Source: Pecten maximus
Lineage: Eukaryota
Direction: 5' to 3'
DNA length: 64,000 nucleotides
NCBI RefSeq assembly: GCF_902652985.1
Contig: NC_047016.1
Span: 20,212,001 to 20,276,000, forward strand
The notes under the pieces were generated by a model, which made no database searches, had not been told where the DNA came from, and worked only from the letters and a program-made list of their open reading frames with translations. Below, piece by piece: positions 1 through 64,000 of this stretch. Positions within the stretch are counted from its first letter, which is position 1. Every line of letters begins with the position of its first letter. A program made the position numbers and the translations under genes.

Positions 1-2035
1 CACTGTGCCCACATCCTACCTAGTCATCCCCTACCTTACTGTGACACTGTGCCCACATCCTACCTGATCCTACCTTACTGTGACACTGTGCCCACATCCT
101 ACCTGACCCCCTACCTTACTGTGACACTGTGCCCACATCCTACCTGACCCCCTACCTTACTGTGACACTGTGCCCACATCCTACCTGACCCCCTACCTTA
201 CTGTGACACTGTGCCCACATCCATCCTGACCCCCTACCTTACTGTGACACTGTGCCCACATCCTACCTGACCCCCTACCTTACTGTGACACTGTGCCCAC
301 ATCCTACCTGACCCCCTATCTTACCGTGACACTGTGCCCACATCCTACCTGACCCCCTACCTTACTGTGACACTGTGCCCACATCCTACCTGACCCCCTA
401 CCTTACTGTGACACTGTGCCCACATCCTACCTGACCCCCTACCTTACTGTGACACTGTGCCCACATCCTACCTGACCCCCTACCTTACTGTGACACTGTG
501 CTCACATCCTACCTGACCCCCTACCTTACTGTGACACTGTGCCCACATCCTACCTGACCCCCTACCTTACTGTGACACTGTGCTCACATCCTACCTAACC
601 CCCTACCTTACTGTGACACTGTGCCCACATCCTACCTGATCCTACCTTACTGTGACACTGTGCCCACATCCTACCTGACCCCCTACCTTACTGTGACACT
701 GTGCCCACATCCTACCTGACCCCCTACCTTACTGTGACACTGTGCCCACATCCTACCTAACCCCCTACCTTACTGTTACACTGTGCTCACATCCTACCTG
801 ACCCCCTACCTTACTGTGACACTGTGCCCACATCCTACCTGACCCCCTACCTTACTGTGACACTGTACCAACATCTTACCTGACCGTGACACTGTGCTCA
901 CATCCTACCTGACCCCCTACCTTACTGTGACACTGTGCCCACATCCTACCTAACCCCCTACCTTACTGTTACACTGTGCTCACATCCTACCTGACCCCCT
1001 ACCTTACTGTGACACTGTGCCCACATCCTACCTGACCCCCTATCTTACTGTGACACTGTGCTCACATCCTACCTGACCCCCTACCTTACCTTGACACTGT
1101 GCCCACATCCTACCTGACCCCCTACCTTACTGTGACACTGTGCCCACATCCTACCTGACCCCCTACCTTACTGTGACACTGTGCCCACATCCTACCTGGC
1201 CGTGACACTGTTCCCACATCCTACCTGACCCCCTACCTTACCTTGACACTGTGTACACATCCTACCTGACCCCCTACCTTACAGTGACACTGTGCCCACA
1301 TCCTACCTGACCCTACCTTAGTGACACTGTACCCACATCCTACCTGACCCCCTACCTTACTGTGACACTGTGCCCACATCCTACCTGACCCTACCTTAGT
1401 GACACTGTACCCACATCCTACCTGACCCTACCTTAGTGACACTGTACCCACATCCTACCTGACCCCCTACCTTACTGTGACACTGTGCCCACATCCTACC
1501 TGACCACGACACTGTGCCCACATCCTACCTGACCCCCTACCTTACTGTTACACTGTGCTCACATCCTACCTGATCCCCTACCTTACTGTGACACTGTGCC
1601 CACATCCTACCTGACCCCCTACCTTACCTTGACACTGTGTACACATCCTACCTGACCCCTACCTTACAGTGACACTGTGCCCACATCCTACCTGACCCTA
1701 CCTTAGTGACACTGTGCTCACATCCTACCTGACCCCCTACCTTACTGTGACACTGTACCCACATCCTACCTGACCCCCTACCTTACTGTGACACTGTGCC
1801 CACATCCTACCTGACCCTACCTTAGTGACACTGTACCCACATCCTACCTGACCCTACCTTAGTGACACTGTACCCACATCCTACCTGACCCCCTACCTTA
1901 CTGTGACACTGTGCCCACATCCTACCTGACCCCCTACCTTACTGTGACACTGTGCCCACATCCTACCTGACCCCCCTACCTTACTGTGACACTGTACCCA
2001 CATCCTACCTGACCCTACCTTACTATGACACTGCC
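1..2035. repeat. 41-bp minisatellite GACACTGTGCCCACATCCTACCTGACCCCCTACCTTACTGT
   Basis: Direct tandem copies; runs off the window start. Confidence 0.97.
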
Positions 2036-2064
2036 TACATACTTCCTGTTGTGTTAGCATGAAG

Positions 2065-4260
2065 CTGTGCCCACACTCTACCTAAACTGAAGCATTACTA
2101 TGACGATGTGCCCACACCCAACCTCAGAAGCATTACCATGACACTGTGCCCACACCCTACCTCTGAAGCATTACCATGACACTGTGCCCACACCCTACCT
2201 CTGAAGCATTACCATGACACTGTGCCCACACCCTACCTCTGAAGCATTACCATGACACTGTGCCCACACCCTACCTCTGAAGCATTACCATGACACTGTG
2301 CCCACACCCTACCTCTGAAGCATTACCATGACACTGTGCCTACACCCTACATCTAAAAAATTACCATGACACTGTGCTCACACCCTACCTTTGAAACATT
2401 ACCATGACAATGTGGACACACACTACATCTGAAAAATTACCATGACACTGTGCCCAAACCCTACCTTAGAAGTGTTACTATGACACTGTGCCCACACCGA
2501 ACCTCTGAACAATTACTATGACACTGTGCCCACACCCTACCTCTGAAGTGTTACTATGACACTGTGTCCACACCAAACCTCTGAACAATTACCATGACAC
2601 TGTGCCCTCACCCTACCTCTGAAGTGTTACTATGACACTGTGCCCACACCAAACCTCTGAACAATTACCATGACACTGTGCCCACACCCTACCTCTGAAA
2701 AATTACCATGACACTGTGCCCACATCCTACCTCTGAAGTGTTTCTATGACACTGTGCCCACACCCTACCTCTGAAGTGTTACAATGACACTGTACCCACA
2801 CGCAGCCTCTGAACAATTACCATAACACTGTGCCCACACCCTTCCTTAACTCAACCATTACCACGACAATGTGCCCACACCCTACCTTAAATTAACTCAA
2901 CAATTACCATGACACTGTGCCCACACCCTACCTCTGAAGTGTTACTATGACACTGTGCCCACACCCTACCTCTGAAGTGTTTCTTTGACACTGTACCCAC
3001 ACCCTACCTCTGAAGTGCTTCTATGACACTGTGCCCACACGCAGCCTCTGAACGATTACCATGACACTGTGCCCACACCCTTCCTTAACTCAACCATTAC
3101 CACGACAATGTGCCCACATCCTACCTCTGAAGTGTTTCTATGACACTGTACCCACACCCTACCTCTGAAGTGCTTCTATGACACTGTGCCCACACGCAGC
3201 CTCTGAACGATTACCATGACACTGTGCCCACACCCTTCCTTAACTCAACCATTACCACGACAATGTGCCCACACCCTACCTTAAATTAACTCAACAATTA
3301 CCATGACACTGTGCCCACACCCAACCTCAGAAGCATTACCATGATTCTGTGCCCACACTCTACCTTAACTCAACCATTACCATGACTCTGCCCACACCTA
3401 ACCTTTGAACAATTATCATGACACTGTGCCTACACCCTACATCTAAAAAATTACCATGACACTGTGCCCACACCCTACCTTTGAAACATTACCATGACAA
3501 TTTGAACACACACTACATCTGAAAAATTACCATGACACTGTGCCCACACCCTACCCTTGAAGTGTTACTATGACAATATATGTCATTATGTGCCAAAACC
3601 CTACCTTAGAAGTGTTACTATGACACTGTGCCCACACCGAACCTCTGAACAATTACTATGACACTGTGCCCACACCCTACCTCTGAAGTGTTACTATGAC
3701 ACTGTGCCCACACCAAACCTCTGAACAATTACCATGACACTGTGCCCACATCAATCCTCAACTCAACCATAACCATGACACTGTGCCCACACCCTACATC
3801 TGAAAAATTACCATGACACTGTGCCAACACCCTACCTCTGAAAAATTACCATGACACTGTGCCCACGTCCTACCTCTGAAGTGTTCTATGACACTGTGCC
3901 CACACCCTACCTCTGAAGTGTTACATGACACTGTGCCCACACCCTACCTCTGAAGTGTTACTATGACACTGTGCCCACACGCAGCCTCTGAACAATTACC
4001 ATGACACTGTGCCCACACCCTTCCTTAACTCAACCATTACCACGGCAATGTGCCCACACCCTACCTTAAATTAACTCAACAATTACCATGATTCTGTGCC
4101 CACACCCTACCTTAACTCAACCATTACCATGACACTGCCCACACCTAACCTTTGAACAATTACCATGACACTGTGCCCACACCCAACCCGAATTAACAGT
4201 GACTGCCCACACCCCACCTGAAGTAACAGTGACTGCATGACCTACCCTACCTTAAGAGTG
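2065..4260. repeat. 38-bp related minisatellite ATGACACTGTGCCCACACCCTACCTCTGAAGCATTACC
   Basis: Tandem copies with several variant types. Confidence 0.95.
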
Positions 4261-4549
4261 ACGTACATAACACTGCATGTGTCATAAAACCCTACCTGAA
4301 ATGTTACTGTGACACAGTTCTCTGTTCATTAAGTCTTTGATGTAGGGAACTCTCACCAAAGAAATGGCAGTAAGTATGGTCCACAGACTGATGGACGGTA
4401 CAGACCCAAGTCGCACTAGCATCCTTTGTACTGAATCCCATCATTGATACACACACAATGATCAGGTGAGGTGTATGGGAAGTCAGTGTGTGACACCATT
4501 TCCTTGGCATTATCCCACAGATATATACACAGAACTGGAGCATATCACT

Positions 4550-5667
4550 GGATTCTAACCCAGGACCTCTATATCATGTAGGGAGATTCTAACCCAGGAC
4601 CTCTATATCATGTAGGGAGATTCTAACCCAGGACCTCTATATCATGTAGGGAGATTCTAACCCAGGACCTCTATATCATGTAGGGAGATTCTAACCCAGG
4701 ACCTCTATATCATGTAGGGAGATTCTAACCCAGGACCTCTATATCATGTAGGGAGATTCTAACCCAGGACCTCTATATCATGTAGGGAGATTCTAACCCA
4801 GGACCTCTATATCATGTAGGGAGATTCTAACCCAGGACCTCTATATCATGTAGGGAGATTCTAACCCAGGACCTCTATATCATGTAGGGAGATTCTAACC
4901 CAGGACCTCTATATCATGTAGGGGCATTTAACCCAGGACCTCAATATCATGTAGGGAGATTCTAACCCAGGACCTCTATATCATGTAGGGAGATTCTAAC
5001 CCAGGACCTCTATATCATGTAGGGAGATTCTAACCCAGGACCTCTATATCATGTAGGGAGATTCTAGCCCAGGACCTCTATATCATGTAGGGACATTTAA
5101 CCCAGGACCTCTATATCATGTAGGGAGATTCTAACCCAGGACCTCTATATCATGTAGGGACATTTAACCCAGGACCTCTATATCATGTAGGGAGATTCTA
5201 ACCCAGGACCTCTATATCATGTAGGGACATTTAACCCAGGACCTCAATATCATGTAGGGAGATTCTAACCCAGGACCTCTATATCATGTAGGGAGATACT
5301 AACCCAGGACCTCTATATCATGTAGGGAGATTCTAACCCAGGACCTCAATATCATGTAGGGAGATTCTAACCCAGGACCTCTATATCATGTAGGGAGATT
5401 CTAACCCAGGACCTCTATATCATGTAGGGAGATTCTAACCCAGGACCTCTATATCATGTAGGGAGATTCTAACCCAGGACCTCTATATCATGTAGGGAGA
5501 TTCTAACCCAGGACCTCTATATCATGTAGGGACATTTAACCCAGGACCTCTATATCATGTAGGGAGATTCTAACCCAGGACCTCTATATCATGTAGGGAG
5601 ATTCTAACCCAGGACCTCTATATCATGTAGGGACATTTAACCCAGGACCTCTATATCATGTAGGGAC
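4550..5667. repeat. 34-bp minisatellite TTCTAACCCAGGACCTCTATATCATGTAGGGAGA
   Basis: ~33 highly homogeneous copies. Confidence 0.97.
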
Positions 5668-8600
5668 AGTCTCCTTTAGCTTAACATTCGACCATAAATT
5701 TAGCCATATATTGTAAAATAATTGAAAATATTATATTTGCTCTGAAATATGGTGAGTGAAAACACCTAGTTAGCTGAAGGTTAAACTACGTGTACCTGGT
5801 AATGACATTTAATTTTTCATTCTAACCTTTTCCATACCTGTCAGGTTAACAGTATCATTTCTTCACAAAAAAAGGGGAACATTGTTTAACACAAGGACAT
5901 TTTTGACGATTAATTAAATGGAAAATTACTGGCTACTCAACAATTCATTATCTAGGCGATATTAATAATCATAGTCATACATAAAACAAACCAAACACAT
6001 GTAAGTAATCATCCTTTTATTATCCAAATTTTGCATTTACTTGTATAACAAAGTTTAATAATAATATTTTATCATCATTTACAGATGACAAACTAAGACA
6101 CACATTGACCTACTGATGATACAAGAGATCACATACATATCACAGATGGGAAATAAAGGAGTACGTTACAAACTACACATAGCGATTCTTCATACAAAAA
6201 CAGATGTAGTAATCTATAAGGCCGCTAATATTAAACAAAAGTAAAAAAAAAATAACAATATATATAATCTTATATAATTTCAAAAAGTAACATTTCATGT
6301 TCAATTTAAAAGCTTCTTAAAATTTGAATGCAGTAATAGTCTGTATGAAGTAGATAGATTAACAAGATATATTTTTGATGTACCCTAGGTTTGTAGAGAA
6401 CAGAAATGCCATATATTCAGCTGACAAAACATATAATAAATCCGCATTTAAGAGATCTTACACATGATTATCACATACTTTTAAAAGAATATAAAAAAAA
6501 AATCCCTATGGGACCTTAATCATCTTATACAACATCACATTGATATAGTGTAATTACAACAACATAATATTATTTATCTAATTTTTAAAAAAGAAGAAAC
6601 AGATCTATTTGAGTGAGTATATAAATATATTCCAGCATAGAAATCTTCATTTAACAATAACACTACTTACAGTACTTGTTTCATTTTCAGAAATTTAAAA
6701 ACCAGATTTGATGGAACAAATTAATAATCGCCTGATAAGTTTCCTGTATGTTAATACTAGGGATCCTCAGAGTTTATGATTAAATTGCTGAACTTGCCCA
6801 TCTCTAATAAACAGTAATGTGTTAAGCAAGCTAGGGTACGTACCTGAGCTAGGGTAGTATATATATTAGAATACGTAATTATGTAAATGCAGTATATTTT
6901 GCTTTTCTACTTTTGTTATAATTCTAATTAGCTGTATAATTATATCTGTACAAAGCTGGTTTGATAATCTTGAGAAAGAGTGATTTTTGCAGCAGTGACC
7001 AGGCAAAAACATGCACCACTCAGTCAACACTATTTAGTGGCTCTCTCTTCCCATCTGTGGGCTATCTTTCTGCCTAACTTTATACTAACTTTCTGCCTAA
7101 CTGCAGGTTAACTTTCGGTTCAACTCTGGGCTAACTCTGCCTAACTGTGGGCTAACTAAATTTCAGCTCAAACATGGACTAACTTTTTGCCCAGCTGTGG
7201 GTTAACTCTGCATAATTGAGGCCTAAATCCCCACCAAGCTAATGTTAAGTAGAATTTGATTTTATTATTTGTTTTTACTTATATTCAATATTTAGAATTC
7301 TATATCACCATTAATATTTATGAGATGCATGATCACAATTTCTTTGACACTTAAAGAAGTAGTAAGAATTCTTGTAATTTTTCAACAGCAAAAAATATTG
7401 ATGAAACTGGTGAGAACTGATCACTAGGGTCAGGGAAACAGGTTAATTGCTTAAATGAACATATATTAAAAAGTTTTATCAAATAACGACAATGTAACAT
7501 AATGTCATTTTATGGGGTTAAGATTTTCAAAATACAAATTAGGACATTCTTTTTGAAACATTCTGCATGTCTTATTACAATTTATAGCCAATCACACATA
7601 TATAACAAATGTGTTTGTAATTAGAATTCAGTGTTAATGGAGTGATCTGATTGTGCCATGGTAATACACAAATTACAATGTATTAGATACAATTATAATG
7701 TATGAAAGTCAATTGTAACTGTAACTTATAATCAACAAGCTGATGCCTCGGAGAGTAGATGACTGACATGTAAGCGGTGCACACATGATCTACAATATAC
7801 CCGTGCATGATATTTTAAAATCCTATAAAAAAATAATATCTTAAGACTGTTACGGAACTATATAACATGAAAAACATGGATTGTTGGTGAAACATTTACA
7901 GTTCTAGGGTTACAGTTGTAGGAGCACTATTGAGGGCAGTCATTGTTCAAAACAGCACGATACGGACATTAACATTATATATCTGTAAATATAATCATAA
8001 AATATAGGAAAATTACAAAAAGGAATCTAAAAACAATTTTTTTGCAAATATTCAATTATTGAGTAAGGACAACTTGAACAATTAGAATTTTTGCAAATTT
8101 GTTTTTTAAATGGTACACATTTTGTTTTTATGTGGTACACATTTTGTTTTGCAACTACAAATTAATTTGTTTGACCATCATTACAAGTTGTACACGTAGT
8201 TGACATTCTGGTAACATATAGTAATATTACAGAGTGAATTCAGCATTCAAAATTTATATCAAAAAATTAAAATTGAAATCCTTAAAACATGAGAACCTAT
8301 CAAAATTAGTCTTATTTACACCAAATTGTTATAAGATAATAAATATTGATTGTTAACATTCTACTGACACAATGCAGGACTTGCTTTCCAATTGAAAATA
8401 TACTATAGTTTTTAAAAGCATCTACACATTTTGATCAGTTCGATTTTGCCTATCAAGATATTTTTTATTTTTTAATAAATTTTCTGAAAAACATTTCCCT
8501 TTCTGGCATTTGAAAACTGAAATGAAATCATTTAATGTATAGCTACTATATAGACCAGTAAGTAATTGCAGCACTTGACCTTACAGAATCCGGTCAAACT

Positions 8601-8786
8601 TTTGTACACTATTCTGTTTATACATGTAGTCCTCTCTCAGTGTCCACCATTATAACCTGAACTGTTTCTCTGATGGTTAATGGTAACATTTCCAACAATG
8701 GTGGCACTTCATCATCTATGTAATGGCGAGTAAATATTGTGTGATGAGCATTGTCTGAATGTCCATTTAACTATAACATCCTTGAT

Positions 8787-8917
8787 CTAACTGCCTTTCT
8801 CAGCTGCCTCCTTTGCTGCTGCGTCCAGTTCCTTGGAATACTCTTTGTTGCCATGGTCACCACCTGTTGTCGTGGCCTCAGCTTTGGAAACGGTCTCCTC
8901 AACAACCTCTGTCACAC
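8787..8917 (-). CDS. AK5: AK5-like terminal coding exon (GVTEVVEETVSKAEATTTGGDHGNKEYSKELDAAAKEAAEKGS*)
   Basis: ttacag acceptor, GC-richer codon-like island, TAG at 8789-8787; followed by an AT-rich ~2.8-kb putative 3' UTR with a minus-strand AATAAA at 6016-6021. Confidence 0.65.
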
Positions 8918-11900
8918 CTGTAATCCAACAAATACAATGCCATGCATTATCATGCAGATGAGAGGATCACATGCTGGATAGTAAAATCAGATAACACAGG
9001 TGTAACACAAAACAGACAGAAACTAAAGGCCTTAACAAAGTACAGTCATAATATCAAAACACTTGTCACTTTCTTTGGTAAGATATTTTATGAGGAAACA
9101 TCAATGTATGCCCTGCCCCCATTCAAAAGAAAATTTTGATTCTGAAAGCAAAAATTGAAAAACATTGAATTTTCTAACTTGGCTGCACAGCAATGACATT
9201 TCATTCCAAAAGAAAATTCATGTAAAGTATCAGTATCATGTTACTAATTTGTGGACTGATGGACAGACAAAGTGTAACATATATATCTTTATAACTTTGT
9301 GGCGACCGGGATAGAAAATAAATTAATGCAAGATTCACAGCAAACACGATTAAGCAGAAATCACACTGACGAGTTAGGCTAATATTTGTACAACATCAGT
9401 ACAACTTAACAGGTACAAGTTCCTGGAGATATTCTAGGAGAACAACAGGTGATTGTTACTTTCAGTAGTCTATTGTATTTAATGTCCAGTCAGTTTGTGA
9501 ATTTGTAGGGTTTATCAAAATCACCCATCCACAGCCAGGGTTATTTTCTGATGGAATACGTAGTAGCTGATGGCTACCTCAGTCAACAATAAATGAAAGG
9601 TCTGTCACAAATTCTATACAAGGGTAAGACGGCGTCTTGTCTATACCTACACAACAATAACTGCCTATACCTACACTACAATAACACTACAGGACAGTCT
9701 AATCTCAGGTTTGTGATAAAAAATTTCCAATGTAGGTATCAAACGACACACCTCAGATCTTCACCCACACTTGTATTAGTTTGATACTCCATGGTCCGAG
9801 GTACGTCTGTCTCATTATTATTATCAGATTTTAATTATGGTCTATAAGCTTCTGTTAACGGTGGTGAAAGTGATATATTAAGAGTTTGGTTGTCAGCACC
9901 AGGCTTACTGAGTGCTGTCAAATATCCCAGTCCATGCATGAAACAGTCACCCATGTTTGACTTCTTTTCTCACATACTCATCAATAAACAAAATTCCAGT
10001 CGAAATAAACATAAACGTAATTAATCAACCAAAATCCTGAAATCCTAGGGTTGAGACGGGGATTCCCCATTTTCCGCAATTCTATGACGTCACAACTACA
10101 ATAAAATGATGTCATATCAACAATTCATTATTATGACATCATGACGCATGTCAGTTGTGTACACCAGTAAAAACAGACATTTTGATATAAATCTTGCATT
10201 TCCTTATGAGTCGTTGTGCAGTCTCTGTATAGAATTGAAGTTAGCCTATTAACTGTGCCCACAGAACCAAATTTAATACAATATAAGGGGGAATCTGTGT
10301 CACCTTGTAAGAGCCAAGTAACCTATTGTACAGGACGAGGAAGCAACTGTGGTTTAATGATGACAATCTTCTGGTAGATATTTGATAAATTCAGCTGACA
10401 TGTACACGTGGCATTTCCACCTAATTCTATTTCTACCTAAATCTATTTCCACCTAATTCTATTTACATATATGATATCTTAGTCCAGATTACTCTCATGT
10501 CATGCAAAAATCATATCTCTAAACCATGTTGTTAGGAACATTTTGCATTTTATCATTGATCTAAAATAAACAATCCAGTTCCATGTTAATGATGATTCTA
10601 GTTTTTATTTGCCCCCACAGATTTTATAGGTTTTATAAGAGTACATAACTATAGTGAATTATACCTTTTTTCTTTCCTTGAAATGAACAACAGCGTATTT
10701 CTCCAAAAGTTCGCGTGCTCGTTCCGTATATTAATTTACGAAAAAATGAGAGATACCTGAAAAAATTGTCCTGAAAAAGCTAAAGTTAACTTTGAATTAA
10801 AACCAAAATAGATATATTGCAAAGAAATGGTTGCATATATTTATAAATATATGGGGTGAAGTAAAAAAAGAAGTTAAACTAGGAAAATTATACTTCTACA
10901 GTAAGTAAAACTGATATTACTTCTACACATTTGAGGATGAGAATATGTGTGACCAGATTTGTTACTGCATGATACTGAGAGTTAGTAAGAAAAAGGATTT
11001 ATTTTTCACTTGAAATTGAAAGTATACCTACTAAACATACAAGTTATAACTATAATACTGTGGCAACAAATGTCTCTGTAACATATGAACCATTGGGCTA
11101 CATGTGTCTCATTGACATATGAACCATTGGGCTACATGTGTCTCATTGACATATGAACCATTGGGCTACATGTGTCTCATTGACATATGAACCATTGGGC
11201 TACATGTGTCTCATTAACATATGAACCATTCGGCTACATGTGTCTCACTGACATATGAACCATTCGGCTACATGTGTCTCATTAACATATGAACCATTGG
11301 GCTACATGTGTCTCACTGACATATGAACCATTGGGCTACATGTGTCTCATTAACATATGAACCATTGGGCTACATGTGTCTCATTAACATATGAACCATT
11401 CGGCTTCATGTGTCTCATTAACATATCAACCATTGGGCTACATGTGTCTCATTAACATATAAACCATTGGGCTACATGTGTCTCATTAACATATGAACCA
11501 TTGGGCTACATGTGTCTCATTAACATATGAACCATTGGGCTACATGTGTCTCATTAACATATGAACCATTGGGCTACATGTGTCTCATTAACATATGAAC
11601 CATTCGGCTTCATGTGTCTCATTAACATATCAACCATTGGGCTACATGTGTCTCTTTAACATATGAACCATTTGGCTACATGTGTCTCATTAACATATGA
11701 ACCATTGGGCTACATGTGTCTCATTGACATATCAACCATTGGGCTACATGTGTCTCATTAACATATCAACCATTTGGCTACATGTGTCTCATTAACATAT
11801 GAACCATTCGGCTTCATGTGTCTCATTAACATATCAACCATTGGGCTACATGTGTCTCATTAACATATCAACCATTGGGCTACATGTGTCTCATTAACAT

Positions 11901-14900
11901 ATCAACCATTGGGCTACATGTGTCTCACTGACATATGAACCATTGGGCTACATGTGTCTCATTAACATATGAACCATTGGGCTACATGTGTCTCTTTAAC
12001 ATATGAACAATTGGGCTACATGTGTCTCATTAACATATGAACCATTCGGCTACATGTGTCTCATTAACATATGAACAATTGGGCTACACATGTCTCTTTA
12101 ACATATGAACCATTGGGCTACACATGTTTCTTTAACATACATATGAACCAAGGCTTCATTGTCTGAACCCTGGCTACAAGTGTCCCTTTAACATATGAGC
12201 CATTGGGCTACAATTGTCTCTTTAACATCTGAACCATTGGGTTACATGTGTCCCTTTAACATATAAAGTTAAAAACCCTGGCTACAAGTGTCTCTTTAAC
12301 ATATAAACCCTGGCTACAAGTGTACTTTTAACACATAAAGCCATGTTACAAATGTACCTTTAACATATGAACCCTGGCTACAAGTGTCCCTTTAACATAT
12401 GAACCTTGGCTACAAGTGTCCCTTTAACATATGAACCCTGGCTACAAGTGTCCCTTTAACATATAAACCCTGGCTACAAGTGTCCTTTTAACATATAAAC
12501 CCATGTTACAAGTGTCTCTTTAACATATAAACCCTGGCTACAGGTGTCCCTTTAACATATAAACCCTGGCTACAAGTGTCCCTTTAGCATATAAACCCAT
12601 GTTACAAGTGTCCCTTTTACATATGAATCCTGGCTACAAGTGTCCTTTTAACATATAAACCCTGGCTACAGGTGTCCCTTTAACATATAAACCCTGGCTA
12701 CAAGTGTCTCTTTAACATATAAACCCTGGCTACAAGTGTCTCTTTACAGTCTTCTTCATGATTCAGAAACTGAACATCTTTATTCTGACTTTTCTGTTGA
12801 TGTTAATGAATGTATGCATGATCTAATTTTTGTTTCTGTTGAATATAGGAAAACAGAGGACACAGGAAGATACAGAATTTACATCTCCATTAATAAAAAG
12901 TAAAATCAATTCATTATATTTGTGATTACAATAAATTCATTTTACTTAAATTAAAATCATGTATTGTTTTTAAAGAATACTTAATGATTTAGTTATATAT
13001 CAGCATTTGATCAAACACGCATGCACTAAGTTTACCATCATGACTAAAAACCAAACTTGCTATATCATCACACTAGATCACAGGTCAAGTCAAACCATTC
13101 AAAGTTACAAACACAGACATCTAACAAACAAAGGACTGTCTTACAGGTCAACCAAGTTTTACTACTTACAGAAAAAAACATCAATATCTTGTGTATTTTC
13201 ACTTAAATAATTGATGTCATTGATATTATGAAAAATATGACAACCTGAGTGAGTGTTCCCTTCCTGACTTGAGAGATTAGTAGCAGGAGGGAGGGGGCCC
13301 CTGAGTGAGTGTTCCTTTCATAACTAGACAGACACTCTGTACAGAGTGGGAGACACAGTCCCTGAATGAGTGTTCCCTACCTGACTAAGGAGATATTAGT
13401 GGGAGGGAGAAGAGGCCCTGAGTGAGTGTTCTGTTCCTGACTAGGGAGACACTCTGTAGTGGGTGGGGGAGACAGATCATTAGGGAGTGTTCTGTTCCTG
13501 ACTAGGGAGACACTCTGTAGTGGGAGGGGGAAGAGGCCCTGAGTGAGTGTTCTGTTCCTGACTAGGGAGACACTCTGTAGTGGGTGGGGGAGACAGATCA
13601 TTAGGGAGTGTTCTGTTCCTGACTAGGGAGACACTCTGTAGTGGGTGGTGGAGACAGATCCTGAGGGAGTGTTCTGTTCCTGATTAGGGAGACACTCTGT
13701 AGTGGGTGGGGGAGACAGACCCTGAGGGAGTGTTCTGTTCCTGACTAGGGAGACACTCTGTAGTGGGTGGTGGAGACAGATCATGAGGGAGTGTTCTGTT
13801 CCTGACTAGGGAGACACTCTGTAGTGGGTGGGGGAGACAGACCCTGAGGGAGTGTTCTGTTCCTGACTAGGGAGACACTCTGTAGTGGGTGGTGGAGACA
13901 GACCATGAGGGAGTGTTCTGTTCTTGACTAGGGAGACACTCTGTAGTGGGTGGGGGAGACAGACCATGAGGGAGTGTTCTGTTCCTGACTAGGGAGACAC
14001 TCTGTAGTGGGTGGGGGAGACAGACCATGAGGGAGTGTTCTGTTCCTGACTAGGGAGACACTCTGTAGTGGGTGGGGGAGACAGACCCTGAGGGAGTGTT
14101 CTGTTCCTGACTAGGGAGACACTCTGTAGTGGGTGGGGGAGACAGACCCTGAGGGAGTGTTCTGTTCCTGACTAGGGAGACACTCTGTAGTGGGTGGGGG
14201 AGACAGACCATGAGGGTGTGTTCTGTTCCTGACTAGGGAGACACTCTGTAGTGGGTGGGGGAGACAGACCCTGAGGGAGTGTTCCGTTCCTGACTAGGGA
14301 GACACTCTGTAGTGGGTGGGGGAGACAGACCATGAGGGTGTGTTCTGTTCCTGACTAGGGAGACACTCTGTAGTGGGTGGGGGAGACAGACCATGAGGGT
14401 GTGTTCTGTTCCTGACTAGGGAGACACTCTGTAGTGGGTGGGGAGACAGACCCTGAGGGAGTGTTCTGTTCCTGACTAGGGAGGCACTCTGTAGTGGGTG
14501 GGGGAGACAGACCCTGAGGGAGTGTTCCGTTCCTGACTAGGGAGACACTCTGTAGAGGGTGGTGGAGACAGACCCTGAGGGAGTGTTCTGTTCCTGACTA
14601 GGGAGACACACTGTAGTGGGTGGTGGAGACAGATCCTGAGGGAGTGTTTCCTTCCTGACTAGGGAGACACTCTGTAGTGGGTGGTGGAGACAGATCCTGA
14701 GGGAGTGTTCTGTTCCTGACTAGGGAGACACTCTGTAGTGGGTGGGGGAGACAGACCCTGAGGGAGTGTTCTGTTCCTGACTAGGGAGACACTCTGTAGT
14801 GGGTGGTGGAGACAGATCCTGAGGGAGTGTTCTGTTCCTGATTAGGGAGACACTCTGTAGTGGGTGGGGGAGACAGACCCTGAGGGAGTGTTCTGTTCCT

Positions 14901-17900
14901 GACTAGGGAGACACTCTGTAGTGGGTGGTGGAGACAGATCATGAGGGAGTGTTCTGTTCCTGACTAGGGAGACACTCTGTAGTGGGTGGGGGAGACAGAC
15001 CCTGAGGGAGTGTTCTGTTCCTGACTAGGGAGACACTCTGTAGTGGGTGGTGGAGACAGACCATGAGGGAGTGTTCTGTTCCTGACTAGGGAGACACTCT
15101 GTAGTGGGTGGGGGAGACAGACCCTGAGGGAGTGTTCTGTTCCTGACTAGGGAGACACTCTGTAGTGGGTGGGGGAGACAGACCCTGAGGGAGTGTTCTG
15201 TTCCTGACTAGGGAGACACTCTGTAGTAGGTGGGGGAGACAGACCATGAGGGTGTGTTCTGTTCCTGACTAGGGAGACACTCTGTAGTGGGTGGGGGAGA
15301 CAGACCCTGAGGGAGTGTTCCGTTCCTGACTAGGGAGACACTCTGTAGTGGGTGGGGGAGACAGACCATGAGGGTGTGTTCTGTTCCTGACTAGGGAGAC
15401 ACTCTGTAGTGGGTGGGGGAGACAGACCATGAGGGTGTGTTCTGTTCCTGACTAGGGAGACACTCTGTAGTGGGTGGGGAGACAGACCCTGAGGGAGTGT
15501 TCTGTTCCTGACTAGGGAGGCACTCTGTAGTGGGTGGGGGAGACAGACCCTGAGGGAGTGTTCCGTTCCTGACTAGGGAGACACTCTGTAGTGGGTGGGG
15601 GAGACAGACCATGAGGGTGTGTTTTGTTCCTGACTAGGGAGACACTCTGTAGTGGGTGGGGGAGACAGACCATGAGGGTGTGTTCTGTTCCTGACTAGGG
15701 AGACACTCTGTAGTGGGTGGGGAGACAGACCCTGAGGGTGTGTTCTGTTCCTGACTAGGGAGACACTCTGTAGTGGGTGGGGGAGACAGACCATGAGGGT
15801 GTGTTCTGTTCCTGACTAGGGAGACACTCTGTAGTGGGTGGGGAGACAGACCCTGAGGGAGTGTTCCGTTCCTGACAAGGAAAACAGTAAAGAGTGAGGG
15901 TTTAGTATACTTTAGCACATGAAGTCAAAGAGACTTGTAAGGTAGATTATTACTTAAAAGCTGCCTTGCCCAGCCACTTTGTATAGATTAAAACTGCTGA
16001 TCAGTAGTTTAGTTACACAAAGTACACTCCAGTACAACCAATACACAAAAAGCTAGAAATAATACACTTATATGTCAATAAACCAAATCAATATATGCAG
16101 ACATTTGTGGTTTAGTAAGTTATAAAAGCTATCTTTGATTGTAACATACTTCGGAAGTTTAAGCATCTACAAATAAAGAGAGCACATCTCAATGACGGCC
16201 TTGTAAGGGTATTCACTGAAGCTTCTTTACAATTATAACTGTCTTTCATTGCAATAAATACCATAACTTACGAAAATTTATTTAATTTCCTTGCATTTTC
16301 ATGTCTACAAAGGATCGAAATACAGTTAATTGTTAGATCTCAAAGAACATGTCTTCTGTGCATATTTCAAATGTCTGGCATGTATCTAATTTGTCGGTAT
16401 AATGAAGTCAAAATGTAACTTCACCCAGTGATAGTAAAGTTTATAAAAAATATTTTAAAAAGTCACTTACCGGCACCTTCAGATGATGGAGCCTGCAAAA
16501 CAAATAAAGTGTTAATGTCTCCTTCCTCTTTAAAACCTTGTAAGTACTCATGTAAACAATTACTGATTATTCTCTCACTCAAGTACATCATCAACTCTTT
16601 TAAGCTCAGTGTTTAATTATTTCTGTAGTTTGGACCTTAAATTTTGTCAAAATAATTGTTTAAGAAAAAATTGTGAACAGCAATCCACATATGTATGATT
16701 TTATGTATACATTGTGTAAGTTTTATTGATAGGTTAATGATGTACAATGTATTGATACAAATACTTTAACGTGGTCGTAATGATTGATATACTACATGGA
16801 TGACCAGACAGGAAATAGTAAGCTACGGAAGGAAATCAGCCTGTCATCACCAGGTCAAATTCATATCAGTTTCCAAATAAACTGAAATACTCAATTTTTA
16901 AAGCTGCAGAGTTTTTAAAAAACAAAATAAAGTTATGATGGCTGATAACCAAATAATTATAATCCTGTGCCTTAGTCAGGAGAACTCTTCACTCAGTATA
17001 GTTTTACACTCATTCCTGTACAAGTTTTTCTTGATAATCAAGCATTATCACATTTCACAAAACTCAATAAAATTGTTTTCAGTGTTTGTTAGAAAATCTG
17101 TGTCAAATTTGAAAGATTTACACATAAATTTGTAAAAACACTGTCAAATCTTAGCTTTGAAGTTCAAATGTTTTATACAAGATCCTAATTAACATCTGGA
17201 TGTCCAGAAATCCTAGCAGCCATTCAAACAATTCTTACTTTAAAACTCCTAACCTAGTAAAACAAATATCACAAATATCACAATAAATCTTAATAAATAA
17301 TGGCCAGATACTTACTGCCATGTTTCACAGGTGAATTAGTGAAATTTACAACAACAAAAAAACCCACAAAACTTTCCTCAGATCTCAGCAAAAGCAATCC
17401 CAAATCACTCCCTATGAAGGTGACACACAGAAACAGCTTAACCTAATCACCCAGACCTAACATTACTGAATCAGAGTGCAATCAGTGTACCGTAATATAC
17501 CTAACGGGTACACCACCCTCCAATGTACCGTAATATACCTAACAGGTACACAACCCTCCAATGTACTGTAATATACCTAACAGGTACACAACCCTCCAAT
17601 GTACTGTAATATACCTAACAGGTACACAACCCTCCAATGTACTGTAATATACCAAACAGGTACACCGTCCTCCAATGTACCGTAATATACCACCTAACAG
17701 GTACACAACCCTCCAATGTACCGTAATATACCACCTAACAGGTACACAACCCTCCAATGTACTGTAATATACCACCTAACAGGTACAAAACCCTCCAATG
17801 TACTGTAATATACCACCTAACAGGTACACAACCCTCCAATGTACTGTAATATACCTAACAGGTACACAACCCTCCAATGTACTGTAATATACCACCTAAC

Positions 17901-20900
17901 AGGTACACAACCCTCCAATGTACTGTAATATACCTAACAGGTACACAACCCTCCAATGTACTGCAATATACCACCTAACAGGTACACAACCCTCCAATGT
18001 ACCGTAATATACCTAACAGGTACACCACCATCCAATGTACCGTAATATACACAACAGGTACACCTCCCTCCAGTGTACCGTAATATACCTAACAGGTACA
18101 CCACCCTCCAATGTACTGTAATATACCTAACAGGTACACCTCCCTCCAATGTACCGTAATATACCAAACAGGTACACCTCCCTCCAATGTACCGTAAATA
18201 CCTAACAGGTACACAACCCTCCAATGTACCGTAATATACCTAACAGGTACACCACCATCCAATGTACCGTAATATACCTAACAGGTACACCACCCTCCAA
18301 TGTACCGTAATATACCTACCAGGTACACCTCCCTCCAATGTACCGTAATATACCTAACAGGTACACTTCCCTCAAATGTACCGTAATATACCTAACAAGT
18401 ACACCACCCTCCAATGTACTGTAAATATACCTAACAAGACACAACTTCTATTCATTAAATCATGTATAATTGATCAGTAATGGAATTATCCACTATCAAC
18501 ACATTGAGTCATTAAAAAATAATGGAATGATTCATTATCCACACATTGACTCATTAAAAATAATGGACTGACCCATTATTAATGCAATGAGTCATTAAAA
18601 AGTAATGGAATGACCCAGTAACACAGTATCAACAGATATCTAGAATCTTTAACAATATATTGTCTGCGATGTGTGTTTTTATTAACATAGATATGGTACC
18701 TTTTAGTCATTAGCAATTAAGCCCACTTTTACCAGGATCATCAGGTATCACCAACATAATAACAACCACCACATGTACATCTCACAAGGCTGCAGTTGTC
18801 ACGGAATATATGTTCATATAAACATGATAATTCTAAGGATGGGAGTCTTAACATAGATCAACAGGACATGTCCAGTCTGATTCATAATGAAAGCTAGAGA
18901 GCTCTGGGATCCAATCTGATTGGCACCCTCTTGTTTTTATGTAAAGGAAACCTAATGTATATATATTTCTTTCAATTCACTATTTGTCATTGTAAATGAC
19001 CGAAAAAAATAATAATAAAAAAACAACTTAGAACTCTTTTTTTGTTAATATAGATACAGTAGAGTACTGGAACACTGACTACCTTAACTCAAACTAGAAA
19101 TCATCACTAGTCATTTAATTAGGACAATATATCTAACAGTGAACCACAATACAGAGCTAGGTTCCTTCTGACACCAATAAGGTATATATGTCAGGTATCC
19201 TAAGTAAGTCGTGGGGAGGAGTGATAGAAGTGGAACAAGAATTCCCCACAGACATGAAACAATGTGCTAACTGTTCTAAGACATTGTTATACATATACTG
19301 ATGGCTGTATCACATGAGACTTGGTGTGGAATCGGCTAGGTCATGGTAATATCTGTGGAGGGATGCTCCACTTTGTGGGAGCCTCACAAACATATACATA
19401 TATATATCATAAGGTCTATACCTTTATACAAAGGAAATGTATCACTGTGTGGGATTGTAACATGTACACTTATTTTAGCATGTTCTGTTCTGTATAAGGG
19501 ATGCCCCACTGTTTGGAACAGGATTCTTATTTCTTCCTAATTATGTTTTTCCAAATAAAAGGTGTTAATGATTGTTTTCTGGATTCTAACAACAGTATAT
19601 AGTTAGGCTTATCAATAATTAAATATGTTCAGTAACTACAGGAGCCAACAGTGAAAAAGTGAACAAAAATATACCAAGATCTCATTGAAATATGTGACAA
19701 TTTCTCTTAATATTCACATTGTTAAATATTTACATTGTTAAATATTTACATTCAGTGCTGCAGTCTATGCCAGTATGGATAAATCAAAAGCAGCGAGGAT
19801 TCTGAGTGAGAACAATTGCATTATTGAGGATTCTGAGTGAGAACAATTGCATTATTGAGACTTCATTTTAGTACTATGTTGATCTTTGTAGTACTATGTT
19901 GATCTTTGTAGTACTATGTTGATCTTTGTAGTACTATGTTGATCTTTGTAGTACTATGTTGATCTTTGTCACAGCAAGGCTTTGTACCAAGTGTCAGATA
20001 GGTTGCAAATCAATCACAGAAATGGTTTGATTTAAAGATACCATCTTTCAAATGAACATACTGGAAATGAGTAGAAATGGTGCATGTGTGTATTTAGTAT
20101 GGTCGAAACAAGGAATGTAATTATTAAAGAAAGACAGAGTTTAATGTAAATATAACAATCAAACACTTGCAGGATTGTATTTATTATCAATGTTTGATGC
20201 AATCTGGGTGACAGATGAATATTCATGGAGCCCTAACAGTGACAATGAGTACAATCTAACAAGCCTTTAATTGTTGAATGTTCATATTTTTGTTTTTGTG
20301 TGAATACACGATATACTTGAATACACTATATACTTGAATACACTATATACTTACAGGCTGCTGAGCTTTATCACCAAAGAACGCTTTATCTAACACAAGG
20401 GTTATGTCAAAGAACACTTCCTGAACATCTCTGTCACCATATAGCTGAAATGTATATGAAATGTATACTTCTGTGCATGATCAGTTCTTCATCATCAAAA
20501 AGTTACTAATTCAGATACAAATAAATGAAAATGTGCCTATATCAAGAACAAATTAGAAACCAAAGGAAAAAATAACTATTTGTACAATAATGAACAAAAT
20601 ACAGAAAGCCGTAATAATAAACATATTTAGGGCCACTTGTATGATATATATAGAATATGTAGATACAATATTAATGTAGCATCATTTTTATGACAAATAA
20701 GGAATTGTATTAGGCTGCAACATTATGCCATAACAATATTTTGATTTTTTTATAATACATGGTATTGATAGGATGATATTATAAAGTGTTCACATGGACT
20801 TACTACAACAAGCTTGCCATCGTCATCATAGTGTTTTAAAACGGGTAGTGTATTATTACGGAAGAAGCTAATTCTACTGGAGATTGCGTTGAGATTGTCA

Positions 20901-23900
20901 TCAATCCTTTCCTTCTCCTTCCCTCGATCTACAAGTCGTTTTTGCATGTAATATTCCTCACAGTCTATCAACAGCACAAAATTCATCCCTCCAATCTATA
21001 ACAGAGGAAAATAAAACTTTTGTAACAAAATGGGGACATAAATGTAATCGGTTTTTAACATATTAAATTTAAGCAAACTTCTGGACATGAGGGGAATAGT
21101 ACCAATGTGTTGGATTTTTAAAAACCAACAAACAAAAAACTATGAAAGTATATTGAAACAAGATTGATATGAAGGTAAGTTGTAAAAATCTGGTCACAAT
21201 AGTAATGTCGAGAACACAAACACTTACATATTTGTTAAACTCCTCCACCTGTTCCTTTTCCCTTGGGAAACCCTCCAGGAAGATGGCTGATGCGTCCTTG
21301 TGTTTTGCTAAATGACTTTTAAGTAGATCTACTGTCACCTCCTGCAAATAAAAGATGTTTTAGAATAAAATATTTCAAACTGAATGATCACTTTCATTTA
21401 GGACTTCAATGTTTGAATAACATTTCTAAATACACTAATCATATTGTTAGTGAGTTGTCTCCCTTACCTCAGGTGCCATCTCTCCTTGCTGTACTAACGA
21501 GCTTATCATTCCCCACTTCTGATCGGCTGATCCTTTTTGACTGATCTCTGACCTAATGATGTCACCCATAGATATATGAACTGTGCCTGGGTAGCGATCA
21601 GTGATCATCTTAGCCTGGGTACCTTTCCCACTGCCTGGTCCACCTGTTATAATAACAATTGGTCAAACGAACAAAACACGGAGACAAGCAATAACATGCA
21701 ACACAACAAAAGTTCAACAATAGAAAAAAAACAGCAGAAAACATCCAACAATAACGAAACACGAGAACAATCAAACACTCCGGACAATCACTGAGAAACG
21801 AGACAACGAGCAACGCAGACAAACCAGACAAACAGCGCGAATAAGAGTACGAAACACATACAGAGACAAACGCAGACAGCAACGAAAAGCAGAACAAGAA
21901 ACACGCGAGACAGCAGACGAACACGCGCGAACACAAGAAACAGGCGGAACACATGAGCGAAACAGGCCGAGACACACCATAGCAAACACGCGATAACAGC
22001 AAGTCGAAACACCGCGATAACAGCAGACGAAACAGCGCAACAGCAGACGAAACAGCGCGAGACACAAGCGAAACAGCGCGAGACACAGAGCGAAACAGCG
22101 CGAGACAGCAGAGCGAAACAGCCGAGACAACAGCAGAGCGAAACAGGCCGAGACAAACACAGCGAAACAGGCGCACCAACAGCAGAGCGAAACAGCGCAG
22201 ACAACAGCAAGCAAACAGCCAGACGAAACACCACGAGCGAAACACGCGCGAGACAGCAGAGCGAAACACGCGCGAGACACAGAGCGAAACACGCGCGAGT
22301 ACAACAGCAGAGCGAAACAGCGCAGACAACACCAGAGCGAAACAGCGCAACAACCAGAGCGAAACAGCGCGAGACAAGCAAGCGAAACAGGCGCGAACAC
22401 AGAGCGAAACACGCGAGACAACACAGACGAAACAGCTCGAACAGCAGAGCGAAACAGCGCAGACACAAGACGAAAACACGCAGCGAACAAACAGCAAAAG
22501 CGAAACACGCGCGAACAACAGCAGAGCGAAACAGCGCGAAGAACAAGCAGAGACGAAAACAGCGCGAGAACACACCAGAGCGAAACACGCGCGGAGACAA
22601 ACAGCAGAGCGAAACACGCGCAGACAACACCAGAGCGAAACACGCGAGACAACACCAAGCGAAACAGGCGCTGAGACAACAGAGCGAAACAGCGCGAGAA
22701 CACAGACGAAACAGCGCAACAGAGACAACACACGAAGAGCGAAACACGCGCGAGACAACACCAGAGCGAAACACTGCGCAGACAACACAGAGCGAAACAG
22801 CGCGAGACAACCAAGCAAACACGCGAAAAACAGCGCAGCGAGACAACACCAGAGCGAAACACGCGCGAGACAAACAAACACAGAGCGGACAAACAGCGCG
22901 AGACAACACAGAGCGAAACACGCGCGAGACAACAATCGAAAGCGCGAAACAACGGCGCAGAGAAAACAGACAGAGCGAAACACAAGCCGAACAACACCAA
23001 CGAAACACGCGCATACACGAGCAATTAAACATCTCAACAACACAAGCGAAACACTCCGTAGAAACACAACACAATCAAACACTACGCTATACAACAGCAA
23101 CGAAACCCAACACAATCAAACCCTGAACACCAAGCAAACACGGCGAGACAACACCAAGCGAAACACGCGCGAACAAAGCAAAACCATAGCGACAAACACG
23201 CGCGAGACAACACCAGAGCGAAACACAGCCAGACAACACCAACGACAAACACGCGCAGACAACAGCAGAGCGAAACACGACGCAACACAGATCAGCGAAA
23301 CAGCGTCGAGACACACAGAGCGAAAACACCGCAGACAACACCAGAGCGAAACACGCGCAGACAACACAGAGCGAAACACGCGCAACAACACCAGATCGAA
23401 ACACCGCAGACAACAGATGCAAACACCGCGAGACAACAGCAGAGCGAAACAGCGCGAGACAACACCAGAGCGAAACAGCCGAACACACAGAGCGAAACAC
23501 GCGAACAACACCAGAGCGAAACACGCGCGAGACAACACCAGAGCAAACACGCCGAGACAAACACCAGAGCGAAACACGCGCGAGACAACACCAGAGCGAA
23601 ACAGCCGAGACACACAGAGCGAAAACAACACGCAGAAACAACAGAAGCGAAACACGCGCGAGAACACCAGAGCGAAACACGCGCGAGACAACACCAGAGC
23701 GAAACACGCGCGAGACAACACCAGAGCGAAACACGCGCGAGACAACACAGAGCGAAACAGGCCAGACGAACACAGAGCGAAACACGCGCGAGACAACACC
23801 AGAGCGAAACCACCGACGCGAGAACAAACAGCAGACGGAAACACGCGCGAGACAACACCAGAGCGAAACACGCGCGAGACAACACCAGAGCGAAACACGC

Positions 23901-26900
23901 GCGAGACAACACCAGAGCAAAAGCGCAGACAACACCAAGCGAAACACGCGCGAGACAACACAGAGCGAAAACACGCGCGAGACAACAACAGAGCGAAACA
24001 CGCGAGACAACACCAGAGCAAAACGCAGCAACACAAGCGAAACACTGCGAGACAACACATAGCAAACAGCGTCGAGACAACACCAGAGCAAACACCTCTA
24101 TACAAACCAACAAACATCTCTATACATCATATCTAAACACTCTCTATACAACACCATATCTAAACACTCTCTATACAACATCATATCTAAACACTCTCTA
24201 TACAACACCATATCTAAACACTCTCTATACAACATCATATCTAAACACTCTCTATACAACATCATATCTAAACATTCTCTATACAACATCATATCTAAAC
24301 ACTCTCTATACAACACCATATCTAAACACTCTCTATACATCATATCTAAACACTCTCTATACAACACCATATCTAAACACTCTCTATACAACACCATATC
24401 TAAACACTCTCTATACAACATCATATCTAAACACTCTCTATACAACATCATATCTAAACATTCTCTATACATCATATCTAAACACTCTCTATACAACATC
24501 ATATCTAAACACGCTCTATACAACACCATATCTAAACATTCTCTATACAACACATATCTAAACATTCTCTATACAACACCATATCTAAACACTCTCTATA
24601 CAACATCATATCTAAACATTCTCTATACGACACCATATCTAAACATTCTCTATACAACACCATATCTAAATATTCTCTATACAACATCATATCTAAACAC
24701 TCTCTATACAACATCATATCTAAATACTATTGTTGGACACCATATCTAAACACTCTCGATCTATACAACATCATATCTAAACACTCTCTATACAACACCA
24801 TATCTAAATACTATTGTTGGACACCATATCTAAACACTATCTATACAACACCATAGTTAATAGTTTAATTAACACTCTCTATACATCTTATATAACAGCA
24901 ACACAAATGAACACATTGATCATTACAACATCCTTACCGGCAATGACTATGATTGGACATGTTGGTAGATCGGGCTTCCGTCCTTCATCTTTATTCACGA
25001 CTACTGGAGCATCTTGGACAAGTACCATGCTATTCTGGAGCTCCGACTTAGTTCGCTTAATAGCTTCAGCTGGACGCTCATATGAAGCTGCTTCTGGAAT
25101 AACGTCTTCTGGGGGATTTGGAATATTAGACCTTGGTGGCTCTGTAAAGAAAGTAAACGTAAATAATGAACCATCTTATACATCCTCAGGCAATGGAGAC
25201 TAAGGAATGATGATTTTGTTAATGACAGTGGTAAGAAACAGCCGGTGCATGTAAAAAGTAGTGAAACAAAATCAGAGTGAAATGAGAATTGTTTTTTATA
25301 AAGTACCCGATTTTATTATTACCATAAATCATAGCTACTGTCTACCTACTGTAAGATAAATATAAAGTTATGGTACATATAAGCAGTCTGCAGTATTGTA
25401 ACTGTATAAACAAGAGGCCCATGGGCCTAAACGGTCACCTGAATTTGAAATATTTCTCTAAACTTGACCCTGCCCACCAGCCCCTGGGGGCCAATAATTG
25501 CATACCAGCAAACTGCCTTCCAAAACTGCTAATTCCAATAGAAATGACACAAATGATGTGATTTCCTTATGTAAGCAACAGTAAAGAGTACCTCCTCCAA
25601 AGGAGCAAACAATTAAGAGACCCCAGGGCCAAGAAAATTCACAATTTTTGGTAAAGCACCTTAAGATCCTTCAACCTATGAAAGGGTCTTGAGAAGAAGA
25701 TTTCTGAATTTTCAGCTAATCTGACCATTTTTGGCCCCACCCATCTGCCCCTGGGGGTCAGTCAGGGCCAACATGTACATACCATCAAACTGTCATCCCA
25801 TGCTGATAATGTTAACCAAGTTAGTTTACCTCCTCCCCAGGGGCAAACATGAGACGCCAGGTTCATGAAATTCACAATTTTGGTAAGGCACCTTAAGACC
25901 TTTCTATCTGTGAAGAGTATTTGATTCTACCATATCTAGAAGTTAAAAAGAAGATTTTTGAAGTTTCAGTCAATATGAACATTTTTGGCCCCACCCTCAG
26001 GCCTCTTGGGGTTGGGGATCATATCATTCACAATTTTGGTTGACATTTTACCATGGAAGCTTCCTGCCAAATTTCATTAAATTTGGTTGAGCGGCTTTGG
26101 AGAAGAAGTCGAAAATGTAAATTGCTTACAATGGACGATGCACGATAGACGACTTCGTCTCAGGTGACCTAATAAATCCTAAATTAATATACACTCTCAC
26201 TGATGAAGTACAGAAATACAAATTTAAACTGTTAACACTATTTAGGTGCGGTATAAAAATATCATATTTTCTCCATATAAGGCTTTTTCCTATGCGACAA
26301 CCACTACTAAAAGGTATTACAATTCAGTGATACTGGGAGAATTCATAATCCTGTAACACATTTATACTGTATAATCTCTACTTTCAATTTGATGTAAGCC
26401 TGTTTGTCATTTTGAGGTCCTATAGACTTTGCCTGTTGCCTTGGAATCCTAAATGTACTACATAATAGCTACATACTAAGATATTCTAAATGAAAATGTC
26501 CACATACTATAAACTGTGACCAAGATATTACTGACATACTGCTAGAGAAATTAAGGCTATATACCGGGTAGATGGGCAAGTATTACAATAAAGGTGAGTA
26601 ATATAGACACAACTTTTAAAATAACATATAAACTCTGCAAGAAGTGGAAAGTATGATCAATCTATAGCCCCTACATATACCTACTCAAATTTAATGGATC
26701 AATCTCTCAAATAAAACTTCACACTTTTCTACACACCTCTAATTTGTGTCCATTTAAACTTGATATCTTCCACAGGCTTCAGATAGCTTCTGTCCAATTT
26801 GAACGCTTCTTTTAAATTTAAAGCTTCTAGCGAGTAGGCCGAGGACTTACATAGACAAACATCACAGAGTAGAAATAAAAGCAATACCAACAAAATGTGA

Positions 26901-29900
26901 AAATGTGAATCTGTTTGGTTTTATTAGTTTATGATATTTTTACAGGGGAATATAAAGTGGATATGTCTGATAGAGAATACGAGGGACTACTGTTAGTAAT
27001 CATGTGATGGCCGATGATGTGATGTTAATGACAAGGCAGTAAGTCTTCAGTCTGATACTGTAAAAGTTGCTATTTTCAAAGGGCTCTATTTTCACTGTTT
27101 TGCCTAAGGACCAAAATAATATTACAAAAAAATTGATACCTTAAAAGTAAAAACTATAAAATTGCAGTCGGTTTCAAAATATACACAAACATTACATCCT
27201 ATTTGCTTTTAATTTCTGGCAAAACTGTGAAATGTGAACCATCAATTTGAAAGAGAACAATTTCTACAAAACACACAACTCTAGATCTGTCAACAAGACG
27301 TCAGTGCCTCTGCTTGTGATGGAAATATAGTTGGAACTAAAAGGAAGTTCACAAAATTTCCACCTTACTTTTGGGAAAAATAAAGTTCAAAACAATTGTC
27401 AGAAAATTGCAATACAACATTGTACATGTTTTCATATTTATTTTTATATCAGAACCGAAAAAAACTTCCATAAAAATCCTGAGACATTTAAGTATTGACA
27501 GAGGATTTCAGACCTGAACACAATATCTAATAGATAAAAATCAGGTTCCTAGCCATTTATGGTGGGAACATAAAAATGTTTTAACAATAAAAGCCATGGC
27601 ATATTGACAAAATAATATCTTGTACAGACGATTCTACATACCACTGTATGCAATTTTCAACCAGCACAGATGCAAATTATATGAGTCTGTGTGTAAATTA
27701 ATGAATTATTCTCCTATAAAGTACATGTAGCATGTGAATTTTCATTTTCTAACAAGAGTTTTTTTCTTAAATATATTACATCATATTATAAGAGTAAATA
27801 ATTTGCTAACATCCACTCATGTAACATGTTTTTAGGCTAACATGAACTTCAGTTTGAAAATTATTATACCATTAACATGTTTTTTTCTGACAATACATTG
27901 TATATGGCAGATAAAGACAGAAAATATGTCAAGGACAAATGTTTTTTTCCTCATGTAGATAACTGTCTGCTCATGACAATCACCTAACTTTCTCTTTCCT
28001 TATGGAAGATACAATATGTACACTCTGTTTTACAAGACTTAATTGGTGCACATAATTATATAGGTATCTCTCGATGAGCAGGTGGTGGTAAGGATTGCTC
28101 AGTCAGACCTATGGTGTACAGGTCAGCTGAGGTGAGAATTGAGCTGCTGAAACTTGAGAAAATGTGTACAAAGAAGTTATGTAAAGCTTCAAAAAAAAAT
28201 ATCAAAATGATGTCCAGCTTTTGCTCACATTACAATTGTCTACTTGACAATATCTGCACAGGACTTACCCAATTTCCTGCCATTTTTGTCTCCAAAAATA
28301 GAATTTTTGAAGCACTGTCCTAGCTCAAATGCAATTTCCTTGATGTCCCTGTCAGCGTTTATCTGTAAAATATGTTGGGCATCATTAATCTGATACATTC
28401 TACAGCAGATTCCCTGCTTTGTAATTACATGTAGTAACAAAACTACCCCAATATATTTCCAGTGAGTAATATAATCAGACACACAATATTGTTTCCACAT
28501 TTCTCACTGTCACCAATATATAAAGAATGTTATATTTCTTCATCTTGTAAAAATGATAACAGCTTGAAATAATTTATATTCTCTAAAATAAGTCCTATAA
28601 CTGATGAAAAAAACTATGTATTCAAAATGGTATTAAAGTTTTAAATTGAGTATCAAGTATCAAGTTTTCCCCAATTTTATTGTTGCTCTGACAATGCAGG
28701 CCACCACAAGAAATAAGTTTCATCATCTTTTCAGTCAAAATATTACCTCATGGACATTATGGACTTATGGTATCTAAAGATGCCTTATAAATATACCATT
28801 CTGATAATCTTGTTTCTATACTTTTCCATATTTATCATATGATATACACTAGTGACAAACAATTCAATATTTTTATATTGTCAAATTTTGACAGGTATAT
28901 AATCAATCTAGTTTTTTTAAAATTATTTCCCACTCAATGTAACCACTAATGTTATCATACTCAAAACTTCATATATGCTAGACTTTTATGATTTAAATGC
29001 AAAAGAAAATATTTACAATTCATCAGAGATTGATAACAGTCACATAGGTTGTGTGGAACAATGAGTTAACCGAAACAAATATATACCTTACAGGTTCAAT
29101 ATTGTTTACTTCTGTGAAAATAGTCAATACTCTAAGATATGCTTAAAATCTGTTTGATCTTCATAGTATTTGTTTAATTACCACGAATAGTTTGCCTCTG
29201 TCATCCAGCACTTTGGCTGCTGGTAGTGTGTTAGATTTGAAGGCTGCGATACGACGCTGTATGGCGTTGATGTTGTCATGCACTCTCCCCTCCTTCTGGC
29301 CGCGCTTTAACAATCTCTGGGTGCAGCAGTGTTCATCGCAGTCTAACATAAAGGCCATGTCCATCCGACCAACCTTAACATTTGAATTAATTTATAATTA
29401 ATTTATATAAAAACTTTAGACAGGAATAAGAGAAATCATTACCTATGATATAAAATAACACATTATCAGTCATTCTAATCTAAAAATTGATGGTTACCAA
29501 ATATAAATAATGAACTTTGAATCGTCTGTTTTCAGCCCTGATAAATCTAAACTTGATGGATGTCAGTATTGTTCTGATTAGCCTATTGTTCCAAACACTT
29601 TGACATATTTTGTGATGAACTACATCATACAACTCCCAACACAAGAAGATAAATGTGTGTTGAAACTAGATATAAGAAATGGAGATTTACAATTTTTTCA
29701 AACTGCTTGATCTGGTTTACTGTGCGGGGGTAGCCCTCCAGTATGAATCCTTCGGCTTTGGGGTGACACTTCAGACTGCTGAGGATAAGATCTCCTGTGA
29801 TGTCCTGTAAGAGGAAGTATCACAACATATTAATATATTCACCTACATTTTAATCATTCCTAAACACTTCTATCATTTTATATTCTAAAAAACAAACTGA

Positions 29901-32900
29901 GTATTGCTAAAGCAATACATGTCCCCTACTGGTCCTCACAAGCTTTTACACTCTAGTGATTTGTAATGATGATACACTTTTAGTGTTAATTTGGGAAAAG
30001 TATATATAATTAGCTTATAATTGATATAACAATACAAGGAACTGTAATGTCTAAAAGTATTTTGACATAGGAATTATATAAAATAAAACTGGGATTTACA
30101 AAAATAAAAGTAACTGTGACCTTGACTTGACGACCCTTAAACTTCAACTCATTCAAGTTTTACAGAATCTTTCATTATGCGGTTGAGACAGGGAATTTCA
30201 ACCGCAAGGGGAAGATTCTAAAAAGTTGCCATACACGAAGCTTGCCAAGTGTTTGGCAGCATAAGTATCTTTCACCATGGATTGAAATCCATTAGGGTTA
30301 ATGATTATTTTTCTCTTGCCCAGCTGTTTACTCTCTTGTGTATCTAATATGGACAATAAATCAATGTGAAATGTTGCTCTATGATTTTCTGAAAACAGTA
30401 ATGATGACCTTGATAAAGTATTCCTCAAAATCTGTAGTTATTGTGTGAAGTTAATAAAAATCTTACAGTGAATATGAAGCTGGTAGAATGCTGACATTGA
30501 ATATTCTAAAAACAGTAATAGTGACTTTGACCACCAATCCTGAAACTGAAACTTGTCCAAGATATTATGATCCTTTATAATTGTGTGACTTTGATCAAAG
30601 TTCCTCAAGGAATGAAACCGCTGGAGCATTGATGAACTTTGGTGTTACAGTATATATACATACAAGATGGACGAAACCTAGCTCTCTTAGTATTACATAA
30701 CAAAGAAATGCTTATGTATCGTTAGCCCTAAACAGTTCTAACCCTCCCCCATTATTACCTCTGGCGCCATCTCTCCCCTGTTGACAAGATCACCGATCAT
30801 CTCCCACTTGTCCTCGGCTGATCCCTTGTCAGCAATCTGTGACCTCAGTAAGTCACCCATGGACAGATGTACCCATCCTGGGTAGGACTTCTGTAACAAC
30901 TTCACCTGAGTCAGCTTTCCACTACCAGGACCACCTGTTATTACAAATGGCTGAATGTCAAACAGTTATACAATTATTCTATTTAGAGCATCCCAACAAG
31001 GAGGCAAGCATGAAGCTAAAATCATCAAGCCAAGGGGAATTAACAGATAGGGTCTGAATACAAGGGTAACAGATAGGGCTGGAAACCAGGGCTGGAAACC
31101 AGGGGTTACAGATAGGGCTGGAAACCAGGGGTAACAGATAGGGCCTTAAACCAAGGGTAACAGATAGGGTTTGAACCAAGGGTAACAGATAGGATTTGAA
31201 ACTAAGGGTAACAGATAGGGCTGGAAACCAGGGGTAACAGGAAGAATTTGAAACTAAGGGTTACAGATAGGGCTGGAAACCAGGGGTAACAGATAGGGCT
31301 GGAAACCAGGGGTGGAAACCAGGGGTTACAGATAGGGCTGGAAAGCAGGGGTAACAGATAGGGCCTTAAACCAAGGGTAACAGATAGGGTTTGAACCAAG
31401 GGTAACAGACAGGATTTGAAACTAAGGGTAACAGATAGGGCTGGAAACCAGGGCTGGAAACCAGGGGTAACAGATAGGGCTGGAAACCAGGGCTGGAAAC
31501 CAGGGGTAACAGATAGGGCTGGAAACCAGGGGTGGAAACCAGGGGTTACAGATAGGGCTGGAAACCAGGGGTAACAGATAGGGCCTTAAACCAAGGGTAA
31601 CATACAGGGTTTGAAACTAAGGGTAACAGATAGGGCTTGAAACTGATGGTAACAGATAGGGTTTGAACCAAGGGTAACAGACAGGGTTTGAAACCGATGG
31701 TAACAGATAGGGTTTGAACCAAGGGTAACAGACAGGGCTTGAAACCAAAGGTAACAGATAGGGTTTGAAACTAAGGGTAACAGATAGGGCTTGAAACCAA
31801 GGGTAACAGAAAGGGCTTGAAACCGATGGTAACAGATAGGGCTTGAAACCAAGGGTAACAGATAGGGCTTGAAACCAAGGGTAACAGACAGGGTTTGAAA
31901 CTAAGGGTAACAGATAGGGTTTGAAACCGATGGTAACAGAGAGGGCTGGAAACCAGGGGTAACAGATAGGGCTTGAAACCAAAGGCAACAGATGGGACAT
32001 CAAACCAAGCAAACAGATGGGACATCAAACCAAGGGCAAACAGATGGGACATCAAACCAGGGGTAACAGATGGGACATTAAACCAAGGGTAACAGATGGG
32101 ACATCATACCAAGGGTAACAGATGGGACATCATACCAAGGGTAACAGATGGGACATCATACCAAGGGTAACAGAGGGGACATCAAACCAAATGTAACAGG
32201 TAGGACATTAAACCAAGGTAACAGAGGGACATCATACCAAGGGTGATAGATGGGGGGTCAAACCAAAGGCAACTGATGGAACATCAAACCAAGGTTAACA
32301 GATGGGACATCAAACCAGAGGTGATAGATGGGACATCAAACCAAGGGTAACCGATGGGACATCAAACCAAGAGCAACAGATGGGACGTCAAACCAAGGGT
32401 AACATATAGGGCTTGAAACCAAGGGTAACAGATAGGGCTTGAAACCAAGGGTAACAGACAGGGTTTGAAACTAAGGGTAACAGATAGGGTTTGAAACCGA
32501 TGGTAACAGAGAGGGCTGGAAACCAGGGGTAACAGATAGGGCTTGAAACCAAAGGCAACAGATGGGACATCAAACCAAGCAAACAGATGGGACATCAAAC
32601 CAAGGGCAAACAGATGGGACATCAAACCAGGGGTAACAGATGGGACATTAAACCAAGGGTAACAGATGGGACATCAAACCAAGGGTAACAGATGGGACAT
32701 CATACCAAGGGTAACAGAGGGGACATCAAACCAAATGTAACAGGTAGGACATTAAACCAAGGTAACAGAGGGACATCATACCAGGGGTGATAGATGGGGG
32801 GTCAAACCAAAGGCAACTGATGGAACATCAAACCAAGGTTAACAGATGGGACATCAAACCAGAGGTGATAGATGGGACATCAAACCAAGGGTAACCGATG

Positions 32901-35900
32901 GGACATCAAACCAAGAGCAACAGATGGGACGTCAAACCAAGGGTAACATATAGGGCCTTAAACCAAGGGTAACAGATGGGACATCATACCAAGGGTAACA
33001 GATGGGACATCAAACCAAGGGTAACAGATGGGATATCATACCAAGGGTAACAGATGGGACATCATACCAGGGTAACAGATTGGATAACATACCAAGGGCA
33101 ACAGATAGGACATCAAACCAAGGTCAACTGATGGAACATCAAACCAAGGGTAACTGATGGAACATCAAACCAAGGGTAACAGAGGGCACATCATACCAAG
33201 GGCAACTGATGGAACATCAAACCAAGGGTTACTGATGGAACATCAAACCAAGCGTAACCGATGGGAAATCAAACCAAGGGTAACCGATGGGACATCAAAC
33301 CAAGGTCAACTGATGGAACATCAAACCAAGGGTAATAGATAGGGCTGGTAACCATGGGTAACAGATGGGACATCATACCAAGGGTAACAGATAGGACATC
33401 AAACCAGGGGTGATAGATTAGACATCAAACCAAGGGTAACCGATGGGACATCAAACCAAGGGCAACAGAAGGGGCGACAAACCAATGGCAACAGATGGGA
33501 CATCAAACCAAAGGCAACAGATGGGACATCATACCAAGGGTAACAGATGGGACACCAAACCAAGTGTAACACCTAATGGCAGAAACCTGGGACAATGAAT
33601 TCACTGTTTTCATACCCATCCCTGTTGAGAATGGAAATTTTTCACAGCACTCAGAGTCAGAGATTTCTCTACAAGTTCCAATCATTGTATCATAAAGGAT
33701 ATAAAAGTATCTATGTAATACTGTCCTACTATAAATAAATTACCAGTTATGAATTTATTATTATATGGAATTTATTTCACTTCAACAATGATAAAATTTG
33801 TTGTTCTACACATAGCGTGTTTTTTTCTGAACCATCATGTCTGGACTAACAGTTTATGGATTACCTACCCACAATGAGCGTGATTGGTACATCAGGCACG
33901 TCTGCATCAACACTCTTGGTGATCGGGGGTAAGGGTGACGCTTTCCTATCAGTAAGGTCCTTTTGGTCATTCACTGTTGACAGAAAAAATGATTGTACTT
34001 AATTTGTTATCTTCAAAACCACTGATAGAAAAATAGTAGCATTATGTCAGATTGAAAACGCCTAACACTCAACCGATCATTTACACTGTCATTTACACTG
34101 TCATATATATACACTGTCATTTACACTGTCATTTATACTGTCATTTACACTGTACATCATATACCCTATTATTTACTGTCTTTTACACTATTGAACAATT
34201 ATAATGATAACTGTAAGGACACATCAGGGCTCAAAGTGGCGCCTATTTTAGTGGCCATACCATGGCACTTTAAATTCACTATTGATGACCAGTTATTGAC
34301 CTATAAGGTGCATGACCACTAAAAAATTGTGAAAATATGCGATTTGGTAATCTTTCAAAGGTCGCTGTCAATTCTAAAATGACGTTCACAATTGAAAAAG
34401 TTACAGAGATTTTATACTGAACAAATGAATTAAAAGATTTTGTTTTTAAATGTAAGACAATTTGGTCGGGCGACTAACTTTTCCAATTGGCACCTAGATT
34501 TTATGACTTAGTTACCCCTTTATCAAATATCATTTTGATCATGCTAATTGTTATGTGTGTTATTCAGTAGCATGATTATATCTATTCATAGCAAAATATC
34601 TATTCCAAAAAGGTACAACACAATAATCACAGAAATATTCCAGTTGTAATCATCAGTTATTTGTGTGTGTATAAAAAGACTCAATATATAAATATAAAAT
34701 ATTGGTATCTTAATTTGTTACTGAAATACATTCTCATAATTACAAAGTGAGTAATTTGTTCACCAGATTTCAATTTGTAGAATTGTACCAATAAGTGATG
34801 TATTATTCCTGTGTATAAGACAGGTCGCCTGCCTTACTGCATGTAACTGTATAACAAAGGATCTCAGGTAAAAAAATCAATAATGTTATTGAAACGCTGG
34901 ATAATGCAGGAGTTGAGTAATCTAATGCTGAATACTACCATTATATAAACTAATCAGTTTACATCTGTATAACTATAAATTCTTCTTATCTATCATAATT
35001 TAACTGCTTTGTTGATACATAAGTGGTCTTTGTGAGAGAGCATGGTGAAATGGAGGTAATGATTAGAGTATTGTGTTTACAGGTTAAGTGTTACCTGGCC
35101 AGACACGCTACCTATATTGTGTATTACTATACACAACTTAAAGCTTTAACCAACCATAACAACCTATATATAGCTACCTCAGGTAAATCTCAAAGCAACA
35201 TCCAAACAAACACCGTGGTTTTTTCTCCTATTGATTTCAAAGTTCATCAATAATTTAAAGCTCCCGGTATTGGCTAATAATTATCATCCTTTATCTGGTC
35301 GTGAGTTGATAAATACAGGTATCTGAGAGTTTATCCAGAGTCAATATTACACTCATATGTATAAATGTCATAATTCTACTGTGATTGATGTGACAAGTAT
35401 TACCATTCAACATATGTTCTGACAAAATCAATTAGGTGTAATAAACTAGAAGGCATTTTAATATACCAAATTTGATATAAATGTTTATAGGTATACAAGT
35501 ATATGAGTGACTTTGAATGTTTGTCATACATCATTAATGATGCAATAAATATTTATATACATAATTATACATACATCAATATCTATCAAGGTTTAATGAT
35601 ATAGTACAGAAACATGTGTCTACTGCTGAACATATTCAAAAGCATTCAACCAAAGCCTGAATAGTGGGATGTTGAGATGTACTGTTCTATCACAATGTAT
35701 ATACCATCTGTAATTGGTATAGCAATAAGCTTCTTTAGTGAAATCTAAAAAGTATGTGACAATACTCTTAATTGTTTAATATCAGACTTCTTACAATGTT
35801 ATTGTGATGTGGTCTGAAATCCAGAAAATAAATTTGGTTAAAATTTTAATGGAGACATCATGTTCGGTAGAGAAATTTAAGGACAATGTCATGTTTTCTA

Positions 35901-38725
35901 CATGACTTGTAACTTTGAAATGTAAGAGTACTTTCTTTTAATTTTTACTATAATGCATTAATATTATGAAAATCAAACAATTTTTAATATTCAATTGACC
36001 AGAAATTTATGAGATTGTGCAAAAAACATAAAGGATATTCAGCAAATTTCTTTCTTTTGTTTCATTAGACCAATTTCTTTGATAAAAGCATTAATAATTA
36101 TCACTTTAATATATTTCAATAAACAACTTCAGCAAAATTATGAAGTGACTTTGAAAGTTCATTCTGGTAGATATCATTACTAATAGCTACTCAAGACAGA
36201 CTGATCTAAGCCCTCCAGAGAATTTTGTGTTTCAAAAAGAGTTATTTAACCCAAAATTAACCATTATGATCAACTGAATATACATGATGTCATTTATAAG
36301 CGCACATTATATATATATATATAGAGGATATCTAACAGTGTCCTCAGTAATACCAAATATATTTCACGAGTGGGGCTAATTTATATTTGGATATTTTTCA
36401 CGAGTGCGCAGCACGAGTGAAAAATATCAAAATATTAGCCACACGAGTGAAATATATTTGGTATTACTGAAGACACTGTTAGATATTCTGTTTATTACAT
36501 TTTTTATCAGCGAAAACCCTACCCCGTATGCTAACTAGGCCTACAGTGATAATTTGTAAACAAAAAAAGTAGTTTCCCCTGTCCAGGTGCTGACATATAT
36601 GTCGGGCTTTCTGATTGGTCAATTATTTTGGTATTTTCTAATCATTAATTTGATTGGTCAAATCAACAAAAGTGATATTTTTCACTAGTGAAAAATATCA
36701 CTTTTATAGAATGAATAATTTTTGATATTTCACTGGTAAAAATGTTATAAATATATATATGTTGCACTCTGTGCAAGAAAGGAAATCAATATCCAATTTT
36801 TGGTTAATATGANNNNNNNNNNNNNNNNNNNNNNNNNNNNNNNNNNNNNNNNNNNNNNNNNNNNNNNNNNNNNNNNNNNNNNNNNNNNNNNNNNNNNNNN
36901 NNNNNNNNNNNNNNNNNNNNNNNNNNNNNNNNNNNNNNNNNNNNNNNNNNNNNNNNNNNNNNNNNNNNNNNNNNNNNNNNNNNNNNNNNNNNNNNNNNNN
37001 NNCACGTATACTACCTGATCTAGCTAAAACAAACAGTAGTATACTTAATCAATTTTGTTATTTCCAGTACAATATTATGTTCAATATAAAACAACATAAT
37101 CTTTTGAAATTTAAAAATTAGTACATCTGACACATTATTTGAAAATTAAACGTAGATCATGATCTTTAAGCTCAATATCACACTTAACGTACTCTGTGCC
37201 TTGTTTTTCTTAGAAGATATATATAACAACTTTCATACTGACTAATTGTCTTTCTGAATAAATGACATTGAAACATTAATAATCCATCAATCACACTGAG
37301 TTTTTCACATTTTCATCTGATAGAAGCTTAATTTACTTATGTGGTTCGATCTTTATGCTAATATATCCATAAATATGCAGCAATGTCATTTACAATCTTA
37401 TCTATTTAAATACTCTTTAATAAAGAAACAATTTTAATGACTTAAGAATACAATGTACTCAAATCAACAATAATCTGACATTGATTAATTGAATTTTGGT
37501 CAAACAGTGTCCTAGATATTATAAATCTAGTACATCTGCAGTTGTGACACCACAAAATATTATACACGAGTGACTTGTTAAATAAGTACATTGGAACAGA
37601 CGTTTTGTGTATACGACACACAGGTCAGTGAGACAGTTACAAAGATGTAACACCACACAGGTAGATTTCCTCATCCAACTATACCTGTTCCATCATCCAA
37701 CCAAAAGTACTCTCGACCTGTTTATATGATTACATGAAATCTTTAAATTACTGTAATCATTTATATATAAAACATAATTTACAATTTGAAACAACTTCAG
37801 TATGGTAATGAGAAATAGTACTTGTTTTTAAAAAGCATACAATAGATGAACTTGAATGAAAAATACCTATTTTTGATGGATCCTTTTGTCTAGATGATGG
37901 CCTGGATCGCCTTGTCTTGCCTTGTGGAGGGGTGATAGGGGGCAGTGGTGTCTTAGTTCGCCGTATGTCCACAAAGGCACTCCAAGTGATGTTGTCGGAC
38001 CCCTTATCCTCTACCTTCTGTAGACAATCTATCAGGTATTTAATGTGGTTTGTCGGTCTATGGTACATCAAACCAGTCATCAAAGACTACAAATCAAAAA
38101 GTAAAAAGCATGATTTAATGAACTAGTCTGACAAATAGAAGTCATACAAAATGGGCCATGCCTTCAGTATAAATATATACTTATTCATAGAAAAATATCA
38201 TACTGATGGGTCGAGTGACAGAACAATTTTACTGAATATATAATGATGTTGAGAATATACAGTACAGAGAATGTATGCAGTCAAAAACGCCGGTTGTTAA
38301 TGCTGTGCTCCTTATATTGTCAATTTATAAGTCTTTTGATATCTTAGGATAAGTCATGCCGAAGGTGTTTATCATCATTGTTATACAACACCCAAAGGTC
38401 ACATTAGAGCTTTTATAAATGAGATTAAATCGTAATCTGCTCACAAGTGTAAAGCAGTATCATTTTGATAAACCAACAGCTATTTGTACAATTTTGCAGA
38501 ATATGTATTATTTTCATGGAAAGCGGAATACTAGAATCAAAGTTAAATGTTAATCTGAAGACAACTGTCACTAAATGATCGCCATGTCAAGCATGGACAT
38601 CTCGCTCCATGGAGTCAAAAGAAAACAACAATTTGTCAACAAAAAACGAGGTTTTGAAAACTCACCTCAAAAAGTCGAGGGATATTCCTTGCCGACAGAT
38701 ATGACTTCGCATCATCCGTAGTCAT
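8787..38725 (-). CDS. AK5: Adenylate kinase 5-like gene, 14 coding exons, ~629 aa: join(38666-38725, 37867-38086, 33869-33973, 30759-30934, 29691-29804, 29182-29373, 28269-28362, 24938-25141, 21468-21643, 21228-21341, 20804-20995, 20355-20444, 16471-16492, 8787-8917)
   Basis: Manual splicing gives GT-AG introns with compatible phases, 1890 nt in total. N-terminus MTTDDAKSYLSARNIPRLFESLMTGLMYHRP closely resembles vertebrate AK5 (MNTNDAKEYLARREIPQLFESLL). Two P-loops (GGPGSGK), two G[YF]PR motifs and two LID segments are present. Confidence 0.9.
11080..12750. repeat. 34-bp minisatellite (ACATATGAACCATTGGGCTACATGTGTCTCATTA) grading into a 32-bp variant (ACATATAAACCCTGGCTACAAGTGTCCCTTTA)
   Basis: Tandem copies; switch near 12130-12280. 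Confidence 0.96.
13245..15880. repeat. 61-bp G-rich minisatellite
   Basis: GAGGGAGTGTTCTGTTCCTGACTAGGGAGACACTCTGTAGTGGGTGGGGGAGACAGACCCT, ~40 copies. Confidence 0.97.
16471..16492 (-). CDS. AK5: AK5-like 22-nt micro-exon 13 (APSSEGA)
   Basis: tttgcag acceptor and G|gtaagt donor; bridges phase 0 (exon 12) to phase 1 (terminal exon). Confidence 0.65.
17485..18440. repeat. 38/41-bp minisatellite GTACCGTAATATACCTAACAGGTACACAACCCTCCAAT
   Basis: Tandem copies. Confidence 0.96.
19868..19968. repeat. 20-bp unit x5 (TAGTACTATGTTGATCTTTG)
   Basis: Perfect tandem copies. Confidence 0.95.
20355..20444 (-). CDS. AK5: AK5-like exon 12 (LYGDRDVQEVFFDITLVLDKAFFGDKAQQP)
   Basis: Matches vertebrate AK5 DADRDEDEVFYDI; tttcag / gtaagt. 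Confidence 0.9.
20804..20995 (-). CDS. AK5: AK5-like exon 11 (LID, RLVDRGKEKERIDDN)
   Basis: R-x-DDN LID motif; 192 nt. Confidence 0.93.
21228..21341 (-). CDS. AK5: AK5-like exon 10 (EVTVDLLK...IFLEGFPREKEQVEEFNKY)
   Basis: GFPR signature; 114 nt. Confidence 0.93.
21468..21643 (-). CDS. AK5: AK5-like exon 9 (AK domain 2 P-loop, GGPGSGKGTQ...GEMAPE)
   Basis: Canonical P-loop; 176 nt, same size as exon 4. Confidence 0.93.
21660..24096. repeat. T-depleted, noisy 27-bp repeat GAGACAACACCAGAGCGAAACACGCGC (T->G image of the adjacent array)
   Basis: Letter-for-letter T->G correspondence with the 24097-24890 unit. Confidence 0.9.
24097..24890. repeat. 27-bp G-free minisatellite TATACAACACCATATCTAAACACTCTC
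   Basis: Tandem copies with CATC/CACC and CACT/CATT variants. Confidence 0.97.
24938..25141 (-). CDS. AK5: AK5-like exon 8 (interdomain linker, ...RKPDLPTCPIIVIA)
   Basis: Open phase 1-1 exon, tttacag / gtaagg; ends with the pre-P-loop strand. Confidence 0.85.
25408..26172. mobile_element. Non-autonomous Helentron/HINE-like element
   Basis: Starts AAACAAG with palindrome AGGCCCATGGGCCT; sub-terminal inverted repeat GGTCACCTGA (25433-25442) / TCAGGTGACC (26160-26169); internal diverged repeats. Confidence 0.65.
28269..28362 (-). CDS. AK5: AK5-like exon 7 (INADRDIKEIAFELGQCF...)
   Basis: C-terminal AK helix motif (D/N)ADR; tttacag / gtaagt. Confidence 0.88.
29182..29373 (-). CDS. AK5: AK5-like exon 6 (LID region, RLLKRGQKEGRVHDN)
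   Basis: AK LID motif; 192 nt; aag acceptor, gtaatt donor. Confidence 0.9.
29691..29804 (-). CDS. AK5: AK5-like exon 5 (DITGDLILSSLKCHPKAEGFILEGYPRTVNQIKQFEKI)
   Basis: AK signature FILEGYPR; 114 nt. Confidence 0.93.
29888..30715. mobile_element. Second decayed HINE-like element
   Basis: AAACAA start with palindrome GTATTGCTAAAGCAATAC; internal diverged GTGACCTTGA-containing repeats; end approximate. Confidence 0.4.
30759..30934 (-). CDS. AK5: AK5-like exon 4 (AK domain 1 P-loop, GGPGSGKLTQ...GEMAPE)
   Basis: P-loop and the HLSMGDLLR motif; 176 nt; GT-AG boundaries. Confidence 0.93.
31035..33570. repeat. ~26-bp minisatellite AAACCAAGGGTAACAGATAGGGCTTG / ...GATGGGACATC, with a 570-bp higher-order duplication
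   Basis: Two unit subtypes; identical ORF translations offset by 570 bp (32055/32625, 32012/32582). Confidence 0.94.
33869..33973 (-). CDS. AK5: AK5-like exon 3 (linker, ...SPLPPITKSVDADVPDVPITLIV)
   Basis: caacag acceptor, G|gtaggt donor, phase 1-1; ends with the beta strand preceding the P-loop. Confidence 0.85.
36320..36750. mobile_element. MITE-like element with a long terminal hairpin, in (TA)n context
   Basis: ~170-bp near-perfect inverted repeat 36322-36490 centred on CACGAGTGCGCAGCACGAGTG; second palindrome GTGATATTTTTCACTAGTGAAAAATATCAC. Confidence 0.6.
36813..37002. other. Assembly gap (190 N) in AK5-like intron 2
   Basis: Run of N. Confidence 1.
37867..38086 (-). CDS. AK5: AK5-like exon 2 (SLMTGLMYHRPTNHIKYLIDCLQKV...KDPSKI)
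   Basis: ttgtag acceptor, G|gtattt donor; docking-domain motif P-x-x-H/P-I-x-YL. Confidence 0.88.
38666..38725 (-). CDS. AK5: AK5-like exon 1 (MTTDDAKSYLSARNIPRLFE)
   Basis: ATG at 38725-38723, donor GAG|gtgag, phase 0; start of the Dpy-30/RIIa-type dimerisation/docking motif. Confidence 0.9.
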
Positions 38726-39119
38726 CTTGCCACTACGGACACGAATGTACGAGTCCTTTTTTCGTGGTATCTTGTCAGTTGGTTTCTTCGATTTTATAAA
38801 ATTAGTAGTCGGAAATCACTTTCCAACGTAGACTCTCATGGGGCACCTGCACAGAACAGCCTGTATCCAAGGACAACAAAAATAGGCGGACTTATCTTCT
38901 TCCGGTTAACCGCAGATATCGAAATAAAGTGCAAGGATTATATAGATTATTTGAAATATTTAATATATTTACAAGACTAATCTCTCATGTCAAGATATGT
39001 TATTTCTATCATAGGTTGTAATCAAAGCGAAAATAACTTTCTTATGAATAAGAATTTTAAAAATATACACGACGACTAGAAGTTAATACGCGGAGGAATA
39101 TATATAAATATAATTCAAA
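38726..39119. promoter_or_regulatory. Compact bidirectional promoter and 5' UTRs between AK5-like and PIG-K
   Basis: 394 bp between divergent ATGs, locally CpG-enriched; ETS-like TTCCGG near 38900, RFX X-box-like GTATCCAAGGACAAC at 38863-38877, YY1-like CAAAATGGCAGC over the PIG-K ATG. Confidence 0.7.
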
Positions 39120-39212
39120 ATGGCAGCCCCCATACGTGTTCCGGGGTGCTGTCGGCATTTACAATTAACTGTCATTTTGACGCTGCTGGTTTTCTGTTCA
39201 TATTCTGAATCG
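39120..39212 (+). CDS. PIGK: PIG-K exon 1 (signal peptide)
   Basis: [31 protein letters not shown]|gtaag; hydrophobic core. Confidence 0.85.
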
Positions 39213-42200
39213 GTAAGATTTTTTTTTCAAATCTATAGACATGTATTATGTTTCTTCTTTTTTTTCTTTTATACTCTTTCACGATATCACTGCAACATAG
39301 GGTATATTAGTAACCAATTTTGACGGATCGACTATTTCCCGGATTCGGCCACGTCACTATCGCATCGTTTTGTAAACACTTAATAATGTCTACCCTACGA
39401 CTCATAACCTGTGACTCGAAGGGTAGATATATATTAAGTGTTTACCAAACGATGCGATAGTGACGTGGCCCTGTGATTCGGCACACTTATTTGTTCAACA
39501 TAAGTCAAAATACTTGTTATGTATATGCTGTTATATCAATCGTTCGCCTTCGAGTTTCTTTTCATTTCTAGACCAGATCGAAGCTCTATCTGTATCTGTA
39601 CTTGGTTCCGTGTGGTAACTTTCTCACATGCTAAAATATCCATATATGAGAACAGATAAATCACATTTGCAAACAAAAAATTCAAAAACTCGTCTACTTT
39701 TACATAATTTATAAACTATACTATTCAATATTGCCATTGAACACAGTTGAAGACATTCTTTTACTGTTGCTTGTCCAAATGGATAGTTATGCTACTGTTT
39801 TAAAGCAAAAGCAATTGACGCTTGTCTACTTTTAGAAAAGTGTCAAATGTCTTTCCTCTACAACAGTAGCTAGTCCATTGAATTACATTGTGCAGTGCAT
39901 GGCTAAAATTAAAATGTAAACAAAATGGGCAACATACTTTTAAAATGTTTGTTTGTTTACAAACATGTGTATAATCATATAAATTTCGTAGTCTGTTATT
40001 TTCAATAGCATGGTATCACTGAATGTATCCGAGTTTGGTAGTGAGATGACATATTGGAGTTCAAGCACATCCTATCAAATCAAAGGAAGTCTCCAACCTG
40101 CTAGATCTATTGTCCACAGGTCATATGTACAGTCATATGTGATTTACAAGCTTTAATAAATCCCATCATCTAGTCCATGTTCTTATATCCAGGGACATCT
40201 CAAAGGGACACAGCCAAAAGGAACTGGCTTATTCTAGTTTGCTTTGAAATGACAAGCAAAGAAAGGAATATTTTGAAATATTAGAAGAAGTAAAAGTCAT
40301 CATGAATTTTCTTAATATAAATCAGAAACAAGTTAACAAGATGTGAAAGAGAAACAGAGAAGTCATTACAGGAGGAAGCAAGGCAGAAAGAACACAACAA
40401 AAGGGAGCCCTATATATATCACATCTGTGGACCTCCTTGCAGTAGAAAAATTGTGCACCTTCTGAAAACAAGAAACACTGTATATAAAAGGAGAAGAAAC
40501 AGATGTCATTTCTTAATCTTAGGTAGTATAGGAAGGTCTACAAATTAGCATCTGAACTGTGATACATAATAATGATAATAATATGAAATATAATGTTGAA
40601 CAATCTCCTGACAATGTAATTTTAGATATGATTATAGAGGCATTGTTTTTGCCTGTATTCATTATTAACTTATATCTTCTGATGCTAACAGTTCCACATG
40701 TTCATATCATATACAATTGGGTTAGGTCCTTTTATAGGGATTTGAATGAATGAAGGTAATCTAAAACAAATTTGGTGAAAAAAAAAAAAATTAGTAAGAA
40801 AATAGTAAAATGCTTCACTTTACCATGTCCATGGGTATGTTATTGTGTTTAGAGGAATGAATGAAGAAAATATAAAAAGATTTGGTGAAAAAAAGTTAAT
40901 TAGGTTACTGGTAGTAAGAAAATAGTGAAATGCTTCACTTTACAATGCCATGGTAAAGTGAAGTGCCCCGCAACACCCTAAATTTTTGTTTTATTAGGTA
41001 GAGAGATAATAAAGCTTACCAATAAAAAATTAAGTGAAGAAAAGTCGCTTGAAAACAAATTATAAGGTGGCTTCACTTTACCATGAGGGAGGGAAGGGGG
41101 GGGGGGGGGGGGGGGGGGGGCATTTCACCATAATGGTATTTTGACCTTGGTTCATTTCACCAGGCTTCAATATACATGTACCATGTCACACAGGTAATGA
41201 ACTGGTTTGTGTTAATTTCAGACTATGTTTTACTGTTTTTAAACACATTGCAAATTGCTTGTTCTAATAATATTTGCTTCTCTGTTACTATATTCTGTAT
41301 TTCAGGTAAATCCAGAAGAATTTTTTACAAGTGGTCATACTAACAATTGGGCGGTACTTGTGGACACGTCTAGGTTCTGGTTCAACTACCGCCATGTGGC
41401 TAATGTGTTGTCTATATACAGGAGTGTCAAACGCCTGGGCATCCCAGACAGGTACCTAACTATCTGTATTCATAAATACTGCTATTAATGGGTTCTAAAG
41501 CAGAAATTGCTCAATCGGGTATAAGACTATCATATGGTGTTGGACTGTTGGAAGTGAAAAAAGTGAGAAAAAAAATGACATCACTATTTATGAAGCTTTC
41601 AGAAATTAATTAGCACCTGTAGCATTATATTGTTGCATTACACATTCTACCATACTGTATTTGATATCTATAAATGATCTTATTACATTTCTCTCTTGTA
41701 CTAGTGGCTTTTCTTAGTCTGGGTGACTTTTTATCTATAAAACTTGTAATCTGACAACCATAAAAGCAGTAGAAAAAACTTAACACTAGATATGAAATCC
41801 ATTCTTTTTCTGTAGCCAAATTATCCTGATGGTGGCTGATGACATGGCTTGTAATCCTCGCAATCCTCGACCAGGTAGGTACTTCTAGGAGTTTAATCCT
41901 CACAGTCCTCAACCAGGAAGATACTCAAAGAGGTTTAATCCTTGCAATCCTTGTCCAGATAGGTACTCCCAGGGGTTTAATTCTTGCAATCCATGTCCAG
42001 ATAGGTACTACCAGGGGTTTAATCCTCACAATCCTTGTCCAGATAGGTACTACCAGGGGTTTAATTCTTGCAATCCATGTCCAGATAGGTACTACCAGGG
42101 GTTTAATCCTCACAATCCTTGTCCAGATAGGTACTACCAGGGGTTTAATCCTCACAATCCTCGACTAGGTAGATACTCCAAGGGGTTTAATCCTCACAGT

Positions 42201-45200
42201 CCTCGCCCAGGTAGGTATTCCCAAGGGTTTAAATGTGGATGCAAATTAATGCATTGTATTGACTGTTAGTGCTGTAGCGTCTTTAAGCATTATTTTGATT
42301 GAACATCTTTCCTTCGTACATATCCATATTTTGTGGATTTTGATACAAAAATTGATATGACTTTGCATCTAACAGGTGTATAACACATAAAATATATTGC
42401 TATTGTTCCACCCAGTGGTACTCCTTCCAGCACAATCTAACAGGCATTCTGCACTTCCACACTTTTGACCTTTGGTTGAGCATTTGCCCCTGTGAGGAAG
42501 ACTTTAGGCTCTGTCCCCTGGGCCGAGACATACAAGAGTCTTATAAACATGGTAGTTGCTACTCCTGCTTAATGCTCAGCGTTTTAGGGAGTGTGATGAC
42601 AGAGTGTCCATTGTCAGAATAATGTGGCTGGACGAGGTGTCAAGCTGGATGTCTTTGGCAGTATGTTTCAGTCAGGTAGCACTATAAAGTTGACATCAGA
42701 TTCATGCGATCAAAAGGGGACAAACACGAACATACCGCAGCCTCAAAAAACACACACATACACTACATGCATGCATCTCACTTACAAGGGAGGCTGTATA
42801 CACTACACGCATGCATCTCACTCACAAGGGAGGCCGTATACAATACACACAGGCATCTCACTCACAAGGGAGGCTGTATACACTACACACAGGCATCTCA
42901 CTCACAAGGGAGGCCGTATACAATACACGCAGGCATCCCACACACAACGGAGGCTGTATACACTACACACAGGCATCTCACTCACAAGGGAGGCCGTATA
43001 CAATACACGCAGGCATCCCACACACAACGGAGGCCGTATACACTACACACAGGCATCTCACTCACAAGGGAGGCCATATACAATACACGCAGGCATCTCA
43101 CTCACAAGGGAGGCGGTATACAATACATGCAGACATCCCACATACAAGGGAGGCCATATACACTACACGCAGGCATCCCACACACAAGGGAGGCCTATAC
43201 AATACACGCAGGCATCCCACACACAAGGGAGACCGTATACACTACACGCAGGCATCCCACACACAAGGAAGACCGTATACAATACACGCATGCATCTCAC
43301 TCACAAGGGAGGCCGTATACAATACATGCAGGCATCTCGCTCACAAGGGAGGCCGTATACAATACACGCAGGCATCCCACACACAAAGGAGGCCTATACA
43401 ATACACGCAGGCATCCCACACACAACGGAGGCCATATACAATACACGCAGGCATTCCACACACAACGGAGGCCTATACAATACACGCAGGCATCCCACAC
43501 GCAAGGGAGGCCATATACAATGCACGCAGGCATCTCACATTCAGGGGAGGCCATCCTTAAATGACCTTAGTTGTTGATAGGATGTTAAACAATACAAAAC
43601 CAAACCAAATTGATGCTCATGCTGCTGTTATTAGCATTTTCTCACATAATTCACAGGGTTATCCTGTGGTTGGTAGGAAAAGGTTAATAGAATCTTTCAC
43701 CCCTTTTGGGATGAGATAGGGGGATCTCAACCCGAGGGTGGAAATTGTAAAATTCCTAAACACGAGGCTTCCGAGTATTTGGGAACTTAACAATCTCTCC
43801 CCGAGGGTTGAGATCCCCCTATCTCATCCCAATAAGGGGTGAATGATTATTTTTCTCTTACCCTGTTTTCCAATCGTAGTGTGAATCAAATCGAAACGTA
43901 TGTAAACAACAACACGTGGATGGCAGATAACTGTTGTGATAAGGCTGCAGCAGACGTTTTACATCTTACAATGTTGATTTCATACAAAATATAGTACGGA
44001 TAAGCTTGTCAAAATGAACACCAAACACTCAGTTAACTCTGATGATTAATACTTATTTTAAATTGAACATTTTCACTTCGTTTTAAATCTTCCTCAAATA
44101 CCGTATTTGACCTAATAAGGGCGCGGGTAATTGGCAGTGGGGGCGCCCTTATTAAGATTAGTTATTCTGAAACAGACTATACCTTATAGCAGAATACCCA
44201 AGGCTGTGGAAACGGTAAAATATTCAGTCATAAAAATATTCCAGATGAAGATATCTATTCATTATCATATATCAAGCTTAAACGTCACTTGAATATTCCT
44301 GTAAACTTTTAAACCATGCCAGCTGATCTTTAGACCAGAGAACGTGTGTTCCACCATTTATGTTCAAATGGAATGCTTTTGTGTTCTATTTATAGACACA
44401 GGTGATTTCCCAGATCATATCAGACATCGTTTTCTTTGACCTAATAATTGATTTACAATGTCTTTTACTAGCTTTCTGTTCTGAACAAAAGTTATTTATC
44501 AACAAGAATGAAGTCTTTTACTTTATCTTTAAATAAAGATGGTAAGTTATTATTTGTATGTGTGTTTAGTTTCGGGTGCTCTTTGCACTGACATGTCATC
44601 TGTAGAATAGACAAAATGTGGCGAAAACTTGTGTTCGAGTTACCTAATTTGCTGAAGAAAATTGAACACATAAAGTAGCAAAACTTTTCACAGGAATTAT
44701 TACTTTTGAACCCCATTTTGACACTCGGTCAAAGATTTATTTCCTTGAAAAAAGGTTGGGGCGCCCTTATTAGGTCAAATACGGTAGTAGGCAAATAGGT
44801 AAACAAGCAGACGAACACATACATGTGTAGCCCCTTAAAAGTAGTTCGGGTCAGGTTATAGTGACGTCACCCTATCCAGAACAAGAGCACGTTCAAAGAG
44901 CACATGTAGCTTGTCTTTTCCCTAGGGTGAGATAAGAAAATCTCACCCTGGTAAAACTGCGGATATCCCTGTCCAGGGTAAGAGAAAAATTGATCTCACA
45001 CGGGGGTAAAGACAGGTATTATGCGCTATATGATGCTGCTCACAATAATGTAACATCATCATTTTACGTTGAGTAACCGTCGTTAATGATGACGTCATCA
45101 ATTTTGATGCACATTGCTAGGAGCATTGTAGATGGCACAATGAAAAACTTTCCTAAAAACTTTCCTTGCAAGTAGGCGAGAAAAATAATAGATCTGTTCC

Positions 45201-48200
45201 ACAAACAATGATATCTCAACCCTTGTGTAAGAGTTTAACTGGTCAAAATCTTACACTCTCGTTGAGATATCCCTGTCCACAGAACAGACCAATGTTAGAT
45301 TCTATTAATTCCCCTTCCCCACTATTTCTTGAATAATGCTTCCAATTATGGGTAACCCCAGTGCTCGTTGAACTAACAGAGGGCTAACAGAGTACAGGTG
45401 AATTAGTTGGAAAATGACTCTTGATTAAAATTTGTATTCTAATCTCTTAGATTGATACTTTGTTAATGTTTGAGATTTTCACTATCTCATAAGCTATTTC
45501 TCTTGTTTTGTAGCAACTGTCTTCAATAATGCAAACCAACAGATCAATGTGTACGGGGATGATGTAGAGGTGGACTATAGGGGGTACGAGGTAGGTGTCT
45601 GATGTGTGTCTTACAACAGATATATAGACATTAGTCAGATGCAACAAAACAATGTCATGTACATTTTATAGTACCATAGAAGTTGGTTAGTGAGAATGAT
45701 TTTATGCTTCTGTTGCACTTACCAGGTAACAGTTGAGAACTTCATCCGAGTCCTGACAGGTCGGCTGCCACCAAGTACACCGCGGTCCAAACGACTGTTA
45801 ACAGACGAGAGGAGTAACGTTCTTGTTTATATGACTGGTAAGAGAGACTACATATCTATCCTAGATTTGACCTGTGTCTGTTAACTCTGCCTAAAGTCTT
45901 ATGTTTACTTGTAGGTCATGGCGGAGATGGGTTCCTGAAGTTTCAGGATGCTGAGGAAATTTCCAATGTAGAGTTGGCTGACGCTTTTGAGCAGATGTGG
46001 CAGAAAAGGAGGTTAGGCATGAAACAGATGTTTAAACCTGATATCAGCATTCTACACATAGTTACAGATACATAATTATATATTGATACATGGATATGTT
46101 CAGTGTATACTGTAAGAAGTTAAAAGTAGAATTTCATTTGATGACATTTGTAAAGGAAAATGACATTAGAAAAAATTTGTGAAGTATGGTCATGGTAAAA
46201 CAAGAACTGAACAAAAGGTTATTTCTTGTCAGCAATATTGAATCTAATTTTGCTGTCCATGTTTGATAATGCTGCCCATTTATTTCATCTCTTAAGAAAT
46301 ATTTGAGGCAAAACCAAGTCTTAACACCGTTGTAAAAATCATGAGCAGTTTGAAGTGTAATTATCAGATGATATAAATATTAATACTTAAACATATTAAT
46401 TTTTAAACTCTCAAATTTTAGCGCATAACTGAACGTAAGTAGGTTAGTGCAATGAAGAATTAGCACGCTCACAGTAGTGGATACATGTAAATGTTAACAT
46501 TATTTATTTTACAACAATTGCGAAACAAGTTATATCAACTTATATTAATCACGCTTGTTGGCCCAGATGGGAACGCGTGAGGGGTCTTGCTGTGGGAGGA
46601 AACCGGAGTACCTGGGGAAAACCCATGTGGTCGGGCAGGTGACCCCATACCTTTTCACGTCAAATTGGGGAATCAAACCCCAGCCGCCTAGGTGAAAGGC
46701 AAGTGTGTTAACACTGTGCCATCCGACCACCAGAAGTTGGTGATAAGGTGGCTAGGAGGTATGCTCACGGTAGTGGTGGTGGGGTAACGCTCACAGTAGG
46801 GGATGGTCGGGTGGCATGCTCACAGTAGGGGATGGTCGGGTGGCATGCTCACAGTAGTGGTGGTCGGGTGGCATGCTCACAGTAGGGGATGGTCGGGTGG
46901 CATGCTCTCAGTAGTGGTGGTCGGGTGGCATGCTCACAGTAGTGGTGGTCGGGTAACGCTCACAGTAGTGGGTGGCTGGGTGGTATCTTCACATTAGTTG
47001 GTGGACGGGTTGTTGGGTGGCTGGGTGGCACCCTCACAGCTGTGGTGGTCGGGTGGCACGCTTACAGTAGTGGTGGTCAGGTGGCATGCTCATATTAGTG
47101 AGTGGATGGGTTGTTGGGTGGCTGGGTGGCACACGCACAGTAGTGGATGATTGGGTGGTATGCTCACAGTAGTGGTGGTCGAGTAATGCTCACAGTAGTG
47201 GTGGTCGGGTAATGCTCACAGTAGTGGTGGTCAGATAGCTGGGTGGCATGTTCACAGTAGTGGGTGGTTGGGTGGCATGCTCACAGTAGTGGTGGTCGGG
47301 TAACGCTCACAGTAGTGGATGATTGGGTGGCATGCTCACAGTAGTGGTGGTTGGGTGGCATGCTCACAGTAGTGGTGGTCGGGTAACGCTCACAGTAGTG
47401 GGTGGTTGGGTGGCATGCTCACAGTAGTGGATGATTGGGTGGCATGCTCACAGTAGTGGATGATTGGGTGGCATGCTCACAGTAGTGGTGGTCGAGTAAT
47501 GCTCACAGTAGTGGATGATTGGGTGGCATGCTCACAGTAGTGGTGGTCGAGTAATGCTCACAGTAGTGGATGATTGGGTGGCATGCTCACAGTAGTGGTG
47601 GTCGGGTGGCATGCTCACAGTAGTGGTGGTCGGGTAACGCTCACAGTAGTGGATGATTGGGTGGCATGCTCACAGTAGTGGTGGTTGGGTGGCATGCTCA
47701 CAGTAGTGGGTGGTTGGGTGGCATGCTCACAGTAGTGGTGGTCGGGTAACGCTAACAGTAGTGGGTGGTCGGGTGGCATGCTCACAGTAGTGGATGATTG
47801 GGTGGCATGCTCACAGTAGTGGTGGTCGGGTAACGCTCACAGTAGTGGATGATTGGGTGGCATGCTCACAGTAGTGGTGGTCGGGTGGCATGCTCACAGT
47901 AGTGGGTGGTCGAGTAATGCTCACAGTAGTGGTGGTCGGGTGGCATGCTCACAGTAGTGGTGGTCGGGTGGCATGCTCACAGTAGTGGGTGGTCGAGTAA
48001 TGCTCACAGTAGTGGTGGTTGGGTGGCATTCTCACAGTAGTGGTGGTCAGATAGTTGGGTGGCATGCTCACAGTAGTGGTGGTTGGGTGGCATTCTCACA
48101 GTAGTGGGTGGTCAGGTGGCATGCTCACAGTAGTGGTGGTTGGGTGGCATGCTCACAGTAGTGGTGGTCGGGTAACGCTCACAGTAGTGGGTGGTCGGGT

Positions 48201-50462
48201 GGCATGGTTCAATTTCCCTTATTTGATGTAATAAGGAATTGGGTAACCTGCCCAACCACCGGTGTTTTCTCTGGGTACTCTAGTTTCCTCTCACAGTAAA
48301 ACATCTTGAGAGCCTCCATCTGGGCCAACAAGTATGATTAATAGAATTTAATGAAACTTATTTGCAATTACTGTAAAATAAATAAAGCTTACATTTTGAT
48401 ATACACAACAATTGGAGGAAGACTTTCAATGGCAAAAGCACTAAAATAAGATGACTACAGAAGTATGTATGTGTACAGTAATCTAGTTGATAGATAATGC
48501 TGACTGTGTTTGTGTGACATAGGTACCATGAGCTCTTCTACATGATTGACACCTGCCAGGCGGAGTCTATGTTTCAAAAGTTTTACTCACCTAACATCTT
48601 GGCTGTGGCCAGCAGTAAGATTGGCGAGGACTCACTGTCAGTAAGTTATCAGTGTTCTTGGAGCCTGACAATTTCAGATATATTCAGGGTGGTTTAAAAC
48701 TTGTAATCATAATATGGAATCAACCGAACATACACACAGTGGAAAAAAATTGTAAAAATGTAATTTGCACAAATTTGTTAATGGAGTCAACTGTACTTAT
48801 ACATTAAATACATGTGATGATTGGTTATTTTGAGGTAATGCTAGAGTCTTCAGTAATATATCAATTGGATAAATGTTGTATCATGAGTTTGAACTGTTTT
48901 AGTGCAATAAGAATTGATACAGTCTTCTACTGATGCTTGTATGATATGAGTGTTAACTTTTGTTTACAGCACCATGTAGACCCGACCATTGGTGTGTTTG
49001 TGATTGATAGATATACTTACTATGCACTAGAGTTTCTTGAGTCTGCCAAACCTGATAGCAAGAAGACAATGGGACAGTTTGTAAGTCTAACCCAATTCAT
49101 ACACATAGAATCATAGTGATGCACATCATGTGTATTGCGTTATAAATTAAAGACAATATCAACAATGTATCATATTGATTGATCTTGAAATATTCTGCTG
49201 CAAATACTGGAGGTGCTCACAACTAAGACCCTTCTCTAACTTGTGCACCAGACTAACTAGTGGGTGGGGTGGGGGGTGGGGGTGGGGGGGGGTCTTATTT
49301 TTGGTAAAATGTGGTAGATAATCTCCAATACCTGTAGGTCATCCCCATAGCTGTATGAATATCACCTGATCTAATTAAATGCAAGTTACATTAAGTGCAA
49401 GTTAACGACTTACAAATTTTGTAAATGTAGTAAAACATTCTGGAATGTTTTGTTACTGCACAACATAGAAACTTTCAGAACGCTCAGTTATGGTCAGACT
49501 AATGCATAATTCCGGTTTGAACTATTTAGTGTGTAATGATATGTTTTGTGTGTACAGCTAAAGGTATGTCAACCTTCCCAGTGTTCATCAACTGTGAGTA
49601 CACGTAAAGACCTATTTCCAAGGGACCCTGACAAAGTTCTTCTCACCGACTTTTTTGGCAGTGTGCGTAATGTAGAGCTCCTCACCGATACCATACAGCT
49701 GGAGAATGTTACAGGGGAGACAATCCAGCACTGCAGGTATTACACTCCAAACTGGACTGAGAATACTGTTATCAATCAAGTAAAAATATCAAATTACCAA
49801 ATAGTGAAGCCTCATTAGACCATTAGTGTTCACATTGCCATCTGAAACTGAGAGAATGTTCAAGCCCTTTGTTTTATTCTTTGTTAACTATTAATCAAAC
49901 TTCTGACAATCAGTGTTATTTTTATACACACGTCCTGTGCTAACTCTTGAGAAGTTTTCATGATTGTCAGATGAGTGGTTCTGAAAAGATTTGTTTTGAA
50001 TTCCAACATTTCATAAAACAATATGCATTTCACTGTAATTGAAATTAGAATATGTTTTCATCATACATAATTATTTAACTATTTATAACAATTTCTAATG
50101 GCAGGAGGCAAAACCCCTGAGCTGATCATTAATTTTCAGTAGAAAACTAAAAGTACATTGTACATATGAAGAAAGAAGGGAAAAAACAACTTAATAACTG
50201 TATACTTCCTGAAAGAATGCCTGGACTGTAGTAAATTCTAGAATTAGAATCTGGTTCTCTTTCATACTGTCTACTATATATTAAGTTAAAGATGGCCAAC
50301 TAGCACATTTCTCAAATTTGTGATTTTTTGTTCTGTTTGTAGTCATAAGGAAAATTTCAATTTACAAGGATATACTTTTTTTTATTTGGCAGTAAGGAGA
50401 CATGTGAAGAGGAAAAAGGAGAGAGGCTTGTCTATGCTGACCAATTTCCTATGCCAATCTGA
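39120..50462 (+). CDS. PIGK: GPI-anchor transamidase catalytic subunit PIG-K/GPI8, 10 coding exons, ~353 aa: join(39120-39212, 41306-41451, 41816-41874, 45514-45590, 45726-45837, 45915-46011, 48523-48640, 48970-49080, 49558-49736, 50393-50462)
   Basis: Signal peptide; [20 protein letters not shown]; [11 protein letters not shown] (the Cys that links to PIG-T); catalytic His in MTGHGG and catalytic Cys in IDTCQA; all introns GT-AG and in phase, 1062 nt in total. Confidence 0.96.
39347..39470. repeat. 124-bp near-perfect hairpin (palindromic MITE-like) in PIG-K intron 1
   Basis: GGCCACGTCACTATCGCATCGTTT... / ...AAACGATGCGATAGTGACGTGGCC. Confidence 0.8.
41306..41451 (+). CDS. PIGK: PIG-K exon 2
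   Basis: [48 protein letters not shown]. Confidence 0.96.
41816..41874 (+). CDS. PIGK: PIG-K exon 3
   Basis: [20 protein letters not shown]. Confidence 0.95.
41852..42230. repeat. 42-bp tandem repeat spanning the PIG-K exon 3 splice donor
   Basis: TAATCCTCGCAATCCTCGACCAGGTAGGTACT..., ~9 copies. Confidence 0.9.
42410..43610 (+). mobile_element. tRNA-derived SINE (Meta/Deu-like body) interrupted by an internal 40-bp minisatellite
   Basis: Body GGTAGTTGCTACTCCTGCTTAATGCTCAGC...; tail CCTTAAATGACCTT...GGATGTTAAAC plus (CAAAC)-like end; 5' boundary approximate. Confidence 0.55.
42760..43555. repeat. 40-bp minisatellite CATCTCACTCACAAGGGAGGCCGTATACAATACACGCAGG
   Basis: ~20 copies inside a SINE. 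Confidence 0.95.
43684..45308. mobile_element. Non-autonomous DNA element with TTAA-ended 12-bp inverted termini and a ~160-bp 5' hairpin
   Basis: TTAATAGAATCT (43684-43695) / AGATTCTATTAA (45297-45308); hairpin 43690-43850. Confidence 0.55.
44101..44784. mobile_element. pogo/Tc1-mariner-type MITE nested in the preceding element
   Basis: Perfect 24-bp TIRs CCGTATTTGACCTAATAAGGGCGC / GCGCCCTTATTAGGTCAAATACGG with TA target-site duplication. Confidence 0.85.
45514..45590 (+). CDS. PIGK: PIG-K exon 4
   Basis: [26 protein letters not shown]. Confidence 0.95.
45726..45837 (+). CDS. PIGK: PIG-K exon 5
   Basis: [37 protein letters not shown]. Confidence 0.96.
45915..46011 (+). CDS. PIGK: PIG-K exon 6 (catalytic His)
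   Basis: [32 protein letters not shown]. Confidence 0.96.
46485..46732 (-). mobile_element. tRNA-derived SINE with V-domain
   Basis: Reverse complement: A-box TGGCACAGTGTT, B-box GGTTTGATTCCC, V-domain GGGTTTTCCCCAGGTACTCCGGTTTCCTCCCAC, AT-rich tail. Confidence 0.75.
46750..48205. repeat. ~28-bp minisatellite CTCACAGTAGTGGTGGTCGGGTGGCATG
   Basis: ~50 copies between two inverted SINEs. Confidence 0.95.
48190..48400 (+). mobile_element. Second, more diverged copy of the same V-SINE, in opposite orientation
   Basis: GTTTTCTCTGGGTACTCTAGTTTCCTCTCACAG...CATCTGGGCCAACAAG, shared with the 46.5-kb copy. Confidence 0.7.
48523..48640 (+). CDS. PIGK: PIG-K exon 7 (catalytic Cys)
   Basis: [40 protein letters not shown]. 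Confidence 0.96.
48970..49080 (+). CDS. PIGK: PIG-K exon 8
   Basis: [37 protein letters not shown]. Confidence 0.95.
49558..49736 (+). CDS. PIGK: PIG-K exon 9
   Basis: [40 protein letters not shown]... Confidence 0.95.
50393..50462 (+). CDS. PIGK: PIG-K exon 10 (terminal, [23 protein letters not shown])
   Basis: Strong polypyrimidine tract plus cag; LVYADQFP matches human LKYAEQLP; TGA at 50460-50462. Confidence 0.85.
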
Positions 50463-51144
50463 GAGTATTTGTCATCTTTCTGGACATCTGACTTAGGACT
50501 GGAGATTTAAAAGATCGCCCAGTTTCCTAAGGATAATGCATTGTCATCTTTCTGGAAATTACTCAAGGCTGAAAATTTGAGGGCTGACCTATCTCAACAG
50601 ATTTCTTTCCTATATATGCCTTATTATTCTGGACTCCTGGTCCAAGAGAGAAGGGTAGATCTGACAAAGTCTCTTTACCCATTGTTAGGTCATCAGACAT
50701 ATTCTAGACATCAGCTTTGTGGCAGACAAGGGCCTTTTTGTTTATCGAGGTCAAAACGGTTGACCATAGTTGTTCGTTACGAAACAATGACAGTCCAAGT
50801 GATTTTATGTTGCTTTGGGACAAGTCTGTTGAACCTTCTAGGTCTGCATCAACGTGGAAATAGATGAACCAGTTTGTCAACATAAATGAACAGACCTGAG
50901 GGCTGGCCATAGCTGTGTCAGTGTATTAGTGCTGGTCTGAACCTTTGGCTCAAAGCCAGTATTCAAGACTGACTAGTGTTCTATATCATGCGGATCATGT
51001 TGACATATTTCTGTACAATATTATAGAGTAGACAAATGCCATGTATCACAGTATTTGTCCTTTACTCTATATTTGATTTAGATAATGTGAAGTTATCAAC
51101 AGGTGGTGAATTTTTCTTGTGCAATGTCCATCCATATCATATGA

Positions 51145-51435
51145 ATTGAAGTGACTGGGGAGTCCAGGTTATCCAAATACATTAATCCTGACAGGGTTTA
51201 GTATGTGGAGTTGGGAGATCCAGTGATATTTCCAGTTCCTCCTAACTTGTTAGAGGAGGGGGAGTCAGGGTCCGAGTTGATTTGATATATGCAGTGATAA
51301 ACTGACTCAACCAAGCACCTCTGATGAGTCTTATCTGTAACAGACGAAATCGGTCAGGTCTAGAAGCAACATTTTGTCCAATCACCCACAGCCAGCCATT
51401 GGGAGTGAAGCTGTACCCAAACCAGTCACTTCAAT
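51145..51435 (+). mobile_element. 291-bp structured element with 14-bp terminal inverted repeats, carrying the hammerhead (retrozyme-like)
   Basis: ATTGAAGTGACTGG (51145-51158) / CCAGTCACTTCAAT (51422-51435); several internal hairpins. Confidence 0.5.
51317..51359 (+). ncRNA. Type I (minimal) hammerhead ribozyme
   Basis: ACCT-CTGATGA-GTCT(loop)AGAC-GAAA-TCG-GTC-AGGT: intact CUGAUGA and GAAA core, stem I ACCT/AGGT, stem II GTCT/AGAC, short stem III, GUC cleavage triplet ending at 51355. Confidence 0.75.
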
Positions 51436-51555
51436 CCAACCATAGTATAGTCCCTACACTTACTACTTAGTCAGTCCATTCCCAAAATATTCCTTTATCT
51501 TATAACTGATGTAACTTAGCCGTTATTACACTAACTATGTGGTATATAAAGTACC

Positions 51556-51652
51556 TAGCCTAAGTTTCCTCTGGCCCTGACACATGACCTATACATTCTG
51601 ACAGATAGATGTATGGTGTAGACATGTTGTCGGGCCAGATAAACTTGGGCTA
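51556..51652. mobile_element. Small palindromic MITE-like element
   Basis: TAGCCTAAGTTT..TCTGGCCCTGACA / TGTCGGGCCAGA.AAACTTGGGCTA. Confidence 0.6.
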
Positions 51653-52139
51653 ATATAGGTACCATATTCTTATATTTTCTAAGCATTCTTCAAATTATTT
51701 CAATGGTATTTATAAATTCCATGAAACTTTTTGTTTCTATAGGTACTATAATCACAATAACAATTTTACTGTAACTCTTATTCATACATATTCCATCAGG
51801 TTCGGAAGTATTTAAATGTGTGTGTTCATACTGTCATCCTTTTGTCTGGGTATACTGCCATCATTTGTCGTTAAAACCTGGTTATACTGCCATTATTTGT
51901 AAAACCTTTAATATACTGTCACCATGTCTGTAAAACCTGGTTATACTGCAATAATTTGTCATTTAAATCAGATTATACTGTCACCACGCATTTGTAAAAA
52001 GATTTTTATACTACCACAATACAAAACCTTAATATATTGTCATCATTCGTCTGTAAAATTTGTTATATCACCACCATTGTACAGTGTAACCCTGTGTTAT
52101 AAGGATGTTGGATATATATATATTGGTAGTAACTGATTA

Positions 52140-52950
52140 AGAAATGGTGTGCGTAAAAACGGTGAGCCAAACACAGAGATTCATTCAATTGTCCAATTTA
52201 TTGGAAAGCATTGTTTACATGTTTCGGCCATCATCACAACAACAATCATTTATTGTGATGTCTCATACGTATGTAAGCATCAGAAATTGATGACGCCATG
52301 AGTGAGTATACACAAAAAAAACACTGCCAAAGAGCAATTTGGCGGAGAAATAAATTATGTGTAGATGAAGTTGACAGGTGCTTGATTAATCTTTTGAGTT
52401 ATATACAGATATAGTTAGTTATCCATTATAGGGAAAAAAATAGCAAAAAGTTCCAGACTAATATGTCCATAATAGCTAATTTATTCCAGGCTATTATGTC
52501 TATAATAGCCAATTTATTCTAGACTAATATGTCTATAATAGCTAATTAATGCTTAGGTGGGATGGTTCCATTGTATCCATAAAGGCGATGTGAACTACCT
52601 CGACCTTGAGAGAATATTATGGCGAGTTTATGTGTGTTAAGAGTGAATTCGGAAAGGTTAGAGTTGGAGAGTTGTATAATTATCTTCTTTGGAAGAAATG
52701 TCTGTTTTTTTTCATTCCAGTTATAGTGGAGTTATTTCTGGGGTTTTTTTTAGGTTGTTTAAACAGCAGATACAGCAGAGGCTATGAGTTGGTTGACAAG
52801 TTCCTTTTCTGAAGTGTCGGAGACCAGGATTGCTTCAGCTGAGTCAATTTCTGTTTGCAGGGCCCAAAATCTGTCCTTCCAATAGCCTCGAACTAAGATA
52901 GCTTCAACCAACTTATAGCCTTTGCAATCCAGCCTAAACATACGTTATGT
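52140..52950 (-). mobile_element. Decayed Penelope-like retroelement fragment (pseudo-LTR with hammerhead and polyA signal, plus N-terminal ORF remnant)
   Basis: Hammerhead followed by AATAAA; helical ORF remnant and IIQLSNSNLSE, resembling the PLE N-terminal V-x-NLS motif. Confidence 0.35.
52210..52246 (-). ncRNA. Degenerate Penelope-type minimal hammerhead remnant
   Basis: Reverse complement reads TTGTT-gTGATGA-TGGCC-GAAAC-AT-GTA-AACAA, followed by AATAAA (52202-52197); C3->G and stem II truncated. Confidence 0.45.
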
Positions 52951-53123
52951 CTCTAAAAAGAAATAGATTGTGAATTACTTCCTTTTGATATTGTCCAAAG
53001 GAAAAATAATTTTTTTAACACTTATTACATGTTCATTTTTTGTATGATATTTATGAATTATTGAAACTATTCTATTGCACAAGTTTACTGTTTATATTGT
53101 ATGGGGTTTAAAGATTTAATTAT

Positions 53124-53398
53124 GGCCTACTTCGAGCATCAACTATACTGATTATAATATGAACTACTATGAATTACATGTAATGCGCATGTATAGAGAA
53201 ACAAGTTTTGATGTGCATGTCCAGTAGACTACGGATCAACAGCCGATTTCCTTTGGTCGGTCTACAGCAACTGGACTTCGTTTGCACATGGTCTCCATGT
53301 GGAAGCACAGCAGGGATTGGTTGTTGATTATATGCATGTGTAATCACATTAAATGAAACAGCCTCACTATAGCAAATAGTTGACACTCAAAGTAGGCC
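53124..53398. mobile_element. PIF/Harbinger-like (Tourist-type) MITE
   Basis: Imperfect 22-bp TIRs GGCCTACTTCGAGCATCAACTA / TAGTTGACACTCAAAGTAGGCC with a 3-bp TAT duplication. Confidence 0.65.
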
Positions 53399-54549
53399 TA
53401 TGTTTCATAAAGTAGTCTCTATTGTATTCTCTATAGTTTCATTAAGTTTTACATGCATTCATTGATTTCTTAAAATCAAAATACAAAATGTAGCTATTTT
53501 TTCTAATAAAACTTACAGCCTTTTGATTTCTGTTGATAAATGGTTTAATCAACCTTTAAAAAATATCATTAATTTTAGAAATAAAGAACAAACCAACCAA
53601 CCTTATCAAAATTAAATGAGCATGTCCTGTTATTTTGTGTTATGTGTTATAGATTGTGGATAGATTTAAAAGGCGTAGGTAAAGGCTGGAAAGAGAAATG
53701 TTTTAATTGGTGGTCTTACTAGTTTTATATATTCCAGAGTAGCGAAGAAAATATTGAATACTTGTACGTTGCATCAATGTGCAGAATATGGAAACATTAT
53801 TTTTAAGTTTATGCAGCAAATATGCACAAATTTAAGAAAGAAAGAAAGAAAGAAAAAGAAAGAAAAAAAAACTGCATTTACAGTAATGTACATGGAAGAA
53901 ATTGGACTTGGATGGTTTACAAGGCAAATTTATGGACTCGTTTCTTCTTGCAGGAATGTTTTGAAATGTATTCCAGGCAAAAGACTGATGCGAACATGTT
54001 ATAAAAATGTCAGTTCTGGTTCCAAAACCAGGTAGGAGTGAACAAATTGTCACACTCCATTGATATATAATACATGTAGCAACATGTGTTGCTAGTGATT
54101 GGTAATTTTAAGTGATAGTCCATATTGGTAAAGTTTCATTTTACCTGTACTATGTAGCAAGTAATTTAGTAAAGGAGTCAACACTTCAGATTTGTTCTTC
54201 CTTTTGTCAACTTACATGGTAAAACTCATCTATCTTGGTGTTTGTCCAGGTAGTTCAGTTTTAATCCAATCTATAAATGTATTTGAAATGTGGTACGTTT
54301 CATAACTATGATTATGTGCCATTCTGATTAACATATTTTTAGTTAGTTGCTGTTCTTTTATTTTGGTATTTTAATTTTGTTTGAAGGATATACAGTATCT
54401 ACTTTTAGTCTTTTTTCCGATTTCTTTGAAAACTAAAATCAAAGGTTTTAATTATCTTTATCGTTTAATAAAATTACAACTAGACATACAGTGTACTAAG
54501 TCATTGATTAAAGGAGTTACTACGGATTGTAAATCTTTCTTTTCTTTTT

Positions 54550-55440
54550 CTTTAAGTAGACTTTAACAATTCTTCTCGGAATTCAGTTGCTGCATTTCCA
54601 AATTTTCTACATTTTGTTACAAGAATATCCAATTGAGATCTTGCAAGATCCAAATCTTTCTCTCGACAGGAAAGTAGACATTGGTTGAAAAAATAATATT
54701 GATAAACTAGAATTAAACAGGTGCACAGACTAGCATTACCAGTAAGTGCAAGTGTAGAACCATCAGACATGTTATTCCTAACAGTTTTTCAATCACTGCT
54801 ATATATAAACACGATCTTCAAAACTGATTGATGCAGAGGACAAGTGTCCTGAAAAACTTTTTTTTTTCTTGTGTAACATGCAACTGGTTTATAATTATTG
54901 AATGAATTTCCAATAGGATCATGGCAACATAAGTACTACCCTGAAGTGAGGCGAACAAGGTACTGTTGTCAATATCTCCTGCTCATCATACAAGTCAGGA
55001 CAAGACGACTAAATTTAATTTGAATTATTATAAGATATGACTGGATGCAACCATCAAAGAGTTGGTGTAACTAGTAGTATTCGGATCGTTTCCAGATTGA
55101 ATTGTGATTGGAAGTTGAAGTAGAATGCTACTTGGCTGTCTCTGTGTGGTCTTAGTGTGGATATTCAAAGAAACAGAATTTAAGTTCACGTTAAATTCTC
55201 CTACTACATTATGCATTAGGAGCAGTTGTTCAGGTAAGTGTGTATCGAACTTGGATCAGCCCATGTGCAGATTCATAACAGTATTTCCTCATGGGAGTGT
55301 TTACAATGTAGACTGCAATTGCATTACTGCCAAAGTGCCACGGACATATATATGCCAATTCTGGTGTAGGCTCTCTATCATGACTAATACGCCAATAGCT
55401 GTATCGTGATCATGCTTAATAAGCGGAGTCAATCTTCATC
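54550..55440 (-). mobile_element. Decayed Penelope-like element, GIY-YIG endonuclease remnant followed by an N-terminal ORF remnant
   Basis: Frameshifted minus-strand motifs CNCSLHCK, YLNNCS*C, VGE..RELKFCFFE, KRSEYY*LHQL, in the order expected for a PLE GIY-YIG domain. Confidence 0.5.
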
Positions 55441-55994
55441 TCATCAAACACAACTACATATTATGATTAAAGCCTACCAAGTTTCAAAGAAACTGATAGA
55501 AACCAGCCGTATGTATACAAACTAAGCCCCAATACATGTACTCATACAATAGATACAGCGACTCTGGTTTATCAAAGAATTTGTTTGAAAAGTTTAAATG
55601 ACATCAGACGGATTGAAAACGGATGGCACACCATTACCCAAGATCATTTGCCCTTTACTCATGCGAGCTTAACAATAGACAAAATATTCCAGAACAGCAA
55701 ATTCATGTACAATGATTTTTTTATTCTCAACCATCTGGGAGGGGGGGAAACACCCAAAACACTGTTATTGAACAGTAATAATACATTACGTATCAGGATA
55801 TATCGGAACATAAATTATTTAGGAACAATGTTCTGTCATTTAAATTGTTTCTTGTAATTGCACATGTCATTAAACACTCCCAACGTTTGGAAAAGAATCA
55901 CATTGCTTGCAGATCATTCGCCAAGATTTGTTGTCCATCTTCACGATTAAAAAAACAAAAAACAAAGTAGTTGTTCCATTCCCGATCATCCTAA

Positions 55995-58900
55995 ACTGGT
56001 GGTCGTTGGACCTCTGTCGTTGTACCATTCATCTTGGTGGTCCTTGGTCCTTCGTCTTCGTCGTTCCATTCATCTTGGTGGTCCTTGGTCCTTCGTCTTC
56101 GTCGTTCCATTCATCTTGGTGGTCCTTGGTCCTTCATCTTCGTCGTTCCATTCATCTTGGTGGTCCTTCGTCTTCGTCGTTCCATTCATCTTGGTGGTCC
56201 TTGGTCCTTCGTCTTCGTCGTTCCATTCATCTTGGTGGTCCTTGGTCCTTCATCTTCGTCGTTGTACCATTCATCTTGGGAGGTCACTGGTCCTCCGTCG
56301 TCGTCGTACCATTCATCTTGGTGGTCCTTGGTCCTCCGTCATCGTTGTCCCATTCATCTTGGTGGTCCTTGGTCCTCTGTCGTTGTACCATTCATCTTCG
56401 TGGTCCTCCGTCGTTGTACCATTCATCTTGGTGGTCCTTGGTCCTCCGTCGTTGTACCATTTCCTGTCAGCCTCAACTGGTGGTCCGATTTCCTCCGTCA
56501 TAGTCGTTCCATACATCTTGGTGGTCCTTGGCCCTCCGTCGTTGTACCATTCATCTTGGTGTCCTTGGTCACCCGTCGTTGTACCATTCATATTTGTGGT
56601 CGTTGGTCCTCCGTTGTTGCACCATTCATCTTGGTGGTTCTTGGTCCTCCGTCGTTGCATCTTTTGGTCGTTGGTCCTCGGTCGTTGTACCATTCATCTT
56701 GGTGGTTCTTGGTCCTCCGTCGTTGTACCATTAATCTTTGTGGTCGTTGGTCCTCCGTCGTTGTACCATTCATCTTAGTGGTCCTTGGTCCTCTGTCGTT
56801 GCACCATTCATCTTGGAGGTCCTCGGTCCTCTGTCGTAGTACCATTACCCGTCATCCTCAACTGCTGGCCTTGGTCCTCTGTCGTTGTACCATTCATCTT
56901 GGTGGTCCTTGGTTCTCCGTCGTTGTTCCATTCATCTTCGTGGTCGTTGGTCCTCGGTCGTTGTCCCATTCATCTTCGTGGTCCTTGGTCCTCCGTTGTT
57001 GTACCAGTCATTTTTGTTGTCGTTGGTCCTCCTTCGTTGTACCATTAATCTTTGTGGTCGTTGGTCCTCCGTCGTTGTACCATTCATCTTAGTGGTCCTT
57101 GGTCCTCTGTCGTTGTACCATTTCCTGTCAGCCTCAACTGGTGGTCCTATGTCCTCCGTCATAGTCGTTCCATACATCTTGGTGGTCCTTGGTCCTGCGT
57201 CGTTGTATCAGTTATCTTTGTGGTCATTGGTCCTCGGTCGTTGTACCATTCATCTTCGTGGTCCTTGGTCCTCCGTTGTTGTACCAGTAATATTTGTTGT
57301 CGTTGATCCTCCGTTGTTGTACCAGTCATTTTTGTTGTCGTTGGTCCTCCGTCGTTGTACCATTCATCTTTGTGGTCGTTGGTCCTCCGTCGTTGTACCA
57401 TTCATCTTACTGGTCCTTGGTTCTCCGTCGTTGTTCCATTCATCTTGGTGGTCGTTGGTCCTCGATCGTTGTACCATTCATCTTAGTGGGCCTTGGTCCT
57501 CCGTCGTTGTTCCATTCATCTTGGTAGTCCTTGGTTCTCCGTCGTCGTACCATTCATCTTTGTGGTCTTTGGTCCTCCGTCGTCGTACCATTCATCTTGG
57601 TGGTCGTTGGTCCTCCGTCATTGCACCATTCATCTTGGTGGTCGTTGGTTCTCCATCGTATCATTGATCTTGGTGGTCCTTGGTCCTCCGTCGTTGCACC
57701 ATTCATCTTTTTGGTAGTTGGTCCTCGGTCGTTGTACCATTCATCTTGGTGGTCCTTGGGTGTCCTTGGTTCTCCGTCTTTGTTCCATTCATGTTGGTGG
57801 TCGTTGGTCCTCCGTCGTTGTACCATTCATCTTGGTGGTCGTTGGTCCTCCATCGTTGTACCATTCATCTTTTTGGTCGTTGGTCCTCCGTCGTTGCACC
57901 ATTCATCTTGGAGGTCCTCGGTCCTCTGTCGTAGTACCATTACCCGTCATCCTCAACTGCTGGCCTTGGTCCTCTGTCGTTGTACCATTCATCTTGGTGG
58001 TCGTTGGTCCTCGCTCGTTGTACCATTCATCTTGGTGGTCCTTGGTCCTCCGTCGTTGTACCATTCATCTTGGTGGTCGCTGGTCCTCCGTCGTTGCACC
58101 ATTCAAGTTTTTGGTCGTTGGTCCTCGGTCGTTGTACCATTCATCTTGGTGGTCCTTGGTTCTCCGTCGTTGTTCCATTCATCTTCGTGGTCGTTGGTCC
58201 TCGGTCGTTGTCCCATTCATCTTCGTGGTCCTTGGTCCTCCGTTGTTGTACCAGTCATTTTTGTTGTCATTGGTCCTCCGTCGTTGTACCATTAACCTTT
58301 GTGGTCGTTGGTCCTCCGTCGTTGTACCATTCATCTTAGTGGTCCTTGGTCCTCTGTCGTTGTACCATTTCCTGTCAGCCTCAACTGGTGGTCCTATGTC
58401 CTCCGTCATAGTCGTTCCATACATCTTGGTGGTCCTTGGTCCTGCGTCGTTGTATCAGTTATCTTTGTGGTCGTTGGTCCTCGGTCGTTGTACCATTCAT
58501 CTTCGTGGTCCTTGGTCCTCCGTTGTTGTACCAGTAATTTTTGTTGTCGTTGATCCTCCGTTGTTGTACCAGTCATTTTTGTTGTCGTTGGTCCTCCGTC
58601 GTTGTACCATTCATCTTTGTGGTCGTTGGTCCTCCGTCGTTGTACCATTCATCTTACTGGTCCTTGGTTCTCCATCGTTGTTCCATTCATCTTGGTGGTC
58701 GTTGGTCCTCGATCGTTGTACCATTCATCTTAGTGGGCCTTGGTCCTCCGTCGTTGTTCCATTCATCTTGGTAGTCCTTGGTTCTCCGTCGTCGTACCAT
58801 TCATCTTTGTGGTCTTTGGTCCTCCGTCGTCGTACCATTCATCTTGGTGGTCGTTGGTCCTCCGTCATTGCACCATTCATCTTGGTGGTCTTTGGTTCTC

Positions 58901-60760
58901 CATCGTATCATTGATCTTGGTGGTCCTTGGTCCTCCGTCGTTGCACCATTCATCTTTTTGGTCGTTGGTCCTCGGTCGTTGTACCATTCATCTTGGTGGT
59001 CCTTGGGTGTCCTTGGTTCTTCGTCTTTGTTCCATTCATGTTGGTGGTCGTTGGTCCTCAGTCGTTGTACCATTCATCTTGGTGGTCCTTGGTCACCCCT
59101 CGTTGTACCATGAATTCATCTTTGTGGTCGTTGGTCCTCCGTTGTTGCACCATTCATCTTGGTGGTCGTTGGTCCTCCGTCATTGCACCGTTCATCTTCT
59201 GGTCGTTGGTCCTCGGTCGTTGTACCATTCATCTTGGTTCTTGGTCCTCCGTCGTTGTACCATTCATCTTGGTGGTCGTTGGTCCTCCATCGTTGTACCA
59301 TTCATCTTTTTGGTCGTTGGTCCTCCGTCGTTGTACCATTCATCTCGGCCTCAACTGCTGGGCATTGGTCCTCCATTGTTGTACCATTCATCTGGGTGGC
59401 CTTGGTCCTCTGTTGTTGTACCATTCATCTTGGTGGTCCTTGGTTCTCCGTCGTTGTACCATTCATCTTTGTGGTCCTTGGTCCTCTGTCGTTGTTCCAT
59501 TCATCTTTAGTGGTCCTTGGTCCACCGTCGTACCATTCATCTTTGTTGTCGTTGATCCTCCGTCCTTGTACCATTCATCATTGTGGTCGTTGGTCCTCCA
59601 TTGTTGCACCAGTAATTTTTGTTGTCGTTGATCCTCCGTTGTTGTACCAGTCATTTTTGTTGTCGTTGGTCCTCCGTCGTTGTACCATTCATCTTTGTGG
59701 TCGTTGGTCCTCCGTCGTTGTACCATTCATCTTTGTGGTCCTTGGTCCTCTGTCGTTGTTCCATTCATCTTTAGTGGTCCTTGGTCCTGCGTCGTTGTAT
59801 CAGTTATCTTTGTGGTCGTTGGTCCTCGGTCGTTGTACCATTCATCTTCGTGGTCCTTGGTCCTCCGTTGTTGTACCAGTAATTTTTGTTGTCGTTGATC
59901 CTCCGTTGTTGTACCAGTCATTTTTGTTGTCGTTGGTCCTCCGTCGTTGTACCATTCATCTTTGTGGTCGTTGGTCCTCCGTCGTTGTACCATTAATCTT
60001 TGTGGTCGTTGATCCTCTGTTGTTGTACCATTCATCTAGGTGGTCCTTGGTCCTCTGTCGTTGTACCATTCATCTTGGTGGTCCTTGGTCTTCCGTCGTT
60101 GTACCATGACCCGTCATCCTCAACTGGTTGTTCTTCATCCTACCTTGTTGTACCATTCATCTTTGTGGTCGTTGGTCCTCCATCGTTGTACCATTCATAT
60201 TTGTGGTCATTGGTCCTCCGTCTTTCTACAAGTCATGTTGGTGGTCGCTGGTCCTCCGTCTTTGTACAATTTCCTGTCAGCCTCAGCTTGTGGTCGCTGA
60301 TTGAAAGTTGTTGTATCATTCATCTTGGTGGTCCTTGGACCTCCGTCGTACCATTTACCTTGGTGGTCCCTTGTTCTCTGTTGTTTACCATTTCTATCAG
60401 CCTCAACTGGTGTCACCAGTCCAAAGCCTGTCTTACCTTTCATCTTGGTGATCCTTGGTCCACTGTCATCGTAAAATTACCCTTCATTATATACTAGTGG
60501 TCATTGGTCATCCAATGTTGTACCACTCCCCGTCATCCTCAACTGGTGGTCACTGGTCCAACGTCGTGGTACTATCTAGCGTTGTACCATCCTTATTTGT
60601 GGTCCTCGGTCATTGTACAATTACCCATCATCCTCAAATGCTGTTCCTTGATCCTGGGTTGTTGTTAGCTAGTTGTACCATTATCTGTCATCCTTGATTG
60701 GCAGTCACTGGTTCTCTTTCGTTGTATTGGTATTGGTGGTTTTTGGGTCCTTTGCTTCGT
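55995..60760. repeat. 38-bp satellite GTCGTTGTACCATTCATCTTGGTGGTCCTTGGTCCTCC with a ~1247-bp higher-order duplication
   Basis: Tandem copies; near-identical translations offset by 1247 bp (56932/58179, 57159/58406). Confidence 0.96.
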
Positions 60761-60799
60761 GTACAAGTCATGTTATAGCATTATCCTCAGTAGATTCTG

Positions 60800-63700
60800 A
60801 CCTGTTGTACCATTTCCCAATGTAATGTCTCTCCTGTTGCACCATTATGCTCAGTATATATGATCCTGTTGTGCCATTACCCTCAGTAGTGCCTGTCCTG
60901 TTGTGCCATTACCCTCAGTAGTGCCTGTCCTGTTGTATCATTACCCTCAGTAGTGTCTGTCCTGTTGTACCATAACCCTCAGAAGTATCTGTCCTGTTGT
61001 ACCATTACCCTCAGTAGTGTTTGTCCTGTTGTACCATTTCCCTCAGTAGTGTTTGTCCTGTTGTACCATTTCCCTCAGTAGTGCCTGTCCTGTTGTGCCA
61101 TTACCCTCAGTAGTGCCTGTCCTGTTGTATCATTACCCTCAGTAGTGTCTCTGTCCTGTTCTACCATTACCCTCAGAAGTATCTGTCCTGTTGTACCATT
61201 ACCCTCAGTAGTGTTTGTCCTGTTGTACCATTACCCTCAGTAGTGTCTGTCCTGTTGTGTCAAAAACCTCAGTTTCATCTGTCCTGTGAAAAGATTACCT
61301 TTGGTGGTGTCTCCCCTGTCTTACAAATACTTCAGTAGTTTCTCCACAAGTAGTGTCAGTCATGTTGTACCATTTTTGCAGTAGATTCTGACCTGTTGTA
61401 ACGGTTGCCCAAAGAGTGTCTGTCATGTTGTACAAATTCCTTTAGAAATGCCTTTCCTGTTGTACCATTACCCTCAATAGTGTCTATCCTGTTGTACCAT
61501 TTTCCTCATTAGTGCTTTTCCTGTAGTTCCAATACCCTCACCTCAATAGTGTCTTTCCTGTTGTAACATCACCCTCAGTAGTGTTAGACCTGTTGTACCA
61601 TTACCTTCAGTAGTGTCTGTCCTGTTGTAACATTGCCAACAGTAGTGCCTGTCCTGTTGTACCATTTCCCTCAGCAGAGTCTGTCCTGTTGTACAATTTC
61701 CCCAAGGACTGTCTGTCCTGTTGTACCATTTCGCTCAGCAGAGTCTGTCCTGTTGTACAATTTCCCCAAGGACTGTCTGTCCTGTTGTACCATTTCCCCA
61801 AGGAGTGTCTGTCCTGTTGTACCATTTCCGTCAGTAGTGTCTGTCCTGTTGTACCATTACCCTCAGAAGTATCTGTCCTCTTGTAAAATTACCCTCCGAA
61901 GTATCTGTCCAGTTGTACCATTACCTTCAGTAGTGTTTTGTCCTGTTGTACCATTACCCTCAGTAGTATCTGTCCTGTTGTACCATTACCCTCAGAAGTG
62001 TCTGTCCTGGTGTGTCGTAGACCTCAGTTTCATTTGTCCTGTGAAAAGATTACCTTCGGTGGTGTCTTCCCTGTCTGATGAATACCTCAGTAGTTTCTGC
62101 CCAGTTGTACCATTTCCCTCATTAGTGCCTTTCCTGTTGTACCATAACCCACAGTAGTGTCCGTCCTGTTGTACCATTTCCCTCAGTAGTGCCTGTCTTG
62201 TTGTACCATTACCCTCAGAAGTATCTGTCCTGTTGTACCATTACCCTCAGAAGTATCTGTCCTGTTGTACCATTACCCTCAGTAGTGTCTGTCCTGTTGT
62301 ACCATTACCCTCAGAAGTATCTGTCCTGTTGTACCATTACTCTCAGTAGTGTCTGTCCTGTTGTACCATTACCCTCAGTAGTACCTTTCCTGTAGTACCA
62401 TTACCCTCAGTAGTGCCTTTCCTGTAGTACCATTACCCTCAGTAGTGTCTGTCCTGAAGTACCATTACTCTCAGTAGTGCCTTTCCTGTGGGAAGATCAT
62501 TACCTTTGGTGGTGTCTCCCCTGTCTTACGAATACCTCAGTAGTGTCTGCCCAGTTGTACCATTTCCCTCATTAGTGCTTTTCCTGTAGTTCCAATACCC
62601 TCACCTCAATAGTGTCTTTCCTGTTGTAACATCACCCTCAGTAGTGTTAGACCTGTTGTACCATTACCCTCAGTAGTGTCTGTCCTGTTGTAACATTGCC
62701 AACAGTAGTGCCTGTCCTGTTGTACCATTTCCCTCAGCAGAGTCTGTCCTGTTGTACCATTTCCCCAAGGAGTGTCTGTCCTGTTGTACCAATACCCTCA
62801 GTAGTGTCTATCCTGTTGTAGTTGTACCATTTCTCTCAGTAGTGTCTGTCCTGTAGTACCATTTCTTCAGTAGTGTCTGTCCTGTTGTACCATTTCCCCA
62901 AGGAGTGCCTTTCCTGTTGTACCAATACCCTCAGTAGTGTGTATCCTGTTGCAACATTACCCTAAGTAGTGTCTGTCCTGTTGTACCATTGACCTCAGCA
63001 ATGCCTGTCTGGTTGTACCATTACCCTCAGTAGTGTCTGTCCTGTTGTACCATTACCCTCAGTAGTGTCTGTCCTGTTGTACCATTACCCTCAGTAGTGT
63101 CTGTCCTGTTGAACCATTACCCACAGTACTATGTCAGTAGTGCCTTTTCTGTTGTACCATTTCCCTCAGAACTGTCTGTCCTGTTGTATAATTACCCCAA
63201 GGAGCGTCTGTCCTGTTCTGTCATCAACCTCAGTTTCATTTGTCCTGTCAACAGATTACCTTCAGTGGTGTCTCCCCTGTCTGACGAATACCTCAGTAGT
63301 TTTGCCCAGTTGTACCATTTCCCTCATTAGTGCCTTTCCTGTTGTACCATAACCCACAGTAGTGCCTTTCCTGTAGTACCAGCACCAACAGTAGTGTTTG
63401 TCTGGTTGTACCATTTCCCTCAGTAGTGCCTGTCCTGTTGTACCATTTCCCTCAGTAGTGCCTGTCCTGTTGTACCATTTCCTTCAGTAGTGCCTGTCCT
63501 GTTGTACCATTTCCCTCAGCAGTGCCTGTCCTGTTGTACAATTTCCCCAAGGACTGTCTGTCCTGTTGTACCATTTCGCTCAGCAGAGTCTGTCCTGTTG
63601 TACAATTTCCCCAAGGACTGTCTGTCCTGTTGTACCATTTCCCCAAGGAGTGTCTGTCCTGTTGTACCATTTCCATCAGTAGTGTCTGTCCTGTTGTACC

Positions 63701-64000
63701 ATTACCCTCAGAAGTATCTGTCCTCTTGTAACATTACCCTCCGAAGTATCTGTCCAGTTGTACCATTACCTTCAGTAGTGTCTATCCTGTTGTAACATTA
63801 CCCTAAGTAGTGTCTGTCCTGTTGTACCATTAACCTCAGCAATGCCTGTCTGGTTGTACCATTACCCTCAGGAGTGTCTGTCCTGTTGTACCATTACCCT
63901 CAGTAGTGTCTGATCTGTTGTACCATTACCCTCAGTAGTGTCTGTCCTGTTGAACCATTACCCTCAGTAGTGTCTGTCCTGTTGAACCATTTCCCTCAGA
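60800..64000. repeat. 32-bp satellite GTCCTGTTGTACCATTACCCTCAGTAGTGTCT
   Basis: Tandem copies running off the window end. Confidence 0.96.

What the first reader, a model, noticed from the sequence alone, without database searches (positions are those of the whole stretch)
21660..24096. 2.4-kb block that is a T->G transliteration of the neighbouring 27-bp minisatellite
Seen: the adjacent array unit TATACAACACCATATCTAAACACTCTC uses only A/C/T. This block's unit GAGACAACACCAGAGCGAAACACGCGC uses only A/C/G and is the same string with every T replaced by G (A->C on the AK5 sense strand). The minor variants also map: CATCATATC->CAGCAGAGC and AACATTCTC->AACAGGCGC. The block is rich in small deletions, has mixed patches where Ts reappear (21660-21800, 23010-23130), and switches abruptly near 24096. 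It creates a false CpG island and all the 270-500 aa ORFs at 21.6-24.1 kb. Inference: I know of no mutational process that converts all Ts to Gs, so the most likely cause is a long-read basecaller mis-assigning one signal class on a three-letter template, left unpolished. If real, it would be an undescribed processive transversion or modified-base phenomenon.
Basis: partly seen in the sequence, partly recalled or inferred. Interest (0 to 1): 0.75.

Follow-up and report, generated by a model that had tools for sequence, protein, structure and literature searches.

The report
Miscalled repeat block, assembly artefact
A 2.4-kb stretch inside an intron of a scallop adenylate kinase gene is the neighbouring 27-base repeat written with G in place of every T; short-read data do not contain it, so it is a long-read sequencing error left in the reference, not biology.

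Summary
Window 21669-24096 is about 101 units of the 27-bp A/C/T minisatellite of 24097-24870, with T written as G. Against the T->G unit it gives 2156 matches, 91 mismatches and score 2807; every other letter map scores 776 or less. Even the array's polymorphic C/T positions reappear as C/G.

The block is not real DNA. Contigs of four public runs from three studies give zero depth in all 14 bins from 21769 to 24106. In all four, the contig over the left flank runs on from 21668 straight into T-alphabet units. No indexed run holds half of the words.

The block is indel-rich: 17% against 5% in the T array. T positions are lost 3-4 times more often than A positions.

G000 has the size and scaffold count of the published king scallop assembly, which was built from PacBio Sequel reads, wtdbg2 and Arrow, with no nanopore data. 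A context-free relabelling of one letter fits a per-nucleotide dye read-out. The suspected cause, a swap of the two brightness classes of one colour, rests on recall.

The false CpG island and the 239-501 aa ORFs are by-products. The scan noted another T-to-G array on another piece of this genome (s1-789202, unchecked). Interest is low and limited to assembly quality control.

The parts
21669..24096 (.). False G-alphabet block. It is about 101 units of the 27-bp minisatellite with T written as G and many letters missing (2428 b where about 2725 are expected).
   Evidence: T->G map, per-position profile, 100.9 units. (zero contig depth in 14 of 14 bins in 4 runs; contigs leave the assembly at 21668). 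(16-20% indels).
24097..24870 (.). The correctly written part of the same minisatellite (A/C/T alphabet, about 29 units). Its first 30 bases or so (24097-24125) still lack several Ts.
   Evidence: period 27, 29.4 copies, 87% matches, 5% indels. (covered by contigs of all 4 runs from bin 24107 on). (reading of 24097-24125).
21450..21643 (-). Adenylate kinase exon that encodes the P-loop GGPGSGKGTQ. Its splice acceptor lies 25 bases from the start of the array.
   Evidence: Pfam ADK, E 1.8e-10; AAA_17, E 2e-12. (translation). The acceptor was read. The exon's lower end (donor) was not fixed.
24938..25028 (-). End of the upstream coding exon (...PIIVIAG), followed by a GTAAG donor. With the exon above it bounds an intron of about 21644-24937 that the array almost fills.
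   Evidence: (ORF 24888-25028) and my reading. There was no Pfam match for this short piece, so the exon call is an inference.

Best explanation
The block is an error of the reference assembly, not a sequence of the animal.

The real intron holds one continuous minisatellite in the A/C/T alphabet. It has about 130 units of 27 bp and starts right after window position 21668. In the long-read data used for the draft, about 101 of these units were written with G wherever T stands, and with many T positions dropped.

The miswritten stretch is only about 66% like the true one. Correct long reads and short reads therefore could not be placed on it, neither polishing step repaired it, and it kept near-raw quality.

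Shown here: the letter-for-letter T->G relation; the absence of the block from short-read contigs; the true T-alphabet continuation at 21668; the raw-like indel load with a T-specific excess of losses.

Inferred: the platform, from the match of G000's size and scaffold count to the published PacBio Sequel / wtdbg2 / Arrow assembly.

Inferred from recalled knowledge of that instrument (my odds about 0.55): it tells G from T, and A from C, only by pulse brightness within one colour. A template stretch with no G leaves a single brightness class in that colour. The caller's running brightness model can then slide so that T pulses fall in the dimmer G class and the weakest ones are missed.
For: -: the T->G map scores 2807; the other 8 substitutions and the unchanged unit score 776 or less.
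- T positions read G 77.9%, lost 16.7%, T 2.5% (n=647). A positions read A 94.8%, lost 4.5% (n=1021). The polymorphic C/T positions of the true array become C/G/lost.
- 16-20% indels in the block against 5% in the T array.
- the best 5 of 18 listed runs hold 0.37-0.41 of the words of 20600-25600. No run holds half. The block makes up 49% of that stretch.
- in runs X1, X2, X4 and X5 (3 studies), depth is 0 in 14 of 14 bins from 21769 to 24106. Flank contigs cover 20600-21668 and 24779-25435.
-, joints: 21668->24560 in X1, X2 and X5, and 21668->24668 in X4, with 30-34 matching letters.
- both 20-mers occur only at this locus in 918 Mb.
- G000 has 918,306,378 b in 3983 pieces, the figures printed for an assembly made from Sequel 1 reads with wtdbg2, Arrow, 10X/freebayes polishing and a second Arrow round that also filled gaps.
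- an unchecked note reports a second T-to-G array elsewhere in this genome.
Against: - The runs laid are Logan contigs, which show presence better than absence. The tool itself warns that a hole proves nothing.
- The raw long reads were not seen. The number of reads in G mode, their strand and the place of the switch are unknown.
- The part 23619-23919 is nearly error-free in the G alphabet (74 of 77 T positions read G). That is cleaner than one raw read should be, so several reads may share the miscall, and I cannot say why polishing then stopped short elsewhere.
- A 1.6-kb G-free array nearby (L023 1450-3025, 1% indels) is not affected. Three-letter make-up alone does not trigger the error.
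- The two-brightness scheme of the instrument is recalled. Five paper searches found no printed source.
Confidence: 0.9

Rival explanations
1. The error was made by software after base calling (draft consensus, Arrow gap filling or short-read polishing) and not by the basecaller.
For: The published pipeline includes a second Arrow round in which reads spanning gaps filled assembly gaps. The left edge of the bad block coincides with the first base of the array, a typical place for a contig break.
Against: None of these programs has a known route that changes one letter into another in every sequence context while leaving A and C alone (my knowledge, not a test). Short-read polishing cannot have brought in G, because no short-read contig holds the G version and there is no other copy in the genome.
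Confidence: 0.06
2. The G-alphabet block is a real, diverged half of the array, or a private allele of the sequenced animal.
For: Part of it (23619-23919) is clean and regular. The assembly passed two kinds of polishing.
Against: Depth is zero in all 14 bins in 4 runs of 3 studies, including the clean parts where contigs as short as those laid on the T array (80-119 letters) would fit. Contigs continue from 21668 into T-alphabet units without a branch. No mutational process changes every T, including the polymorphic ones, and nothing else.
Confidence: 0.02
3. It is a nanopore-type repeat miscall, a confusion of current levels between k-mers as at telomeres.
For: Phantom repeats of this look are in print only for nanopore data. 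Deletions outnumber insertions, 256 to 103.
Against: The assembly paper lists PacBio, 10X and Hi-C data only. The Ts sit in many different 5-6-mer contexts and all change alike while A and C stay, which a k-mer signal would not be expected to do (inference).
Confidence: 0.01
4. The thymines of this array, or the adenines opposite them, carry a modification that makes the SMRT polymerase read them as G, while amplified short-read libraries read T.
For: Only that the long-read and short-read data disagree at exactly one letter.
Against: In SMRT sequencing the call comes from the dye of the incoming nucleotide. A template modification changes timing, not colour, unless it mispairs, and no natural modification is known to pair A with dG or T with dC quantitatively (my knowledge). 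The right-hand 770 b of the same array read as T.
Confidence: 0.01

Closest known systems
Repeat-calling errors of nanopore basecallers at telomeres (Tan et al. 2022, Genome Biol 23:180; abstract and passages seen)
   Same: A true tandem repeat is rewritten as a different, regular repeat. For (TTAGGG)n read as (TTAAAA)n this is also a one-letter relabelling. The false repeat sits next to the true one, and other platforms do not show it.
   Different: There the cause is similar current profiles of k-mers, on nanopore reads, and strand-specific. Here the data are SMRT reads by the assembly paper, the swap is free of context, and strand bias could not be tested.
Phantom satellites in nanopore assemblies (bioRxiv 10.64898/2026.07.13.738322; passages seen)
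   Same: The diagnosis follows the same logic: a satellite present in the long-read assembly, absent from short reads of the same strain, with the true satellite present instead.
   Different: That text calls nanopore 'uniquely prone' to such miscalls. This case sits in an assembly made without nanopore reads and concerns a 27-bp minisatellite in an intron, not a simple satellite.
Unpolished low-quality stretches in CLR-era long-read assemblies
   Same: Near-raw indel load (16-20%) where reads could not be mapped back for polishing.
   Different: Ordinary unpolished stretches carry random errors. This one carries a systematic change of one letter.

Membership tests
Basecaller-made phantom repeat (systematic long-read repeat miscall) | The false repeat is absent from short-read data of the same species or individual | tested here: met
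   depth 0 in 14 of 14 bins (21769-24106) in 4 of 4 runs from 3 studies; no run holds half of the words. Caveat: these are contigs, not raw reads.
Basecaller-made phantom repeat (systematic long-read repeat miscall) | The true repeat is found at that place in independent data | tested here: met
   contigs over 20600-21668 go on into letters that fit the T array (joints 21668->24560 or ->24668, 30-34 letters) in 4 of 4 runs.
Basecaller-made phantom repeat (systematic long-read repeat miscall) | The false repeat is a regular rewriting of the true one and lies beside it | tested here: met
   the T->G map scores 2807 against 776 or less for the others, and polymorphic positions map too. The switch falls within 9 bases, 24088/24097.
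Basecaller-made phantom repeat (systematic long-read repeat miscall) | The miscall is already present in raw long reads, typically with strand bias | not testable with these tools
   Only contigs of older runs were laid. The single read-laying run was used.
Two-brightness-class swap of a two-colour SMRT instrument (recalled scheme) | Swaps occur only within a same-colour pair (T<->G, A<->C) | tested here: inconclusive
   This block is T->G, and the one other note in this genome is also T-to-G (unchecked). That is n=2 with no counter-example. The genome-wide scan could not be run.
Two-brightness-class swap of a two-colour SMRT instrument (recalled scheme) | The relabelled letter also shows excess drop-out, as the dimmest class does | tested here: met
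   16.7% of T positions are lost against 4.5% of A positions. The seven non-polymorphic C positions lose 41 letters in about 650 (my sum from the table, about 6%).
CpG island | GC above 50% and CpG observed/expected above 0.6 over more than 200 b (criteria recalled), in real DNA | tested here: not met
   The numbers pass (GC 0.53, o/e 1.52, 2428 b), but the letters are not in the organism's short-read data.

The most novel reading that the evidence does not exclude
The disagreement between long and short reads reflects a real chemical state of this array: a modified thymine or adenine in native DNA that the SMRT polymerase copies as G (or C), and that amplification erases in short-read libraries. 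A milder version concerns quality control only. It would be a failure mode of two-brightness SMRT base calling on templates that lack one letter, which I did not find in print, and which plants phantom repeats, false CpG islands and ORFs in CLR-era reference genomes. I give that milder version about 0.5.
Probability: 0.01. Interest if true: 0.85.

Novelty: not a real feature. Interest (0 to 1): 0.12.

Why it matters
For the biology of the animal it does not matter. The intron simply holds one long A/C/T minisatellite.

It does matter for users of this reference:
- About 2.4 kb of sequence is wrong.
- The CpG island there is false.
- Seven ORFs of 239-501 aa are false.
- The intron is about 300 b too short.

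Annotation, methylation or repeat surveys could pick any of these up.

A second such note in the same genome (unchecked) suggests a recurring error class. In the papers I could search, phantom repeats are described only for nanopore data, and one 2026 preprint calls nanopore uniquely prone to them. A PacBio CLR example would be a useful warning for assemblies of that period.

Tried and rejected
- **Genome-wide scan for other T-free or A-free blocks.** I then scanned the window plus 200 kb of neighbouring DNA by composition. This found no further T-free or A-free block. It found two G-free arrays, both clean, which shows the error is sporadic.
- **Printed source for the instrument's colour and brightness scheme.** Five searches, one search for its short name and two reviews read by passages gave nothing. 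The scheme stays recalled.
- **Printed report of such a miscall on PacBio data.** Searches found only nanopore cases. This is a limited library, so it is no proof that none exists.
- **Depth in the T array as a copy-number test.** Rejected, because the tool sums contigs and warns against this use.
- **Nanopore origin.** Considered first because deletions outnumber insertions. Rejected.
- **Earlier findings by words**. They gave one parallel note without coordinates, so I could not check it.
Full report
**What is there**

The stretch 21660-24096 is almost free of T: A 45.1%, C 30.0%, G 23.1%, T 1.9%, with 47 Ts. The adjoining 24097-24870 is almost free of G: A 40.2%, C 28.6%, T 29.8%, G 1.4% (sequence read).

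Tandem Repeats Finder sees both as period-27 arrays.
- The block has 84.4 copies with 73% matches and 17% indels. Other period rows give 16-20% indels.
- The T array has 29.4 copies with 87% matches and 5% indels.
- The other long arrays of the window have 0-9% indels.

**Is the transliteration more than chance?**

I took the commonest 27-mer of the T array and aligned the block to tandem copies of it. I did this under 9 letter substitutions and with the unit unchanged.
- T->G gives score 2807: 2156 matches, 91 mismatches, 103 inserted and 256 deleted letters, 82.7% of columns.
- The next best map, T->A, gives 776.
- The unchanged unit gives 567.

The per-position profile shows how each unit letter is read in the block:

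| Unit letter | Read as | Lost | n |
|---|---|---|---|
| T | G 77.9%, T 2.5% | 16.7% | 647 |
| A | A 94.8% | 4.5% | 1021 |

The two positions that are polymorphic C/T in the true array behave the same way:

| Position | T array | Block |
|---|---|---|
| 10 | C14 / T14 | C41 / G22 / lost 27 |
| 23 | C20 / T7 | C54 / G5 / lost 34 |

So variant Ts are rewritten too. The block spans about 100.9 units in 2462 bases, 24.4 per unit instead of 27.

Quality varies along the block.
- It is best at 23619-23919, where 74 of 77 T positions read G.
- It is worst at 21669-21969 and 23019-23169, where G, T and losses are mixed.

The last G is at 24088 and the first T at 24097. The first 30 bases or so after the switch still lack several Ts.

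By-products of the block:
- 255 CpG, observed/expected 1.52 against 0.42 for the window.
- ORFs of 501, 428, 417, 334, 333 and 273 aa on the - strand and 239 aa on the + strand.

**Context**

The array nearly fills an intron of an adenylate kinase gene on the - strand.
- The exon at 21450-21643 translates to GGPGSGKGTQAKMITDRYPG... and matches Pfam ADK (E 1.8e-10) and AAA_17 (E 2e-12).
- The piece at 21072-21347 matches ADK weakly (24.9 bits, cut-off 26.8).
- The upstream exon end near 24938 is my reading and has no Pfam match.

**Is the block real DNA?**

The look-up of sequencing runs on 20600-25600 listed 18 runs. Eight hold part of the stretch. The best five hold 0.37-0.41 of the sampled words, and none holds half. 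The block is 49% of the stretch and the two flanks are 36%.

I laid Logan contigs of X1, X2 (one sample), X4 and X5, which come from three studies, at 90% likeness.
- All four cover 20600-21668 with one contig each and 0-6 differing letters.
- All four cover the right flank (24779-25435 in X1 and X2; two pieces, 24854-24972 and 24943-25437, in X4; 24781-24869 and 24856-25437 in X5) and the T array.
- In all four, the 14 bins from 21769 to 24106 have depth 0.
- The bin 21602-21768 has 40% of the flank depth, as expected if cover ends at 21668.
- In all four runs the left-flank contig does not end at 21668. It goes on into letters that fit the T array: joints 21668->24560 in X1, X2 and X5, and 21668->24668 in X4, with 30-34 letters on the shorter side.

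So the true sequence after 21668 is in the T alphabet.

Caveats:
- These are contigs, not reads, and the tool warns that a hole proves nothing.
- The clean parts of the block would have taken contigs as short as those laid on the T array.
- One of the samples may be the one that was assembled.

**Which platform?**

Earlier notes of this scan call the genome king scallop. The paper on that species' assembly (PMC7191990; passages seen) prints 918,306,378 bp in 3,983 scaffolds. These are the figures the genome tool gives for G000.

The paper lists these steps:
- PacBio Sequel 1 reads and wtdbg2 v2.2
- Arrow polishing
- 10X reads with freebayes polishing
- Hi-C scaffolding
- a further Arrow round in which reads spanning gaps filled gaps
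- two more freebayes rounds

No nanopore data are listed. So the miscall must stem from SMRT reads or from their handling.

**How it most likely arose**

What is shown here is one letter relabelled in every context, with A and C untouched and extra loss of that same letter. A nanopore signal depends on k-mers and would not be expected to do this. A read-out with one dye per nucleotide can.

The following is from my own recall; no paper I could search confirms it.
- The Sequel 1 separates the four nucleotides by two colours and two brightness levels.
- G and T share one colour, with T the brighter. A and C share the other.
- The caller re-estimates the brightness classes as it goes.

On a stretch whose nascent strand has no G, only one class is seen in that colour. 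If the estimate slides, T pulses land in the dimmer G class and the weakest fall below detection.

That would explain the T->G swap, the intact A and C, and the 3-4-fold excess of losses at T positions. The mirror case, A read as C on reads of the other strand, gives the same + strand result. It predicts spurious insertions rather than losses, so I favour the first. I put the specific mechanism at about 0.55, and the general verdict (artefact of the long-read data, left unpolished) at about 0.9.

Polishing would fail because the miswritten stretch is only about 66% like the true one (unchanged unit).

**What does not fit neatly**
- The part 23619-23919 is cleaner than a single raw read should be. 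Several reads probably shared the G mode there, and I cannot explain why quality falls off to the left.
- A 1.6-kb G-free array 130 kb away (L023 1450-3025, unit of 20 b, 1% indels) is intact, as is a 0.85-kb one (L019 2585-3437). The failure is therefore sporadic.

**Known relatives**

Regular miswriting of repeats is in print for nanopore data.
- (TTAGGG)n is read as (TTAAAA)n and (CCCTAA)n as (CCCTGG)n or (CTTCTT)n. The errors are strand-specific and not seen in PacBio HiFi reads (Tan et al. 2022; abstract and passages).
- A phantom AAAC satellite in a nanopore assembly was diagnosed by its absence from short reads. That text states that nanopore is uniquely prone to this (bioRxiv 10.64898/2026.07.13.738322; passages).

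My two searches for a PacBio case found none. The library is limited and supplements were closed.

The scan holds one parallel first-reader note in this genome, 'exact T-to-G transliteration across an array' (s1-789202). I could not locate or check it.

**Verdict**

The feature is not real. Interest is low, apart from a warning for users of this and similar assemblies.

Noticed in passing
window 1-64000: The window is crowded with minisatellites. TRF gives 62 rows, which I read as roughly 20 separate arrays with periods of 12-61 b, several of them 1-4 kb long.
   Followed up: no
window 25276-25600: Summed contig depth is 5,700-105,000 against 15-40 in the flanks in all four runs, with many loose ends at 25408-25446 and 25557. 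I read this as the edge of a very high-copy dispersed repeat.
   Followed up: no
L023 1450-3025 (G000:C2:20337450-20339025): A 1.6-kb G-free array of a 20-b unit, 78 copies, 1% indels. It is an intact three-letter array that serves as a control.
   Followed up: partly
window 24097-24125: Just right of the switch the T-alphabet units lack several Ts. The wrong stretch therefore reaches a little past 24096.
   Followed up: partly
window 36813-37002: The only run of N in the window, 190 letters.
   Followed up: no
window 20600-21668: Run X5 differs from the assembly at 6 letters and 2 small insertions in the left flank. X1, X2 and X4 differ at 0-1 letters. This looks like ordinary polymorphism between animals.
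   Followed up: no
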